Part shown: positions 1 through 64,000 of the stretch, in pieces
Numbering within the stretch: the stretch's first letter is position 1
Layout of the letters: every line of letters begins with the position of its first letter
Origin: a virus
Lineage: Duplodnaviria; Caudoviricetes
Length of the DNA stretch: 64,000 nt
Direction: 5' to 3' (one strand)
Virus record (IMG/VR): IMGVR_UViG_3300032218_003260
The notes under the pieces: model-generated
What the model was told of the DNA's origin: nothing
Database searches by the model: none
Seen by the model: only the letters and a program-made list of their open reading frames with translations
Translations under genes and position numbers: made by a program

Positions 1-1
1 C

Positions 2-895
2 TACGCAGCCAAGGATCTTGGCAAGGCGTTCCTGACGGTGACCTGCGCCGCCGCCGCCCTTTTTAGCCATGATCTTGGTGACCTCGTAGACCGCGTCATG
101 GGTCTTGCCGTTCTTGACGCCCTCGTCGTTCTGGTGCCGGCGGAAGAACTCAATGACGTCGTCAACGTTCTTGCCCAGCTCAGAGTACTTGAAGTGCGCC
201 AGCAAGAACGCTGCCGTCGGCGGGCCGGAGAACCGGGCTTTGGTCGGCAGGATGCTATCTAGCGCGCGCAGCTGCTCCTGAAAGTACTCCACGCAGGTCG
301 CCACGGATACCTGCCGAATATTCGGAGGTGCGTTGTCGATCTCGTAGAGGTGATGGATCTCGCACAGCGCCTCCTTCATCGCGGACACAATGCCCTTGCA
401 GCCCGCGAAGAAAGAAGACTGATACGTGATGCCAAACTGCTTGAACGCGCTGTAAAGCTGGTCAGCCGCGTCTTTGGTCTGGCCGCTGCTGTCGTAGGTG
501 TAGTACTCGTCAATGACTTCCTGTTCGTCTTTGACGTAAGTGATCTTCACCGTCACGTAGTCCGGCACGGCGTCAGTCAGGCCGTTCATCCAGCCATAGG
601 TACGCGTGTGCGCGTCCAGCTTATACTCCTTTCCGTCGTCCGTCACGGCCATGTGGACCGTGCGGTGCGCTTCACGAAGCGTGGACAAGTACTTCTTCGC
701 CTTGTTCCAATGCTTCGGCGTGTCGCGCTGTACAGGGGCATCCTGTACCTCCGCCCACTGCTTCAACGTCATCTGCCGCGTCTCGGGACGGCCGAGACGG
801 CGAGCCGCGCTGCTCTTTTTTTGCGGCGCGATTGATGACTTGTGCGCCGCTCGCGACGCCATTCTCTTACTCTGCGGGTGCTCCTTGCGAGCCAT
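2..895 (-). CDS. ParB/Srx-like (DGQHR-related) N-terminal domain protein; 3' end runs off the left edge
   Basis: Not in the ORF track. Hand translation from ATG 895 (AAGGAA upstream) is open to the edge: MARKEHPQSK...PVQRDT...EYKLDAHTRTYGW. KLDAHTR resembles the LDGxHR motif. Confidence 0.55.
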   Translation of the reverse strand, partial: MARKEHPQSKRMASRAAHKSSIAPQKKSSAARRLGRPETRQMTLKQWAEVQDAPVQRDTPKHWNKAKKYLSTLREAHRTVHMAVTDDGKEYKLDAHTRTYGWMNGLTDAVPDYVTVKITYVKDEQEVIDEYYTYDSSGQTKDAADQLYSAFKQFGITYQSSFFAGCKGIVSAMKEALCEIHHLYEIDNAPPNIRQVSVATCVEYFQEQLRALDSILPTKARFSGPPTAAFLLAHFKYSELGKNVDDVIEFFRRHQNDEGVKNGKTHDAVYEVTKIMAKKGGGGAGHRQERLAKILGCV

Positions 896-910
896 GTTAT
901 TTCCTTGTTA

Positions 911-1249
911 CTAGGTTGCAGCTACTTCTGGTTCGCTGCTTGGTTCGGCTTTAGCCGGAATTTCAGCTTCCGGCAGCATGTCGTACAGCCCCATTTCCAT
1001 GTCAAGGATCATGGGGTTTGGCACGTCGGGACCGCCGTAGATTAAACAGCGCACGTGCGGATCAGCGGGCTTACCGGCGATGTGCTCATGCAGCATCGAG
1101 AACGTGATGATATAGAAACGTTCTTCGGGCAACCGGTCGATCAGTTCTTGCGGTAGCGAGCGATTGTATTTCATCACGTCGCGCGAAATGTGATTGATGC
1201 GGTTGAGAAATTCTTTGTCTAGGTATTTGTATTTTGTGACTTCAGCCAT
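911..1249 (-). CDS. hypothetical protein (112 aa)
   Basis: Start re-called at MAEVTKYKY to remove the overlap with the upstream gene. Confidence 0.7.
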   Translation of the reverse strand: MAEVTKYKYLDKEFLNRINHISRDVMKYNRSLPQELIDRLPEERFYIITFSMLHEHIAGKPADPHVRCLIYGGPDVPNPMILDMEMGLYDMLPEAEIPAKAEPSSEPEVAAT

Positions 1250-1256
1250 TGGATGT

Positions 1257-1511
1257 TTAGCGCTGGCGCGCTTTTTGTGCGTTGTGAAATTTGAGAACGG
1301 CGTCGGCCGCCTGCTTTGATTCCGCGTCGCTATATCCTTCGAGCTTGAATCTGTTTTTGACGTAGTTATGTTCAGCTGATGACGAGTCTGGTTTGAACGT
1401 TGCCTGTTGCGGCGGTACGGCTGCCGCGCCAAAAATAGACGCAATAATGCCGATAATAAGCGCTACGATAAGTACCGGCCATCCAAAGCCGCCGCTGTTG
1501 TTCTGATTCAT
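1257..1511 (-). CDS. small membrane-anchored/secreted protein
   Basis: Hydrophobic stretch WPVLIVALIIGIIASIFGAAAV; ATGA overlap with the upstream gene. Confidence 0.7.
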   Translation of the reverse strand: MNQNNSGGFGWPVLIVALIIGIIASIFGAAAVPPQQATFKPDSSSAEHNYVKNRFKLEGYSDAESKQAADAVLKFHNAQKARQR

Positions 1512-1852
1512 GCGTTTGCCTTTCTGTGCGCTTTGTCTAGCGCGTTAATTGCCTTTGTTAGCTCGGGCATCCGTTCATCATCTTCAAACATGCCGTCGCC
1601 TTTTGTGTTGGCTTCGTACACAGTTTCGTCGCCGCAGTTGGGGTAGTCGGCGCGGAAGTAGCCGTGACGCAAACGCAAGTAGCCCGCTTGTTTGCCGTTA
1701 TCGTCTAGCACGTCGTACTGTTCTGGGCACGCGACAGATGTTTGTTTAAGTGTGTAACCGCCGATGCAAAGATCGGGCTCGTCCCAATTGGGGTCATTCT
1801 GCGCCATTTGGGGGCTCCATGCCGCTAGTGATGATGTTGGGAAATTGCTCAC
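1508..1852 (-). CDS. hypothetical phage protein (start uncertain)
   Basis: Fills the gap in a coupled gene string; GYLRLRHGYFRADYP core. Confidence 0.65.
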   Translation of the reverse strand: MSNFPTSSLAAWSPQMAQNDPNWDEPDLCIGGYTLKQTSVACPEQYDVLDDNGKQAGYLRLRHGYFRADYPNCGDETVYEANTKGDGMFEDDERMPELTKAINALDKAHRKANA

Positions 1853-2057
1853 GAAATTGCTTCTTGGTCCAGAAGATATCTTTATGCCCTTCGGCGGCCA
1901 GTTCCATTTCGCACTCCATAGGGTAGTGACGAAGGACGCTCAATGCCCGCCGGCGAATTGCTTTCGGGACCTTTGGTGTTTTTTTTGGATCCAGTAAGTC
2001 GCGCATAAACTCGCGGGCGTATTGTACGGCTCTAAAGCGCTCGTCGGGCATTGTCAT
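1794..2057 (-). CDS. BPSL0761-like conserved hypothetical protein
   Basis: PDERFRAVQYAREF...RRRALSVLRHYP resembles this family (recalled). Confidence 0.55.
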   Translation of the reverse strand: MTMPDERFRAVQYAREFMRDLLDPKKTPKVPKAIRRRALSVLRHYPMECEMELAAEGHKDIFWTKKQFREQFPNIITSGMEPPNGAE

Positions 2058-2060
2058 ACA

Positions 2061-2288
2061 TTACTCGCTTTGACTGTCTCTGTATTCGTCAAAATCATAA
2101 CCAACGGCGTCGCCTAGTTTTTTCATCTCTTCTCGAAAGGCTTCGTCATTGAGATCCATAGCGGTCAGAATTTTGTCTGTTGTTTTAAGGTAATACGTCG
2201 ATGCTAAGCAGACAAACTCTAACGCCGTGACCAGCTCGCTTTCGATACTACTGAGCGGCTGGCGTGTTTTCTTTTTTTGTTTCGTCAT
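2061..2288 (-). CDS. hypothetical protein (75 aa)
   Basis: Start re-called at MTKQKKK. Confidence 0.6.
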   Translation of the reverse strand: MTKQKKKTRQPLSSIESELVTALEFVCLASTYYLKTTDKILTAMDLNDEAFREEMKKLGDAVGYDFDEYRDSQSE

Positions 2289-2706
2289 TTTTTTCTTTGT
2301 CACTGCGGTATGGTGTGTATCCGTTCTTTTCAGCCTCTGCCGACGACAGCGTGCGAAGCCAGTACCCAGTCGAGCACAGCTGCCCGCGTTCGCCTGTGAC
2401 TTCGCAAATCTTGTACGCCATAGCTTCTGCCATGCTGCACACGCCAAACGTAAACTCGTCTCCGCCGTAACTGTACAAACGCAACCCGCCAAATTTTTCT
2501 TTGATTTGGCTGAAACGAAAAGGCGGGCATTCCGGTTTGTATTTAATGTGATTCTGAATCACTTGACAGGCGGTGTAGATTAAATCAAACCAACCGTCAG
2601 AGCACTCGCACCCGAAGCACATGAGCGATTCTGTCGGCGGCTTGTCGTGATCTCTGAACAGCTCAGGAAATTCTGTAATAAGCCGCTGTTCAAGTTCGTC
2701 TCTCAT
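2248..2706 (-). CDS. conserved phage hypothetical protein (QIKEKFGGLR family)
   Basis: Motifs ECSDGWFDLI, QIKEKFGGLRLY, ICEVTG, WLRTL. Confidence 0.75.
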   Translation of the reverse strand: MRDELEQRLITEFPELFRDHDKPPTESLMCFGCECSDGWFDLIYTACQVIQNHIKYKPECPPFRFSQIKEKFGGLRLYSYGGDEFTFGVCSMAEAMAYKICEVTGERGQLCSTGYWLRTLSSAEAEKNGYTPYRSDKEKNDETKKENTPAAQ

Positions 2707-2974
2707 TTTTTCCGTCCTTGGGTTTACGTTTCTTTATCGGTTTTTCTACCGTTCGTTCAAATTTTCGCAGCAGGTCAGTTATGGCGTCTTGTACGTCAAA
2801 CGTTTTGCCTAGCTCGTCAAATGCAGATGGTTCGGGTAGGTACGGATCTTCTTTGCCTTCTTTAAGCGCGGCGTTGTACTCACGGATTAATTCAATTTTG
2901 CGCGAGCCGAGCGCAGTGTTAACAACCCGAAGGGCTTCGTAGACCAGCTGCGCTTCTTGCGCGGTGAGTTTCAT
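2690..2974 (-). CDS. hypothetical protein
   Basis: 94-aa ORF in the coupled string. Confidence 0.65.
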   Translation of the reverse strand: MKLTAQEAQLVYEALRVVNTALGSRKIELIREYNAALKEGKEDPYLPEPSAFDELGKTFDVQDAITDLLRKFERTVEKPIKKRKPKDGKNERRT

Positions 2975-2975
2975 G

Positions 2976-3518
2976 TCATTCCGCCATTGCTACAACGCGG
3001 CGTCGGTTTTTCTTTTCGGTCAACGTTGCCGGTTCAACGTGTTCGAGTTGTGACCCCGGAATTAGTGCGGCCATGTGGCGCAGAAACGTCTGCTCGAACT
3101 CGTCTTTAGTCAGGTCAGAGTAGGTGCCCATGCTACCTTTGTGATACACCATCTCGCCTCGGTAGAGCAGCTTTCCTTCTTTGGTCATTCTGCATTTCCA
3201 CGAGCACAAACAACCAGACCGCCGATTCCACACTTCAAGCCCGACTATGACGTCTTCTTTTCTGACGTATTTGCCGCACTTACCGACCGGGATTTCTAGC
3301 TCTTCGAGATCCTGATCGTAGTGCGGGACAATGATATCTTTGGCGCTGTCCCAAACCGCTGGGATACATGTGTCCATAAAAGCCGCGTGCTGCCGGGCGA
3401 GCTGGTCGTCTTTCTTTTTTTCTTTAGCTATCAGCTCATCGCAAATTTTTCTTTGCTGAGCCACGATCAAGCCTAAAAGCTCATGGTTTTGTTGTTCCAC
3501 TTTTGTCCTCAATGACAT
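2976..3518 (-). CDS. hypothetical protein (N-terminal coiled coil)
   Basis: Start re-called at MSLRTKVEQQ. Confidence 0.65.
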   Translation of the reverse strand: MSLRTKVEQQNHELLGLIVAQQRKICDELIAKEKKKDDQLARQHAAFMDTCIPAVWDSAKDIIVPHYDQDLEELEIPVGKCGKYVRKEDVIVGLEVWNRRSGCLCSWKCRMTKEGKLLYRGEMVYHKGSMGTYSDLTKDEFEQTFLRHMAALIPGSQLEHVEPATLTEKKNRRRVVAMAE

Positions 3519-3750
3519 CCCAGCCAATGTGCCCGAATACTCTTTTGGTGGCGCGAAAATCGTCACCGTCATCGAGTCCCGGCACTATCAGTACAAGGGT
3601 TTTGTTTTTCTTATCAATACGAAACGTGGTGCCTGATCTAGGGATTCCCCACACCGCGTCTTGTGCCGCCGCGGCCACAAGACTGCGGCACCACATCAGC
3701 ACTGACTCGGACGGATTATCTAGTTCAAAATTGTTATTGAGCGCTACCAT
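3481..3750 (-). CDS. hypothetical protein
   Basis: 89-aa ORF overlapping both neighbours. Confidence 0.6.
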   Translation of the reverse strand: MVALNNNFELDNPSESVLMWCRSLVAAAAQDAVWGIPRSGTTFRIDKKNKTLVLIVPGLDDGDDFRATKRVFGHIGWDVIEDKSGTTKP

Positions 3751-4267
3751 CGGATTTCGTTTCTCCGGCGGTCAAGGGTTCAGTTTTAAAGTAATTGTTA
3801 GCCGCCGTGGCCCGAAGATAGTCGCCAACCAAAAGGTCGTGGCCCACTTCAAGTCGGGCAAAATCAACGAGCAAATTTGCCGGGTAGCGTGTTTCAAAAT
3901 TTAAAACATCAGGCCAACCGGCAGCTTCCTCGGCGTACTTTCTATCGAACCCGGCGTCGGTGTAGGCGCGAATCATTGCCGTGTAGTAAAAATCTTCCGC
4001 ACCAGAACCAGAGCCGCTTAGCCAAACCGGACCCGGCGGCGGTTCTTGGTCGTCTTCCAAGTCGTCACACACCTCTTGGTGCTTCAACTCAGCCAAGTTC
4101 ACGAGCGCAGTTGCTAGAGCTGAAATTACAATCTCTGCTGTCGCGACATTGTCATCATCACAAAAGCTGGCGGCAAACGCACGCAGCGCCATTTCACGCA
4201 GCGTTTCGTCCGACGCTAGCTCTTTGTTCGCCATGACGTAACGCAACCGCAAGTCGTTTTTGCTCAT
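3734..4267 (-). CDS. hypothetical protein
   Basis: 177-aa ORF, ATGA-coupled. Confidence 0.65.
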   Translation of the reverse strand: MSKNDLRLRYVMANKELASDETLREMALRAFAASFCDDDNVATAEIVISALATALVNLAELKHQEVCDDLEDDQEPPPGPVWLSGSGSGAEDFYYTAMIRAYTDAGFDRKYAEEAAGWPDVLNFETRYPANLLVDFARLEVGHDLLVGDYLRATAANNYFKTEPLTAGETKSDGSAQ

Positions 4268-4638
4268 ACAGAACTCGCTTCTGGTTTGGGGTCAAGGTGT
4301 TTGTGCAGCTCATCGCGCCATACGTACGCCTGCGAACCGCGCCCAAACTTTGTCGGGCAATTGATATCAAAATCGCGGATCATGCTAGAAAGCGCGTCTA
4401 GCCCGTAGATACCGCGCATCTGGTTGACTGGTTTACCGTCAGGGCCGGAGATGGTGTATTTCGGATTGCTGAAGTCACTTTCATAAATCGTGGTGCAGCG
4501 CTCGACCATTTCTTGCGGCACGCCGACATCCAAAAACGCCTGCGGCTCGAATATCGTGTGGCCGTCACATATGTCTGCGGCGGCGAGCACAATGTGTGCG
4601 GGAATGTCGGTCCATTTGATTGTGTGGTCTTTAGTCAT
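4264..4638 (-). CDS. hypothetical protein
   Basis: Start re-called at MTKDHTIKW (ATGACTAA overlap). Confidence 0.65.
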   Translation of the reverse strand: MTKDHTIKWTDIPAHIVLAAADICDGHTIFEPQAFLDVGVPQEMVERCTTIYESDFSNPKYTISGPDGKPVNQMRGIYGLDALSSMIRDFDINCPTKFGRGSQAYVWRDELHKHLDPKPEASSV

Positions 4639-4870
4639 CTGTTTGCTCCTCGCATACGCTGTCGTAGTTTTGCTCGTCGTCGCTGCTGAGTCCTTCGTAT
4701 TCGGCAAGACAGCCGCTGCAAACGAGCCGATTGATCCATCGATGTGCGTCGTCTACCTCGATTTCTTCACCGCAGGCAGCGCACGGAATAATCGTTTCTT
4801 CTAGGTAGGCTAGCAAGTTTTTTTCGTCTTGCAACGCCGCGTCTTCGATCGTGTCGTGGATAGAGTGCAT
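4631..4870 (-). CDS. small CxxC...CxxC (Zn-ribbon-like) acidic protein
   Basis: CAACGEE...CSGC; GGGGAA upstream. Confidence 0.6.
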   Translation of the reverse strand: MHSIHDTIEDAALQDEKNLLAYLEETIIPCAACGEEIEVDDAHRWINRLVCSGCLAEYEGLSSDDEQNYDSVCEEQTDD

Positions 4871-4884
4871 GGTTGTTCCCCTAG

Positions 4885-4919
4885 TGCCCGGGCGGTAGTT
4901 TTTGGCTACCGCCCGGGCA
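4885..4919 (-). terminator. perfect 14-bp intergenic hairpin (no U-tract)
   Basis: TGCCCGGGCGGTAG-N7-CTACCGCCCGGGCA, just after the stop at 4938. Confidence 0.6.
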
Positions 4920-4937
4920 GAGACGTCGGTTTAGATA

Positions 4938-5561
4938 TCAGTCCCAAACGCGGATGACGGTGTTGTCCCGTGCAACCGTACGCTGGTATGTGATCCTGTA
5001 TGTGCCCGGCGGCAACAGCCAGTCGCCGTGTTCCGGGTGCGCGATCGTATTGGCTTTGGTCAGCCGGAGAATCGGGCCGGCAAACGCAAGCATGGCGATG
5101 GCGTCTTGCGCCGTTACTCTGTTCGACGGCGCGTTGGGGTTGTCGCGCCGCTCAGCCCACTCGGCTTCTTGCAGACGCGGCCGCCAGTTCGGCTCCGCCA
5201 CGGAGATCCCGCGCATCTCGGCAAGTTGCACAAACATCTCGCGCGAACCAGCCTCAACCGGGCTGTAAACAGTGACGCCGTCTCCGTGAGCCAGACAGTG
5301 TCGGCTACCCTTGGTGTTACCCTCGGCAAGCTGAAGCGGAAATACCGGCTGCAGCGTGCGGGTGTAGAGCAGCGGCGTCTCCGAAACGTCATCAATCTTT
5401 TGAATGTAAATATCGCCCTGTCGAACAGCATCGCCGACGCTGGCCGCTTCGGGAAACTGCTGCGGGGCGTCATTCTTAATCTGCTCAACAGCCGCGGCGG
5501 CGGCACGAAGCCGAGCCACCGTGGCATGCGAAACCGGCGCGTCAATAACAGCTGTACTCAT
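4938..5561 (-). CDS. RQGD...HxEH protein, partner of DUF6745
   Basis: RQGDIYI, LAEGNTKGSRH, IAHPEHGDWLLPPGTYRITYQR; AAGGA RBS before MSTAVID. Confidence 0.7.
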   Translation of the reverse strand: MSTAVIDAPVSHATVARLRAAAAAVEQIKNDAPQQFPEAASVGDAVRQGDIYIQKIDDVSETPLLYTRTLQPVFPLQLAEGNTKGSRHCLAHGDGVTVYSPVEAGSREMFVQLAEMRGISVAEPNWRPRLQEAEWAERRDNPNAPSNRVTAQDAIAMLAFAGPILRLTKANTIAHPEHGDWLLPPGTYRITYQRTVARDNTVIRVWD

Positions 5562-5583
5562 GAAAAATTCCTTTGTGTTTGAT

Positions 5584-7014
5584 TTACGATGCACCAATGA
5601 CTCGAACCGGACTGGCAGCATACGAAACACGCGAAGTGGTTCCTGCGTCTGCCATCCAACCCTGCGCTTCAACGCAGGTGCTAATATCTCGCGGCACGCT
5701 GATGAAATACCGCCGCCCAGTAGAACGGCAGAACAACACCATCCGGTTTTGACCGGTTCTGTTTTCTTGTCCGCGCGGCGGACCAACCAGCATCTCGGTC
5801 GTGTTATCAATATCGTTAACACGGCTATCAAGAACTGGGCAGTCTGCCTCTGCAATAAAGCGATCCCAGCCGAAACGCTCGATGGCCAGCCGGCGTGTTT
5901 CCTCGTTACGAATGCGCATGATGTGCGCCGTCGACAGTTGCTCCGGTTTTGCGACAATCATCCGGCCGCCTTCGTTCATGAAGTGCCCGTCGTTGAACCA
6001 TAGCTTTACGCCATCGGCCCACTGCACTGCCGGTCCGGTCGTGCTGTGCAAGTTGTTCGACTCGTTTAGCGTGATGCGCGGACGATCGGCAAGAATGATG
6101 CACGACGACTGGAACGCGGCAAACGCCGTGCAGTGGTGGAACACTTCGTGCTCCCACGTAGTCGCCGGGTCATCAATCTTTAGGATCTTGCACAGAATTT
6201 CGGCGTCAAGCGCCTGCGGCACGCTGCCCAGAAACACGTTGTCATCCGCAATTAAATTAGTTGGGTTGGTTAATTCGTTTATGGACATGGCGCGATTCAG
6301 CTCGCCAATTGACCCCGCGGTCGAGCTGCTGTCAAAAATGATCTTGTTGCTGATTTCAGACAGTTTCTTTTCAGTTTTTAACACTTCATTGTTGCGCATC
6401 GTCCCGTCCCAGCTACGAAAATTCTCTGTGATAGCTCCTAGGCCGACGGTGTCGTTGAGCATAGATCGAAAAAGATTGACTGTGGTGGTCAAGTTGTTTG
6501 TCTTGTACATGACAACATCTTCTACGCCTTCGCCGCGGCTGCGCCACCAACGACGATTTAACCCAAACGAAGTTGCTACGAGGCTTTCACTTGTCATGTA
6601 CTCTTCGCGAATTGCCCGCAACCACGTTCGAGTAAACTCGTTGTTTTGCATGTTGCTCCACCAACGCCGGCGATCGCTATTCCAGCCGAGCAACGAGTCT
6701 TTACGCAATGGGATAACAAACGCGCTGTCGATTTCAAGCTCGCGACACAGCTCTTTTGCGTATGTCTTTGTCATCCGTCCGCGCACCACCGCCATCGAAA
6801 TCATGAACGTCACCGGCGACGAGGCGACGTGAAAAGTTACAGGGCTTTTCTTGTGGCGGTCCGAGCGAAAAGAACCCAAACCACCGGCATAACCGGCGCG
6901 AAGTATTTCCGCAGCTTTAGCTTGGCTGGGTTGACCGTTGTGAATAGTTTCAAGCCAGCGATTGATCGTGTTTTCAACAATGGTTCGAGTTGCTTTGGAG
7001 ATCTTAGATTTCAT
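5584..7014 (-). CDS. DUF6745-like domain protein
   Basis: C-terminus LHSTTGPAVQWADG...IRNEETRRLAIERFGWDRF...CRSTGRRYFISVP...CVEAQGW. Confidence 0.7.
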   Translation of the reverse strand: MKSKISKATRTIVENTINRWLETIHNGQPSQAKAAEILRAGYAGGLGSFRSDRHKKSPVTFHVASSPVTFMISMAVVRGRMTKTYAKELCRELEIDSAFVIPLRKDSLLGWNSDRRRWWSNMQNNEFTRTWLRAIREEYMTSESLVATSFGLNRRWWRSRGEGVEDVVMYKTNNLTTTVNLFRSMLNDTVGLGAITENFRSWDGTMRNNEVLKTEKKLSEISNKIIFDSSSTAGSIGELNRAMSINELTNPTNLIADDNVFLGSVPQALDAEILCKILKIDDPATTWEHEVFHHCTAFAAFQSSCIILADRPRITLNESNNLHSTTGPAVQWADGVKLWFNDGHFMNEGGRMIVAKPEQLSTAHIMRIRNEETRRLAIERFGWDRFIAEADCPVLDSRVNDIDNTTEMLVGPPRGQENRTGQNRMVLFCRSTGRRYFISVPRDISTCVEAQGWMADAGTTSRVSYAASPVRVIGAS

Positions 7015-7015
7015 G

Positions 7016-7471
7016 TTAGGTAGTGGTTGCCATGATTGGGTCAACAAACCCGCAGTTTAGCGTGCTGTCTGTCAGCACAATTTCAAGTGTTTCAAAGTGA
7101 TCGCAGTTCTGTACCCAGCTGCGCGGAATGTTAATTACTTCCGCAAAATCATCGCCGCCAACTAGTTCGCGGCTATTGTCGTACCATTCGTCGTCGGTAT
7201 TTGGGTTGCAGTGTTCGGCGTAAACAACGTGTGCGCCGCTAGCGACACCCTCGACATCTCGCGGAATACCGTTGCTCATGAGATATACGCCGCGATCGTG
7301 TACAAATACCAAGCCGGGGCCCGCGGGCGTTCGCGTTTCCGGCGGCTCTAACCCAAGCTCGCGAAACTGCTCGTCCGTCATGTTCTCGTGACCCATATCA
7401 AACTGCGTCGAGGCGTATGCGTGCTCAAGGCACCTCTTTAACTCCGCAGCTTTAAACCGTAACACTGGCAT
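7016..7471 (-). CDS. DUF3085-like protein
   Basis: LVFVHDRGVYLMSNG...YAEHCNP...GGDDFAEVI. Confidence 0.75.
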   Translation of the reverse strand: MPVLRFKAAELKRCLEHAYASTQFDMGHENMTDEQFRELGLEPPETRTPAGPGLVFVHDRGVYLMSNGIPRDVEGVASGAHVVYAEHCNPNTDDEWYDNSRELVGGDDFAEVINIPRSWVQNCDHFETLEIVLTDSTLNCGFVDPIMATTT

Positions 7472-7826
7472 CGTGTAGCTCCTTCTCTAAGTTTTTACCT
7501 CTCCCAAACATCCACGAGTCGCCCTCTTCTGGTTGAATGCGGCGCAGCCAATCGGCAACGCTGGGGATGCGACCAAGGTCTTCATTGACGTGCTGCTCGC
7601 CGATATACCGTACCGGCACAACCCGCCCGTCAGAATTCGTGATTACTTTTCCGAAGATTCGTTCTGATAAGAAAATACCTTCGGAGTGGTGCCGCAGCGC
7701 GCGGTGGCGAAAGTCTGCCATGTGCGCTTTGGATCCATCAAACCATTCGTGGATAGCGAGATAATCGTCAACCTCGCCGCCCCACTTGCGCACTGACGAC
7801 AGCGCGTGATGGTACGGATGTGCCAT
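7452..7826 (-). CDS. DUF6915-like protein
   Basis: MAHPYHHALSS...HRALRHHSEGIF...GEQHVNEDLGRIPSVADWL. Confidence 0.75.
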   Translation of the reverse strand: MAHPYHHALSSVRKWGGEVDDYLAIHEWFDGSKAHMADFRHRALRHHSEGIFLSERIFGKVITNSDGRVVPVRYIGEQHVNEDLGRIPSVADWLRRIQPEEGDSWMFGRGKNLEKELHDASVTV

Positions 7827-8035
7827 TAGTCTCCCGTGTACAAGTCGAGCACGGAGGTTAGATCGCTGTGCGTAGCTGACCAGTCCATTTTGTCTTCGGC
7901 TATTTCAGCCGAGCGTTCCCAGTCGGCGTCGTCGGGTCTGCCAAACATGTCAGCGCTCCACCAAGCCAGAATGATGCTTTTGACGCCGTTCTTTTTTGCT
8001 CGTTTCAAATTGTCGATCGCTTCGTCGATAGTCAT
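7826..8035 (-). CDS. hypothetical protein
   Basis: 69 aa; TAATG and ATGA coupling. Confidence 0.65.
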   Translation of the reverse strand: MTIDEAIDNLKRAKKNGVKSIILAWWSADMFGRPDDADWERSAEIAEDKMDWSATHSDLTSVLDLYTGD

Positions 8036-8325
8036 GCTAGCGGTTTCACTGTTGGTTCGGTTGCGCCTTCTGCAAACTCTATGTCTGCTTCGCCGCGCAT
8101 CACTTGTTTAATGATGTTGACGTCGTTGAGCGCCCGTTCAATCCACGGCTGCATGCGCAAGATAAGCGGATCGTCAGCCGGCCGCTTTGCCTTATACATC
8201 AGCATCATCGACATACCCACGACCACCATTTCGAGCGGCGGACAATCAGCGGCCCAGTCGGCGGTATACGTGATTGGCGCCATCACCTCTTTAACGTCTT
8301 CTTCTGTCCATTTGTCAGCGGTCAT
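8032..8325 (-). CDS. hypothetical protein
   Basis: 97-aa coupled ORF. Confidence 0.65.
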   Translation of the reverse strand: MTADKWTEEDVKEVMAPITYTADWAADCPPLEMVVVGMSMMLMYKAKRPADDPLILRMQPWIERALNDVNIIKQVMRGEADIEFAEGATEPTVKPLA

Positions 8326-8329
8326 TTAG

Positions 8330-8773
8330 TCACCACTCGTTTTGCGTCGTGTTTGTTTCCATGATGCGCTCGTTGTGCTGATGCTTGATCTTGCCTTTGA
8401 GCGTATCGATTTCAATTTCGCCAAAACTGCCTTCGTTAATCTCCCATCCGCCCGGAAGAAGATCCCAAAGCGTTTCAGAAAACTCCGCAAGCTTTTCGAG
8501 CGAAATAATGGGCTTGGCGTCAGTGCCGGTTGGCGTTGCGTACTGCCGCTTGAACTCTTCAAAATAAACTCTGCGGCCGTTTGTCGACGACTCCATAGCT
8601 TCGCTGTCGTGCTGCGCTACGGGGTCGCAGAACCAGAAACAGAGTTCTTGAAAGTCCCCGGAATCGCCGCTGCCGTCATACGAGGCAACTATCCCTGTAA
8701 CGCCAAGCGCATTAAACAGCGGGCAGATTTCTTTAAGCGTTTCAATTGGCGTTTTGATTTTAGTTTTTGCCAT
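8330..8773 (-). CDS. DUF6878-like protein
   Basis: LGVTGIVASYDGSGDSG...GWEINEGSFGEI...HNER; start re-called at MAKTKIK. Confidence 0.7.
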   Translation of the reverse strand: MAKTKIKTPIETLKEICPLFNALGVTGIVASYDGSGDSGDFQELCFWFCDPVAQHDSEAMESSTNGRRVYFEEFKRQYATPTGTDAKPIISLEKLAEFSETLWDLLPGGWEINEGSFGEIEIDTLKGKIKHQHNERIMETNTTQNEW

Positions 8774-8774
8774 G

Positions 8775-9278
8775 TTAATAAGACGCGTATACCGTACAAG
8801 GTTTACCGGTTTTCTTTTCTTTCTCTTCAGCAAGCGTGACAAAATTTTGAAACGACTCAACCACGCGGTCCGCAAGGTCTGACTGTTCGCCGTATAGACG
8901 CGCTTGCCGTTCACGTACAGCCTCTTCGACCGTCATTGGTCTGGTTGTGTCGCTTCTGATGTTTCCGCCTTCCGCAACCTCGGCGCCAGTTGATTGCACC
9001 ATATCCAAAAACATTGCAGCGAGCTTGTGCCCGTCGCCGGTCATTGCTGGTTCTGTAACACGCGTTAGCCGTTCGCGCATAACAGCGGCAGGAATCTGCG
9101 CCCGGCAATCGTCAGCCTCGAACGCTTCGCGAACAAGGATTCGCGTGGCATACGGGCCGCCGTGGTACGCTTCGCGCAGATAACCGACGTGACCGGACGT
9201 GGTAGAAAAACCAGTGGCCTGCGCGCTCTTTTCCTCTTCTTCCATCCCGTCCCATTCCAGATAGATATCAATACCCAT
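8775..9278 (-). CDS. conserved hypothetical protein
   Basis: MGIDIYLEW...GYLREAYHGGPYATR...CTVYASY. Confidence 0.7.
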   Translation of the reverse strand: MGIDIYLEWDGMEEEEKSAQATGFSTTSGHVGYLREAYHGGPYATRILVREAFEADDCRAQIPAAVMRERLTRVTEPAMTGDGHKLAAMFLDMVQSTGAEVAEGGNIRSDTTRPMTVEEAVRERQARLYGEQSDLADRVVESFQNFVTLAEEKEKKTGKPCTVYASY

Positions 9279-9284
9279 CGTTGT

Positions 9285-9503
9285 TCACTGCTCCTTTAAA
9301 GCTACGAGCATGTCATCTTTAGCCGCGGTTTGAGTTTCAACTGCGCGTGTAGTGGTTTTATTCGTGCGCACGAACTGTCTTGCGTTCGGTGGAAAATCAG
9401 AATCCCACGTGACCGCTTTTTCTTCAGCTGCTTTTTCGTTGTCAGCCTCGATTACAAACGTTTCTGTTTGGGTGGTAGAAGTTTGAACGTGAAAATAGGG
9501 CAT
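9285..9503 (-). CDS. hypothetical protein
   Basis: 72-aa ORF; F-x-IEA-x-x-E-x-x-AEEKA pattern. Confidence 0.6.
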   Translation of the reverse strand: MPYFHVQTSTTQTETFVIEADNEKAAEEKAVTWDSDFPPNARQFVRTNKTTTRAVETQTAAKDDMLVALKEQ

Positions 9504-9532
9504 TTTTATTCCGTTTAGAGGTGGTTAAATGA

Positions 9533-9566
9533 GGAGGGCGCCGGGGCCGAAACCCCGACGCCCTCC
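9533..9566 (-). terminator. 14-bp GC-rich hairpin with UUCG loop, likely terminator/processing site
   Basis: GGAGGGCGUCGGGG-UUUCGG-CCCCGGCGCCCUCC on minus; G.U wobble on minus versus C.A mismatch on plus. Confidence 0.65.
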
Positions 9567-9600
9567 ATGGCGTCAAAAGTAGTTACCTAGATACGATAGT

Positions 9601-9933
9601 TCAGCGGCAGCCGCAGCTGCTGCAACCACCGCGACAGGCGCGGCCGGCCCGAACAACGCGCACCGGAGCGGCGACGACCGCCACCGGAACCTCGACGACG
9701 GCGCGGGTTACCGTGCGGGTCTTCTCGATCGTCCGGCCGAACAGACCGGCGCGGCACGAACCGCGGCACGAGCTTTCCGTGCGACAGGTACCGTTAGCAC
9801 ACGCGGGAGTGGCGTCAGCCACAACCACCGGCGCAGCGGGCTGCACCAGCACGCTCTTCGGTTCACCGGCATCGCCAGCAAACGCAACGGACGAAACAAA
9901 CGCAAGGACCACAGCTGCAAAACAAGACTTCAT
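9601..9933 (-). CDS. secreted Cys/Arg-rich small protein
   Basis: Signal peptide MKSCFAAVVLAFVSSVAFA; 8 Cys in the mature part; AAGGAG RBS. Confidence 0.75.
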   Translation of the reverse strand: MKSCFAAVVLAFVSSVAFAGDAGEPKSVLVQPAAPVVVADATPACANGTCRTESSCRGSCRAGLFGRTIEKTRTVTRAVVEVPVAVVAAPVRVVRAGRACRGGCSSCGCR

Positions 9934-10077
9934 GTCAATCTCCTTGAACTACCGAACAAATACTACCGCACGCGCGGCAATAACCTGCTCAGCAATACTC
10001 TTTGTATAGCGGAGCAGGATTTTGTTGCAACCCCAAAATCAAAAACAGATTCTGGGGAATCTTGTCAAAATGCGTAA

Positions 10078-10347
10078 TTATTCACGCACTACGTGAACGT
10101 TGTACCAGCGCATTTTATCGTTGAGCCACTTGGCCTCGGCGGCGAGTGCGTCTGCGCGCGACTCAAAGTTACGCAAAGACGGCCCGCCGACTGGCGATAA
10201 ATCAGCAACCCACTCTCCCGGAATTGTCGGGTCAGGCTCAACGTGACTGGCACGTTTGATATCAAGCTCTCCCAGCGCTTTTAGGTTGATCTCTTCGCCA
10301 TAGAGACATTGCGCTGAGCCGTTGGGGCGAATGTATAGCTGCATCAT
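10078..10347 (-). CDS. conserved small protein (RASHVEP...ADLSPVGGP family)
   Basis: Motif recalled from planctomycete genes beside DUF1257/DUF2997/AAA clusters. Confidence 0.7.
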   Translation of the reverse strand: MMQLYIRPNGSAQCLYGEEINLKALGELDIKRASHVEPDPTIPGEWVADLSPVGGPSLRNFESRADALAAEAKWLNDKMRWYNVHVVRE

Positions 10348-10348
10348 G

Positions 10349-11350
10349 CTACATCGACATCAGACGTCGAGAGGGTATTAGCTCGTTCATGTTAACCGCT
10401 CGCGGCAACTGCGCCACGGCTGCAGGCGTATACAGGTTTTGTCGTCGCCGCTCAGACCTTGACACGTTGTACACATTAAATTGCGTAATATTGTCAATGA
10501 TTGCTCCCGCAAACAACGCGTCGTCGTGCACGTCTTCGCGTGGGTAGGTTTGCGACTGGCCATCATACGTGGGGCGGAAAATGATATGACCGCCGGCTGC
10601 AACAGCATGGCCGCGAAACGCTAACAGGGCGTTGATTTGTTCGACGTTTGCAATGATGGCGTAGTCAACAACTTTTAAACGCGACCGTTCAAACGTCGGG
10701 TCGTTCTGCTCACGCGAGTAGATCGTGACTTGCATCAGTTTGCTGCCTACGACCTGCGCTTTCCCGGCAATAGTGACAAAGCCGCGAAGCACAGAACTGC
10801 TGATTTGCGCCTCGCCGCCGACGTATGCCTGACCTTCGAGTGACGTTTGAATTGCAATCGCTTTTCCCGAAATACCGCAGTTCCCGCGTAACGTGCAACT
10901 GATAACGCGGGCGCTGTCTCTGATAAACGCGTTTTCGTACGCAGTTGTCGAGCCAGAAACAATACCGCCGTATACGCGAGCTTCGTTTGAGAACTGACAG
11001 TCGTCCATTACTCGGGCCCGGCCGCTGACGCTCGCAAACTGGCTCAGTTTTACGTTTCCGCTGACGTGCGCGTACCCGCAGATCTGGGCCCGATTATGCA
11101 CGCGTACGTTGCCCTCGACACGGGCGTTGTGATACACCTGCGCCAGCTTGTAAACAAAAACCGAATCGGCCACTTTTGCGGTATCTGCTACCCAGCCCTC
11201 GCCGTTAACGTGTCGATGTGCAAACACGCGGCCGTTACCGTCTTTGAAATCATGCTTTGATGCCCGCTTCTTTTTTGGTTTGACCGCGGTCATCACCGCT
11301 GCCGCCGCATCTAGCACGGCGACAGCGCTGTCTTTTTGTTCCTCCATCAC
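10349..11350 (-). CDS. left-handed beta-helix (hexapeptide repeat) protein
   Basis: Repeats such as ARVEGN, AQICGY, AHVSGN, ASVSGR, ARVYGG; N-terminal HRHVNGEGWVADTA. Confidence 0.7.
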   Translation of the reverse strand: MMEEQKDSAVAVLDAAAAVMTAVKPKKKRASKHDFKDGNGRVFAHRHVNGEGWVADTAKVADSVFVYKLAQVYHNARVEGNVRVHNRAQICGYAHVSGNVKLSQFASVSGRARVMDDCQFSNEARVYGGIVSGSTTAYENAFIRDSARVISCTLRGNCGISGKAIAIQTSLEGQAYVGGEAQISSSVLRGFVTIAGKAQVVGSKLMQVTIYSREQNDPTFERSRLKVVDYAIIANVEQINALLAFRGHAVAAGGHIIFRPTYDGQSQTYPREDVHDDALFAGAIIDNITQFNVYNVSRSERRRQNLYTPAAVAQLPRAVNMNELIPSRRLMSM

Positions 11351-12294
11351 GACTCCATCGGAAGGACACGCCGTCTGGGCGCGTTTGTGATCAGACTGTC
11401 GAGCGCGGTTTTAACCTCGCCCATCTGCTGGGTCAGGTTCTGCCGCAAGTTGTTGTTCTTGCGCAGGTCCTTCACGTCGACACCTGAAACAATGTCAGTA
11501 GCGCGCTGGATTAAAGTATCAAGCTGCGCATTTGAGCGAATATTCATTTGCCGGAAGTTGTCATAGAACTCTTTGAAGTTTTCGATCGCAGAGTTTTGAA
11601 ATTTCTTTTTCGTACCGTCAGGCTCGTCGGTCAGCCGCTCGATCAGGTGCGCGATCATGTCCTGCAGCTGCTCGGCAAACGCGTTTTCAGCCATGACTAC
11701 CGCCGTCTCAAACCGGTGCTGGACGCGTTGCTGCTCCTGCTGGTACAGCTCGGGATTGAACGTCATGAGATAGTTCGGCGGATCAACCGGCGGGTACTCC
11801 CACCGAAGGTCAAACACGCCTTCCAGCGACGGCGGATAGTCGTTGGGGTTGTACAGCTCGCCCAGCTTTTCGCGGGCGGCAACCTTGAGAGTTTCGTACT
11901 CTAGCTGCAGGTTTGCGGCAGCCACTACCAGCTGTTCTTTGTATTCGCGCATCCTGTCTTCAAACGCGCCGATGTCGGCTTGTTTGATGAGGCGCACACC
12001 TTCCTGCGGATACGGTAGCGTCATAGAGCGCCAGTACGCCGACGCCTGACTCTTGAGCGTGGTTAGCACGCGATATGTTGTGTTCTTTGTATCGATAAGG
12101 CGCTTGGACGCTGTGACCAGATCGGTGGCGGCATGAAACGTATCAGCGGCTTGCTTGGTCTGCGCATCAGATAGCTTGCGCTGCGTCCCTAACCACGAGA
12201 ACGACAGCTTGACGGCGCCCATCGTCTGGCGCAAGTCGCTAGCTGTCTGCTCGACTGTCGTGTTTTCTTCGGTCGTTGTGTCGGTTGTGGACAT
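11347..12294 (-). CDS. DUF3150-like helical protein
   Basis: 315 aa, helical; TLPYPQEGVRLI, YPPSLEGVFDLRWEY, NSAIENFKEFYDNF. Confidence 0.55.
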   Translation of the reverse strand: MSTTDTTTEENTTVEQTASDLRQTMGAVKLSFSWLGTQRKLSDAQTKQAADTFHAATDLVTASKRLIDTKNTTYRVLTTLKSQASAYWRSMTLPYPQEGVRLIKQADIGAFEDRMREYKEQLVVAAANLQLEYETLKVAAREKLGELYNPNDYPPSLEGVFDLRWEYPPVDPPNYLMTFNPELYQQEQQRVQHRFETAVVMAENAFAEQLQDMIAHLIERLTDEPDGTKKKFQNSAIENFKEFYDNFRQMNIRSNAQLDTLIQRATDIVSGVDVKDLRKNNNLRQNLTQQMGEVKTALDSLITNAPRRRVLPMES

Positions 12295-12894
12295 TCAGTC
12301 TCCTTCTTCGTCTGTGTCAAGTTCTTCTTCAATTGTTTGCTCCACCCACTCGTCGATTGCAAACGCTTGTACAAGTCTCTTTGGTAATTTTTCTAGTTCG
12401 GCCAGATTGTCGGGTACGCTAAACTCTTGAATGTCACCATTGCGGTAAATGCCGCAAAAACCTACGCCCGGCTCAAAGCAATAGGCTGTGATATCAAAAC
12501 CTGCAACAACGCGCAGGTGGTCAAAGAACTGAATTGGCGGTGACCAAGCTGAATCGAAAACGAGTGTGATGTGTTTGGATTTTGACGGCACGCGCTTTGG
12601 CGTTTGATCTGTTTCGCGCCCTACGTCCCACTTTGTTCCCCAATGACCAACCTGCCACTCGTACCAGTTTTTTGCTCCGTACAGCTCAACGTTTTGGCGT
12701 TCTTGCGCTTCTAACGCCAATTGTGCGGCTGACCCATCTGAGCCAGCGCAACCAGCGACAGTCGCTTTCAATTCTTCTGGGCACGGCAGAAATGTGCTCA
12801 TGAGACAACCACTGTTCCATGCGCGCACCAACTTGTGCAACTGCTCCGGGTCGTTGTGTTTAAACGTAACTTTGTTGGCGCACCAGTTAGGCAT
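12295..12894 (-). CDS. DUF1281/YubB ferredoxin-like domain protein
   Basis: MPNWCAN...NWYEWQVGHWGTKWD...FDSAWSPP...FEPGVGFCG. Confidence 0.75.
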   Translation of the reverse strand: MPNWCANKVTFKHNDPEQLHKLVRAWNSGCLMSTFLPCPEELKATVAGCAGSDGSAAQLALEAQERQNVELYGAKNWYEWQVGHWGTKWDVGRETDQTPKRVPSKSKHITLVFDSAWSPPIQFFDHLRVVAGFDITAYCFEPGVGFCGIYRNGDIQEFSVPDNLAELEKLPKRLVQAFAIDEWVEQTIEEELDTDEEGD

Positions 12895-12910
12895 TGCGTT
12901 GGCTTGCAAT

Positions 12911-12946
12911 CCGCAGCTGCGGGGCAGTGATGCCCCGCAGCCGCAG
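12911..12946 (-). terminator. ~16-bp intergenic hairpin after the AAA ATPase gene
   Basis: CUGCGGCUGCGGGGCA-UCAC-UGCCCCGCAGCUGCGG with G.U pairs only on minus; no U-tract. Confidence 0.6.
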
Positions 12947-12958
12947 TATTGCTAGCAC

Positions 12959-14443
12959 TTAGCCCTTGGCGGGCGCCGCGACACGGCGCGGTCGCTGCGT
13001 TGTAACAGCCGGCTTACCAACACGCGTGTAAATACCGCGGTTGTCAGCCGACAGGCAGCGACCTTCAGCCCAGCCGCGCAGCCGCTCAATCTGCTCAGCC
13101 GACGTCACGGAGATCGGTACCACGTTCTGCGCCGCTTCAACAAGCGGGATATCAAGCAGCGCCGCGAGACGGCAGCACGACTTGATCTCGGCGCCCGTCC
13201 AGTTGGCGTCGTCCGGCTTTTCCTGCGACTCATCTACGCCGAAATGCTTCAGGTAGATATCCCAGATCGCCGCGCGCTGGTCAGCGCCGGGCAGATCCAC
13301 GAAGAAGATACCGTCGAAGCGCTCGGCGCGGGCAAACGGCGCCGGCAGCTGGCTGGCGTCGTTGCAGGTACCGATGAAGAACACATCGGACGTGTGGTCG
13401 TTGAGCCACGTCAGCAGCGTGCCGAACAGGCGAGCTGAGACACCGGAATCGGTCTGACCAGAGCTTCCGACGCCGGCAAGACCCTTCTCGATCTCGTCGA
13501 CGAACAGAACGCACGGGGCCATGGCGTCGACCTGCTTGAGCGCACGCCGCATGTTACCCTCGGACTCGCCCACGAACTTACCCATGAGCGAACCGAAATC
13601 CAGCATTACGGTCGGACGACCGACCTCGTTGCCAAGTGCTTTGGCAAACTGCGACTTGCCGCAGCCCGGAGGCGACAGCAGTAGCACGCCCTTGGGGCGT
13701 TTTTCTACGTTGGTTTCGCCCTGACGCCGCATGGCGCGCAGGCAGAAACTCTTTAGGTTTTCGAGACCACCAAGGTTCTCGAAGTTTGCGTCACCGCGAT
13801 ACAGCGTCATCGTCCCGCTCTTTTCGAGCGTCTGGGCTTTGATACCCCAGATCGTATCAGGCGACAGCTTATTATTGCGCACCAGCGACAGCGCGAAGGC
13901 GTTCTCGGCCTCCTGCCGCGTCAGGCCACGTGAGGCGTCGACGACAGCAGCTACGTCCTGCTCGGCCGGCTTGGCGAACGGAGAGCCGTCCGGGAACAGC
14001 TCGTTGCAGACCGTGGTCAGCTGCGGGAGATCCGGCAGCTCGTGATGCACTACCGTGAACAGCTTCTCAACCTCGGGTTGCAGCTGCAGCACCGGCGCCA
14101 CGATAATGATATGTTTACCTTCGCCCTTACCCTGCACCACACGGTTAGCCAGAGCCTGCAGCACCTCGGGGTTACCAAGGAAGCGATGAAAATTCTTCAG
14201 AACGAGCAGCATCGGCTGCTTGGGCTGCGGCTGGTCGAGAAACCGCAACGCCTGAAGCGGGCCGGGAGCCGGAGCGGCACCCGAATACAGCTGGCGGTCG
14301 ATGTCCCACACATCAAAACCCCAGTCCTTTTCTTCAGTTACGCGGCGAATCGACGCAATCGCGTCATCGCACTCCTGTGATTCAATCCAGATGCCGGAGA
14401 AGCCGGCGCAAACCAGCTCCTTAATTTCTTTTTCGAGCGACAC
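12959..14443 (-). CDS. Ycf46/SpoVK-like AAA+ ATPase
   Basis: Walker A SPPGCGKS, Walker B VLFVDEIEK, SRH TCND..LPAPFARAERFD; N-terminal degenerate AAA-like domain; GTG start. Confidence 0.9.
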   Translation of the reverse strand: MSLEKEIKELVCAGFSGIWIESQECDDAIASIRRVTEEKDWGFDVWDIDRQLYSGAAPAPGPLQALRFLDQPQPKQPMLLVLKNFHRFLGNPEVLQALANRVVQGKGEGKHIIIVAPVLQLQPEVEKLFTVVHHELPDLPQLTTVCNELFPDGSPFAKPAEQDVAAVVDASRGLTRQEAENAFALSLVRNNKLSPDTIWGIKAQTLEKSGTMTLYRGDANFENLGGLENLKSFCLRAMRRQGETNVEKRPKGVLLLSPPGCGKSQFAKALGNEVGRPTVMLDFGSLMGKFVGESEGNMRRALKQVDAMAPCVLFVDEIEKGLAGVGSSGQTDSGVSARLFGTLLTWLNDHTSDVFFIGTCNDASQLPAPFARAERFDGIFFVDLPGADQRAAIWDIYLKHFGVDESQEKPDDANWTGAEIKSCCRLAALLDIPLVEAAQNVVPISVTSAEQIERLRGWAEGRCLSADNRGIYTRVGKPAVTTQRPRRVAAPAKG

Positions 14444-14482
14444 GTGTGACCTTTGTTTTTGTTTTGTAAGAACTTGCTATTG

Positions 14483-14674
14483 TCAGTTGCTTTCCGTAAT
14501 CTGCTCGTCATTACTGGCAATGTAAAAATCGCCGGTAAGCTGCTCGTCCACCTTTGCGCCCAACGCCTGTTCCAGCGCTCGCGTCGCGTCCTGACAAGAG
14601 CTGCCGGTAAAACCGAAAGTTTCGATCTTGGTGCCGCCCTTCGGGTCGACAACGATATGAATGGTCTTCGACAT
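14483..14674 (-). CDS. DUF2997 family protein
   Basis: IHIVVDPKGGTKIETFGFTGSSCQDATRALEQALG. Confidence 0.8.
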   Translation of the reverse strand: MSKTIHIVVDPKGGTKIETFGFTGSSCQDATRALEQALGAKVDEQLTGDFYIASNDEQITESN

Positions 14675-14676
14675 GT

Positions 14677-15042
14677 TTAGAAACCTCCCGTCAGGCTGAG
14701 TTTGACCGAACCGTCCGGCAGCATCTCCTCGAACACCGAGTAGCCGCCCTTCTGAGCTTCGTAGATCGCCTTTTCGACCGCGTACGCCTGCAGGAACCTG
14801 TCCAACTCTTCCTGCCTACCCCACGCGCCGTTGTAGTTATCGTACGCCGCGGCGCCGGTTTCCGTATTGAACACGGCCGGGTACTGCCAGCCCGGGAGCT
14901 TCACAGCCAGTCCATCGGCACTCTGGCCGGCGAACAGCACATGATGCCCGGCCTTTGGGGCCTCAAACCCGAGACGCTTGCAGGCCGCTTCAACCGCGGC
15001 AGCGTCTTTTACTTCCGTCTTGATCTGAACAATGTGAGACAT
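14677..15042 (-). CDS. DUF1257 (Ycf35-like) family protein
   Basis: MSHIVQIKTEVKDAAAVEAACKRLG...QAYAVEKAIYEAQKGGYSV.E...DGSVKLSL. Confidence 0.8.
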   Translation of the reverse strand: MSHIVQIKTEVKDAAAVEAACKRLGFEAPKAGHHVLFAGQSADGLAVKLPGWQYPAVFNTETGAAAYDNYNGAWGRQEELDRFLQAYAVEKAIYEAQKGGYSVFEEMLPDGSVKLSLTGGF

Positions 15043-15066
15043 GCTTAGCCTCTTCTGTCCTTTGCT

Positions 15067-15366
15067 TTAAGGTAGTTCTTGAAGTGCACACACAACTGTG
15101 TTTTCAAATTGTTCCGGCGAGATGTAATCATTGCCGGCAAAATATTCCAATACAGCAACCGCAATTTTGCGATTGTAAACGTATTTAAACTGTAGCGGAC
15201 CGCGCGGCGTATCTAAGCGATATTCCGTGATATCGTGTAACGACACGACTTCTGGAATTGCGATAACGTCGCTGTATTTTTTTCGTAACTCATTAAGCTC
15301 GTCGAGCGCCGTCAGAATGCGTTCGCGATCTTCGTCAAAACAATCTTCATTGTCGTAGGGCGTCAT
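15067..15366 (-). CDS. hypothetical protein
   Basis: 99-aa ORF, lower-GC codon style than its neighbours. Confidence 0.65.
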   Translation of the reverse strand: MTPYDNEDCFDEDRERILTALDELNELRKKYSDVIAIPEVVSLHDITEYRLDTPRGPLQFKYVYNRKIAVAVLEYFAGNDYISPEQFENTVVCALQELP

Positions 15367-15671
15367 CGGTACGCGATGATCTCTGCTTTAGTCTCTATCC
15401 AAACATGCGCGCCGCACGAGAGTGGCGCGTCTGGGGAGTACACAACCTGCGATTCGCCGCGGACGTCGACGTGTTTTGCCGCGTACGTTTTGTTGCGCCA
15501 CTTGATCGTCAGTGGCGGCACGCGCAGGTTTTGTTTTTTGTTATCGCGGATAATGTGCTGGTTAACGTGTATACGTTTAATCGTCCCAGCGGGCATTGTC
15601 ATTTCATCGGCGTCCCCCGGGAAACGCAGCGGAATACGGGGCTCCAACAGGCAGACGTCTTCTGTCGCCAT
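15363..15671 (-). CDS. conserved phage hypothetical protein
   Basis: IHVNQHIIR...VVYSPDAPLSCGAHVWIET. Confidence 0.75.
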   Translation of the reverse strand: MATEDVCLLEPRIPLRFPGDADEMTMPAGTIKRIHVNQHIIRDNKKQNLRVPPLTIKWRNKTYAAKHVDVRGESQVVYSPDAPLSCGAHVWIETKAEIIAYR

Positions 15672-15682
15672 AGGTAAAGATA

Positions 15683-15733
15683 TTTATCGCGCGTCGGCAT
15701 GGTCGTCCGTGACCATCGCCGGGCGCGGATAAA
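15683..15733 (-). promoter_or_regulatory. ~20-bp imperfect hairpin with a CsrA/RsmA-type loop (UCACGGACGA)
   Basis: Loop region 15703-15712 matches (A/U)CANGGANG(U/A); hairpin base lies 11 nt upstream of ATG 15671. Confidence 0.5.
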
Positions 15734-15739
15734 AATAGC

Positions 15740-16591
15740 TTACGACGCAACTACCGAGCGCAACTTCTTGTGCTCAGCCAGAATGTTGCCGGCCATGTCG
15801 TAGCAACCGTCGCAAGCAGCCAGAAACGCCGTCGCAGCCTTGAGCTGATCCATCGGCAGCGTCGTCGAACCAGACGGCCCGCGCGCGACCGGCCGCTTCG
15901 GGGCGGCGCTCTTCGCCGGCTCTTCCTTCCGCTTGTGGCGCGCCGCGTCGCGGGTCCGCTCTTCGCCCGCAGCTACGGCCTCGCCGCGCTTTGCGGGAGC
16001 TACGCCTGCTTTCTTCAACAGCTGGCTCACTTGAGCCGGGCTGACTTCAACACGCTTCTTGGCGAGCGCCGCCACGATGTCAACACCGCGGAGCGAGTCA
16101 CCAGACTCCTGCCGACGCTCGATCTCCTCGCGGATGTGATCGGCGCCGCTTTTCTTCTCGGCCATATCTTTCACCTTCCCTTTTCTGGTCTTGGTCGCAT
16201 TGGGCGCCTCGACCGGGTCATCGTCTTCGTCGGCTTCCACAGTGGAGTCGACAGCTTCGTCCGAAACCTCGTCGCCGTCTTCCGGCTCATACTCGGTTTC
16301 GTCGTCTTCGTCGTCGGTCAGCTTCGCGGCCGTCGAGCGGACGTCTTCGCTGCCTTCGTCTTCGTAATCGGCTTCAGCGTATGCCGCTTCGTCGTCGACT
16401 GTGTCTTCTTCAAGCTCGGCGTCGACATTTGCGTCAACGTCTTCGTCGTCGTAATCTTCTGGTGTCGCGAACCGCATCCCTGTGGTTCCTTTCTCCTTCT
16501 TGTCTTTCTCTGCGGGTGCCTTGCTGGTTGCGCCCGGAAGTGGCTTTCCCCACAGATTTGCCGGACTCACAAACTCGTCAGCCTTGGCCAT
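15740..16591 (-). CDS. acidic disordered N-terminus fused to a basic, putative nucleoid-associated domain
   Basis: AGGAGAGG RBS; D/E-rich region, then SGADHIREEI...IVAALAKKRVEVSPAQVSQLLKK and LPMDQLKAATAFLAAC. Confidence 0.7.
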   Translation of the reverse strand: MAKADEFVSPANLWGKPLPGATSKAPAEKDKKEKGTTGMRFATPEDYDDEDVDANVDAELEEDTVDDEAAYAEADYEDEGSEDVRSTAAKLTDDEDDETEYEPEDGDEVSDEAVDSTVEADEDDDPVEAPNATKTRKGKVKDMAEKKSGADHIREEIERRQESGDSLRGVDIVAALAKKRVEVSPAQVSQLLKKAGVAPAKRGEAVAAGEERTRDAARHKRKEEPAKSAAPKRPVARGPSGSTTLPMDQLKAATAFLAACDGCYDMAGNILAEHKKLRSVVAS

Positions 16592-16699
16592 AGTGTCCTC
16601 TCCTAAAGCGCCGCCGGCCGAAACATTTCGGCCTCGTTGTGCGGCTAAATGAAAAATACACCACCGGAAACAAAAATCAACTATTGCAGAAAACAACCG

Positions 16700-17062
16700 T
16701 TATTTGCTGCTTCTGTAGTTGTCCGGCACGTTGCCATCTTTAGTGCGAAGTGCGCCGGCATTTAGCTCGGGCCACTTCTCTAGCGAGTGGATGGCGCCGA
16801 TGACATTCCATGCAGCGTGACCAAGATGGTCTTCACTGCGGTCGCCGTTCAAGAAATTGTAGATGTGCGCAATCGCGTGGTTTAGCAGGTCAGAGACGGG
16901 CATGCCGTTTTCCCAGTTGTACGGGCCAAACTTTTCAGCCCCTTCGTGGTAAGTCTGCGCTAGCGCGCGTAGACCAATCGGCGAAATTAGATCGTAGCGC
17001 ACGGCGTCGCAATCGGCGCTGCGTACGGCGCCAGTGTCGTACTCGTGGCGTTCGTTGCTCAT
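16700..17062 (-). CDS. dATP/dGTP diphosphohydrolase (DUF5664-like)
   Basis: RYDLISPIGLRALAQTYHEGAEKFGPYNWENG...HAIAH...EDHLGHAAWN. Confidence 0.85.
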   Translation of the reverse strand: MSNERHEYDTGAVRSADCDAVRYDLISPIGLRALAQTYHEGAEKFGPYNWENGMPVSDLLNHAIAHIYNFLNGDRSEDHLGHAAWNVIGAIHSLEKWPELNAGALRTKDGNVPDNYRSSK

Positions 17063-17370
17063 CAGAGATAACCTTCTTGTCGGAAAGCAAAGTAGAGCCG
17101 CGGTTCGTCGTTGAACGCGACTGTGCCGCGAACGCCGTCAGATTTTCGAATCACGTGCACGTAAGGCGGCTCAAAGTGCGACACCTCAAATGTGTCTAGC
17201 AATTGCTCGCTGTTCCAGACCTGCTCGCCATACTGCTCTTGCAGCACGGTACGAATCTCATCTGATCCGCGGCGGTCAAGCTGCTCTTTGATAACATTAC
17301 GCAACATCACGTGCCCGATATCGAGCGGTATCTGCGTTGCGAGTTCTTTAGCTTTGTGTGGTGTCGGCAT
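17062..17370 (-). CDS. conserved hypothetical protein (VIRKSDG..G...F...PRLYF family)
   Basis: YGEQVWNSEQLLDTFEVSHFEPPYVHVIRKSDGVRGTVAF; family recalled from planctomycete mobile regions. Confidence 0.65.
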   Translation of the reverse strand: MPTPHKAKELATQIPLDIGHVMLRNVIKEQLDRRGSDEIRTVLQEQYGEQVWNSEQLLDTFEVSHFEPPYVHVIRKSDGVRGTVAFNDEPRLYFAFRQEGYL

Positions 17371-17746
17371 TTGGTTGTGCAAGCTTGTCCAGTTCTTCTT
17401 TTTGTTGTTTGATTTGCTCTGCGACATGCGCCGCATACTGGTCAAGCATTCTAAGCTGGCCGACAAGATCTTTGTGCACGTCGACACTGAACAGCGAAAG
17501 CCGCCGCATGAGCATGAGCAAACTTGCGGTAAACGGTGGTTCTTTGCTGCGTAAGCTCAGCAGGCCGGGCGGAGCGTTTTCCGGCTGCGATGTCCACAGG
17601 GGAACAAGCGCAAGTCCGTGTAGTTCTGGAACAGCGGCCATTACTTCGTTACAAAACTCTTCGCCGCGTCGCATAAATTCGACGTCAAACGGTAAGCGGC
17701 CAGATTGAATTTCAGATTGCTGATCAGGTTGCTGCGGCGTATCCAT
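17348..17746 (-). CDS. hypothetical protein, C-terminal coiled coil
   Basis: 132-aa ORF; AAAGGA RBS. Confidence 0.7.
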   Translation of the reverse strand: MDTPQQPDQQSEIQSGRLPFDVEFMRRGEEFCNEVMAAVPELHGLALVPLWTSQPENAPPGLLSLRSKEPPFTASLLMLMRRLSLFSVDVHKDLVGQLRMLDQYAAHVAEQIKQQKEELDKLAQPNADTTQS

Positions 17747-17759
17747 TAAACATCCTTTG

Positions 17760-18107
17760 TTACTGCGCGTAGCGCGATTCTTTTGGTAGCATGCCGTCGA
17801 TTACGTTACCGAGGCGTGTGGCTGCTAGGCTGTAGATCACTACTCGAACGGTAGTTTCGACCATACCGCCTATTCCTGTTCCTGCCAAGAGCAGCAAAAA
17901 CAAATACAGTGGCGCGTGATATGACTTGCAAAACGGGCAGTTGATCAGCTCTAGCAGTTTGCCTTTTGCCGTGTTGTAGGGCGTCACATCTTGAAGCGCC
18001 TGCGCGTAAGCTCGCGCTGTTTCAAACAAAGAACCCTTGTGCCACACCTCGATGATCGCACCAGCTGCGAGGGTGACAGTCAAAAAATCTAAAGCGCTAA
18101 TCGTCAT
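17760..18107 (-). CDS. DUF1360-like membrane protein
   Basis: Hydrophobic segments flanking LINCPFCKSYH. Confidence 0.6.
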   Translation of the reverse strand: MTISALDFLTVTLAAGAIIEVWHKGSLFETARAYAQALQDVTPYNTAKGKLLELINCPFCKSYHAPLYLFLLLLAGTGIGGMVETTVRVVIYSLAATRLGNVIDGMLPKESRYAQ

Positions 18108-18286
18108 CTGCGTTTTCGTTTGTGGGTAGTGTCTGTGGCGCCGCGCATGAAGCACGCACCACTATAGATTGCTGCGCCAGCTACTACGAGACCGGCGACG
18201 CCAATTTGCGGTATTGCGCAAATTCCGGCAAGAAGCATAAGCGTTGCGTACCCGGCGAAGGTAGCTTGCGGGTCTGGTTGTGACAT
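18104..18286 (-). CDS. small two-TM membrane protein (holin-like topology)
   Basis: Two hydrophobic helices and a basic C-terminus HKRKRR. Confidence 0.55.
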   Translation of the reverse strand: MSQPDPQATFAGYATLMLLAGICAIPQIGVAGLVVAGAAIYSGACFMRGATDTTHKRKRR

Positions 18287-18510
18287 TACGGTGCCTGACT
18301 GTCGCCGTGCGGCCACACCTGTGTTCGAGTTGTGTCCGGCGCGGCCGGGTTAAATTGATATTGCGGTAGCGGCAACGGCGCCTCAAGTTTAAGATGGTTT
18401 ACGGCGTTATCAGGGAAATAGAGCTGCGGCCCGGGGCCGCGGCGAGTGCCCTCAACGTAGTGCTGTTTTCGTTCCTGATACAGTTTTGCAGAGCGTCCGA
18501 CGTTTGCCAT
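18286..18510 (-). CDS. hypothetical protein
   Basis: GGAGG RBS; TAATG coupling to the next gene. Confidence 0.6.
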   Translation of the reverse strand: MANVGRSAKLYQERKQHYVEGTRRGPGPQLYFPDNAVNHLKLEAPLPLPQYQFNPAAPDTTRTQVWPHGDSQAP

Positions 18511-18731
18511 ATAACCTCCAAAAAGTACGCGGCCGGGTCACCGTTTAGTATACCCGGACGCGCACCCATCACTTGCGAGTCGTTTCTTTGGCGGCGGCAG
18601 CTGCAACCTGACACATGTAACCTAGTACATTTGCCAGCCCAGCAAGACCGTATATGAAAACATGCCCTGTGTATTTGAGGCTGTCTTCAACCCATTGAAA
18701 TTCTGACTCGCTACCGTTGTTATTGTGGTTC

Positions 18732-20648
18732 ATGGATAAACCTAATCAAACAGTTACTGAAGCAGTTGACATGCCTTCCGTAGGCGTGCAATCACTTCTA
18801 CAAGAATTAATCTCAATCGACGTGACGGATGTACATTCTGTTCACGCGCGAGCGGCTGTTTTGCAGCAGCTCGCCGGTCGGCATGCTTTCCCGTCACTGG
18901 AACCGATTTTACCGCTAGTTCTGAATCTTAACGGGCGCCCGTACAGCATTCAGAATCATATGCCTTTTTCCCCACTTTTCCGGCTACTGACGCCGAAAAA
19001 TCAAGTGTGGTGCACGGGGCGGCAGGTATCAAAATCGACCAGCCTAGCAGCGCACGGAGTTGTAGTTGCCAACTCTCTCCCGTTTTTTAAGACGTTATTC
19101 ATCACACCGCTGTACGAACAGATACGGCGGTTTTCGAATAACTATGTGCGTCCGTTTATCGACCAGTCTCCTGTGAAGTCGCAATGGAGCGGCACGACGA
19201 CCGAGAATTCAGTTCTGCAAAGATCTTTTAAGAACAATTCAATGATGTTGTTCAGCTTTGCGCTTTTAGATTCGGATCGTGTGCGCGGTGTTTCTGCAGA
19301 CCGTGTGTGTATCGACGAAGTTCAGGACATGGATCCTGATCACGTGCCGATCATTCAAGAAACGATGTCTTACTCCAAATGGGGGACTAGTTATTACACA
19401 GGAACGCCGAAGACGCTAGATAATTTAATTTACGGATTGTATAAACGATCATCACAAGCCGAGTGGTTTATACCGTGTCATTCATGCAAGCACTGGAGCA
19501 TCCCTTCGCTTGAATATGACTTGGACAAAATGATCGGCCCATACAGCGTGCATATCAGCGAGAAGTATCCGGGCACCGTCTGCGCTAAGTGTCAGAAACC
19601 GATCAGCCCAAGGCATGGTCGGTGGGTGCACAGATATCCCGAACGCCGCTGGCAATTTGCCGGGTATCACGTACCACAGATGATACTACCGCTTCATTTC
19701 TCCGACCCTGAAAAGTGGTCAACTCTATTGTTGAAAAGAGAAGGGTTTGGGAACATGACCCAAGCCCAGTTCTACAACGAAGTAATGGGAGAAAGCGTTG
19801 ATACCGGTCAGAAGCTCATCAGCGAAACTGATTTGAAGGCTGCGTGCGTGCTAGACTGGGAAAACAAGAAAGAACCAGACCCTAAGTGCTTTGCAAATCT
19901 CTCGAACTACAAACATCGCATCCTTGCGGTCGACTGGGGCGGCGGCGGAGAAGCAGGTATTAGTTTCACCGTGCTTGCTGTGCTGGGGTTCCGCCCGGAC
20001 GGGACCGTCGACACGCTTTGGGCCAAGCGCCTGCTTATTGGCGGCGATCATTTGGCCGAAGCTGTTGAATGTATGCGCTGGTCTAACTTGTTTAATTGCG
20101 ATTTTGTTGCTCACGATTACACGGGTGCCGGCACGGTCCGCGAAACGGTCATGGTGCAGGCAGGATTTAATCTAGAGCGAGTCTTGGCGATGCGGCTCGT
20201 TCGTTCCGCATCGCAAGATTTGATGGTGTTCAAACCACCGACAGAGATCAATCATCGGGCACACTATAGCCTCGACAAAACGCGGTCGTTGCTGTACACG
20301 TGTCAGGCGATCAAGCTGAAGCAAGTCCGTTTCTTCCAGTACGATTGGTCGTCACAGGATTCGCCGGGCTTGGTGTCGGACTTTCTTGCGTTGGTAGAAA
20401 GTAAAGCCGAGTCTAGACTAGGCGGCGATATTTATACCATTACAAGGAACACGTTGTTGACTGACGACTTCGCGCAAGCTGTTAACCTAGGCTGCGCCGC
20501 TCTTTGGCACGTGAATAACGCGTGGCCTAATTTCGCGGAGATCGCTGGCGTAGCGCGGTTAAGCGAGCGTGTTGTCAAAGCCGAGACGCCGATGGATGAC
20601 GACTGGGCGGATGACTCCATCGGGCGAAGCTACTTTGGCGGTTACTAG
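18732..20648 (+). CDS. terL: terminase large subunit (GpA-like)
   Basis: Walker A variant GRQVSKST, Walker B VCIDEVQD, TGTPKT, Zn knuckles CHSC and CAKC, nuclease ILAVDWGGG and DDFAQA; start could be 18717, 18732 or 18771. Confidence 0.9.
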   Translation: MDKPNQTVTEAVDMPSVGVQSLLQELISIDVTDVHSVHARAAVLQQLAGRHAFPSLEPILPLVLNLNGRPYSIQNHMPFSPLFRLLTPKNQVWCTGRQVSKSTSLAAHGVVVANSLPFFKTLFITPLYEQIRRFSNNYVRPFIDQSPVKSQWSGTTTENSVLQRSFKNNSMMLFSFALLDSDRVRGVSADRVCIDEVQDMDPDHVPIIQETMSYSKWGTSYYTGTPKTLDNLIYGLYKRSSQAEWFIPCHSCKHWSIPSLEYDLDKMIGPYSVHISEKYPGTVCAKCQKPISPRHGRWVHRYPERRWQFAGYHVPQMILPLHFSDPEKWSTLLLKREGFGNMTQAQFYNEVMGESVDTGQKLISETDLKAACVLDWENKKEPDPKCFANLSNYKHRILAVDWGGGGEAGISFTVLAVLGFRPDGTVDTLWAKRLLIGGDHLAEAVECMRWSNLFNCDFVAHDYTGAGTVRETVMVQAGFNLERVLAMRLVRSASQDLMVFKPPTEINHRAHYSLDKTRSLLYTCQAIKLKQVRFFQYDWSSQDSPGLVSDFLALVESKAESRLGGDIYTITRNTLLTDDFAQAVNLGCAALWHVNNAWPNFAEIAGVARLSERVVKAETPMDDDWADDSIGRSYFGGY

Positions 20649-20971
20649 AAGATACGCCAGCAATAGTCTTCGATAAATTTTTGCATCGGGCGGTGATCGC
20701 GAATCTTAGAGTTTTCGATAACGTCGATTACTTCGCGCGCCGCGTCAGCTAACGCCGCAGCAGCCGCCGTGCAATCCATAGACGAGTCGTACAACTCCCA
20801 ACCGGCGCCTGATCGCGGAATCGCCGGCTCTTTGCCGTCAAACGCGTCCGCAATCAGCCGTTGAAATACGCCGTCTGGTTCGGTGTCGAGCGCGCCAAAC
20901 TCTCGATACTTCGTTTGCATGCGCTCAAACCTACGAACCGCTTCGCGAAGTTTCTCCACCGTCAGCGTCAT
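20645..20971 (-). CDS. hypothetical protein
   Basis: Converges on terL with a 4-nt overlap. Confidence 0.65.
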   Translation of the reverse strand: MTLTVEKLREAVRRFERMQTKYREFGALDTEPDGVFQRLIADAFDGKEPAIPRSGAGWELYDSSMDCTAAAAALADAAREVIDVIENSKIRDHRPMQKFIEDYCWRIF

Positions 20972-21413
20972 TGGAGTTGTTAATAGAGTTGACAAGCTCC
21001 ATTCCTTTTTCGGTTATTGAGAAATTGAAATCGTTTTTATCGTAGTCGTATTCTGCGTCTAGAAAACCGCGCTGCACGCCGACACGCATAACGTTTGATA
21101 TAACGCGCGCACCGAGCGCACGAAACAGTCGAAGCATTTTTGTCTTGTACTCTTCGAACGAGTTGGCACCAATGCCGTACGCGCCGTCAGCCTGCACGTC
21201 AGACAGTTCACGAACAATTTGTTCGACTTCCCAGACCTCCAAAAACTGTCGCTGATATTCAAGCGAGCATTCACTTTCGGTCGGTTCTTCGTTCTGCAGC
21301 TTGGCGATAAAACCGGCGAACATCACTAGTACATGATCGCGGAGATCTTCGATCGACCCGCAAATACGCCGCGCGGGCTGTTCTTCGTTTTCGTCTTCGT
21401 AGTCTTCGAACAT
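20931..21413 (-). CDS. hypothetical protein
   Basis: Start re-called at MFEDYED (GAGG upstream). Confidence 0.65.
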   Translation of the reverse strand: MFEDYEDENEEQPARRICGSIEDLRDHVLVMFAGFIAKLQNEEPTESECSLEYQRQFLEVWEVEQIVRELSDVQADGAYGIGANSFEEYKTKMLRLFRALGARVISNVMRVGVQRGFLDAEYDYDKNDFNFSITEKGMELVNSINNSNDADGGETSRSGS

Positions 21414-21420
21414 AACTACC

Positions 21421-21735
21421 TCAAGCCATCTCTGCGGCAAGACGAGCAGTGGCGAGCGCGGCGTCGTAATTGCCGCGCGCAATCATACGCGCGTGAGCGG
21501 CGTCACGGCACTGCCCCAGATAATCGGAGTAGTCGCTGTCGGTGTTGACGAGCGCTTCCGCCGAACTGAAGCTGTGCGGCTTGTTGGTCAGCGGGTTGTC
21601 GCCGCTTTTCATGATCCGCTCGACCGCAGCCATTTTGACAGAGATGCGGTTGTCTTCCAGCTCTGCCTCGCTGCGCACAGCGTCGGCAAGAACGGCGGCG
21701 GCGTGGGTAATGTTATCAGCAAAATTCTTGGCCAT
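21421..21735 (-). CDS. hypothetical protein
   Basis: GAGGAG RBS; GDNPLTNKPHSFSSAE motif. Confidence 0.7.
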   Translation of the reverse strand: MAKNFADNITHAAAVLADAVRSEAELEDNRISVKMAAVERIMKSGDNPLTNKPHSFSSAEALVNTDSDYSDYLGQCRDAAHARMIARGNYDAALATARLAAEMA

Positions 21736-21737
21736 GA

Positions 21738-22022
21738 TCACTCCTCAATTTTTTGCCAACCATCTATGGCGCGGCGAACAGTCAATATGTCGTCAAGCGC
21801 CCGGTCTAGCATGTGTACAGCCGATTCGAGATCGTCAGCGTCGGCTAATTCAAAGATAATAAACGCAAACAAGGTATCGCCGCATTCTCGAATACTCTGT
21901 TTGCCCACACGATTGATGTAATCGTGAAATGTTTCGTCGTTATTTGGCGGATCGACTGCGAGTAGGTCTGATCCCGGATATGAATCGTAAATTGCTTTCG
22001 GAACCAGTTGGCTATTCGTCAT
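21738..22022 (-). CDS. hypothetical protein
   Basis: Start re-called at MTNSQLV; GDTLFAFIIFEL core. Confidence 0.6.
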   Translation of the reverse strand: MTNSQLVPKAIYDSYPGSDLLAVDPPNNDETFHDYINRVGKQSIRECGDTLFAFIIFELADADDLESAVHMLDRALDDILTVRRAIDGWQKIEE

Positions 22023-22266
22023 TTCTCCAGTTTTGTTTTTCTTGGCGCGTTGGCTGCCGTTTGGGATATTTCTCGGGATGACAAACCTGACAACGTGCGC
22101 GCGTGCAACCACAACTGCGCAACGTTTTACGATACCGCCCGGCTTCGCTCGCGGTTTGCGCCGCGTTTTCAACCCAACTACCAAACTCCAGCCACCCGGC
22201 ATTAATTTGTCGGTGCTGCTTTACTCGGCGTTCGATGATGTGCTTTTCGCTGTGGTAACGTTTCAT
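22012..22266 (-). CDS. small basic Cys-cluster protein
   Basis: CGCTRARCQVCHPEK. Confidence 0.65.
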   Translation of the reverse strand: MKRYHSEKHIIERRVKQHRQINAGWLEFGSWVENAAQTASEAGRYRKTLRSCGCTRARCQVCHPEKYPKRQPTRQEKQNWRNDE

Positions 22267-22268
22267 TG

Positions 22269-22721
22269 TTATTTGCCGTCTGTTTCACAGTAGATGACGA
22301 TTTTGCAACCGCACTGTTCTGCTAGTTTGACAACGTCGGGCGCATACACCGCCACGATTTGGTCGCGTTTGATCGCGCCGGCGGTGATCAGGGACTGCAA
22401 CCCAAGTTTAGCTATGCCGCGACGTCTATACGCAGGGTCGACGAAACACTCGACGGTTTGTGCGGTAATAGGCCGACCTTTGAATTTTTCTGGCCACGGG
22501 CGCGAACCGACCCAGCCGGCTAGCGTGTCGTCTATCCACACGAGTGCCAGAGCCATTTCTGGATACGGCTGCTCATGGTTGACGTGCAGATAACGCTTGC
22601 TGAGTTCTTTTTGAATTGAACTGTCGCTACCCGAGTTTGGCCACGACAGTCTTGTCATGATGGCCGTGACATCGACCAGTCCAAGCTGGTTAATGTCTTT
22701 GATTTTGATAGTAATATTCAT
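22269..22721 (-). CDS. GNAT family N-acetyltransferase
   Basis: Motif A VECFVDPAYRRRGIAK; GGAGG RBS. Confidence 0.75.
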   Translation of the reverse strand: MNITIKIKDINQLGLVDVTAIMTRLSWPNSGSDSSIQKELSKRYLHVNHEQPYPEMALALVWIDDTLAGWVGSRPWPEKFKGRPITAQTVECFVDPAYRRRGIAKLGLQSLITAGAIKRDQIVAVYAPDVVKLAEQCGCKIVIYCETDGK

Positions 22722-22756
22722 GCTGCGCCCTCCGCGACACAGCATGAAGTATACAA

Positions 22757-22829
22757 AGCCGGCGGTCGGATTCGAACCGACGACAGGCAGTTTACAAAAC
22801 TGCTACTCTACCAACTGAGTTACGCCGGC
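22757..22829 (-). tRNA. trnT: tRNA-Thr(UGU), CCA not encoded
   Basis: GCCGGCG acceptor stem, D-arm AGTTGGTAGAG, anticodon arm GCAGT-TTTGTAA-ACTGC, T-arm GGTTCGAATCC. Confidence 0.95.
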
Positions 22830-22834
22830 AAGCG

Positions 22835-23302
22835 TTAAACAGGTTCAGTGATTAAACCAGTTGGCCAGTAGTATGGCATGTCGATCGGCTCCTGCCAACC
22901 AAACCGCGAGTAGTAGCGGAAATCTTTGCGGAGAAGATTGCTGCGATGACTGGCGTGAAATTGCTCGTCGCCAACCCACGGCGGGTACACGTTGCGCTCA
23001 ATGGTGTTGCGCAGTGTTGTATAGCTGCCCATGAACTGCGGGCAGAGCGTGTCATTAAATCCGCGGCGTATCCACTCGCGGCACACGACTATGGCATACA
23101 CTGCTAGCGCTGTTTCATATCCCGCCCACATACGGACGGCAGGATGATTGCGCCAGCTACTTGTTCCGGGCTCATGTTCGCCTACCGGAACGCCAAGACA
23201 GAGTAAGATCTGTTTACATTCAACCCTTTGTTTGCCCAGCCTTTTGTTATCGAGGCAGGCGGCCGAGTGTTTAAATCTCGGCAGGGGTAAGAATGTCTGC
23301 AT
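22835..23302 (-). CDS. pyrimidine-dimer DNA glycosylase/endonuclease V-like (MSMEG_6728 family)
   Basis: MQTFLP...LDNKRLGKQRVEC.QI...HPAVRMWAGY...HASHRSNLLRKD. Confidence 0.85.
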   Translation of the reverse strand: MQTFLPLPRFKHSAACLDNKRLGKQRVECKQILLCLGVPVGEHEPGTSSWRNHPAVRMWAGYETALAVYAIVVCREWIRRGFNDTLCPQFMGSYTTLRNTIERNVYPPWVGDEQFHASHRSNLLRKDFRYYSRFGWQEPIDMPYYWPTGLITEPV

Positions 23303-23306
23303 TTAA

Positions 23307-23627
23307 TCAATTGTCAACTTCGTCGTCAAAATCTTCTTCGTATTCAGGGTCATTGTCTTCTTCGTCCTCGTACTCTTCGTCCCAGTCCTCGTCCTCATCT
23401 GCGTCAACCCATTCTTCTTCGTCATCTTCTTCTTCGTCGTCGTCGATAAATACGTAGTTCGGTTTGGGTAACTCAATGTCGCTGTTATCGTCTTCGTCGT
23501 CTTCGTCTTCGTTGTCATCGACAAACTGCCACTCTTCTTCAATGAAATCACCATCGAGGCCGTCGTCGTGACGGGTGGCGCGTTCGTTTGGAATGTCGCG
23601 AAACAATGGAGATTTAAAGTAGCGCAT
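23307..23627 (-). CDS. hyper-acidic small protein
   Basis: 55 of 106 residues are D/E (hand count); abuts both neighbours. Confidence 0.75.
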   Translation of the reverse strand: MRYFKSPLFRDIPNERATRHDDGLDGDFIEEEWQFVDDNEDEDDEDDNSDIELPKPNYVFIDDDEEEDDEEEWVDADEDEDWDEEYEDEEDNDPEYEEDFDDEVDN

Positions 23628-23629
23628 AG

Positions 23630-26263
23630 TTATCCAGTTTCCCGGGCAAGGTCAGCTGCAGGTAACAAGTATTGATCGCACCAACTGCTGTCAACAAGAA
23701 TGCCCGGCAGGTTGCGCACAGCTTCCTCTCCGCCGAAAACTCCGCGACGCGTCAATAGTTTAACAAGCCAAAGCCAGTTTGGGGCTAGCGCTTTTCTATC
23801 ATAAAAATAGCGATTGACGGCGCGCTGATTCAACCACCAATGTGTTTTTTTACGCACAATGTAGTTATTGGGTTGGCCGACTTTTCGCGCCCGGGGCAGA
23901 ACCGCGAGCGCGCCGGTTTGAATGGCATTTGTTAACTCCGCAAAAAACGACAAATCGGCCTCGTTTTGCGTGGTTAATTGTTTGCGCGCATAGTCGAGCT
24001 GGAACGCGCTGCCGTACGTTTCTTGCAGCCAGTCGTGTAGGTCGGCAAGTACGGCCAAGGCAGTTACCGAGTCCGTTAGGCTAATCCGCATTCGTTGACG
24101 CATTGCACGCTGAATGTAGCCCGGCAAGATATACGCCAGCGGGGTAAAGTCGGTTTTAGGGTCTGCGTAGCCGTTGATAGTCTGCCAACCGTACATCGGC
24201 GCGATGGCTGCGGCGGTGGGAGCCAAATGCAAAAGTACGGGGCGGTTATGACAACGCGGGATCGTCAGGCTCAGACTGGTCGCGTCGAACACGCTAGCAA
24301 CAGTTGTTGGCCACGCCAACTCTGCCGTGCGTGAGTACACCGCAGAACTGGCGGATGCGCGGTGCAGGATATCAATACGCTGGTGCGGGCAGCCAAGGAC
24401 TGGCGCAATTTGTTGTACCACGACAAAACTATCGCCGGTAAAACCAGTAGCAACTGGATCACGGCGCAGTATTGGGTCCACGAGATTGGCAATGACGGCG
24501 GCCGCAACGGTCCAGACAAAAGCATTTTCTTGACTGGGCGTTAAAAACTGCCGTATCGCCGGCGGGGCGACTGCAACAGGCTCTGGGAATACAGCGTGTT
24601 TGTTTTTTTCACTCGATTGATTTGGCGGTGACGGTGTGCCGTCTGCGGCTAGTTCGTAGTTTGCAAAACGAAACACGCTTGCGCGCTCGTCCCATCCTAG
24701 CCTGTTTGATACGCATACCAACTCTGGTTTGCTCAGGCCGATGGCCAGCAGGTGGCTTCTGCTATTCCACCGACTGTCGTACAGCATCACTTTTTTGTGG
24801 GACGCAACGACACTAGCCGCGAAGGCCAGCAGCCCGGCGCGTTCAATCTTGAAAGCGTTATCGGCAAAGTTAATTTCTTCGCCGTTGAGGTAGATCGTAC
24901 CGGCATATGTTTTTTCGCCGTCGTCGGCTTGAGTGATTTTATTGATAACAATGTTGGCGTCACAAATGTGCTGATTTGTGACGCTCCACCAACCGTCTGC
25001 TTTTGGAATGACAGTATGGCGCCACGGCTGTGATGTCGTCGGGGTAATGTGCTTAGAAGTCTTGACATGCGTCAATACCCGATCTGAAAAACCGGGAGAA
25101 AAATTACTGCCAATTTTGTTCAAAAACGGCACTAACTTGTCTGGCGGTATCGTAAGTCGCGTCGCAAACGAATGCGCCGCAATTTCATTTATCTGCCCCA
25201 GCGTGCTGCTCAGCCGGCTTTGCCATGTTTCTGCGTTGCTGCGAATCGAAACTAGCCGCGTCATGGCGTCTGTGGCGAGCCTATTTTTTACTCGTTGATT
25301 TTGCGTTACTATTGCCACGTAGCCGCGGGCATTAGCGACCCTGCTAATTAGTTCCGGCGAAATAATGTGGCTCTGGAAGATTCGCGGCACTGGCGCAAAT
25401 GAACACCAGCTGCCGCCCCAGCTGTTTGCCTCGACGCCGGTGTAGCTCGCCATTACCGGCAGCAGCGACAACCCGTGGCGTAGCATTTCACACTGCATAC
25501 TCAACGCCCACATCGGATCGTCTACTACAAACTGTGTGCTTTTTAGCGGCGCGACAGCGGGAAGAAGCGCCGCGCGCAGTAGAAAGTAACCAGCTTCTGG
25601 TCGGCTGCGTTTGTACTGGTTGAGCGAGATAAAGTTTTGTTTGGCCGTAAATTGCTCGTCGTACTGCACAATTAAGACGCCGGTTATACGCCCGGGCAGA
25701 TCGTAATACGGAAACACAAGGCTTGCGCCGTTTTCTCGTATGGGGCTAATCAGCGGCCGGCGCACGAATCGCTGGAGCGTATCTATTTGTTCTTTGTACG
25801 CCACGCCGACCAATCCGGCCGCATCTATTTCTTGATGTACGCCCAACTCGCGTAGGCGGCAGGCAATAACATCGTCGTGGTGGCCCCAGATTTGCGCTTC
25901 GGCGTCAAACCAAAACTGCTCAAATTTTTCAAAGCGTTCAATAGCTCGGGCGTATTCGGCGACGGCATTGTCTTTTTCAGCTGGGTTTATGGCGTTTAAC
26001 TCGATAAAACGGCTAATTGCCACATCGGGGCTTGTATTCCATAATGCCGCGCCAAACGTTATGATATCTCCATGGGCTGAGCACGAATTACAGTGTAGCC
26101 AGATACCGTTAGTGCTTGTGTCGTCGAATAGGTGTAGCGTATTTTTTTGACATAGCGGACAACTGACGACCGCCGGGAAAACCAACTGGTCCGGCGCAAT
26201 GCCCAGCGCCGACAGGGCAATCGCGTGGTGTTGGCGGCCAATTAAACAGGTAGGAAATCCCAT
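23630..26263 (-). CDS. primase-type Zn finger + degenerate TOPRIM/DUF927-helicase-like protein
   Basis: CPLC...CNSC..HGDII; LVFPYYDLPGRITG; NRLGWDERASVF; no intact Walker A. Confidence 0.55.
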   Translation of the reverse strand: MGFPTCLIGRQHHAIALSALGIAPDQLVFPAVVSCPLCQKNTLHLFDDTSTNGIWLHCNSCSAHGDIITFGAALWNTSPDVAISRFIELNAINPAEKDNAVAEYARAIERFEKFEQFWFDAEAQIWGHHDDVIACRLRELGVHQEIDAAGLVGVAYKEQIDTLQRFVRRPLISPIRENGASLVFPYYDLPGRITGVLIVQYDEQFTAKQNFISLNQYKRSRPEAGYFLLRAALLPAVAPLKSTQFVVDDPMWALSMQCEMLRHGLSLLPVMASYTGVEANSWGGSWCSFAPVPRIFQSHIISPELISRVANARGYVAIVTQNQRVKNRLATDAMTRLVSIRSNAETWQSRLSSTLGQINEIAAHSFATRLTIPPDKLVPFLNKIGSNFSPGFSDRVLTHVKTSKHITPTTSQPWRHTVIPKADGWWSVTNQHICDANIVINKITQADDGEKTYAGTIYLNGEEINFADNAFKIERAGLLAFAASVVASHKKVMLYDSRWNSRSHLLAIGLSKPELVCVSNRLGWDERASVFRFANYELAADGTPSPPNQSSEKNKHAVFPEPVAVAPPAIRQFLTPSQENAFVWTVAAAVIANLVDPILRRDPVATGFTGDSFVVVQQIAPVLGCPHQRIDILHRASASSAVYSRTAELAWPTTVASVFDATSLSLTIPRCHNRPVLLHLAPTAAAIAPMYGWQTINGYADPKTDFTPLAYILPGYIQRAMRQRMRISLTDSVTALAVLADLHDWLQETYGSAFQLDYARKQLTTQNEADLSFFAELTNAIQTGALAVLPRARKVGQPNNYIVRKKTHWWLNQRAVNRYFYDRKALAPNWLWLVKLLTRRGVFGGEEAVRNLPGILVDSSWCDQYLLPAADLARETG

Positions 26264-27437
26264 GACAAATATCCCGCTCGATCAAGCGCATGACGTCAGC
26301 GGCCGCGAGACACACAGGCTGACGACTCTGTACCCGCAACCTGACTTTGTAAAAAATGCCGCGGATGAAAAATTAAGCGGCGCTGCGGATTTACCTCGTC
26401 ATCTGTACGCTGATCAGCGCCATAAACTTTATCCGTGCCATACAGCCCCTGCAACATGGATGTCCGCGCTTTTCTTTGCTGACAAGCAAGCGCAGTTTGA
26501 CGCCAAAGAGGCCGCGGCTATTCAATCTAGGATACACCAAACTGCCGAATATTTCGGTATTCGCGGGGCTGTGGCGGAACTGGAAGAAAAGATTGCGGCC
26601 AGCGCTACACAGGATATTAACAGCCTACCGGACTCTGAATTTGCTATCGTCTGGGTCAGCGATGTGGGCGGCAAGGAGCGCCACTGGCCGCTGCGCAACG
26701 CCGGGGAGGTCAAATTTGCCGCCGCGCACTTTAAAACGTTCCGCGACAACTTCGTCTTCGAAGACCGCCACGTAATTGCCACAAAGATCCTCGAAAAGGC
26801 CGCGCAGTACAGCGCAGACGTTTCGGGGGCAGAGGGCTCGCTAGAGCTAGCGGCGGGGCTTGGCGCCTGCGCGGCTAAGGTAGCGAGCGACATGATCAAA
26901 GACCGCGTACGGCTTACCAGTCGGCAGCACACGCAGCTGGCGAGTGAGTTGTCAAAGTTAGCAGAAGCGGTTGACCAGAACCCCGAGAGGGCGCGTACGG
27001 TCGACATGCGGCTAAAGTTGGCGAGCGCGGTCGATAATTTCGATAGGAGCACGCAGCTCTATCGACTCTACGACGCCGGCGGATTACCGCGGCCGGAAGA
27101 GGTCTTGTTTGCGATCACCGAAAAGGTGGCGCGGGACTTCATGGCGCAGAACGTCGAAACCACTACGGGCAACGTATACGCTCTCGACGACCTTGAGAAG
27201 CTAGCCGTTGACGATGTACGCGAGTGGCTTGGCGACGACTTTGCTGACGCGGTAAGCGCCGGCGGCGTGTACATGGACCGCAGCAAGCTGGCAGCGATTG
27301 TTCCCACGCTCGACCGCGGTATGGCAACTATGCTGGACCGGCTCATGTCCGACAAGAGCGCCAGCGCTGTCGTGAAGTCAGCGTCAGCGGACAATCTGCT
27401 TTCGCTTGAGCGCCTTCGCGAGCTTGCGAGGGGCTGA
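26262..27437 (+). CDS. conserved hypothetical protein (391 aa), possibly virion/morphogenesis
   Basis: AGGA RBS; two similar motifs KLYPCHTAPATWMSALFF and RHWPLRNAGEVKFAAAHF. Confidence 0.75.
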   Translation: MTNIPLDQAHDVSGRETHRLTTLYPQPDFVKNAADEKLSGAADLPRHLYADQRHKLYPCHTAPATWMSALFFADKQAQFDAKEAAAIQSRIHQTAEYFGIRGAVAELEEKIAASATQDINSLPDSEFAIVWVSDVGGKERHWPLRNAGEVKFAAAHFKTFRDNFVFEDRHVIATKILEKAAQYSADVSGAEGSLELAAGLGACAAKVASDMIKDRVRLTSRQHTQLASELSKLAEAVDQNPERARTVDMRLKLASAVDNFDRSTQLYRLYDAGGLPRPEEVLFAITEKVARDFMAQNVETTTGNVYALDDLEKLAVDDVREWLGDDFADAVSAGGVYMDRSKLAAIVPTLDRGMATMLDRLMSDKSASAVVKSASADNLLSLERLRELARG

Positions 27438-27869
27438 GGCTTTTTTCTTCTTACGCGGAGCCGGGCCGAACAACGACTTAATATGTCGGAGTACGGCCGC
27501 TTCGCGCGTACGTTTGTAGTTTACATTGTCCCACGCTTGGTCGGCGTGTTCGACACCGCGGCGCGCGGCCTCGACGTCGTGGATAAGGCTGTAGTCCGGG
27601 TTATACCACTTAAATCCGCGACCCTTGCCTTTGTTCCATCTAAAGTCTGCTACTGATATCTCGTAGACGGTGTGCGTTACGGTGTCGAGAATTATTTGCG
27701 CAGTGCATTTAAACTCTCGTGGTTTGTTCGGCAGCCGGATAGTCGCGTCAAGTATTTGCGCGTTGTTGCCGTAACAAGCCCAGCAGTACGCGGCGCTATC
27801 GGTTATCAGAAAGCGACAAGCGTTAAAAAAGCGATTAACCCGCAACGCGCCACAGTGATCAAATGTCAT
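27384..27869 (-). CDS. conserved phage hypothetical protein
   Basis: ITDSAAYCWACYG...IILDTVTHTVYE...NPDY...AWDNVNY. Confidence 0.7.
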   Translation of the reverse strand: MTFDHCGALRVNRFFNACRFLITDSAAYCWACYGNNAQILDATIRLPNKPREFKCTAQIILDTVTHTVYEISVADFRWNKGKGRGFKWYNPDYSLIHDVEAARRGVEHADQAWDNVNYKRTREAAVLRHIKSLFGPAPRKKKKASAPRKLAKALKRKQIVR

Positions 27870-28108
27870 TTTGATATCAAGTCCTTCAGTTTGCGAAATA
27901 GTTGCCGCACGGCTGGCATAAGCTGCCGCTTTCTTGACGGCTCAGCGCCCGGCTCAACGTTCTGAGAAGATAAGCCGCCAGACTGCTCTTCTAACTCGCT
28001 TCGGCAGTAGTCGAGGTAGAGTTGCCAGTTGTCATAGGCGTCTCTATCTTCTGCTCGTTCGTAGGGGATGTAGGGGGGCTCGTCGATGAGTCTGTCGTTC
28101 CAGCCCAT
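27866..28108 (-). CDS. hypothetical protein
   Basis: AAGGA RBS; overlaps the csrA tail by 118 nt. Confidence 0.55.
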   Translation of the reverse strand: MGWNDRLIDEPPYIPYERAEDRDAYDNWQLYLDYCRSELEEQSGGLSSQNVEPGAEPSRKRQLMPAVRQLFRKLKDLISK

Positions 28109-28281
28109 TTCTTTTTGTCCTTCTGTTTGCTCCCGTCAACTAACTCGCCGCGCACGATCGATGTCGTTTGCGGCGCGGTAAGACCAATTTTGACGCGGTC
28201 GCCTGTGATGCTTAAAACTTTCACAACAATCCCGTCGCCAATTACGACTTCCTGTTCTTTCTTCCTTGAGAGTACCAGCAT
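27991..28281 (-). CDS. csrA: carbon storage regulator CsrA-like RNA-binding protein
   Basis: MLVLSRKKEQEVVIGDGIVVKVLSITGDRVKIGLTAP..TSIVRGEL. Confidence 0.9.
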   Translation of the reverse strand: MLVLSRKKEQEVVIGDGIVVKVLSITGDRVKIGLTAPQTTSIVRGELVDGSKQKDKKKWAGTTDSSTSPPTSPTNEQKIETPMTTGNSTSTTAEAS

Positions 28282-28291
28282 TGTGTCACCA

Positions 28292-28963
28292 TCATGATGT
28301 GGCTGAACCTTGTAACATTTTTACGACATACTCCGTGTTGCCGTTTTTAAGGTCCAGTGCGGCCATTTGTTTAATAAGTAAACCAGTCTTCAATCGAATC
28401 GACTGATTGATGTCTTCTGTCTTTCCCGTCTCAAAATCGTAGACCGCGTTAAACATCGTCGGGTCATCTGAGAAATCTGTAATGTTATGGCTGACCCGCG
28501 CGGCCCTCAACGCGATACGCAAAATGTCAGGGGCGTTAATGATTCCCTCGCTGTCCAGCACGGCGCCAATGTAACCGCGCACTTCGTCGGTGAACGGTTC
28601 TTTATCGTCGTCCTCTGGCGGGCTGATCAGCAGCGCTTCGGTAATACCCCACGCAACTTCTTCGGCGTCCGCGGGGTCCCACATATCTGGGCGGTATGTG
28701 TCACCGCCCAGCACGTTGCAGAACGTCACAAAGTCCGGCAGGCTTTTGAAAAACTTGTCGGTCGTGAGGATCTGAATCGCGACTAGCAGCTTGTCGAGCG
28801 CCAGTTGGGGTAGCTCGACGTCAAACTCCTCTTCGATTTCGAGGGTGATCGTCGACGGGTCCCAATCCAGCGCCTCGATGCCGAACTTATCCAGAAACAG
28901 GGTCAGTAGGACGCTCGCAAACGTCTCCCTGCTTTTCCACGCTTCCTGCGCTATTGTTGCCAT
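28292..28963 (-). CDS. conserved hypothetical protein (acidic)
   Basis: Start re-called at MATIAQEAW; 223 aa. Confidence 0.7.
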   Translation of the reverse strand: MATIAQEAWKSRETFASVLLTLFLDKFGIEALDWDPSTITLEIEEEFDVELPQLALDKLLVAIQILTTDKFFKSLPDFVTFCNVLGGDTYRPDMWDPADAEEVAWGITEALLISPPEDDDKEPFTDEVRGYIGAVLDSEGIINAPDILRIALRAARVSHNITDFSDDPTMFNAVYDFETGKTEDINQSIRLKTGLLIKQMAALDLKNGNTEYVVKMLQGSATS

Positions 28964-29447
28964 TGAGTCCGGCCCTGCTCTTGATGATCTGCACGCCCCG
29001 GCGGTACAGCTCACTCAGATTATACGCTATCGTCTCCAGCGGACGGCGCGGGAGAAAATCGCATTTCTCGCCGGACTCTAGCGAAATCCAGCCCATCGCG
29101 CCAGTCCATGTGACGTGCCGGCCGTCCGCAAACGCGAGCGTGGCGGAGCAGTCACCTTGGATATCTTCGATGGGCAGGTCCAGCTCTTGTCGAGTCTGGC
29201 GCAGCAGTTCTCCGATCATCAGCCGCTGTTCGCTCGACAAGAAATTTAGGTTCTCCAACATATCGGCAAGCAGCAAATAAAACACCGCTTCCGTATTGAC
29301 AATCATTGCCGGGCTATACGTCCACTGGCGTCTTAAAACGTTCGTAAAAACGTTGCGAATTTGCAACTTGCTAAGTTTCATGACCTGCATTACCATATCG
29401 AGCGTCAGGTCTACTTTTTCTTCGGAGGTATCTATGTCCGTTTCCAT
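28887..29447 (-). CDS. hypothetical protein
   Basis: Start re-called at METDIDT (GAAAGG upstream). Confidence 0.65.
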   Translation of the reverse strand: METDIDTSEEKVDLTLDMVMQVMKLSKLQIRNVFTNVLRRQWTYSPAMIVNTEAVFYLLLADMLENLNFLSSEQRLMIGELLRQTRQELDLPIEDIQGDCSATLAFADGRHVTWTGAMGWISLESGEKCDFLPRRPLETIAYNLSELYRRGVQIIKSRAGLNGNNSAGSVEKQGDVCERPTDPVSG

Positions 29448-29712
29448 TATCGACAACCTTTCTAATATCACGCAGGGCCGAGCTGAGATTATCGTCAGTG
29501 CCGATGGTATCGAGGAACTGCTGTCGGCTGCAACTGCCAACGTCGTGCTGCAGAAGGCAGCGGAAGCCGGCCTGCACCGACCGGGCGTGTCCAGCGCGAG
29601 CGGGCCTTATCCGGTTGACGCCGACGGCAAGACCGACGACGAGCTGATGATGGGCAAGCGCGGGCCGGTTGTCGGCTACCGCCGAGATTTTGTTATCTTG
29701 GCGTCGCTCTGA
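29434..29712 (+). CDS. hypothetical protein (92 aa), isolated plus-strand gene
   Basis: GGAGG at 29424-29428; fills a gap with no minus-strand ORF. Confidence 0.7.
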   Translation: MSVSIIDNLSNITQGRAEIIVSADGIEELLSAATANVVLQKAAEAGLHRPGVSSASGPYPVDADGKTDDELMMGKRGPVVGYRRDFVILASL

Positions 29713-30030
29713 TCAGGCGTCGTCAGATCGGTCGACTACCGACATGCTTGCGGCCGTGCCGTTGATAAATTCGATAACGGCAAAGCACACAGGCGTGCGG
29801 CAATCTATATCAAGACGTTTCGCGGCGGCATACCCGGCGCGGAAGCTTGTTTTCTTTGCCGCGGCGATGGCGGCTGCTTTTGTGCGGAACAGGCCAACGG
29901 GCACGTCGTCCATCGTGTGCCGCCATACAACAAGGTAACCGCACATCCGTGCGGCGGCATTGCTTAGCGTTTCTGGTTTGCTCTCACCCGAGGCGCGCGG
30001 AGCGCGCCTCTTCTTTTGCGTTTTTGACAT
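29713..30030 (-). CDS. hypothetical protein
   Basis: GGAG RBS; YLVVWRHTMDDVPVGLF. Confidence 0.65.
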   Translation of the reverse strand: MSKTQKKRRAPRASGESKPETLSNAAARMCGYLVVWRHTMDDVPVGLFRTKAAAIAAAKKTSFRAGYAAAKRLDIDCRTPVCFAVIEFINGTAASMSVVDRSDDA

Positions 30031-30031
30031 T

Positions 30032-30511
30032 TCACTCCTCCATTCCGAACTTGTCGATGTGCGCCAGTCTGGCGCAGTAGAACTCAGCCACAGGCCCGGC
30101 TACAGCGCCGAACCGTTTGACCATGTCTGGAATCACCTGCTCGTTAAACACGCGCAGGATAACTTTCCGAAACTTGGCGACGGCTTCTTTTGTGTAACCT
30201 TCTTCTCTCGCTTTCTCGGCGGCTTTACGGATGTCTGCATTGCCGTCAAATTGCATCTGAAGATAGGCCGGGTTTACAAACTCAATAATGTGCCCGTATA
30301 CCTGTCTGACCTCATATGAGCAGGGCACGTCAAATACACCGCGGCCGGGCCAGCGTTCGCCGTTCACTTCGTCGTCTGACAGGTATCGCAGCTTCCCCAG
30401 CGTCCAACCGAATGCCGCCGCGTCATCATTCGGTTCAGCCATGACAAAGGCTGGTTTTGGCGCTGGCGGTTGTTTGTCAAGTTTTGCTGCAGATTTACTT
30501 TTACGCGCCAT
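30032..30511 (-). CDS. hypothetical protein
   Basis: 159-aa ORF. Confidence 0.7.
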   Translation of the reverse strand: MARKSKSAAKLDKQPPAPKPAFVMAEPNDDAAAFGWTLGKLRYLSDDEVNGERWPGRGVFDVPCSYEVRQVYGHIIEFVNPAYLQMQFDGNADIRKAAEKAREEGYTKEAVAKFRKVILRVFNEQVIPDMVKRFGAVAGPVAEFYCARLAHIDKFGMEE

Positions 30512-30546
30512 AATTCACAATAGCTAAGGAAAATTGGGACAGTTTT

Positions 30547-30621
30547 GTTCTGACCGTGTAGCCGGGAGTCACATCAGCCGTCATAAGACGAATAGATGTG
30601 TCCCGACTACACAGTCAGAAC
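30547..30621 (-). other. 75-nt rod-like hairpin (21+6+4 bp)
   Basis: Both stem mismatches are U.G on minus and C.A on plus; intergenic. Confidence 0.7.
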
Positions 30622-30631
30622 ACGCCGAAGA

Positions 30632-31006
30632 TCAGTCTCCGGCGGTGCAAGCAATGTACGCATGGTACTGGGCTATAGCCTCAATGTTAGGATCAATCTC
30701 TCTAAAGACTGGCTCATCATCCATAGTGGCCAGATCACCGCGAAAAAGCGCTGTCGTGTACTCGTGATACAGCCGAGCCATATCACCACGCAGGTTCTTC
30801 TTGGTGAATTTAAGCACGCGCTCCTTCAGAAAGGCGGCGCGTTCCCAGAAGTTCGGCATCAGGTCTAGCTGATCCCGAAACTTCTCTGCAGTCTTCTCGA
30901 AAAGCTTATGCGCCCTATCAGGAACAATCTGAAACTGGGGCGCGGCTTTTTTGCATCGAGCGGTGACTGCAAGGCGGATTTGCTCCGCCGGGGGAGAAAG
31001 AAGCAT
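30632..31006 (-). CDS. hypothetical protein
   Basis: 124 aa; GGAG RBS. Confidence 0.65.
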   Translation of the reverse strand: MLLSPPAEQIRLAVTARCKKAAPQFQIVPDRAHKLFEKTAEKFRDQLDLMPNFWERAAFLKERVLKFTKKNLRGDMARLYHEYTTALFRGDLATMDDEPVFREIDPNIEAIAQYHAYIACTAGD

Positions 31007-31186
31007 GCGTTAACTCCGTTGTAACGCGGTAGAGAAGAGCCGCTAATACGATATAGCAGCGACAATAAATATGCCGCGATTTTGGCAAAAATTTAGCTGC
31101 CGTTCGGAATTCGCGAATTGCAAAAGTGCCTGTCAGTACAGGACTTACGACGCGGTATAGCGTGTTCTGGAAAATGGAAAATGCAA

Positions 31187-31266
31187 CCGCCGCCCCGCGC
31201 TGCCTAAGAGCGTGAAGCCCGTGGGTTACGTGGCACGTAACCCGTCAGCAGACCGCAGGGCGGCGG
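31187..31266 (-). ncRNA. candidate 80-nt structured RNA (three-way junction)
   Basis: 13-bp + 5-bp closing stem, perfect 10-bp inverted repeat, 4-bp stem; three G.U pairs on minus only. Confidence 0.45.
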
Positions 31267-31296
31267 AAGATCGCAACCTACACATGGCAGGTGCGG

Positions 31297-31599
31297 CTAG
31301 AAGGTCAACTGGACTACTTGCCCGCCAGCGTTGACGTAAACAACGCGGATCTTTTTAGTATCCAGCAGAGATTTGAGTTGCGTCTTTTTTTCGCTGCTAA
31401 GGCCGGCAAGACACGATTTAATTTGCGCCATAGCGCTTCGCCGTTTTTCTTGGCGTTTATGTGCGCAAGCGCCGCAACCGCTATTGTTTGTCCGAAACAA
31501 TTCGAGCTTGTTGTAAAAACATGGAATTGATTCAGAGTACGTTGGGTCGCTCAGTAAAGATATTATTGTGTTGTCTTCAAGCACTACTAGATCGCGCAT
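31297..31599 (-). CDS. hypothetical protein with CGAC motif
   Basis: Start re-called at MRDLVVLE. Confidence 0.65.
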   Translation of the reverse strand: MRDLVVLEDNTIISLLSDPTYSESIPCFYNKLELFRTNNSGCGACAHKRQEKRRSAMAQIKSCLAGLSSEKKTQLKSLLDTKKIRVVYVNAGGQVVQLTF

Positions 31600-31606
31600 A
31601 GTACTC

Positions 31607-32131
31607 TCACGGCGCTGGAGGTGGTGGCGGACCAATCCATGTTTCTCCGCCCGGCAATAGATTGTCAGCCACGTCGAGCGTGTTTTTAAGTCGCTGTACG
31701 TCTTCCGCTACGTCTTCGATAAATGCTTTGACTTCTGCCCGCGAGCGCAGAAGCACGTCAACGTAGTTCAGTCGAAACCACGCCGGGCGGTAATTTGGGA
31801 GCGGGTCGTCTTCTGGGTATTCTTCCAGATCCGTGGGCGAGCATACGTGGTCAAAAGCTCCGACCCGCTCTTCTGCGCCCGGTTTGAGTGGTAGCAGCTG
31901 ATAAGCGAATATTTTTGTCGGCATATTTACGGCGTCGCTGGCGGTAATGCGCACGCGAATGCCGTCTGTGGTTTCGTAGTTATATCGGCTGACCTGCCAC
32001 GTTAATTTGACGCGTCGCGGATTGCCCGGCGGCGGAGGGGGCGGATCAAGGTCGGGGATATAGAAATTGAGCCCAAGTGTTTCCGGCAGCTCAATAATGC
32101 CTTCGAGCGGATCTGGTTGGCAATTTGTCAT
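31607..32131 (-). CDS. hypothetical (likely structural) protein
   Basis: 174 aa, beta-rich with poly-Pro linkers. Confidence 0.7.
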   Translation of the reverse strand: MTNCQPDPLEGIIELPETLGLNFYIPDLDPPPPPPGNPRRVKLTWQVSRYNYETTDGIRVRITASDAVNMPTKIFAYQLLPLKPGAEERVGAFDHVCSPTDLEEYPEDDPLPNYRPAWFRLNYVDVLLRSRAEVKAFIEDVAEDVQRLKNTLDVADNLLPGGETWIGPPPPPAP

Positions 32132-32138
32132 GTTATTT

Positions 32139-32411
32139 TTACTCCGGCAGAACGCGGGCTGTAATGTTAACTGGCCCCGGCGTCGTTGAGCGCACGTAGG
32201 CTAGCGCCAGTCCGTCGTCGTCCGTTGGTCCCGGTTGTGTGACTTGAGCGGTTGGTACGTCGGCCACTATTTCTGTTTGGCGGCCGACTACAGGGCGATT
32301 CCAGTGATCACGTAAACGAATTTTTACAACCGCAGCCTTCACGCCGTCTGCTAGTACCTGCGGTTTTGAGCCGTACAAAATTTTGGAGTTCTGCGGGCTG
32401 ACATAGCTCAT
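32139..32411 (-). CDS. stand-alone bacterial Ig-like (Big_1/invasin-type) domain protein
   Basis: VLADGVKAAVVKIRLRD..NRPVVG...TDDDGLALAYVRSTTPGPVNITA. Confidence 0.7.
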   Translation of the reverse strand: MSYVSPQNSKILYGSKPQVLADGVKAAVVKIRLRDHWNRPVVGRQTEIVADVPTAQVTQPGPTDDDGLALAYVRSTTPGPVNITARVLPE

Positions 32412-32776
32412 GGGTACGAATACCTCTGCGGCGCGTCACCGTTTGGCGGCGCGTAATATATTGTAACTCCTGTCGTCTCGATATTCGGTGTCTTGGCGAC
32501 AAATTGAATGAATTGCCGCATGATCTCTTGATCGCCGTCTTTTGAGCTATTAAGCGTGTCGACAAACGCCTGCACACACGGCGAAAACACGTTACTATCT
32601 GCGCGGCAACGGCATCCGCGTTCTTTTGCTGATTTTTCAAAAGCGTCGTTGCAGGCTTTAAATTGTTCTTTCAGCGGTGTCATGCCGGGCACTGCGCTAA
32701 AAAAATCGTCCTGCCGTCCAAACTGCATTATGTTATCTCGTCCAATCGAGATCATACGCGTAATGCGTTGCGTCAT
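32408..32776 (-). CDS. hypothetical protein (CRC motif)
   Basis: 122 aa; GAGGA RBS. Confidence 0.65.
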   Translation of the reverse strand: MTQRITRMISIGRDNIMQFGRQDDFFSAVPGMTPLKEQFKACNDAFEKSAKERGCRCRADSNVFSPCVQAFVDTLNSSKDGDQEIMRQFIQFVAKTPNIETTGVTIYYAPPNGDAPQRYSYP

Positions 32777-32830
32777 AGCCGTGTCCTCACAGAGTTATGG
32801 TCGCATTTTAATCGGCACAAAGAAATCGCG

Positions 32831-34054
32831 CTACGACTGCGCGGCGGCTTTAACGGCCGCTCTGAGTGTCGCGTTTGTTTGCAGTTCGGCGATAAGCTGA
32901 CTAAGCGTTAATTCGCCGTGTGGCCCTGTCGGCCCTGTTGCGCCCATGTTGCCGCACGGCCCGGTAGCGCCGGTATGGCCGACGCCTGTCGCCCCAGTGG
33001 CCCCACGCGGCCCTGACGGCCCTGTTACGCCGCGAGGTCCTGTGGCGCCTTGAATACCGGTAGCCCCGGCGGCGCCGCGTGAGCCGCGTGCGCCGGCTGG
33101 GCCAGATTGACCCTGCGGCCCCTGAGCACCCTGCGGCCCGGCGTTACCTTGCGGACCCATCAAACCCTGTGGCCCAATTAATCCCTGCGGCCCTTGCGCG
33201 CCTTGCGGCCCGCGGTCACCCTTGGGCCCTGTCTGACCTTTAGGTCCGGTTGCTCCGGTCGCGCCGATACCCCCGGTGGCCCCTGTGGCGCCATCAATGC
33301 CGTTTTTACCGGCCGGGCCTGTCGGGCCTGTCGGGCCTGTCGGGCCTTTTGGTCCGGTGGGCCCTGTAGATCCGCGCGGCCCGGTCGCGCCTGTTGCGCC
33401 TGTGGCCCCGCGCGGTCCCGTAGGTCCTGTTGCGCCCGTAAAACCTACTGCGCCCTGCGGACCAGTTGCGCCACGAGGACCCGTGGGGCCGATTTTTCCC
33501 GTCGGTCCAGTTGGACCCGTTGCGCCTTTTTCGCCTTTATCGCCTTTATCGCCTTTATTGCCTTGCGGGCCTCGCGGGCCTGTCATGCCAGTGGGGCCTT
33601 TATCTCCTTTATCGCCTTTTTCTCCTTTATCTCCTTTGTCGCCTTTTTCTCCTTTATCGCCTTGCGGGCCCGGCATGCCGATAGCGCCTACGGGTCCTTG
33701 AATACCCATGTCGCCTTTTTCGCCTTTTTCGCCTTTATCGCCTTTATTGCCTCTTTCTCCGCGATCACCTTTATTGCCTTGATCGCCTTTTTCGCCTTTT
33801 TCGCCTTTATCGCCTTTGTCGCCTTTGCTGCCTGTGTCGCCTTTGTCACCTTTGTCGCCGCTATCGCCCTTGTCGCCATCGTCTCCTTTATCGCCGCTAT
33901 CGCCCTGCGGACCCGGCGAACCTTGCGGGCCCGGCGGTCCGGGTTCTCCCCGCGGCCCGGGCGGACCGGGCGTACAGCCGCTTGACGAGAGTTTTGGTCC
34001 CTCGTACGGAACAAACTCAATTTCGTTGTCGTTGCTATTAAAAGGCGCAGTCAT
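32831..34054 (-). CDS. collagen-like (Gly-X-Y) fibre protein
   Basis: Over 100 Gly-X-Y triplets (GDK/GEK block, then GAT/GPT block); short helical C-terminus. Confidence 0.9.
32922..32986. repeat. 65-bp exact direct repeat, copy 1 (copy 2 at 34279-34343)
   Basis: Identical DNA encoding [21 protein letters not shown] in both collagen genes. Confidence 0.85.
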
Positions 34055-34055
34055 G

Positions 34056-37000
34056 TTATGTATTTAGTGCTGCACGCACGGCGGCGCGAAGATTTGTGTT
34101 AGTGTTTAATTGCGCAATAAATTCAGTTAAAAACGCCGGCGAGCGCACAATTTCTGCAATATTCAACGTGATATTTCCGTTAATATTTGTCGTATTTACA
34201 GTGATTGTACCGCTGCCGATGTTTGTCGGCGTAAATGTAATTATACCGTTTGCCGGTATGACACCTGTTGCGCCCTGCGGCCCTGTCGGCCCTGTTGCGC
34301 CCATGTTGCCGCACGGCCCGGTAGCGCCGGTATGGCCGACGCCGCTAGCGCCTGTAGCGCCTGTTACACCGGTTGCGCCTCTTGGGCCGACAGGTCCGGT
34401 GGCTCCGCGAGGACCGGTGACGCCAGTCGCGCCTGTTTGGCCGCGCGGGCCTGTCGCACCCTGCGCGCCGTTTGTGCCGGATAAACCAGCTGGGCCAGTT
34501 GCACCAGTTGCGCCGACAGGCCCGGTAACGCCCGTCGCGCCTGTTGCGCCTGTGGCCCCGCGAGGGCCAGTGACGCCGGTTGCGCCAGTGATTCCGCGGG
34601 GTCCGACGGGACCGGTAGCACCCGTAGCGCCGACAGGCCCGGTAACGCCCGTCGCACCAGTTGGACCCGTTGCGCCGACGGGGCCCGTAGCTCCGCGGGG
34701 TCCGGTAGGTCCTGTCGGACCGCTTGGTCCTGTAACGCCGTTAATACCAGAGGCGCCGGTTGCGCCTGTTTGTCCAACTGGACCTGTTGCGCCGCGAGGT
34801 CCTGTGGCACCTGTTGCGCCTTTAGCGCCGGTCGGGCCAGTGGCTCCGCGAGGTCCTGTGGCGCCAGCCGGCCCGGTCGCGCCTGTGGCGCCTTTATCGC
34901 CTTTGTCGCCCTTAACGCCTGTAGCGCCTGTTACGCCCTTAACGCCTGTGGCGCCAGCCGGCCCGGTCGCGCCTGTGGCGCCTTTATCGCCTTTGTCGCC
35001 CTCGTCTCCTTTATCGCCTTTCAACCCCATCGGACCGAATAATCCCATTGGTCCTTGCGGGCCAATTGGACCAGCGTTGCCTATGTCGCCTTTATCGCCT
35101 TTGTCGCCTTGATTGCCTTGATTTCCCTTGTCACCCTTGAGTCCCTGTGGACCAATAATTCCCGGGGCGCCTTGAACGCCGGGAATTCCTTGTATACCTT
35201 GATTTCCTTTTTCACCTTTTTCGCCGCGGTCGCCTTTATCGCCTTTTTCGCCTTTGCTGCCTGTGTCGCCTTGCGGCCCCGGATCACCCTGCGAACCTTG
35301 AGGGCCGGCTGGGCCAGCCGGTCCCTGCGCGCAACTACCTCCGCTGCCACCAGAACCGCCGCTACCAGAGCCGCCGCTACCAGAGTCGCCGCTACCAGAG
35401 TCGCCAGTCGGGCATTCAGTGGTGTTTAATGTTATTGTAATGGCGATATTTTCGCCTGATATGTCGACCGTTCCGCAACCAATACCTTCCGGCAAAATTG
35501 TGACCGAGCCAGTTGTGAGTTTGCATTGCGGAATCCATAAATACGGCGTGAGTTTAAATTTGCAGTCGCCAAGATCCTCGACCATGATCTCTGCGCGACC
35601 CTCGGTCTCGCACGACACCAGCAGAACGCGGCCTTCGCCACCCTCGATTGACGGTTCGCAGTGCGGAACGCCTAAGTCAACATTGATAGTGTAGAAGCAT
35701 TCGGACGGCTCGTCTGTTCCGGTGCCGCCACTAGTGCCGCCACTAGTTTGCGTTGGGGTGACAGAACCAGACCCGTACAACGTAGATGCTTTTTCTACAT
35801 TAACGACGATATCAATTTGCGGACAAGGCGCTGGCGCACACTTTGGAATCCAGATATACGGTGTGATTTTAAATTCACAGAGATCTATCTGTTCAACAAA
35901 AATCTCGGCGCGCGCGTCAATTCCGCAGCCCGTAAGCGCCGTGCCGACGCCGCCAGTAATTTTTGGCATGCACGGCTTCGGTATGCCGATGTGGAGCGGC
36001 AGCGTGACGTCGCAAAAATCCCCGGGTTCAAATTCATTTATGGGCTGGCCGGCATACGCGTACGGTTCTTCTTGCGCGTCCAGTGTTTGCAGCTCAACAA
36101 CCATTGAAACGGTTGTGCACGGCGGTTTTGGAATTTTGATGTCGAGCGCAAAATCTATTTCAAAACAGCACACCGGCGGTTCGTTGGACCCGACGCGCTC
36201 GTCGTATTCAGAGCATTTTGTGATTTCAAAACGAAACTCTGGCTGGATGTCGTAGCCCACCTCGTGCTTGAGTTCTTTAATCCGTAATTCTGTACAAGGC
36301 GGGCGGGGCGTGGGAATGTCAACGTGAATATCAAACAGATAGTTACACGAGCCCGGGTCGTCGCATGTTGGCGGCGTCGGCATTGGGCGAATAACAAAAA
36401 AGCTGGGCGTATTATTTAAACGCCCGCCGGGCCCGTCTTTGTAGTGGCTGTTGACAGTTAAAAACTGCAACAACTCCGGGCAGCGTGGTTGCGGGATCGG
36501 CACGACAATTTCAATTTCAATTTCAAAATCGCACCGCTCTGGTTGGTCGCAGCCGGATGCCGGCGTGACGGTTTTTGTAATTTCAAAGCGGGACTGACCG
36601 CTAACGCAACTTGTGCCGGCAAAGCCTGTTTTGACGTCAAACAGTTTCTTGGTGATTTCAATGCAGGGCGGCGGCGGGATTGGTACGACAATTTCCAGCT
36701 CGATGTCAAAATCGCACTGATCTGGCGTATCGCAATCGCCCGGGGTGACGCGCGAGGTGACGTCAAAACGATTTGATTTATTCTGCACGCATGGCGAATC
36801 ATTAAAACCGGTTAAAACTTCAAACGTTTTAATGTTGATGTTAGGGCACGGCGGTTTTGGAATTGGAATATCGATTGTTAGTTCGATATCAAATTCACAC
36901 GTATCCGGCGTATTGCAATCGCCCGGCGTGACACGCGGAGTGATTTCAAATTTTGAATCGCTAGTCGAACATGTCAGGTCGTCGTAGTGCACCTTGACGT

Positions 37001-38624
37001 CAAAGACAGGTGGATTAATTGACGGGCAGGGGGTGCGCGGAATGGGCACCAAAATTGAGAGGTCAATTTCAAATTCGCACTGGTCTGGTGTGTTGCAGTC
37101 ACCGGGCGTGCGTTTTGATGTTATTTCAAATATCGAACCACCTTGCGCGCACGGCGAGTCGCTGAACCCGGTTGTAACCTCAAATTTTTTAGTGCTGATT
37201 ACTGGGCACGGTGTGCGCGGAATCGGTACGACAATCTCTAGCTCAATATCAAAGACGCATTGATCGGGGTTGTTGCAGTCTCCCGGAACGTGATTGGTGG
37301 TAATTTCAAATGTCGAACCACCTTGCGCGCACGAAGAGTCGCTAAACCCCGTCGTGACTTTGAGCACCGGCGAATTAATAATCGGACACGGCACGCGAGG
37401 AATTGGAATAACAATCTCTAGCTCGATATCAAATTCGCATTGACCGGAACTATTGCAGTCGCCGGGGGTGTGGTTGGTTTTGATCTCAAATTTATTGTCG
37501 CCCGGCAGACACCCGGAATCTCCATACCCGCTTGTAACAGTCAGCTTTGGTTGGTTGATAATTGGACACGGCGCGCGCGGAATAGGTATGACAATTTCAA
37601 GTTCAAAATTGAATTCGCACTGATCGGGGTTGTTGCAGTCTCCCGGAACATTGTTAGTCGTGATTTCAAAACGATTTGTACCAGTGAGGCAGCCGGTATC
37701 GTCATAGCCAGACGACACAGATAATTTTGGCGCGTTAAGAGTTGGGCAGGGCGTACGCGGAATCGGTACAACAATTTCTAGCTCAACGTCAAACTCGCAG
37801 CGGTCGGCGGTATTGCAGTCGCCGGGAGTGTGCCGCGGAGTGATGCTGAAAAAGTTCTGCTTGTCGTCAAGGCATGACGAATCAGAAAACCCACTGTCAA
37901 CAGAAAACTTTGTCAGGTTGATAGTCGGGCACGGCGGCCGCGGAATCGGTATTGCAATTTCTAACTCGACTTCGAAACGACACTGGTCGGCTGTGTCGCA
38001 ATCGCCCGGCGTAATAATTTGCTCAATTGTTAATTTGTTTTGCTTGTCTAGCATGCACGGGGAATCTGAGTACCCCGAGTGCACGCCAAAATCAGTAACG
38101 ATGATTTGAGGACACGGCGGTTTTGGTACTGGTATCTTGAGATCAAGATCAATAACAAACTCGCACTGGTCGGGTGTGGTGCAATCGCCGGGTGTGATGA
38201 TCGGCGTAATCTTAATTTCGCTCAGCGGCGCAATACAATCCTGATAACCAACTTCTAATCCGAACTCGCCGGCTGTAAGCGTCGGGCAAGGTGTGCGCGG
38301 TACCGGCACATTGATATCTAAGGTGACGTCGTAACGGCACGGGTCGATATCTTGTCGCGTGATCTTCAGTTCGTTTTTAGGCGGCGGGCAGCCATCGTCG
38401 CCGGCGTCGCCGACAAAGCTGACGTCAATCGACGTCAAAGTCGAAAAATCAGGGCAGCGGTTGCCAACTTCTGTCGGTGGTTCGCGCGGAATGATCGGCG
38501 CCTGACAGCCGAAGATCGGCGGCGGAAGCGGTTCGATTTCGCAGACTGACGAAATGAAATCGAAATCTACCTTTGGGGTAGGATCGATCGGGCACTGCGA
38601 GTCTTTGAAAAGATTGTCAGGCAT
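34056..38624 (-). CDS. 1522-aa fibre: ~16 Cys-rich ~60-aa repeats + Gly/Ser linker + collagen domain
   Basis: Repeat IP.P..PCP...SG..D..C...FEIT...PGDC...DQCEF..ELEI; start re-called at MPDNLF (TAAC ATG). Confidence 0.85.
34855..35002. repeat. 58-bp exact direct repeat (34855-34912 and 34945-35002) inside the collagen region
   Basis: Read directly; 90-nt offset. Confidence 0.8.
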
Positions 38625-38625
38625 G

Positions 38626-39858
38626 TTACGTGCAATTAATTTGTGCGTTGGGTTTCTTCTGTACCGTGATCGTTCCATCGTCGATCAGGATGTTGATGCC
38701 CGCGCCGCCAATAATGTTGACATTAGAGCCGCCGACGCCATTGATGGCAGAAATAAGCTCACAACATGCTGGCCCGCCACTTAAAAATTTGTCAATTTGT
38801 TCAATCTCTGTCGGCATTTTTTCTGGAAAATCTTGCCAAGCCGATGCCGGCCAATTTGTGACACCCGCAGGCGGCGAACCATACCACATATAATTAAACG
38901 TTGTGTGCGTTTCTACCCATGTCTTATTGTTCCATGTGTAGTAAATGACATTTTTATGCTGACAAAGTCGTGGAGGTAAAGGGCCGCAAGACGGATTGAC
39001 CGGCGTAGGCTCTGACGCCCAGCCGTACGTGTCGCCGGGCATGGCGCGTCCGCAACCCGGCAGAGTAGAACTGTCAGGTGTCGCGACCACGTCTATGAAC
39101 TGCGTTGCAATTAATTTTTTTGCCCCGGCGTCTTTTGCAAATAACGGAAGTTCACCGCTATTTGAACATAGCTCTGCGCTAGTTGATCCTGCGCCCGCGC
39201 CTTTAGCTGCGGTGACAGACAATTCGTTCGCGCGATCTGTTTGCGTAATTAGGCAGTTATAACCTTCCTTGAATCGAATGTCGCCCTTCATACAGCGCGA
39301 ATTTAACACGATCGGTCGGTTGTCGTTTGTCCCTGTCTGGTCGCACGGCGGAACACGTACGCGGTCGTAGTTACCGACGCTGATTGACCGCAGATACGCC
39401 TTGTTTAAGTTTTGAATGCGCCCCGGTTCAACCTGATAGTCGTTCGGCTGTAACGCCCATACACCGTTAACCGCAGCGTCATTAAACGCGGTTGTCAGCG
39501 CTTCCAACGGGCCAGTCACGAGAAAGCCAGACCAGATCGGCTCTTCGGCGCACGGGTTTTCCGTGTCGACTGCGGACTCACTGTGTTCAAGTGCCCACTC
39601 CCCGGTATCGTGTCGAGTAAAAGAGACTGTAGCCGGCGACGCGTTTGTGCTAAACACAAACTCAAATAAGCTGCCTACTTTTTTTACCGCTGACAGCCAA
39701 ATTGTATGTTCGCTCTCGTCATACCGGGCGTCGAGGCCCATAATGAACCCTGCGTCCAGTACCGCGCTTGTGGGTAGCGGCGGAAGGGTGGCTGGTTTGT
39801 TGTAGATAAACGGATACGCGCGGTATTCGTTATCGTTGTAAAATCCGGGACGAGGCAT
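38626..39858 (-). CDS. Cys-rich tail/baseplate-associated protein, paralogue 1
   Basis: [12 protein letters not shown]...[11 protein letters not shown]. Confidence 0.7.
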
Positions 39859-40634
39859 TAGACAACACTCCTGCCAACAGTATCAACAACAATTGTCTCG
39901 CCGTCAGCGTAAATTCGCAACACAGCGTCGGCGACTGCTTGATTTGTTGCTGTAAACGTGAAATTACCAAAATCATCAGGACCGCAGCCGTTGATTGTTT
40001 TTAGATATCGCTTGTTCGGAAAATCGTCGCTTTGTGGTTCGCAGAGGAACCGGCGAAACAGCGGCACACCCACGATGTCGACACGAATAACGCCCGGCCC
40101 GTCTTGGCGCAGCACAACACCCTGATCGCCGACTAACCAGATATCGCCGGTCAGGAATTGTTTTGTCTCAGGCCGCGCGGCTCGAACGCCCGGCTCGTTT
40201 GCGGGGATAGAGACGCTGCTTACAAATTCTGTCTGATCGATTTCAAACGTATACGTGCCGGCACCCCAGCCAGAAAAGCGCGCAAGCCCCGTATTTGTCG
40301 AGAGCAGCATTCCGGCTGGGCGACCGTATTGATCCGCAAACAGCAGTACGCCGTCTGCCGGCGGACTCAGCGGATTGTACGATGCCGACACGCGTGTGCT
40401 CAGCTCTTCATCGCCTACGTTTATTGTGACGCTTTGTGGCGCTACGACGATCGAAGATATGTAAACGCGTTGATACCCACCAATAATGAAAAACGACGCG
40501 TCAATAAACGTGTCTGGTGCGATTGAAATGTTTTCTGTAGTTTCGCTTTGCAGCCCGGCCGAGTCTGCAAACGGATACCGCGACGCTTCTTGCTCGTCGC
40601 GAAACTCTGGAAATAGAATTCGTGCGCCTGACAT
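39858..40634 (-). CDS. tail/baseplate-associated protein, paralogue 2
   Basis: FRDEQEASRYPFAD...LKTINGCGPDDFGNF. Confidence 0.7.
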   Translation of the reverse strand: MSGARILFPEFRDEQEASRYPFADSAGLQSETTENISIAPDTFIDASFFIIGGYQRVYISSIVVAPQSVTINVGDEELSTRVSASYNPLSPPADGVLLFADQYGRPAGMLLSTNTGLARFSGWGAGTYTFEIDQTEFVSSVSIPANEPGVRAARPETKQFLTGDIWLVGDQGVVLRQDGPGVIRVDIVGVPLFRRFLCEPQSDDFPNKRYLKTINGCGPDDFGNFTFTATNQAVADAVLRIYADGETIVVDTVGRSVV

Positions 40635-42364
40635 TATTGCACCACAAACTTGTTAAAAAACGTAGACGCTTGATTAGTAAATAAACCAATAGACCCGGTC
40701 ACTTCGCCCGGGTTGTTGATACTGGTTGTGCCGCTCACCGGATGTGAGCCATTCAGCTCGGAGACGGAAAAAGAAACAGACAAGCTGCTGCCGTTCAACG
40801 ACAGGCTTGCGTACATCCGGTACCAAATGTTTACTTTTGCGCTGTAATTGACTGACAACTCGTCGACAAATATGTCACCGTTGTACCGCAGTACACGCAC
40901 CTTGCCGCGCGTCCCGTCGACGATAACGACAACATATCTTGTTACAACTTGACCCAGTTCCAGCGTCTGCATGTAGTTCAACACAAGGCCGCCGTTTCTG
41001 GCTGCTCCGTTTGTGCCTAGTTTGAACTCGGTCATGATCGAGCGATTTAGCGCCCAGTCAGTTGCGCAGTTTTTAAGCACGGCGATATTCGTACCGCCGA
41101 TGCCGATAGACAGATACGTGCCGTGATTTGTTAATGCCGCGCCAAGCTCCGGGTCAAACTCGCCCGGTGCGCAGTTTCCGCAAATCGGCGGGGCAAGTGT
41201 TTCTTGCGGCGAGAACGAACCCGCTTTAGTAACAAAATACGCGTTCGGCTGACACGAGCCAAAATCAACGCAAAGCGGCAGCGGCATGCACGCGTAGTCA
41301 GGCGGATCTAGCGTCTCGTCTACAACCAGATCAATTGCCGTTGTCGGATCTGGCCAGCAATATTCGTCAATTACGATATCTGTCTCGACGTAATTTGAGT
41401 CATCCCATCGATACACCTTATTGGTATCAAAAGCTAAATACAGTTTGTCTAGTTCACCGGCTGGCGGAAATGACGCGCGATTTGCATACACCGTGATGTT
41501 TTCGCCGGTTGGCGCACAGCACAAGTCTTTAAATTCTTGCGGTGGTTTTGGTTTATTTGCGTCACATATAGCACCTAATCCAACATCCGTAACAATATCG
41601 GCGCCGCCGCAGCCGGCAAAATTTACCGCTGTAAAACCATCAAACACAATGTCGATGTTTCCATCGCAATCAGGCGCGACGCCGTTGATTGTTTCAATGG
41701 GCGTCTTTGGGCACGTGCCGCTTTCTGGACGCTGCGCGCACGGACCCAAAAATGTAGCCAGCGGGTTATAGTCGCCGGTCACAAGCGCGGTATCTAAGCG
41801 AAAGACAATCGCTGGGTACTCGACAGAGTCGTATTGAATCGTTTCGTACTTTGCCGTAACAGGCGAAGCGCCGATGACGTTTACTACTCCCTGCAGCGAA
41901 GTGCTCAAATTAATCTTGCCAATCGTGGGGATAGGTAGCGGGCGATACGGGCGCGCGTTTCTCGGTTGCACAAGTGTTTGTCGCGCTGCGCTGTATCGGC
42001 CGACAAATGGTGTATCTACACCGGGGCCGAACACCACCCACCCAGAGACGCCAGACGTCATAGCGGTCACAGGATAATTTACGTACGGCGCGACAGGTTG
42101 CGGAACTGACACGGCGCACACGGTCTGCCCGCTTGAATCAATCTCTGTCGCCGCGCCGAATAAGATTGTGACAATACCGGCGGATACCGTCATTCCCTGA
42201 ACGTATAAATACTCGCCCAGCGTTGAAGAAAACCGAATATGGCAATCAACCAGAATGTCTTCGCGAATAAACGAACCTAGATCGTCGACACCCGTTGAAA
42301 TATCGTCGAGCGGGTACCGGCGCGTGGACTGCAGGTTGTACCAATTTTGATTGCGAATAGGCAT
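40634..42364 (-). CDS. tail/baseplate-associated protein, paralogue 3, with C-terminal ConA-like lectin domain (candidate receptor binding)
   Basis: WYNLQSTRRYPLDD...IETINGVAPDCDGNI; C-terminus NGGLVLNY...WYRM...GSIGLF...FNKFVV. Confidence 0.65.
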   Translation of the reverse strand: MPIRNQNWYNLQSTRRYPLDDISTGVDDLGSFIREDILVDCHIRFSSTLGEYLYVQGMTVSAGIVTILFGAATEIDSSGQTVCAVSVPQPVAPYVNYPVTAMTSGVSGWVVFGPGVDTPFVGRYSAARQTLVQPRNARPYRPLPIPTIGKINLSTSLQGVVNVIGASPVTAKYETIQYDSVEYPAIVFRLDTALVTGDYNPLATFLGPCAQRPESGTCPKTPIETINGVAPDCDGNIDIVFDGFTAVNFAGCGGADIVTDVGLGAICDANKPKPPQEFKDLCCAPTGENITVYANRASFPPAGELDKLYLAFDTNKVYRWDDSNYVETDIVIDEYCWPDPTTAIDLVVDETLDPPDYACMPLPLCVDFGSCQPNAYFVTKAGSFSPQETLAPPICGNCAPGEFDPELGAALTNHGTYLSIGIGGTNIAVLKNCATDWALNRSIMTEFKLGTNGAARNGGLVLNYMQTLELGQVVTRYVVVIVDGTRGKVRVLRYNGDIFVDELSVNYSAKVNIWYRMYASLSLNGSSLSVSFSVSELNGSHPVSGTTSINNPGEVTGSIGLFTNQASTFFNKFVVQ

Positions 42365-42367
42365 GGT

Positions 42368-44569
42368 TTAACACGGCGCCTCTGTTTTGCCTTCTGCGTT
42401 GCAATGCAGCGTTTGCGCAGTTTCAGCAAGAGCTGGTAGCGGCGGTAATCCGTCGTCTAGGTTGTTGCCGCAATTTGTCAAAATAGGTTGGGTGCTGCTC
42501 AGATATGTTCCTGTGAGTGTTCCGGTGATTACATACGGCCCGCGGGCACGCGTGTATTCTGGCTCTGGAGATGTCGGGTCATATTGGTTAAATTTGACGC
42601 GGAATTGCACGTACGCCGAATCGCCGGGTTTGATTTGCGGAAACGCAGCAGAATACTGAAAACCGCCGCCGCTAACAGTTATGCCGACAGCGGCGCCACG
42701 AATCCCCGGCGCATACATCGATGTGTGGCCGCATTCTAATTCTGGGCGAATGGCAACAGATGTCTGCGTCTCTGGGTTAGCTACGACTAGGTCACCGCTG
42801 ACAGAAAGATTTACAGTCAACCGCGTCGGCTCCGTGCACTTGTCGCACGGGTTACACAGCATCATCACGATATCTAAATACGCGCAACGCTGCGGCACCA
42901 TGAACAACCGCAGCGGACGTTGCACGCTACACGATCGTTGATCGAGCCAACGCGCAATATTGTTTTCATGTTCAGTGCGCACGTTTTCTGCGCGCTGTCC
43001 GATTAATTTGTAGCGGTAACTTGTTTCGTTCATGTACTTGGCGGTATTTGCGTAATCGTCGCAACCGCAGCATGGAGCGCAATCTGCGCCAACTTGCTGG
43101 TGCGCAGTAGTAGATGGGTTTACGGGGTGCGGCGCAGCAACGCCGACTGTCACGGGCCGGCGGACCCATAGGCAGTCAGTCGCGCCAAGTCTGAAGTCAC
43201 CGTTCTCGGCAGTGACGCCGTTAATTTTAGTAATTGGCACCGCAACACCGCCGGGGCAGTTGCCGTATCGGCCCAGCCCTGTACCGGCCACAGCGCTAAA
43301 ATTGACGCTTGTGATATTACGAAAGTTTTTTACGGCAGCGGGCGTTGTCGTAATTTCGGTGTTGTATCCGTTTCCAAATGTGAACGCGCCAGAGTATCGC
43401 GGCGATGTTGTCTGCCCGTTCCGCACGCGTAATGTCAGCAGTCTTTTTGGTATTTTATAGACAGCGCGTTCATCTAATATTGCGCGCGCTGGCGTTAAAT
43501 AAAGATCGTAACTGCGCTCTGTGTCGTCGTCTGTTATCCCGTTGTCATCATCCGGCCATTTTTTATACGCAATCAAACTGCATACGGTATTTTTTCTTTG
43601 CCATCTAACGGCTGTGTACACATGGTTTGAGTCAATAACATGACAAATCGTCGACGAGTCTGCGCTTGTATCTAAAATTATGCGATCATTGGCGTCGACA
43701 ACAACAATATCGGCTTGATTTACAGGTTGCGGAAAATCTGCTGCGGGTTGGTTACTTTGACAACCAAAACCGTATAAGTGTTTTATGCGCAATGGATGCT
43801 GCGCGGGCGGAACAGTGGCGTCGTATTCACCAGCGTCGTCGTAACTGAGATAAAAATCTGCAATTAAATACTTTATATCTTGAGATGGATAAACCAGCGG
43901 GTAATCTAATCCGCTTTGCGGTTGCACAACGCCAATACCACGGCGTGCGCGAGCGTCAAATGCAAAATTTTTATACGCCGCAATTGCGGCTTGCAACGCG
44001 GCGGCGGTGCGGGCGACAGCGGCTATGCGCACCGGTAATAATGCGGTGTGCGTAGCAATATCGGCTTCGATGTAACTTTGTTCGTTTTGCATGGCCGTAA
44101 TTTTTGCTTGCTGTGCGCTTATAGCGTCAAGCACCCACTGCGGCACCGGCTCTGCAGGATCTTTTTGTCCGAAACTTGTCGCAAGTTTGTTGAGCGCGAT
44201 TAATTGGTCAATCAAAGCCATAATAAATGCAGCAATCAGTTGCGCTCTAATCCCCAACGCCTGCAAGGCTTTTTCGCTAATTTCTTTTTCGGCGACGGCA
44301 AACTCGTACTCAAGTTGCCGAATAGTTTTAATAACAATAAAGCGACGCAATTGTTTGCAATAACGCTCCATTGCGTATAGAAGCGGCGCGCCAAGATCTA
44401 ACGCAGCGAGTCGGTTATTTAACGCCGTAAGTTCTGCGTTTAAACTAGCGATCTCGGCAGCACGTAATTCGTTTGCCTGTTCGCGTGCGAGTATTTCTTG
44501 CTCTAATACCGCAACTTCAGCGTTACCGGCGAGATATTCGTTTGTGTATTGATAACTAAATGCGCTCAT
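42368..44569 (-). CDS. tail/baseplate-associated protein, paralogue 4, with N-terminal coiled coil
   Basis: ~205-aa heptad-rich N-terminus, then LDYPLV...ITKINGVTAENGDF...CAPCCGC. Confidence 0.65.
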   Translation of the reverse strand: MSAFSYQYTNEYLAGNAEVAVLEQEILAREQANELRAAEIASLNAELTALNNRLAALDLGAPLLYAMERYCKQLRRFIVIKTIRQLEYEFAVAEKEISEKALQALGIRAQLIAAFIMALIDQLIALNKLATSFGQKDPAEPVPQWVLDAISAQQAKITAMQNEQSYIEADIATHTALLPVRIAAVARTAAALQAAIAAYKNFAFDARARRGIGVVQPQSGLDYPLVYPSQDIKYLIADFYLSYDDAGEYDATVPPAQHPLRIKHLYGFGCQSNQPAADFPQPVNQADIVVVDANDRIILDTSADSSTICHVIDSNHVYTAVRWQRKNTVCSLIAYKKWPDDDNGITDDDTERSYDLYLTPARAILDERAVYKIPKRLLTLRVRNGQTTSPRYSGAFTFGNGYNTEITTTPAAVKNFRNITSVNFSAVAGTGLGRYGNCPGGVAVPITKINGVTAENGDFRLGATDCLWVRRPVTVGVAAPHPVNPSTTAHQQVGADCAPCCGCDDYANTAKYMNETSYRYKLIGQRAENVRTEHENNIARWLDQRSCSVQRPLRLFMVPQRCAYLDIVMMLCNPCDKCTEPTRLTVNLSVSGDLVVANPETQTSVAIRPELECGHTSMYAPGIRGAAVGITVSGGGFQYSAAFPQIKPGDSAYVQFRVKFNQYDPTSPEPEYTRARGPYVITGTLTGTYLSSTQPILTNCGNNLDDGLPPLPALAETAQTLHCNAEGKTEAPC

Positions 44570-44606
44570 ACTGCGTCTATCCGTTGTTGTTCGCGCTGCT
44601 AATTAT

Positions 44607-45554
44607 TTAATTAGCATTACAACTGGAATCGCCCAATTTGCTGCCTAGTACGACAAGGCTCATCTGTGTAACTTCAGACCCGAGACGCGTGATGAAGTTC
44701 TGCAGCGTTGTCACGCCGTCACCGAACCGGTTGATTTGATTGACAATAGCGTCCAGTTCTGTGCAGCCGCAGCAGGGTTGCGCACACGTGTCGGCAAATT
44801 TTAAACCATTACTCATTGGCGTAATTTGAATGCAGTCGTCTGGCGCAAGAATGAAATTACCGTCTGTGCTGCACACGCCATTGATACACCGAATGCACGA
44901 ACCTATTTCTGGTGTTTCGCAGTAACACTCTTCGTTTAAATTGGTCCCTGAAATCGCATCAAAAATGATTTCGGTTTCCGTAGCAAACGAGACTGCGGTA
45001 ATACGTACGTTGTTTCCCGCAACAAGTGTTACGTCGCCGTAAATAGGCGCGCTCATTTCACCGTTGTTTGAAACGCGCAGCCGGGTAACCGCGCGCAGCA
45101 TTGGGCGAATAGTATCAGGTTCTAACTCGCCGGCAGCAAACGTAAATTCGTACAACCCGACCGGCATTTGATCAATTTCGTCGAGCGTGCCGAGTACAAT
45201 CCGGCCGACGCAATCATCAAAGTTGTCTAGCCCGCCGAGCGCGTATGATCTATTTGGTTGGTAATTGCTGCGAACAATATTTGCTGCAGCAACATCAACA
45301 ATTGTTCCGTTGTTGTCATAACCAACGGTGATATTAAAACCCGTCGGCGCAACTAACAGGCTTTTGATAAAAAAACGATTTGGCGCAAAAGCCAGCCCGG
45401 AATGAATCGGCAGATATAGCGCGACAATAAAACTGTCGGGGATCGTGAACGTGCCGCCGGGGTCGTTTGATTTTTTTGTGGCGCGCTCGGTCAGCGGGTA
45501 CGACCGCTGCGAGTTGTGGTTGAGCCACTGTAGATTCCAGTTTCCAATCGGCAT
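44607..45554 (-). CDS. tail/baseplate-associated protein, paralogue 5
   Basis: WLNHNSQRSYPLTE...IRCINGVCSTDGNF...CAQPCCGC. Confidence 0.7.
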   Translation of the reverse strand: MPIGNWNLQWLNHNSQRSYPLTERATKKSNDPGGTFTIPDSFIVALYLPIHSGLAFAPNRFFIKSLLVAPTGFNITVGYDNNGTIVDVAAANIVRSNYQPNRSYALGGLDNFDDCVGRIVLGTLDEIDQMPVGLYEFTFAAGELEPDTIRPMLRAVTRLRVSNNGEMSAPIYGDVTLVAGNNVRITAVSFATETEIIFDAISGTNLNEECYCETPEIGSCIRCINGVCSTDGNFILAPDDCIQITPMSNGLKFADTCAQPCCGCTELDAIVNQINRFGDGVTTLQNFITRLGSEVTQMSLVVLGSKLGDSSCNAN

Positions 45555-45567
45555 GGTGGCTCACCTA

Positions 45568-47475
45568 TTACGTTGCGCTATAGACGATACCCGTGACGCG
45601 CAACACGCCGATTTCTCCGTAGACGTTATCTTCGGCGCGACCGATTGTGATTAGCGCGGTGTCTCCGTGCGCAACGCTAAAGGCAGCGCTATCACGCGTG
45701 ATAGCGTGATCAATGAACAAATTTGCGCTTGAATTAAACGTGAGCGCGGCGTCGGTTGTTGCAAGACCTAACCCGTCGGTTAGCGTAGGGTCGGGCGATG
45801 CCAGCGTTCGACGGGTCATATACAGCGACGGCATAACTTTTCTCTGCAGTTGCGTGCCGTCACGCCCGAACAACTGCACGCGAATTTTCATCATCAGGTT
45901 GTCGCCGAGATTGCTGCCCGGCACGTTAAAACGAAGGCGCAACAACGACGCCTGCCCGCCCGGAAAACCCAGATACGGAATGTCCATGTACAGCCGTTCG
46001 ACCGTATCGCTGAGCCGGATAATCTGCGGCGAGATCTCTCGCTCCACCAGTTGATCCGTATAGTCGATCTTGAGAATGCCTTGATGCAGTGTTACCGGGC
46101 TTGATGTCGTGAGGTTAAACTGTTGTTTTTCCTGCGTGGTCAACACGCGCGGATTTGGACGCGAGCCGGTGATTGCAATTTGATTTGATAGCGTAAACGC
46201 GCCTTCAGCCAGCCAACCGCGCTTTAATTGATGTCGATTGACGACTCCCTTTAGCGCTTGTCCGCCAGTCGCTTCGGCAGCGGCAATCTGCAGGTCTAGA
46301 TTAAGCTGAAGATCCCCAGTCGACGCCGGATCATCCGCGCAATTTGAAATAGCAATCGGGCTTGTAACTGTTGTAGCAGTAGCGGTGGGCGTGGTCTCTG
46401 GTGCCGTACCGTCTACGTCTTTGACGACGCTAGTGACAACGTTACGATCATTACCGGAGAGCATGCGCAGATACACAACCGACACGCGCATGTTTTCGTA
46501 GCGAGGGCATTCGCCGGTGCCGACCGGATGCGTTGTCGGTGCCGTAAACGGGATATCGCCGGCGCAATTACTCATCCACCAAATGCCGTTGGTGTCGCAA
46601 ATTGCCAAGCCGTTGCGGCCGAGCGGGATTTCGGTGGCGCCGACATGGTCAGCGCCCTTATCCCACAACATGGCCACCGACTGAAGCGGCAGCGGCGGCC
46701 AAACGTTAGCCAGCGACGAATGCTGACTCAGGTTGTAACCAAACAGAGCGCCGTTCGGGGCTTTGCCGTTAAAAATATCATGACTCGCGGGCAGCCATCC
46801 GGGCAACTCTGGATTTGGATCGGTGATTACGCGATGACTTGCGCCGTTATGGACGATTGTCGCGGGCGTACCGGCGGGCTGCGCAACAAGATCAAATCGG
46901 TAATGCGTGTGCTCGTCGATGAAGTCGCGAATGTGCGGCATGACCACAACGCGCGGCACCGTCGTGCAGCTGTCTTTCGGGCCCTGCACGTGGCAGACAC
47001 TAACCGTGACAGCCGGGCGCTGCTTTACGAGCTTGCCGGCCTCCGACGCCGACAGGTAGTAACGGCCCGGCGTGATTGCGCCGTCGATAGCGTTGGCTAG
47101 TTCGGGAATATCGACAATGCCGCGCAGTACGATATCGCCCAATGTTTCAGAACGTTTGCGTACGCAGATGCCGACGCAGTCTGACGACGGCTGTACGACT
47201 AGTGTTTGCGTGTTGGCGTCTGGCTCAACGGCCGCCAGTGCGGGCTCGTAACGATGCTCGGTCCAGTTCCAGTAAACCGGCTGTCCGGGCAGTACGGAGC
47301 TGCAGATAGTCGCGTTGCTGTCGACTAGGACTTTACCAAGCTCGGCGGCGTCGAGCCGGTCTTTGAGGTAATCCGTGCGGTCTTCGAGCGTACGGTCTGG
47401 GCGTGAAACGACGCCAGCCTGTACAGGCTCGCCCGGATTGACGTGTTTAATATTGTGCAGCCAGTTCCCGGACAT
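45568..47475 (-). CDS. virion structural protein (tail fibre/baseplate-type)
   Basis: LEDRTDYLKDRL N-terminus; GDIVLRG...TPGRYYLSASEAGKL beta-rich module. Confidence 0.6.
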   Translation of the reverse strand: MSGNWLHNIKHVNPGEPVQAGVVSRPDRTLEDRTDYLKDRLDAAELGKVLVDSNATICSSVLPGQPVYWNWTEHRYEPALAAVEPDANTQTLVVQPSSDCVGICVRKRSETLGDIVLRGIVDIPELANAIDGAITPGRYYLSASEAGKLVKQRPAVTVSVCHVQGPKDSCTTVPRVVVMPHIRDFIDEHTHYRFDLVAQPAGTPATIVHNGASHRVITDPNPELPGWLPASHDIFNGKAPNGALFGYNLSQHSSLANVWPPLPLQSVAMLWDKGADHVGATEIPLGRNGLAICDTNGIWWMSNCAGDIPFTAPTTHPVGTGECPRYENMRVSVVYLRMLSGNDRNVVTSVVKDVDGTAPETTPTATATTVTSPIAISNCADDPASTGDLQLNLDLQIAAAEATGGQALKGVVNRHQLKRGWLAEGAFTLSNQIAITGSRPNPRVLTTQEKQQFNLTTSSPVTLHQGILKIDYTDQLVEREISPQIIRLSDTVERLYMDIPYLGFPGGQASLLRLRFNVPGSNLGDNLMMKIRVQLFGRDGTQLQRKVMPSLYMTRRTLASPDPTLTDGLGLATTDAALTFNSSANLFIDHAITRDSAAFSVAHGDTALITIGRAEDNVYGEIGVLRVTGIVYSAT

Positions 47476-47499
47476 CCTTGTCCTCCGGCAGTTAGTTGA

Positions 47500-48132
47500 T
47501 TACAAGAACGCGACATCCCACGTGATGCCGATTTGCGATGACGCTTCCTTGGTCACCTGATTTCCGCCGCTAAAAATTGTCCGCGCAAACACGACGTCTT
47601 TTGATCGGTCGCTTAATACCGGCGCGGCCACTAAAGCTGCCGCGTACACTCGACTGTTGTTTGCGCTGCTAAATTGCCGCGCCGCGCCCGCGTAGACAAC
47701 GCGAGCCTCTGAGGTCTGCGCAAAGAACGTAAGCTGATTGCCAGATTGATTGACTGGCAAGTTGGCGTCGTAGCCAGCTGATACGCTCAGCGCCGGTTCA
47801 ATGCTCAGCGGGACGCGAATAAAATTGCGCGTCTGCGAATCGCTAAGCGAATTGTAGTACGTGATATCGACATTGCGACCAAAGCTGGGTGTCGATACAG
47901 TCAGCGCGGGATCGATGTTTTCGTACTCGATGTACATCGCCGAAATGTGATAGTCCAGCCGATCAGGTTGCCGACGATAACCCAGTTGCTTGGCTGCGAT
48001 AAATCCCCAGCCGTATTGGATCTGGTTTGCTTGCGCGAACAGCGGCAGCTTCAGGCCGTTCTTTTCGTCAATGCGCCACACCGACACGTGTCCGCGTACG
48101 CCAAAAGCGGGGGTAATGTTATCGGTAGCCAT
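47500..48132 (-). CDS. baseplate/tail fibre attachment protein
   Basis: RGHVSVW...VVFARTIF...VTKEASSQIGITWDVAF. Confidence 0.55.
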   Translation of the reverse strand: MATDNITPAFGVRGHVSVWRIDEKNGLKLPLFAQANQIQYGWGFIAAKQLGYRRQPDRLDYHISAMYIEYENIDPALTVSTPSFGRNVDITYYNSLSDSQTRNFIRVPLSIEPALSVSAGYDANLPVNQSGNQLTFFAQTSEARVVYAGAARQFSSANNSRVYAAALVAAPVLSDRSKDVVFARTIFSGGNQVTKEASSQIGITWDVAFL

Positions 48133-48141
48133 GTGTTGTCC

Positions 48142-49863
48142 TTATTGGCAGGTACCGGACACGAGTCTGGCGGTGGCGCCTAAATCGTGCACCAAAGACA
48201 CCGGTACGTCGTCGTTTGCGGGGTTCATTCCTGTAAAGCGCGTTACGGCCTCAAAAACGGCGTTCTCTGGCGTTATCTTATCTTTATCGACCGCCAGCTC
48301 GAAAATTACGATCATTGCCGTTTGCGGCGGTAATAACTGACGTAGATGCCTAATATTGTACAGTCCCAGATGATTTAGCCCTAGCGCGCTTACCGAGATT
48401 CTTACCACAAATACGTTGTTGCGCAGCACGTTTTCAACTAGGAAACGTAACGGGTTAATTGTCTTCGGTAAATGCGCGGTGTTGGGTTCTGTGCCCGCGT
48501 TGACGCGTTTATCAAGTAACTGCGCCAGCGTGCCAATTTTGAGCCGTGGCGCACAATCTGGTTGCGCTTTGCGGAACTCGGCCGCCTGTACGCCGCGCTC
48601 GTGGATCTCGTCAAAGAACTGCTGCACGTCTGCCGGGTAGCCGCCTAAACGGAATTTTACGTATGTGTAGCCGGTGTGGTGTGCTGTGTTTACTTCGAGG
48701 GGCACGTTTTGGTTTTCAAAGACAAGGTCGCCGTAAAAGCACGACGAGAGAAATCCGCTGTCCAGTGCCAGCGCTGTAATAGCCCGACGAACTGGCTGAC
48801 AAGAATCTGCATTTGGGTCAAGCAGCAGCTCGTCCTCTGTTTCGGTCGCTAGCGGTTCCCACGCGTTACTGGTCAAAATGTTATTCGGCGGGGGGCAACA
48901 AATAATCTCTCCCGGTGTTTCTCGCGCATACGTGTTGCCAACAAAGAACTCATATACGTCAATACCGCGAACAAGCGGCGTACCGGCGTGAATAGTCTGT
49001 CCAACTTCAACGCGCGGCACAATGTTTTCTGTAAAACGATAAACTGCCTTGTCCGTCACGATCAGCAGACCGCGGGCATCGTCGTCAACAAGCTCGACGG
49101 TTTCTATCGGCCCCATACTGACTGGTACGCCGCAGATAGCCGCGATTGCGGCGTCAAGCCCGGCCGCTGTGGCGCCGCCCTCGACAAGCCCGGAAATAAT
49201 GGCATTCGTTAAGTCTTTGTATGCCTGACTTGTGCGGAGTTTGATGCCAACCGCGTACGCAAACTGGTTGAACACCGTGTTGTAATCAAACTGCCCACAA
49301 AACCCCCACAGCGCCAGCTCTTCGTCGTCTGCGTTGTCGGGCGACGGGCGCTTTGTAAACACAGGGTTTTCAAATGGGTCTTTGGCGAAAACGATGGCGT
49401 TGCGCGTCGTGTCAATCAGGAAGTCTGAGTTTTTGATCAGTACGCCGGTGGGATATGTAATGCGATTAAACAACTGCATCACGTCGGTCAAATTTGGCGG
49501 CAGCGGGAACGAAAAGAAGGTGGTTGTCGGCGGCACGTCAAACCGCAGGCCAGAATCAAACGTAGCCGAATTGCGGTCAAATTGTGTGATTGTTGTGCGC
49601 GCGCTGTTGCGCTCTGACTTTTTTAAGACGATTGGCGTCAGCGTCTCAGTGTGAAACAGCGGTACGTCAAAGCGGCTTAACGACTCAATCGTTTCAATGA
49701 GGTTGTGATACGTTTGATTTACAACCTGTGCGGTCGCAATTGCGTACGAATGCACCTGATCTACGCCCGTGTATGTGCGCGCCCAGAAGCTACCCAACGC
49801 CGCAATTAGGTTGCGGCTGCGGTCAAAGTCAGACCCGGGGTATACAAATTCTGGTTTGTTCAT
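48142..49863 (-). CDS. baseplate wedge (tail protein I-like) protein
   Basis: Follows the J-like gene; LGSFW N-terminus; LRQLLPPQTAMIVI C-terminus. Confidence 0.55.
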   Translation of the reverse strand: MNKPEFVYPGSDFDRSRNLIAALGSFWARTYTGVDQVHSYAIATAQVVNQTYHNLIETIESLSRFDVPLFHTETLTPIVLKKSERNSARTTITQFDRNSATFDSGLRFDVPPTTTFFSFPLPPNLTDVMQLFNRITYPTGVLIKNSDFLIDTTRNAIVFAKDPFENPVFTKRPSPDNADDEELALWGFCGQFDYNTVFNQFAYAVGIKLRTSQAYKDLTNAIISGLVEGGATAAGLDAAIAAICGVPVSMGPIETVELVDDDARGLLIVTDKAVYRFTENIVPRVEVGQTIHAGTPLVRGIDVYEFFVGNTYARETPGEIICCPPPNNILTSNAWEPLATETEDELLLDPNADSCQPVRRAITALALDSGFLSSCFYGDLVFENQNVPLEVNTAHHTGYTYVKFRLGGYPADVQQFFDEIHERGVQAAEFRKAQPDCAPRLKIGTLAQLLDKRVNAGTEPNTAHLPKTINPLRFLVENVLRNNVFVVRISVSALGLNHLGLYNIRHLRQLLPPQTAMIVIFELAVDKDKITPENAVFEAVTRFTGMNPANDDVPVSLVHDLGATARLVSGTCQ

Positions 49864-49865
49864 GA

Positions 49866-51587
49866 TCAGTTAGCCCAGCCGGCGGAGACGACAGATACCG
49901 ACACGTCTTGCGGTCCGGTTAAAAACACAGTTGTACGGCCTGTAACAAGACGAGCTGCGTCGGTGGGTAGTTTCAAAATTGTGTTGTCGCGCACATACGT
50001 AGTGCTGCCGTCGGGGCGGCGGATGCGGCCAAACATATCAATACCGCCAAGCGCTTGCTGGCTGGACAAGTGCTTGTGCGCAGCGTTACTAATAACTGAC
50101 GCGTGCAGCTGCCCGGAGAACCCAACACCGGCGACCGCGGCGCTGACGCTCTTTTGAATCGCTTCAATATCGGGCGTAACGACGGCGGGGCTTTTACGGA
50201 TCTCAAACGAAATCTTTGTGAAACACGGCACCGCGGCTTTTACCAGCACGTCGGCAGCGCGTGGGCGGGTGTCGCGCCCGGCAAAATAATCTTGCAGCTC
50301 GCCAATCAGGGGCATTCCAGTCGTAGTGACAGCGTACCACTTTTTCGTCTGGTTTGGGATGAGCGCTCCCGCCGGTTGGATAGCGGTGTTCACAAAACGG
50401 ATAACAGCTGTCTGATATCGTGTATACGCGCTTTCGTGGAGATACAGCACGTCGGGCACGAAATCCAGCTCTAAGAAATCGGCCGTTCGTGTGTCTTGCA
50501 GCACGGAGTAATTTGCCTGCGGCACTCCAGCCAGCGCCGGATCCACGATGCGTGTGACTTCGTAAAACCCGGGAGCGGTGTTTCGACCGATTGAGACCTG
50601 CCAGACAGTGCCGGTTGGTGTGCCGCCAACCAGAGCCTGTTCGTCGCAATTCCCGGTTGGATTCGTCGGGGGCGTGTAGGGGCCGACGTATGTTGCCTCT
50701 AGCAAGTGTTCAATTTCTTGCGCGTACGAATTGGTCTGCGCGTAGATGTCAACTTTTCCGCCGCCAGAGATCGGAAACAGGGAATGCTGGTCGCGCTGCT
50801 GTTCCGCGTCGCCACAACCTAATACAGACAGGTGCTCGGTGTTTTTGAAAGCCGGTTGCGCCATTACAGCCGCGGTGTAGCTGGCGCGGCTACCGACTGT
50901 CTTCGCAGCCAGTCCGGTTGTCAGTCGCGCTAAATAGTCTTCGTTGGTGGCTGGGTCGCGGCCGGCAATAAAATCTGCCGCGGCGAAGGCGGCCGCCACG
51001 TTGTTTAAAAGGTTGTCAGGAATCAGATTGACGCCGCGCTTAATGTTGCCCGCTGCGCCAATTGAGCGTGCCACTACATTAACCGTCGCCGCAAACGTAC
51101 CGTCGCCAACCGGGATCATTTTGCGCTGATTCGCGTCAGTCAGTACGTCAGTCGTCGTAGGCGGTAATACGAGAAACGACCCGGTTGGTACGAAAATGGT
51201 TTCGGCGTCTTCGGCTGTGAACCGCACCGTATCGGGAATCTCGGTGCGTACGTCTGCATTGAAAATGATCGTAATCGAACCTACAGCCGGAGTGCCGTTG
51301 TCGCGCTGCACGTTGAAATTAGACAATACTTGATCGACGATGTCCGGGTCGGCAAGCGTCGGGTCCTGTGTGATCTTTAATAAGCTGTTGCTCTGTTGGA
51401 CGCGCGTGATGTTTTCCTGAATCGCGGCGTTTAGCAGGCCGTCAAAATACAGCACAAGATCGTGAAATACGCCGCGCGTTAGCTCGACCTCCGGGTGGCG
51501 TTCCGCCATAAGTTGCGACAACGTCGCAACCATTTCTTGCACCCTAGTCGGGTTAAGCTGCGTTAAACTGGTTATTTCAATCGACAT
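49866..51587 (-). CDS. baseplate J-like wedge protein
   Basis: LSNFNVQRDNGTPAVGSITI...ARSIGAAGNI...GRDPATNEDYLARL...GGGKVDIY. Confidence 0.85.
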   Translation of the reverse strand: MSIEITSLTQLNPTRVQEMVATLSQLMAERHPEVELTRGVFHDLVLYFDGLLNAAIQENITRVQQSNSLLKITQDPTLADPDIVDQVLSNFNVQRDNGTPAVGSITIIFNADVRTEIPDTVRFTAEDAETIFVPTGSFLVLPPTTTDVLTDANQRKMIPVGDGTFAATVNVVARSIGAAGNIKRGVNLIPDNLLNNVAAAFAAADFIAGRDPATNEDYLARLTTGLAAKTVGSRASYTAAVMAQPAFKNTEHLSVLGCGDAEQQRDQHSLFPISGGGKVDIYAQTNSYAQEIEHLLEATYVGPYTPPTNPTGNCDEQALVGGTPTGTVWQVSIGRNTAPGFYEVTRIVDPALAGVPQANYSVLQDTRTADFLELDFVPDVLYLHESAYTRYQTAVIRFVNTAIQPAGALIPNQTKKWYAVTTTGMPLIGELQDYFAGRDTRPRAADVLVKAAVPCFTKISFEIRKSPAVVTPDIEAIQKSVSAAVAGVGFSGQLHASVISNAAHKHLSSQQALGGIDMFGRIRRPDGSTTYVRDNTILKLPTDAARLVTGRTTVFLTGPQDVSVSVVSAGWAN

Positions 51588-51588
51588 A

Positions 51589-52062
51589 TTACACCTGTGG
51601 CAGCGTGGCTACCGGTAAAATTACAACCCGCTCGTCGCCGGCGATGCTTGTAATCATAACACGCATGTTTAAATATCCCGGCAGGATTGCGACAGATAGC
51701 AATTCTGCGTCGTCAAACCGCTCGTCGGCCGGCATTCCTTCGTATTCTTCGTTTTGGAGCGTGACGCGTAACCGAAGATTGGCGTCATAAAAGTTCTGCG
51801 TAACGTCAAGCTGGCTGCGCATCTGCCCCTGTCGGACCAGCTGCATAAAATCGGTGCCCCGCTCAGGGAGGCCGGGCATTGAACCGATTTCGGTCAGGAA
51901 CTCTAGCGCCCAGCGTTGCGCCAGCTTTTGAATGCCGACGCAAATAAGCCCGCTATTGTCTTCGTCATATAAGACGAGACCGAGTTTATTATCGCGCGCA
52001 GTGTTGACGTTCTGCAGCGCGAGGTAGTCATATTTGCGGTTTGCAAAGTCAGCTAGACTCAT
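51589..52062 (-). CDS. gp25/GPW-like baseplate wedge protein (sheath initiator)
   Basis: GIQKLAQRWALEFLTEIGSM...GTDF; located immediately upstream of the J-like gene. Confidence 0.7.
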   Translation of the reverse strand: MSLADFANRKYDYLALQNVNTARDNKLGLVLYDEDNSGLICVGIQKLAQRWALEFLTEIGSMPGLPERGTDFMQLVRQGQMRSQLDVTQNFYDANLRLRVTLQNEEYEGMPADERFDDAELLSVAILPGYLNMRVMITSIAGDERVVILPVATLPQV

Positions 52063-52064
52063 GG

Positions 52065-52547
52065 TTAACCTCCGGCCGCGCCGGCATCAATGTGCGTTTG
52101 TACGTTGTCTTTGAAGAACGAAAACACGCCAACTTTTGTTTTCCCGTGACCTTGTAGACGCCCGTGCATGAACGACATGCAACGAGCGTAGCTTGCGTGG
52201 CGTGTCCGCCACGCGCGTTCTTCTACTGCCATAAAGTCTGCTTGCCATTTCATTGCTATTAAATCGCCCGTCGTGCCGCCTTGCTTCTCCGGCCCCGAAA
52301 GTACCGAGTCCGAATAGATCTGATTAATGTTGTTGCGGTCCCAGCTAGGAAAACTCATGCCGGGAACGTCGAGCAGTTCTTTTGTTTTGATTTCTTCTGG
52401 TGTGTGCCAAGGACGCCAGTCCGTCATGTAATTTTTAAAGACTTCGGCCATTTTCTTGGCGCGCTCTTCTAGCTGGTCGATACGGGCTTGGAACTTTCCG
52501 TCGACTTGCCCTTTTTTTGCGCCGAGGCCGGGTTTTTCTTCTGCCAT
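52065..52547 (-). CDS. hypothetical protein
   Basis: 160 aa; AAGGAG RBS. Confidence 0.7.
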   Translation of the reverse strand: MAEEKPGLGAKKGQVDGKFQARIDQLEERAKKMAEVFKNYMTDWRPWHTPEEIKTKELLDVPGMSFPSWDRNNINQIYSDSVLSGPEKQGGTTGDLIAMKWQADFMAVEERAWRTRHASYARCMSFMHGRLQGHGKTKVGVFSFFKDNVQTHIDAGAAGG

Positions 52548-52556
52548 GACCGCTCC

Positions 52557-53378
52557 TTAGAAATTGCCTTGAGTGTATTGTTTATCGAGCATCGCCTGAA
52601 TCTTGGCGGCGCGTTGGCTTACCGCGCCGGGCGTGATGTTTAACCGCCGTGCGATTTCTTGCGTGCTGGTTTTTTTTCGCCCATTACGGCCGAGTGTCAT
52701 ATCCGCAATTAACTTGTCGATTGAGCCAAGATCTTCGTAGACAAAGTTAAACCACGCATCAGCGGATCGGTTACTGTTTGGAATCGTGCTTGCTACGTCG
52801 CCACCGTAGCTTTCTTCGTCAGTGACTTCGCGTGTCGTCATGCCTTCGGATACCGGCTGATTAAACGCGCGAATTTTTTGAATACGGCGTTTTGATAGCC
52901 CGGTGTGATCAGCCAGCTCGTCGTCAGTAGGATCGCGACCTAGCTGGTCATACAGCTCGGATTCGTTCTCCGTTAGCCGACCGTAATCGAGGCCGACTTG
53001 CTCAGGAATCGAGATGATGTTTTGTGCCTGCGCAGACACTCGGCGCAGGCTCTGTAACTGCGACAGCAGATGAGTGCGCACGTTGCCGCGTTGCGGGTCG
53101 TAAGTATCCAGCGCCTTGAGCGCCATAAGCCGCGCTTTGGATTTAATTGTCGGGCTGGCGTTTTGACCGGCGTAACTCATCACAGCTGTGTCGATAACCG
53201 GCTGAAGTGTTCCTAGCAGCGCTGTATTTGTTTCCGGCGTTTTAGCGTGCTGCCACTGCGTATAGGCGTTATCAAAGTCGGTGCTGACGCCCGTCGGCCT
53301 CCGCGCCGAGAACGGTGCAGGCACGTCGCCTAAGATAGACGGCATGCCGGCCGGCGTACTGGTTTTGTTATCAGCCAT
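52557..53378 (-). CDS. sigma-70 family sigma factor (FliA/SigF-like, regions 2-4)
   Basis: ALDTYDPQRG, ISIP, QLGRDPTDDELADHTGLS, QEIARRLNITPGAVSQ; start re-called at MADNKTS. Confidence 0.8.
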   Translation of the reverse strand: MADNKTSTPAGMPSILGDVPAPFSARRPTGVSTDFDNAYTQWQHAKTPETNTALLGTLQPVIDTAVMSYAGQNASPTIKSKARLMALKALDTYDPQRGNVRTHLLSQLQSLRRVSAQAQNIISIPEQVGLDYGRLTENESELYDQLGRDPTDDELADHTGLSKRRIQKIRAFNQPVSEGMTTREVTDEESYGGDVASTIPNSNRSADAWFNFVYEDLGSIDKLIADMTLGRNGRKKTSTQEIARRLNITPGAVSQRAAKIQAMLDKQYTQGNF

Positions 53379-53380
53379 GA

Positions 53381-54991
53381 TTATGCCTTCTTGAGCGGGC
53401 CGCCGGGCCATTTAGTACTGTCTTTGTACAACGGAGCATATGTCTGTGAAATAAGTGTCGTGTCTTCGTCTTCTTCTTCTGTTCGAATATAGGCCAGCCC
53501 AAATGATGTACCCGCTAACGCGCGTTCCGCATTGATCGCGTACGACACCTGCGTGACGGACGCGATCATCGCACCGTCTGATTGAATTTCCGAGTTTGGC
53601 AGTTCAATTCTAACAATACTGCCCGGAGCAATATCGAACCGCAGTTTGCCCGATAATTCGCCGTAACGCTGGCTCAAAAACTCTGTTTTGTAGAAATGTT
53701 CTGCAAAACGTTTACAAACACCGTCCGCCATTCCCTGCGCGACGTCCGCCGGCAGCAGCCACTCAGGCGGCGGCTCACCTTCACCATACCCCCCACCCGA
53801 AACACAATCTCCGGGGCACTTGCCTTTCACTGCGGTCGTTGCGCCCGTAAAAATTGGCCATGGCGCCATATTTGTTAGCCACGACGGCAAATCTTTAAAT
53901 AGCTTTAACCCGGGACGTTCTTCCCCGGGTTTAAACGGATACTGACCCGCTGGTTGTGTGTACACATCCGCCATACGAACTTGCCCGCCCGTCGACAGCA
54001 TCGGGTCCATTTGTTGCGGCCAAAATACGACCACGCTGTCAATGAGCTGACTCATAGACGCGTTAAAGTTGGCGTAGCTATATTCGTCGCCTTTGATGAC
54101 GTATTTTTTATTGCCATCATGCTTAAGCCCGCCAAAAAACGGAACCACGTATGCGTGTTCAATTGCCGGCGACACCGCAAAGAAAAACTGCGACGCGTAT
54201 TCGCCGACAAGCTTTCCCCAAAACGATGTGTACGCAAATGATTCCAGCGCGTCCTTTGTCAACGCCGTACGCACCGACTGTTCAATGTTGTTGCCGTTTA
54301 AGCCGTCAAGGTTTAAAGCTAGCTTGGCGTTACCCGGCGCAACGGGCATGCGTTTTAACGCTTTTATTGCTGCTTCGTTTGGGCGTGATTGCGGTAACTT
54401 ATACTCAGCCATTTTGTTGAAGATCGGTTTGATAACCTCACCCCACAGGTCGCGCGAAATCTTGTCTTTGCGGATGAGATCGCCGTTGGCGTCAATAATC
54501 GGAACGCTGGAGTGCGCGTTACCTTCCGTCTGCAACGCCACAAAGGCTGCGTTTGTGGCCATAAGGAACGGCGCGTTTTGAAACCATTTGCCGTTGAGGG
54601 CTGACGAGTTGTTCAAGTCGTCGAGCCAGTGGATGAGTTGCAGCACGTAGTTAGCGCTGTTGTGCGAGCGCTGATACCCAATGCCTGCAAGCATGCCTTC
54701 AAATATCACAAACCGGCCGTTCTCCATTTTGTCTTTCTGCCCGGCTTCGGGGATAATTCTGAGCCAGACAGTCACAGGATCGCGCGGTTTGATTTGTTTA
54801 CGCAATTTATGGATCGTCGCTTCGCGTTTCTGACCCGATGCCGCGTCATATCCGACAGCCACGGTGAGCGACGCTGTCGGAATGCTGTTCAATCCAAACG
54901 TCGCCGAAATAGCTACGATGTCATCAAACACGGTGTCTTTGATCTTGGCCGTGATTTCAAACTTGGAGTAGACGTACGGCTGTTTAGCCAT
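53381..54991 (-). CDS. baseplate hub (gp27/GpD-like) protein
   Basis: AISATFGLNSIPTASLTV...IFEGMLAG...GELSGKLRFDIAPGSIVRI. Confidence 0.65.
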   Translation of the reverse strand: MAKQPYVYSKFEITAKIKDTVFDDIVAISATFGLNSIPTASLTVAVGYDAASGQKREATIHKLRKQIKPRDPVTVWLRIIPEAGQKDKMENGRFVIFEGMLAGIGYQRSHNSANYVLQLIHWLDDLNNSSALNGKWFQNAPFLMATNAAFVALQTEGNAHSSVPIIDANGDLIRKDKISRDLWGEVIKPIFNKMAEYKLPQSRPNEAAIKALKRMPVAPGNAKLALNLDGLNGNNIEQSVRTALTKDALESFAYTSFWGKLVGEYASQFFFAVSPAIEHAYVVPFFGGLKHDGNKKYVIKGDEYSYANFNASMSQLIDSVVVFWPQQMDPMLSTGGQVRMADVYTQPAGQYPFKPGEERPGLKLFKDLPSWLTNMAPWPIFTGATTAVKGKCPGDCVSGGGYGEGEPPPEWLLPADVAQGMADGVCKRFAEHFYKTEFLSQRYGELSGKLRFDIAPGSIVRIELPNSEIQSDGAMIASVTQVSYAINAERALAGTSFGLAYIRTEEEDEDTTLISQTYAPLYKDSTKWPGGPLKKA

Positions 54992-55877
54992 TTGTATGCC
55001 TTCTTACGCTTTCCATACGGTAAATAAACGCCAGCACTAAACCGGCAAGGCGGTACGCCGGTAGCGGATGATCAAACCACAGATTTTTGAATGTTGCATA
55101 TGGTTGCGCGTCGTCAAGGCCAAACAGCTCAATAAATACTGGCTCGCCAATCAGCTCCAGTGTCGGAAACAATGTTGTAATAGCCGGCGCAGGATTTGCG
55201 TTTAGTGCGACATACCAACGACCGTTGAATGTCGTTGGATCTGTTGTTAACCGCTCTAGCCTCAATTTGATATCTGTTTCTGGTAGCGTAATGACCGGCA
55301 GATCGCCCGCCGACCGTTCTCGTGTACGTGGCGCCGGGTCGTATACAGTTTGCGTTGTTAAAAACACTTCGGCATCTGGGTCGAGTTCTGTGAGCAGCAC
55401 GCCGCGATTGTCTTCAAGTGTTAAAAACTCATCTTCTTCGCTCCCCATCGGTTTGGGTGGCACAGGATACAACCCCATCGTGTACTGGCGGTTTGCGCGA
55501 CCAGTGCTGTTGCTGGCAATAAACTCGCCGCCAATCGCGACATTCCTTGGCGCGCCCGCTATTTGTGTAACGCGCAACGACGGCTGATATTTAAACTCGT
55601 TTTCTGCGGGTTCCGGCCAGTACGTTATCCGTTGATCGAGTTTGTGCAGGTATTCAACCGCCGGTGTTTGATGGATGTAGCTAAGCAGCTCTCGCGCACG
55701 AAGATTCAAAAATCGCTGATCAGGGCTGCTGCCAAACAATACGCGACGCACTGTGTTCAATACAGTCGGCAAAACTAGCGGCCGAAACTCTGGCGGAATG
55801 TATTCATATCCCGCTTGTTGTTTCTGCGCGCTCTGCGCCCAGATATTTAACAGTAATGTTCGGCCGTGATTAATCAT
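54984..55877 (-). CDS. tail/baseplate region hypothetical protein
   Basis: Start re-called at MINHGRTLLLN; coupled within the operon. Confidence 0.65.
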   Translation of the reverse strand: MINHGRTLLLNIWAQSAQKQQAGYEYIPPEFRPLVLPTVLNTVRRVLFGSSPDQRFLNLRARELLSYIHQTPAVEYLHKLDQRITYWPEPAENEFKYQPSLRVTQIAGAPRNVAIGGEFIASNSTGRANRQYTMGLYPVPPKPMGSEEDEFLTLEDNRGVLLTELDPDAEVFLTTQTVYDPAPRTRERSAGDLPVITLPETDIKLRLERLTTDPTTFNGRWYVALNANPAPAITTLFPTLELIGEPVFIELFGLDDAQPYATFKNLWFDHPLPAYRLAGLVLAFIYRMESVRRHTNG

Positions 55878-55878
55878 G

Positions 55879-56343
55879 TTATTTTTTGGGCACGATGTTG
55901 AAACGAAGCGACCACTGCCCAACAAGTGTCTGCGGATCCTGCAACTCTAAACGCATGCCGGTTAAAAAGGCCCAAAACGTGGAGTTTGCGCAATCACCGA
56001 TTGTGACAGACATCTTGCCGTTTTCTTTAATGCGATTTTTTTGATAGAAGTCGTAGACGTTACAAATTTTTGCGCTGTCTGCGCCGGGGCAGGGTTTTAC
56101 AAAACCAAAACCAGACACAGTTAATTCACCCACACGATCGCCAAACGCGTACACGTAAATAAAGTCATTTACGGTGTGAAGGAATTGATAGTTTCCGTTT
56201 AGTTCTAACGCAAAACCGCTAGTTGGCGCTGTCAGCTGCCCGCCTTTAACGCCACCAAACTTGATTTTGAAAATAGCGCCAGTGCAGTTTTTGGGCTTAA
56301 TAATTGCCACAGCGCCGGCGCATGGAGTAAAGGCTACTGGCAT
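55879..56343 (-). CDS. tail tube-like/baseplate initiator protein
   Basis: NYQFLHTVNDFIYVYAFGDRVGELTVSG; directly downstream of the tape measure gene. Confidence 0.55.
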   Translation of the reverse strand: MPVAFTPCAGAVAIIKPKNCTGAIFKIKFGGVKGGQLTAPTSGFALELNGNYQFLHTVNDFIYVYAFGDRVGELTVSGFGFVKPCPGADSAKICNVYDFYQKNRIKENGKMSVTIGDCANSTFWAFLTGMRLELQDPQTLVGQWSLRFNIVPKK

Positions 56344-56346
56344 GGG

Positions 56347-59300
56347 TTACTTTCCGTAGTTTGCGCCGGTGCCGCCAGCCATGTCGACTGGCGGTCCGTT
56401 ATCTGGGGTATCTTCCATGCGATGACCTGTGGCCGCCAGCACGGCCTCTGAGAGTCCGTGCAGCGTCAACGTGCCGTTGACGTTCATATCGCCACCACCG
56501 CCGCCGCCCATCCCGCCCGCCGGTCTTGCAGCGTCGTATTGCGAGATTGTGTCGCTGAGGTAGTTGTAACGGGCTTGGTCTTTTTCATCGTCAAAGTATT
56601 CGCCACTCCACCAGCTCGTTTTCTTTTTCTTCTCAAGTTCGCCGAGCCGTTGCCGCGCGGATTGAATCGGGTCAGCCGACTGCATGTCAAGGAGCGCTTG
56701 TTCGGCTACCAATCGTGTATGCGGTTTTTCAACGACCTGCTGTACTGAGCCGTCCGCCCCTGTAACGTTTACTTTTTTGGCGCCACCACGTTGTTTAAAT
56801 TCCGCTTTTTCTTTGGCGGTGCCGTAACGCTCCACGTCGGCAGCGGCTTGCTCTTCTGTATATTCTGGGTTGTACGGAACGAATACGCGCTCAGAAACGT
56901 CTTGATGACCGCCAAAGACATGCCAATTGGATTCGCCACGAATTTCGCGCATCGATAGGGACGTGCCGGCCATTTGACCCATTCTGTTAAACGGGTCGTG
57001 CACTGTGAATTCTTGAATGTCGCCGGCGTTGCCTGCCGTTTTACCGCCCTGCGCCATCGACTGCCGGCGCTCCATTAAGTCGGTGCGCCGTTCTTTGTCT
57101 TCCGCGTTGTAGTCCAACCAGTTGTCTTTATTTCGTTCTTCGATAGCTGCCAGTTCTTTATCTATTTCTCCTATCGCGTCGGCGCGGCTTTGTGTGCGTG
57201 TACCGCCAGTCGGACCCGCCGGCGTCGGCGGGTGACTTGATTGATGCGACGCCGCCGAATGACCTGCGCGATTCAGCTGCTGCACCTGCCCGGGCGTGAG
57301 ATTCTGCGATGATACGCCAGCGCCAGTCTTGCTTTCCGCGATAGCGCCGTGAATACGCTCCATGTTGGCGAGATCATCGTCGCTTAGGTTGTAGAACATT
57401 TTTGCCGCATCAGGCGCTTGCAGCGCGCGGCTGAAGTTCGTCATCGCATCTTGTTGCGCCGCTGGATCCAACTTGTTGAACAATTTAACCGCGTCGGCAG
57501 ATGGCAACGTTAAAAGTTGTTGTCGCTTTTTCTGGTCTGTAAGCGCGTTTTTTAGCGCCGCGCCAGTCGGATCTTTACCGACCTCGTCGAGCACGGTTTG
57601 TTGGTCTGTAGTAACTTTTTCGGTGGCTGAAGCAACACCTTGTCCATGCGCGCGTTTAGCTTCTTCAGCTACACGTAGTGCGCTAGTAGTGCGACGTACA
57701 ATAGCTTCTTTGTCTTTACCCATGACCGCGGTTAATTGCTTGCGCGCTTCAGCGCGAGCGGCTTCTGGGTCCATTCCCTCCATAATGAACTGATCGGTTA
57801 GGTGTTGCGTCATGCGCCCCGTCATCGCCAACGCGCGCTCTTCATCAGATTTTCCGACCGTATCACCCATCTGATTTACAGCGACGTCTGACATAGCAAT
57901 GCTAATTTGCCGCAGCCGCTTTTTGCGCTGCGTATCGAACTGCGAATCAGACATACCTTTCGGCCGTAATTTTTCATACTCGGCTTTGTCGTAGTTCTTT
58001 TCGAGCGAGTCGTAAATGCTTTTGCCGACGTCGGCGGAAATACGATTTGAAGTTGCAGTTCCCCGTTTTTGCGCTTTGGCGACATCAACCGGAGTTTGCT
58101 CCAATCCCGCACCGGCAAGTCCGCCAATATCGCGCGCAACGCGGAGCGCCTGCGCAACGCCGCGGGCCTGCTCTTTTTTCTCGTCCGATAATCCGCCCCA
58201 CCCATCCCACGCGGCAGACATCTGTTTTTCAAAGTTGGTGCTGTCAGCGGCCAGCGCAGCAGAAGCAAACTTTTCGATTTGCGCGGTTGTCGCACCCGCG
58301 CCCAGCGTTTGCTGCGCCATAGCTTTGGCGGCCGCCTGCACGTCTTCGGCTTTGCCGGTATTAAAGCCGCGCATAATCAGATCTGCGCGGTTTCGCTGCT
58401 GTTCGTTTTTTGCCCGTTCTGCATCTGTGCTGCCGGCTGCTGTATCAGCAGACTTCATCTTGGCCGCGCCACGTAATTGACCCAGCTCGTCAGCTGTGAG
58501 CTTTTTACCGGGATCAACGCCGGCCATGATCTTGAGTTGCTTGGCTTCGGCGCCGTCTGGATTCTTTTGCGCGGCGTCGGCCATCGTGTCGATCTGTTTC
58601 TCGGTTACGCTTGCCTGCGTATACATACGCGCTGCCGCCACAAGTCCTTCTTGCATGTCTGGCGCGTAGCCCTGCAGCAGCGAATCTTCAGAGGCGATAT
58701 TGAAAATGCGTTTTAACGACTCAGTGCGCGTACCGGCGTTATCGCCGGCTAACCGTTCCAATTCGTCGCCAACGCGCTGCATAACGCCCGACTCTGTTCC
58801 GCGAGAAGCCAGCTTAAATCGATCGGCTCGCCGCTTGTTCATCTCTTCTTTAACTGTGGCTTCGTCGGTAGCGCCCTGATGGTGCATTTGTTTATGTGCT
58901 TCAATAGACACTCCAGTGCGCTGCTGCGAAATGGCGCTCGTCTCAGAGTACGTCGCCAAAAGCGTGTCGCGGCGGTCTGATTCATTCGCGCCGTAAAACG
59001 CGCTGAAGTACTGCTCGGCCATACGCTCCGCCGCCGCGCCTTTGAGCCCGCCGCCAGCGCTACTCTTAAAGTACCGCACCAGTTCTTCTTTGCCGCGCTT
59101 TTCAAGTGTCTTTACGCGCTCTTCCGGCGTCATGTCGGCTGTTTCGTCCATCATGATGCCGGTCATTTTGGTAGCAAAACTTGTCGCAAGCGTGCTATTA
59201 CGTGAGTGAAAATCCTCCTCCGACATACCAGACGGTTTTAACTTTTTGAACTCGTCACTACCCATACGGTCGACAATTGCGCCGGCATGAGCACGCGACA

Positions 59301-61050
59301 GATCGCGTTGCAGCTCAAAACGTTGCGTTTTGTATGCGTACCCAGATTTCATGTACTCCTCGGTCCCGATCTGGTCCGTCATGTAGGCGCGAAACAATCG
59401 GTCATCTGCGCCGCTTTCGCGCGCCATGTTGTAAAGACCTTGCACACCCTGCTGGCCGGCCATTTCCGCTAGGTTGAAAGTCTTACCCTTGTATTCGTAT
59501 TTGTCTTCTCCGCGCTTGTAAGCTTGCATTGCCGCAGCTAATTGCGTGTCTTTGTATTTATCTGGATTCTCAGACACGAGTCGATTCATGGATGCCAGCG
59601 CGCGTCCAACAGAAGATGCGTCGCCACGCGTAGACATTGCCGACATGCGCGCTTCAGCTTCGGCCCGGTTAAGCTTGCCAAAACCGGGCTTTTCAAACAC
59701 GCCGGCGTCAGCCATGGCTTGCCCGCGCAGCAGATCGCCCGCAAGACCTTTTTCGGCTGTGACTTCCTGCAGCCCCATTCCGCGGGCCATGGCTTTCTTT
59801 TCAGCCGCGATGGCGTTCAAATTTTGCAGATCTGTGTTTGTATCTCGGGCGGCTAACCTAATCTCGCGCACCATTGACTCAACTTTGCCGGCGCTCATGT
59901 TGCCTTGCGCGCCGTTTGTTAAGTGCTGCAAGTTGGCAATGAGTTGCTGGATCGGCGCGTTTGGGTTTCCGTTGTCGCCGAAAATTTCTCTGATCGCAGC
60001 TATGGAGCCGTTGTACTCTTTCACTGCGCGCGACACGCTCTTGGCGTCTAACGCGTTAGCGGCCAAACCGACGCCTTCAAGTTGTTCAATTTCTTCAGCA
60101 GACTTAGCGCGCGGATCTTTTGACTGAAATTTGTCGACTTCTTTGAATGTGTCGTCTAACCTCTTCCGAAACGACGGTAACTTGTCTGACAGCATGATCT
60201 TTTGCTCTTCTTCGCTGGCAGAGGCGTAAGCGGCGTCACGGGAAGACAGCTCTGAGTGACCAAACTGGCGGGCCAGCTCGTTCATAGTCTTGTCGTCTCG
60301 CTTGGTACTGCTGAGCGCTTTTACGCGGTCAGCAGCCGACATGGCGCCGAGGCTCTTGGGAAGGCGGCCTTGTTGAAACAACGTCTCCATCATCTCGCCG
60401 CTGGCCACTGCTCCAAACCCGTGCATCTCGTCGAGGTTGGCGTCTTCGCCGTACAAGTTTTGATATACATTTTGCGAAAACTGCTTTAACGAGTCCGACG
60501 ACATGCGCGGACCCTGCCCACCCGCGTCCGGTCGGAAAAAACCAATCCGGTTGGTAGCGGCGGCGATGGCCGTCGGATCGCCACGTCGACCGAACATGAT
60601 GCCTTCGAGATTTTCGGCGCCGATTTGAGACGCGGCAAACTGTTTAAATATCGGGTTGTTTAATACCCGCGCGCCGATATTTGCGTGTTCGCGGTCCAAA
60701 TCGGTAACGGGTTGACCGTCATTAACAAAACGTTGCGCGCCAATTAACTTCTGAGCAACTTGTGAGTTGCCCGCCATGTTCGCCGCCTCGATAGCCGCGG
60801 CACCGTGACGCTGGTATCGCGCGGCCGTAAACTGATCGAGGCGGGCTTGCCCGGGCGCCTGATGCGCTAGAAACGCGTCTTGCCCGAACGCGCCCTGTAC
60901 GAGCGCGGGGCCGTACATATTGGCCATGTAGCCAAACGCGTCGTCTACGTGGGCAGCGTTTTGAAACGGCGAATATACAGGTGGGGCGTACGGATTACCT
61001 GTATAGTTCTGGGTAAAGCCGGCGGCGTTTTGTGTGTGATATTGAGCCAT
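56347..61050 (-). CDS. tail tape measure protein (1567 aa)
   Basis: Very long, Ala/Gln/Met-rich and helical; C-terminal MNVNGTLTL; canonical position. Confidence 0.75.
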   Translation of the reverse strand: MAQYHTQNAAGFTQNYTGNPYAPPVYSPFQNAAHVDDAFGYMANMYGPALVQGAFGQDAFLAHQAPGQARLDQFTAARYQRHGAAAIEAANMAGNSQVAQKLIGAQRFVNDGQPVTDLDREHANIGARVLNNPIFKQFAASQIGAENLEGIMFGRRGDPTAIAAATNRIGFFRPDAGGQGPRMSSDSLKQFSQNVYQNLYGEDANLDEMHGFGAVASGEMMETLFQQGRLPKSLGAMSAADRVKALSSTKRDDKTMNELARQFGHSELSSRDAAYASASEEEQKIMLSDKLPSFRKRLDDTFKEVDKFQSKDPRAKSAEEIEQLEGVGLAANALDAKSVSRAVKEYNGSIAAIREIFGDNGNPNAPIQQLIANLQHLTNGAQGNMSAGKVESMVREIRLAARDTNTDLQNLNAIAAEKKAMARGMGLQEVTAEKGLAGDLLRGQAMADAGVFEKPGFGKLNRAEAEARMSAMSTRGDASSVGRALASMNRLVSENPDKYKDTQLAAAMQAYKRGEDKYEYKGKTFNLAEMAGQQGVQGLYNMARESGADDRLFRAYMTDQIGTEEYMKSGYAYKTQRFELQRDLSRAHAGAIVDRMGSDEFKKLKPSGMSEEDFHSRNSTLATSFATKMTGIMMDETADMTPEERVKTLEKRGKEELVRYFKSSAGGGLKGAAAERMAEQYFSAFYGANESDRRDTLLATYSETSAISQQRTGVSIEAHKQMHHQGATDEATVKEEMNKRRADRFKLASRGTESGVMQRVGDELERLAGDNAGTRTESLKRIFNIASEDSLLQGYAPDMQEGLVAAARMYTQASVTEKQIDTMADAAQKNPDGAEAKQLKIMAGVDPGKKLTADELGQLRGAAKMKSADTAAGSTDAERAKNEQQRNRADLIMRGFNTGKAEDVQAAAKAMAQQTLGAGATTAQIEKFASAALAADSTNFEKQMSAAWDGWGGLSDEKKEQARGVAQALRVARDIGGLAGAGLEQTPVDVAKAQKRGTATSNRISADVGKSIYDSLEKNYDKAEYEKLRPKGMSDSQFDTQRKKRLRQISIAMSDVAVNQMGDTVGKSDEERALAMTGRMTQHLTDQFIMEGMDPEAARAEARKQLTAVMGKDKEAIVRRTTSALRVAEEAKRAHGQGVASATEKVTTDQQTVLDEVGKDPTGAALKNALTDQKKRQQLLTLPSADAVKLFNKLDPAAQQDAMTNFSRALQAPDAAKMFYNLSDDDLANMERIHGAIAESKTGAGVSSQNLTPGQVQQLNRAGHSAASHQSSHPPTPAGPTGGTRTQSRADAIGEIDKELAAIEERNKDNWLDYNAEDKERRTDLMERRQSMAQGGKTAGNAGDIQEFTVHDPFNRMGQMAGTSLSMREIRGESNWHVFGGHQDVSERVFVPYNPEYTEEQAAADVERYGTAKEKAEFKQRGGAKKVNVTGADGSVQQVVEKPHTRLVAEQALLDMQSADPIQSARQRLGELEKKKKTSWWSGEYFDDEKDQARYNYLSDTISQYDAARPAGGMGGGGGGDMNVNGTLTLHGLSEAVLAATGHRMEDTPDNGPPVDMAGGTGANYGK

Positions 61051-61059
61051 ACGCCACCG

Positions 61060-61458
61060 TCATTTTCCGACATTCAGTTCTTTGTAGCGTTCAATAAGTT
61101 CCTGCGCTGCTTTGTCAACTATTATAGCTTTTTTAGGGTCTGCTTTTGCTGCGTCTTTCTGCGCTTCTTTTACATTATCCCACGGAAAAAGTGTTGTTTG
61201 AATGTTTTCCAGCAATTCGATTGAGCGAGTTTTGGCGTTACCAAAACTTTCTTCGGTCAAACTGCCGTGCGCTACAAGAGCAAGCCAGTGCCTGTGCGCT
61301 GCTTGCATTAATTCGTAGTCTTCTCGTCGCGCCATCTCCGTGAGTGTTAGCAGGTGCTTTATTCGCCACTGTCTGTTTTTGGGATCGGCACCGGTGTAAT
61401 CAATTACACCGGAAACGGCAGCCCGCACCATGAAGGCTGCTACCCGATCCCGTTCCAA
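61060..61458 (-). CDS. putative tail assembly chaperone (T-like), in the -1 frame of the upstream ORF
   Basis: 19-nt overlap; TTG 61458 or ATG 61431 start without a clear RBS. Confidence 0.5.
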   Translation of the reverse strand: MERDRVAAFMVRAAVSGVIDYTGADPKNRQWRIKHLLTLTEMARREDYELMQAAHRHWLALVAHGSLTEESFGNAKTRSIELLENIQTTLFPWDNVKEAQKDAAKADPKKAIIVDKAAQELIERYKELNVGK

Positions 61459-62429
61459 AAACTTGGTTCAAGCGCCATAGCTTCCATCGCTTCAACCAAC
61501 CGCTGGAACTTGCGCAGGTGTGTCGCGGCAAGGCGGCGCGTTACTTCGTGCGCGAGCGCCTTGCTGTGCACAAACTCGCGCGCAGCCGGGAGCGCTGTCT
61601 GATTGGGCTTATCCGGGTTGACGTCAAATTTAAAGTCGCTCAACTGCGGTACGATCACAAGCGGCTTTCCGTTGGCGTCGTATACGGCGGCTAGTGAGCA
61701 GGCCATACGGTACTCAAACAACCTTAAAAACCACTCGGCCTCCGACAAGATCAGGTTATCGTTCTGGTCCAGCAGGAGCTGTCGCTGGACGTCAAAGTTC
61801 TCGTCGGCCAGCATGCTGCGAAACTCCAGCACGATCTTGCCGCCCATCAGCTCAAACCGGCGCGTAAACCGAGACCCGCCCAGAATCGTGACAAGGAAGT
61901 CTTCTTTGTCGCGGTCTGTTACATCAACGTCAAACTTCTGCTGCATGTCCCAGCCGCAGCGTGGGCAGAACGGCAGAATGACCATCGGCGGCACAATATT
62001 CTCTTCCGGTACCGCTGGCGTTTCATCTGTCGCGGTCTCGGGCGTTGCAGTCGCGGGGGTCGCTTCGTCTGTCGCCGCTTTTTCACGGTCGTCGATGATT
62101 TCGGCGTCCGTGTTCTGCAGCTGCGCGTACATTTCACGCACGCTGTCAGGCATGTTGGCCGTTTCTTCTTCGAACTGTTCTTTTTGCGCTTTTTTCTTGG
62201 CTACTTCCTTGGCTTCTCGCAGCATGGTTTTGATATTTTCAACGTCCTCTTCTTTCATCGCGTCTTTGTCGATCAAAACGTCGACGCGCGGCGACGGCGG
62301 CAGCGTGTCTTTAATCCGCAGCATGAGCGGTCCAAGCTCGGCCGGAATAGGATCGTCTTTCCGCCAGCCGAACTGCTCAAGCGTTTTCTTTGTAAAATCA
62401 GACACGTAAACGTTTTCAACCAGTTCCAT
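61440..62429 (-). CDS. putative tail assembly chaperone (G-like) with CPRC motif
   Basis: Position before the tape measure gene; FTRRFELMGGKIVLEFRSM; AAGGAG RBS. Confidence 0.55.
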   Translation of the reverse strand: MELVENVYVSDFTKKTLEQFGWRKDDPIPAELGPLMLRIKDTLPPSPRVDVLIDKDAMKEEDVENIKTMLREAKEVAKKKAQKEQFEEETANMPDSVREMYAQLQNTDAEIIDDREKAATDEATPATATPETATDETPAVPEENIVPPMVILPFCPRCGWDMQQKFDVDVTDRDKEDFLVTILGGSRFTRRFELMGGKIVLEFRSMLADENFDVQRQLLLDQNDNLILSEAEWFLRLFEYRMACSLAAVYDANGKPLVIVPQLSDFKFDVNPDKPNQTALPAAREFVHSKALAHEVTRRLAATHLRKFQRLVEAMEAMALEPSFWNGIG

Positions 62430-62443
62430 GGTTATCTCCTTCG

Positions 62444-64000
62444 TCAGGTTCGCGGAATGATGGGGTAGTTACCGTTAATGATCTTTGGCGTATTAGATTT
62501 GAATTCCGGCTCCTTGTACTCTGCCGCAAGGCCGGGCGCTTCGTTGCGCCTTTTATCGATATAGCCACCCTCGTTTTGCACAATCTTCAAATCTTGCTCG
62601 ACGTAGGCTGGTTCTGCGTTAAGCCACTTATCCCCCGGGAACGGGAACGTCTTTCCGCAAGCAGCAGCGTTTACGGGTCGCTCGGTCCACTTGTCGGGGC
62701 TCTTGCCGCCGATGCGCGCCATCTGCTGCCACCTGTCTTCGTAAAGCATAAAATCTGGGATCTTGTAGTCTTCGTCGCGGCGGAACGAGAATTCCAGAAT
62801 CGTCATTACACGGTCGTTGCCGGCGCGCTTGTCTGTGTACCACAGCTGCTGAATTTTCTCGTTGTCAATTTGATCGCCAATCGCCGGAATATCTACGTCA
62901 ATCAGTGACTTAAATAATTCGACAGCGGCTCGGACCTGTGCTTGGCAATCGCCGTCGCACGGACCGACGAAGATTGCGCCGCGGGCGGCCATCTCGGTGA
63001 GGATGTGCCCTTTTGACACAAGCACGCTACCATCGCACAGTACGTTACCGTCGCAGAAGATATCGCCGTCTGTGCCGATCGGGCCGCAGAGGCAGGTAAG
63101 CGTCTGTCGGAACAAGTTGGCCTTGTTCGTGCCGCCAATTTTCTGCCCGCCAAAGAAGTGATAAACTTCGCCGTCTTCTTTGAGGTAGTTGTAAAAATTA
63201 GTGGATTTTGTGATGATATCTTTACTGCCCTGCGCCGCGTCGAGCATGATGTCGCCGGGCTTGATGTTCCCGCCGCCCGTGCGCATGTAGATCTGATGCG
63301 CCAGCCCCACCACGTTGGAGTAAGGCGCGCGCGCAACAACACCGGCAAACTTGATCTGATCGCCGCACTGCTCGAAGTCATATTCGATTGTTTTGCCACG
63401 CGACTCAAGCAAAATTCCGCCTTCTCGGTCGGACGTCTCGTTACCAGCAAACACTAGTACGTTACGCTCAGCTTTGATGCGCACGTTCTTTTCTGTGGCC
63501 GAAATGTCAACGGTTTTGTTGCCGCGGAGTATGACGTCGTTACCGCCCCACGCTTGAACGTCGCGGCCACCCTTAAGCCATACGTCGCCCGGGGCTGAGA
63601 TAATCACACACCCAGCCACCATGCGAATCTCGCCGCCGTACCCATCACCGATCACTACGCCGCCGTCTTCAAGCAGCGAGATATACGACTCCTGCTCGTA
63701 AAACTTTTGTTCGTTATAGCGGTGGTCGATTTTCCATTCTTTGGGTGTGGGTTCTTTGAGATACATCGAGCCTTTGAGCTGGTTGAACTCCGGGATCTTT
63801 TGATTAACGTCGGCGTAGCCTTCGCTTTTTAGATCCTGCTCTTCCCACGTCTTGTAATCCTTGGCGTGCCAGTAGAAAGGGTGCAAGCCGGCGTAGTTAA
63901 ACAGGTAGCCGTGTAGATCGAGGACAGCCGTGGCGCGTTGCATATTCGGCCACTTGCTGTCGGTGGTTTTGATATCACCAGTGATTTTATGATCTGGGCC
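62444..64000 (-). CDS. baseplate spike/gp5-VgrG-like protein; 5' end beyond the right edge
   Basis: Frame is open to 64000; beta-helix-like repeats DGYGGEIRM, ISAPGDVWLKGGRDV, VDISATEKNVRIKAE. Confidence 0.55.
   Translation of the reverse strand, partial: GPDHKITGDIKTTDSKWPNMQRATAVLDLHGYLFNYAGLHPFYWHAKDYKTWEEQDLKSEGYADVNQKIPEFNQLKGSMYLKEPTPKEWKIDHRYNEQKFYEQESYISLLEDGGVVIGDGYGGEIRMVAGCVIISAPGDVWLKGGRDVQAWGGNDVILRGNKTVDISATEKNVRIKAERNVLVFAGNETSDREGGILLESRGKTIEYDFEQCGDQIKFAGVVARAPYSNVVGLAHQIYMRTGGGNIKPGDIMLDAAQGSKDIITKSTNFYNYLKEDGEVYHFFGGQKIGGTNKANLFRQTLTCLCGPIGTDGDIFCDGNVLCDGSVLVSKGHILTEMAARGAIFVGPCDGDCQAQVRAAVELFKSLIDVDIPAIGDQIDNEKIQQLWYTDKRAGNDRVMTILEFSFRRDEDYKIPDFMLYEDRWQQMARIGGKSPDKWTERPVNAAACGKTFPFPGDKWLNAEPAYVEQDLKIVQNEGGYIDKRRNEAPGLAAEYKEPEFKSNTPKIINGNYPIIPRT

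Follow-up and report, generated by a model that had tools for sequence, protein, structure and literature searches.

For several AAA+ rings a short C-terminal peptide decides engagement or docking, as is the case for ClpX, which recognizes ssrA or MuA tails, and for proteasomal ATPases with their HbYX tails. Cofactors of p97 dock via short linear motifs, and the C-terminal tail of p97 itself is functional. Outside these well-described machines, ycf46 and ycf35 are plastid genes in red-lineage algae (PMC5940233), DUF2997 adjoins ycf35 (DUF1257) in cyanobacteria (PMC4284462), and Ycf46 has been reported to be an ATPase that interacts with KaiC and influences circadian timing and carbon concentration (PMC13683863). 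Here we analyze a locus of a large uncultured phage that encodes DUF1257-like and DUF2997 proteins and a possibly Ycf46-related ATPase, lying in a 64,000-nucleotide stretch of viral DNA (Duplodnaviria; Caudoviricetes; IMG/VR record IMGVR_UViG_3300032218_003260) that we refer to as the window. An earlier note, made from the sequence alone, had proposed that the locus represents an undescribed system, an ATP-driven remodelling module that might serve host takeover or counter-defence early in infection. A search of the searchable literature found no paper describing the module.

Organization of the locus

Seven co-oriented genes are tightly packed on the minus strand between positions 10,078 and 15,042, with gaps of 2, 39, 49, 0 and 1 nt and one 4-nt overlap, and all seven open reading frames reported in the earlier note are indeed present there. 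Together with the neighboring genes discussed below, the features are as follows:

14677..15042, minus strand, DUF1257 (Ycf35)-like protein, 121 aa (Pfam DUF1257 E 0.004, under the cut-off; phrog_20456)
14483..14674, minus strand, DUF2997 protein, 63 aa (PF11211, 54.6 bits against a cut-off of 24.1, full model length)
12959..14443, minus strand, predicted two-tier, classical-clade AAA+ ATPase, 494 aa (PF00004 E 1.7e-27; phrog_8638 E 2e-82)
12901..12958, minus strand, strong RNA hairpin directly 3' of the ATPase stop codon (-47.8 kcal/mol, z -5.98)
12295..12909, minus strand, Api92/DUF1281_C-like protein with an acidic C-terminus, 204 aa (DUF1281_C E 0.004; phrog_20518 E 8e-17)
11347..12294, minus strand, divergent DUF3150 protein, 315 aa (PF11348 matches of its relatives; AlphaFold DB fold match)
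10349..11350, minus strand, left-handed beta-helix (YdcK/bactofilin-like) protein, 333 aa (weak Hexapep, bactofilin and YdcK matches; phrog_5070)
10078..10347, minus strand, p89, 89-aa protein of an unnamed family with an R-A-S-H-V-E-P motif (12 invariant columns)
8330..8914, minus strand, DUF6878 protein, outside 10078-15042 (Pfam E 1.2e-11)
7452..7826, minus strand, DUF6915 protein, outside 10078-15042 (Pfam E 2.1e-48)
2976..3572, minus strand, 198-aa protein of no known family, 7 kb from the module (tail NRRRVVAMAE)

The core of the cassette consists of five of these genes, which encode the DUF1257-like protein, the DUF2997 protein, the two-tier AAA+ ATPase, the divergent DUF3150 protein and p89. 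The hairpin claimed in the earlier note is also borne out, since none of 200 shuffled sequences was equally stable; it matches no Rfam family and is not followed by a U-tract. A promoter scan of positions 9500-17500 returned no sigma-70-like site, and no Rfam family was detected in 7000-17000.

The ATPase

The ATPase is predicted to comprise a degenerate AAA-like module (residues 1-215) and an active AAA module (residues ~245-470), and it ends in the tail RPRRVAAPAKG. The PF00004 match spans model positions 1-130 of 131, and the solved structures nearest the active domain are the D2 domains of Cdc48/p97 (E 5e-44). The Walker A, Walker B and arginine finger residues, previously noted as intact, show little or no variation among 28 diverse relatives: the Walker A motif P-P-G-C-G-K-S (residues 258-264, with G260, G262 and K263 invariant) conforms to the pattern G-x-x-G-x-G-K-[ST], Walker B residues D316 and E317 are conserved in at least 90% of the relatives, and arginine fingers R372 and R375 in the second region of homology are invariant. 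The protein also has a pore loop 1 of the aromatic-hydrophobic-glycine type (K-F-V-G-E-S-E), in which V291 is at least 90% conserved and G292 and E295 are invariant.

The N-terminal half is far more divergent. An hhalign comparison of the two halves (E 1.6e-4, probability 50%) places the residues NFH opposite the DE of Walker B, and the N half additionally gives a weak match to RFC5. These alignments lend weak support to the claim of a degenerate N-terminal AAA-like domain, and suggest that this tier may be an AAA module without a Walker A motif in which NFH replaces DE.

The putative partner proteins

The two small proteins encoded upstream of the ATPase differ in how readily they can be classified. 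The DUF2997 assignment was upheld directly by Pfam, and its invariant residues are G13, C27 and G39. The DUF1257-like protein is connected to DUF1257 proper by way of relatives; it scores 17.7 bits itself against PF06868, under the curated gathering cut-off of 22.2, whereas a relative retrieved by jackhmmer (L072:7572-7967) matches DUF1257 with an E value of 4.4e-15 and 56.2 bits. In the DUF1257-like protein the invariant residues are M1, S2 and H3, which form an N-terminal M-S-H, together with D68, Y87 and G100.

The 315-aa helical protein appears to combine a small alpha/beta portion with a long helical hairpin and a helical bundle, and its C-terminal tail (APRRRVLPMES) is predicted to be disordered. 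The window protein itself has no Pfam match, but 12 of its 28 aligned relatives match PF11348 (best E 1.3e-20), and its predicted model (pLDDT 85.7) resembles AlphaFold DB models of DUF3150 proteins (E 1e-18, TM 0.79). On these grounds of sequence and predicted fold we assign it to the DUF3150 family, as the earlier note had suggested. The sole invariant column of the alignment, R308, lies in the tail. Against the PDB, a Foldseek search with the model returned nothing at E <= 0.001 and VIA-align yielded nothing more specific than generic helical bundles (Z up to 9.7). Searching the PDB by sequence with the DUF3150, DUF1257-like and Api92-like proteins likewise produced nothing meaningful.

The 89-aa protein, confirmed with its R-A-S-H-V-E-P motif, belongs to no Pfam, PHROG or NCBIfam family and yet has 2,786 cluster representatives at E <= 0.001. 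In most copies its gene is found behind that for DUF3150, or behind the next gene encoding a tail, and in one database protein DUF3150 and p89 are read in a single frame. A fold search with its model (pLDDT 89.3) retrieved only a weak likeness to HicB-N and to dsRBD folds (Z 4.4) and unnamed AlphaFold DB entries. Homology between p89 and DUF2997 was considered and found unsupported, as only the first beta-hairpin aligns. Solved structures offer no informative relative for either the DUF3150 or the p89 model, so the roles proposed below for these two proteins are guesses. Co-folding of the ATPase with the DUF3150 protein, both supplied as alignments, gave a score of 0.00, which weighs neither for nor against binding.

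The remaining two genes of the seven are inserts. The DUF1281-like assignment of the 204-aa protein is weak (17.5 bits against PF18406, gathering cut-off 22.8); the gene is confined to the closest relatives and is thus a lineage-specific insert outside the core. The gene for the beta-helix protein, whose previously claimed fold agrees with its weak family matches, is confined to this phage family and is likewise a lineage-specific insert, encoding a putative tail-bearing accessory partner.

Distribution of the cassette

About 48 loci of this phage family carry the five core genes, as do 22 distant viral loci in which the gene order differs and 80 genome loci, mostly of Planctomycetota and often in multiple copies. 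The recurrence in planctomycetes that the earlier note had mentioned is thus real, taking the form of multi-copy islands. The claim of a module holds in the sense that linkage is kept far beyond the phage lineage, in distant phages with shuffled gene order, in planctomycete islands and on plasmids, but its membership has to be reduced to the five core genes, without the DUF1281-like and beta-helix genes. In many cellular copies the module is accompanied by DUF6878 and DUF6915 genes, which in planctomycete loci sit between the DUF2997 and ATPase genes. Near the planctomycete copies there are also a type I restriction-modification system and transposases.

Among individual carriers, the cultured Tunturiibacter phage Tunturi_3 has all five core genes, and a plasmid of Candidatus Manganitrophus carries the module. 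The cultured Rhizobium phage L338C has the ATPase-DUF1257-DUF2997 triad and, by eye, a p89-like protein, with no DUF3150 in the stretch read. IncC resistance plasmids encode the ATPase, DUF1257, DUF2997 and a p89-like protein without a detectable DUF3150; two IncC proteins of 310 and 394 aa were considered as DUF3150 candidates and found unsupported. At the whole-domain level, the ATPase is present on 671 plasmid records, mostly conjugative. The cassette forms a conserved component of lytic-type jumbo phage genomes and of the backbone of IncC multidrug-resistance plasmids, and cultured phages carry it as well. It is common, p89 alone having about 2,800 cluster representatives.

This distribution bears on two alternative explanations. 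The first, which we regard as quite unlikely, denies a common system: only the triad would form a true unit, as in cyanobacteria, and DUF3150, p89, the beta-helix protein and the others would ride along as unrelated passengers in one variable region of mobile elements. The triad does occur without detectable DUF3150 in IncC, in L338C (stretch read) and in Thermovibrio and Geminocystis plasmids, cluster O mycobacteriophages have the ATPase only, and in cellular copies variable inserts of 1.5-8 kb part the ATPase and DUF3150 genes. Passengers would not be expected, however, to remain no more than 8 kb away from the ATPase gene, in any gene order, in most loci at 29-57% ATPase identity, as the DUF3150 gene does, nor to have a tail that co-varies with that of the ATPase (see below). 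Moreover, the DUF3150-free IncC plasmids keep the tail-sharing, and an exchangeable partner slot fits this better than chance neighbors.

The second, that the cassette is an anti-phage defence of the IetAS kind or a superinfection-exclusion system carried by mobile elements, seems to us highly improbable. Its appeal lies in the matches of the ATPase to PADLOC IetA (E 7e-16) and NCBIfam IteA (E 2e-14), and in the restriction-modification and transposase genes near planctomycete copies. Those matches, however, are confined to the generic AAA domain (residues about 250-425), with NF042959 scoring 53.5 bits against a family cut-off of 510; no IetS-type protease or other PADLOC component is found among the neighbors, and conservation in lytic-type jumbo phages and in the IncC backbone also argues against a defence function.

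A shared C-terminal tail

The present analysis reveals a new feature, a C-terminal tail of the PRRR-V-x-x-M type common to the ATPase, the DUF3150 protein, the beta-helix protein (IPSRRLMSM) and the 198-aa protein, whose tail is kept in its relatives. When the window (151 ORFs) was scanned with a matrix derived from DUF3150 tails, for which the 99.9th percentile of the null is 6.7, the beta-helix protein ranked second (21.2) and the 198-aa protein third (13.8). In a complete relative, G001 (441 ORFs), the same two proteins ranked directly behind DUF3150, with scores of 14.5 and 13.8, and only three ORFs of at least 100 aa are clearly tail-bearing, two of them within the cassette. The ATPase tail of this phage family scores 1.5, having the basic half of the motif only.

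The tails also change together. ATPase and DUF3150 tails from the same locus are more similar (14.75) than those from different loci (12.64; p about 2e-4 in a permutation test of 64 pairs, in which the loci are related and the effective sample is therefore below 64), while control tails of p89, DUF1257 and DUF2997 score ~7 with no same-locus effect. Lineage-specific pairs include RRVVR with RRVVR, KRNIN with RKINF, and GRKLDI with KRAIDF, and the beta-helix tail co-varies with the DUF3150 tail as well (p 0.003). A recent duplication of the DUF3150 gene end as the source of the beta-helix tail was rejected, as the two coding ends in the window lack nucleotide similarity. On IncC plasmids the ATPase ends in GRKLAIED and two unrelated adjoining proteins end in KRKIILD, while in Thermogutta a further ORF with such a tail separates the ATPase gene from the DUF3150 gene; planctomycete tail scans are noisy, as G+C-rich DNA yields arginine-rich spurious ORFs.

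What reads the tail is a separate matter. As a universal receptor p89 was rejected, distant viral loci with tails having no p89-like motif; and since p89, DUF1257 and DUF2997 are each undetected in some distant tail-bearing loci, none of the three is an obvious candidate. This last result is what one would expect if the tail were read by a host factor, such as a protease (ClpXP, for example) that takes it as a C-terminal degradation tag or a hub protein that binds it, in which case the ATPase and its partners would merely be timed or localized by the host and the tails would say nothing on partner choice. Basic-hydrophobic C-termini are known ClpX tags (the MuA-type tag ends RRKKAI), and co-variation between lineages would also arise if both tails adapt to one host protein. 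We nevertheless consider this explanation fairly unlikely: the clear tails of G001 are few and mostly in the cassette, and the same design recurs in hosts from the Enterobacteria, Planctomycetota and Acidobacteriota (the latter two inferred or recorded), always comprising the ATPase and its neighbors, which a receptor that travels with the cassette explains more easily.

A proposed tail-addressed machine

We judge the chances to be about even that the genes of this region together specify a single multi-protein machine, with a hexameric-type classical AAA+ unfoldase or segregase at its center and with tail-carrying partners or clients. Its motor would combine an inactive N-terminal AAA-like tier with an active C-terminal tier bearing the F-V-G pore loop. 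DUF1257 and DUF2997 probably act as a pair, and the DUF3150 protein may work with its small companion p89. The tail, P-R-R-(R)-V/L-x-x-M, would serve as a docking or address motif read at a single receptor site of the machine, so that tail carriers are recruited as cofactors or clients and then remodelled with ATP; the ATPase's own tail could compete for the same site, providing self-regulation or ring assembly. In six relatives a group I intron (Rfam) occupies the Walker B codon of the ATPase gene, and we count this in favor of the machine because such introns usually occupy conserved, expressed phage genes; an intein in these split genes was ruled out by in-frame stops and by the Rfam assignment. 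Phages, plasmids and integrated islands all serve as vehicles for the cassette, so its role most likely concerns mobile DNA in general, as it enters or controls a cell, rather than a step of virion assembly.

A broader proposal is possible rather than probable, namely that Ycf46-type ATPases constitute a widespread but so far undescribed class of tail-addressed remodelling machines, in which the motor's short arginine-hydrophobic tail is copied onto exchangeable partners as an address label that hands them to the motor, and which mobile elements use to establish themselves in the cell. The putative partners would be DUF3150, the beta-helix protein and the IncC signal-peptide proteins, and the logic would extend to cyanobacterial and plastid ycf46, ycf35 and DUF2997. 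In either case the co-varying tail offers a direct handle on how the machine picks its partners.

Comparison with known systems

The closest relatives by family content are those of cyanobacteria and plastids. On a Geminocystis plasmid, DUF1257 and DUF2997 accompany an AAA ATPase that aligns with window residues 1-466 at 32% identity, and cyanobacterial-plasmid ATPases beside DUF1257 and DUF2997 show 31-32% similarity over the same span. Unlike the phage cassette, the cyanobacterial and plastid triad genes are chromosomal or plastid-encoded, with housekeeping or stress functions, and to our knowledge descriptions of them mention neither DUF3150 nor p89 nor any sharing of tails. The phage locus would tie the orphan families Ycf46, Ycf35/DUF1257 and DUF2997 to two more, DUF3150 and p89.

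Cdc48/p97/VAT share with the phage ATPase two stacked AAA tiers. In Cdc48/p97 both AAA domains are active, whereas the first tier of the 494-aa phage protein is probably degenerate and the double-psi-barrel N domain is missing; the NCBIfam CDC48 model TIGR01243 gives 85.7 bits against a cut-off of 802.65, over the D2 region only, which places the protein outside that family, and the cofactors of Cdc48/p97 are unrelated to the putative phage cofactors. IetA is of the same broad AAA clade, and its models match the phage ATPase weakly, yet IetAS includes the IetS protease, which the cassette lacks, and the ATPase falls outside that family as well. The phage tail resembles MuA-type tags in being basic-hydrophobic. 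In contrast to the ClpX and HbYX systems, no protease partner is encoded in the cassette, and the tail is shared by the motor itself and its neighbors and co-varies between lineages.

Module layout and family assignments

The IMG/VR virus record from which the window derives is 76.6 kb long, and its complete relatives measure about 198–205 kb. The module consists of seven minus-strand ORFs, separated by gaps of 0–49 nt and in one case overlapping by 4 nt:

10078-15042, minus strand: DUF1257-like, DUF2997, AAA+ ATPase (494 aa), DUF3150-like (315 aa) and p89 (89 aa) core genes, with inserted Api92-like and beta-helix genes

Pfam firmly assigns DUF2997 (54.6 bits) and the AAA domain (E 1.7e-27), while the matches to DUF1257 and DUF1281_C (in the Api92-like protein) lie slightly below their respective cut-offs. 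In PHROGs, the DUF1257-like, DUF2997, AAA, Api92-like and beta-helix proteins fall into families of unknown function. The 315-aa and 89-aa proteins matched no family in Pfam, PHROGs or PADLOC, and for the former NCBIfam returned nothing beyond a chance-level match.

A very stable hairpin (-47.8 kcal/mol) that lacks a U-tract occupies positions 12901-12958, between the ATPase gene and the inserted Api92-like gene, and may mark an insertion junction or serve as a site of RNA processing or stability. Elsewhere in the window, a 487-aa protein with a DUF6745 domain (5584-7047, E 2.6e-9) overlaps a 339-aa ORF at 4938-5957.

A probable two-tier AAA+ ATPase

Across 28 relatives of the ATPase, reaching down to 28% identity, conservation extends to Walker A, Walker B, an F-V-G pore loop and the two arginines of the second region of homology. 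Among solved proteins, the D2 domains of Cdc48/p97 come closest, and the ATPase scores far under the CDC48 family cut-off. The earlier note had described a degenerate AAA-like domain at the N-terminus, a claim that gains support from weak matches: residues 1-215 align with the protein's own AAA domain in a profile comparison (E 1.6e-4, probability 50%), with NFH at the position of the Walker B DE and the strand-plus-lid region in register, and the N-domain profile weakly matches RFC5. Judged from these alignments, the ATPase would be a two-tier protein whose first tier is dead.

In six related phages, the ATPase gene contains a group I intron (68.6 bits, E 7e-17), an insert of 0.8–1.4 kb with in-frame stops located at the Walker B codon, immediately after the aspartate; unlike these relatives, the window carries an uninterrupted gene. 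An intron at this codon fits a conserved, expressed gene.

L042 (related phage locus), 6939-7721: group I intron, Rfam RF00028; also in L043, L045, L046, L047 and L056

Proposed partner proteins

Iterated searches recovered 28 relatives of the 315-aa protein, 12 of which match PF11348 (DUF3150; best E 1.3e-20), and its AlphaFold model (pLDDT 85.7) matches AlphaFold DB entries named DUF3150 (E 1e-18, TM 0.79). The protein is a divergent DUF3150; comparison of this fold with solved structures yielded no informative relative. At E <= 0.001, the family of p89 comprises 2,786 cluster representatives; it is large and carries no name, and its alignment contains 12 invariant positions, among them R32, S34, V36, E37 and P38. 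The p89 model is confident (pLDDT 89.3), and the sole structural resemblance found for it is a faint one to HicB-N or dsRBD-like folds (Z 4.4). P0195, a metagenomic database protein of 327 aa, combines in a single frame the C-terminal two thirds of DUF3150, a PRRK tail and a complete p89 domain, and is either a natural fusion or the product of a lost stop codon.

The 121-aa protein (14677-15042) connects to DUF1257 through its relatives, and all these DUF1257-like proteins share an invariant N-terminal M-S-H. Once the methionine is removed, Ser-His would stand free at the N-terminus, which hints at metal binding or at catalysis by this end of the protein.

Recurrence in viruses, planctomycetes and plasmids

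A comparison of 70 viral loci, made with tblastn and iterated HMM searches, showed the entire block to be colinear within the phage family, a result of little weight by itself. At 22 distant viral loci, where ATPase identity is 29–47%, DUF1257, DUF2997, DUF3150 and p89 surround the ATPase in other gene orders. All five core genes are present in Tunturiibacter phage Tunturi_3, Rhizobium phage L338C has the triad of ATPase, DUF1257 and DUF2997 together with a p89-like protein recognised by eye, and in cluster O mycobacteriophages the ATPase alone was seen. Of the two inserted genes, the beta-helix one is specific to the phage family, and the Api92-like one occurs in the closest relatives only. 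Within the five-gene module of Tunturi_3, gp96 (L004:7384-8343) is publicly labelled 'HNH endonuclease' and is a DUF3150 homologue (iterated-search E 5.7e-79); the annotation looks wrong.

The earlier note placed the gene set in planctomycetes as well, and it was indeed found there: 80 loci of species-representative genomes, nearly all of them Planctomycetota MAGs, hold the five core genes in the order DUF1257, DUF2997, ATPase, variable insert, DUF3150, p89. Planctomycetota genomes often carry several copies, two of which lie 15 kb apart on one contig. Many planctomycete copies have DUF6878 and DUF6915 located between DUF2997 and the ATPase. Called genes around two copies show this arrangement, and close to one of the two lie an IS110 transposase and a type I restriction system. 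Homologues of DUF6878 and DUF6915 occur in 22–24 of 83 cellular loci, and in the window both lie just downstream of the module, next to DUF3085, for which PMC12826799 reports the strongest enrichment of any factor on broad-host-range plasmids:

8330-8914: DUF6878 homologue
7452-7826: DUF6915 homologue
7016-7471: DUF3085 gene

Among plasmid records, 671 match the ATPase, and 571 of these are conjugative. The five core genes are all present on a Candidatus Manganitrophus plasmid, Thermovibrio and Geminocystis plasmids have the triad, and an IncC plasmid encodes the triad plus a p89-like protein (E 1.4e-4); DUF3150 was not detectable on the IncC plasmid searched. In a rival reading, the triad alone may be a unit, with the other genes as passengers.

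A shared C-terminal tail

The C-termini of the phage family read A-P-R-R-R-V-[LM]-P-M-E in DUF3150, P-x-R-R-[LI]-M-S-M or R-R-I-M-R-M-E-E in the beta-helix protein, and R-P-R-R-V-A-A-P or G-R-R-K-I-A-A-P in the ATPase. The DUF3150 tail is disordered in the model and contains R308, the sole invariant column of the alignment. DUF3150 and beta-helix tails change together (RRRLQRLDD and RRLLRLEE in one phage; elsewhere SRRIVPM and GRRIVPV, or RRRIMSME and TRRIMSTD), and the ATPase and DUF3150 ends pair likewise in distant loci (GRKLDI and KRAIDF; KRNINV and RRKINF; KRRVVR and RRRVVR) and in Planctomycetota (RRVVRE and RRNILRR). At a Thermogutta locus, one more ORF with such a tail lies between the ATPase gene and that of DUF3150. 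The matches in Tunturi_3, in the cluster O mycobacteriophage Dylan, whose ATPase is gp95, and in the Thermovibrio plasmid are looser and were judged by eye alone.

When a matrix built from DUF3150 tails was run against the 441 ORFs of at least 100 aa in the complete phage relative G001, the beta-helix protein ranked second (score 14.5) and a 198-aa protein third (13.8), the next ORF scoring 7.0 and the 99.9th percentile of 1,935 internal control windows being 6.7.

2976-3572, 7 kb away: 198-aa protein, ending NRRRVVAMAE

In a permutation test that takes loci as unrelated, ATPase and DUF3150 tails were more similar at the same locus than at different loci (14.75 vs 12.64; observed value reached in 0 of 5,000 shuffles), and DUF3150 and beta-helix tails, under the same assumption, also showed a same-locus excess (p 0.003). 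The tails of p89, DUF1257 and DUF2997 scored about 7 in this test and had no same-locus effect. In a rival reading, a host factor, for example a protease, may recognise the tail, and co-variation would follow from that too.

Nucleotide similarity between the two tail-coding ends in the window was not found, and recent duplication is therefore ruled out as the origin of tail sharing there.

The IncC plasmid has the same tail design on different proteins: its ATPase ends in GRKLAIED, and KRKIILD closes two others, one of 187 aa and one of 394 aa whose start resembles a signal peptide. In IncC pVC1447 (L208:9334-14669), the ATPase, DUF1257 and DUF2997 genes precede those for tail-bearing proteins with signal-peptide-like starts, which are followed by TrbG/VirB9-, VirB10- and VirB11-like genes; the Thermovibrio plasmid (L206) has a T2SS/T4P/T4SS-family ATPase nearby. 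A link between the module and an envelope apparatus is possible.

Proposed mechanism and relation to known systems

On the simplest reading, the module would probably encode a single machine, in which a classical AAA+ ring would act together with partners, small or helical, that form two pairs. Proteins would be recruited to a common putative site through the short C-terminal tail, and the ring itself would bear the same recruiting tail. The cassette is carried by phages, conjugative plasmids and multi-copy islands and has DUF6878, DUF6915 and DUF3085 as neighbours, which points to a role for mobile DNA within the cell and away from virion assembly. It may alternatively be a defence system; against this reading, PADLOC and NCBIfam matches are restricted to the AAA domain and lie far under cut-off, and the IetS partner is absent.

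Full-text literature on the cassette's DUF families, Ycf46/Ycf35, IncC/AcaCD and IncC proteins yielded no description of the cassette. A DUF2997-ycf35-fed7 gene neighbourhood has been reported in cyanobacteria (PMC4284462), ycf46 and ycf35 are plastid genes (PMC5940233), and Ycf46 is reported to be a stress-induced, KaiC-interacting ATPase (PMC13683863). The system would appear known in kind, as an AAA+ unfoldase with dedicated cofactors, and undescribed in form, as it brings together five gene families and a common tail motif. The proposed machine would resemble p97, whose cofactors are docked by motifs, and the proposed tail the C-terminal tags of ClpX, although the components here are unrelated to those of either.
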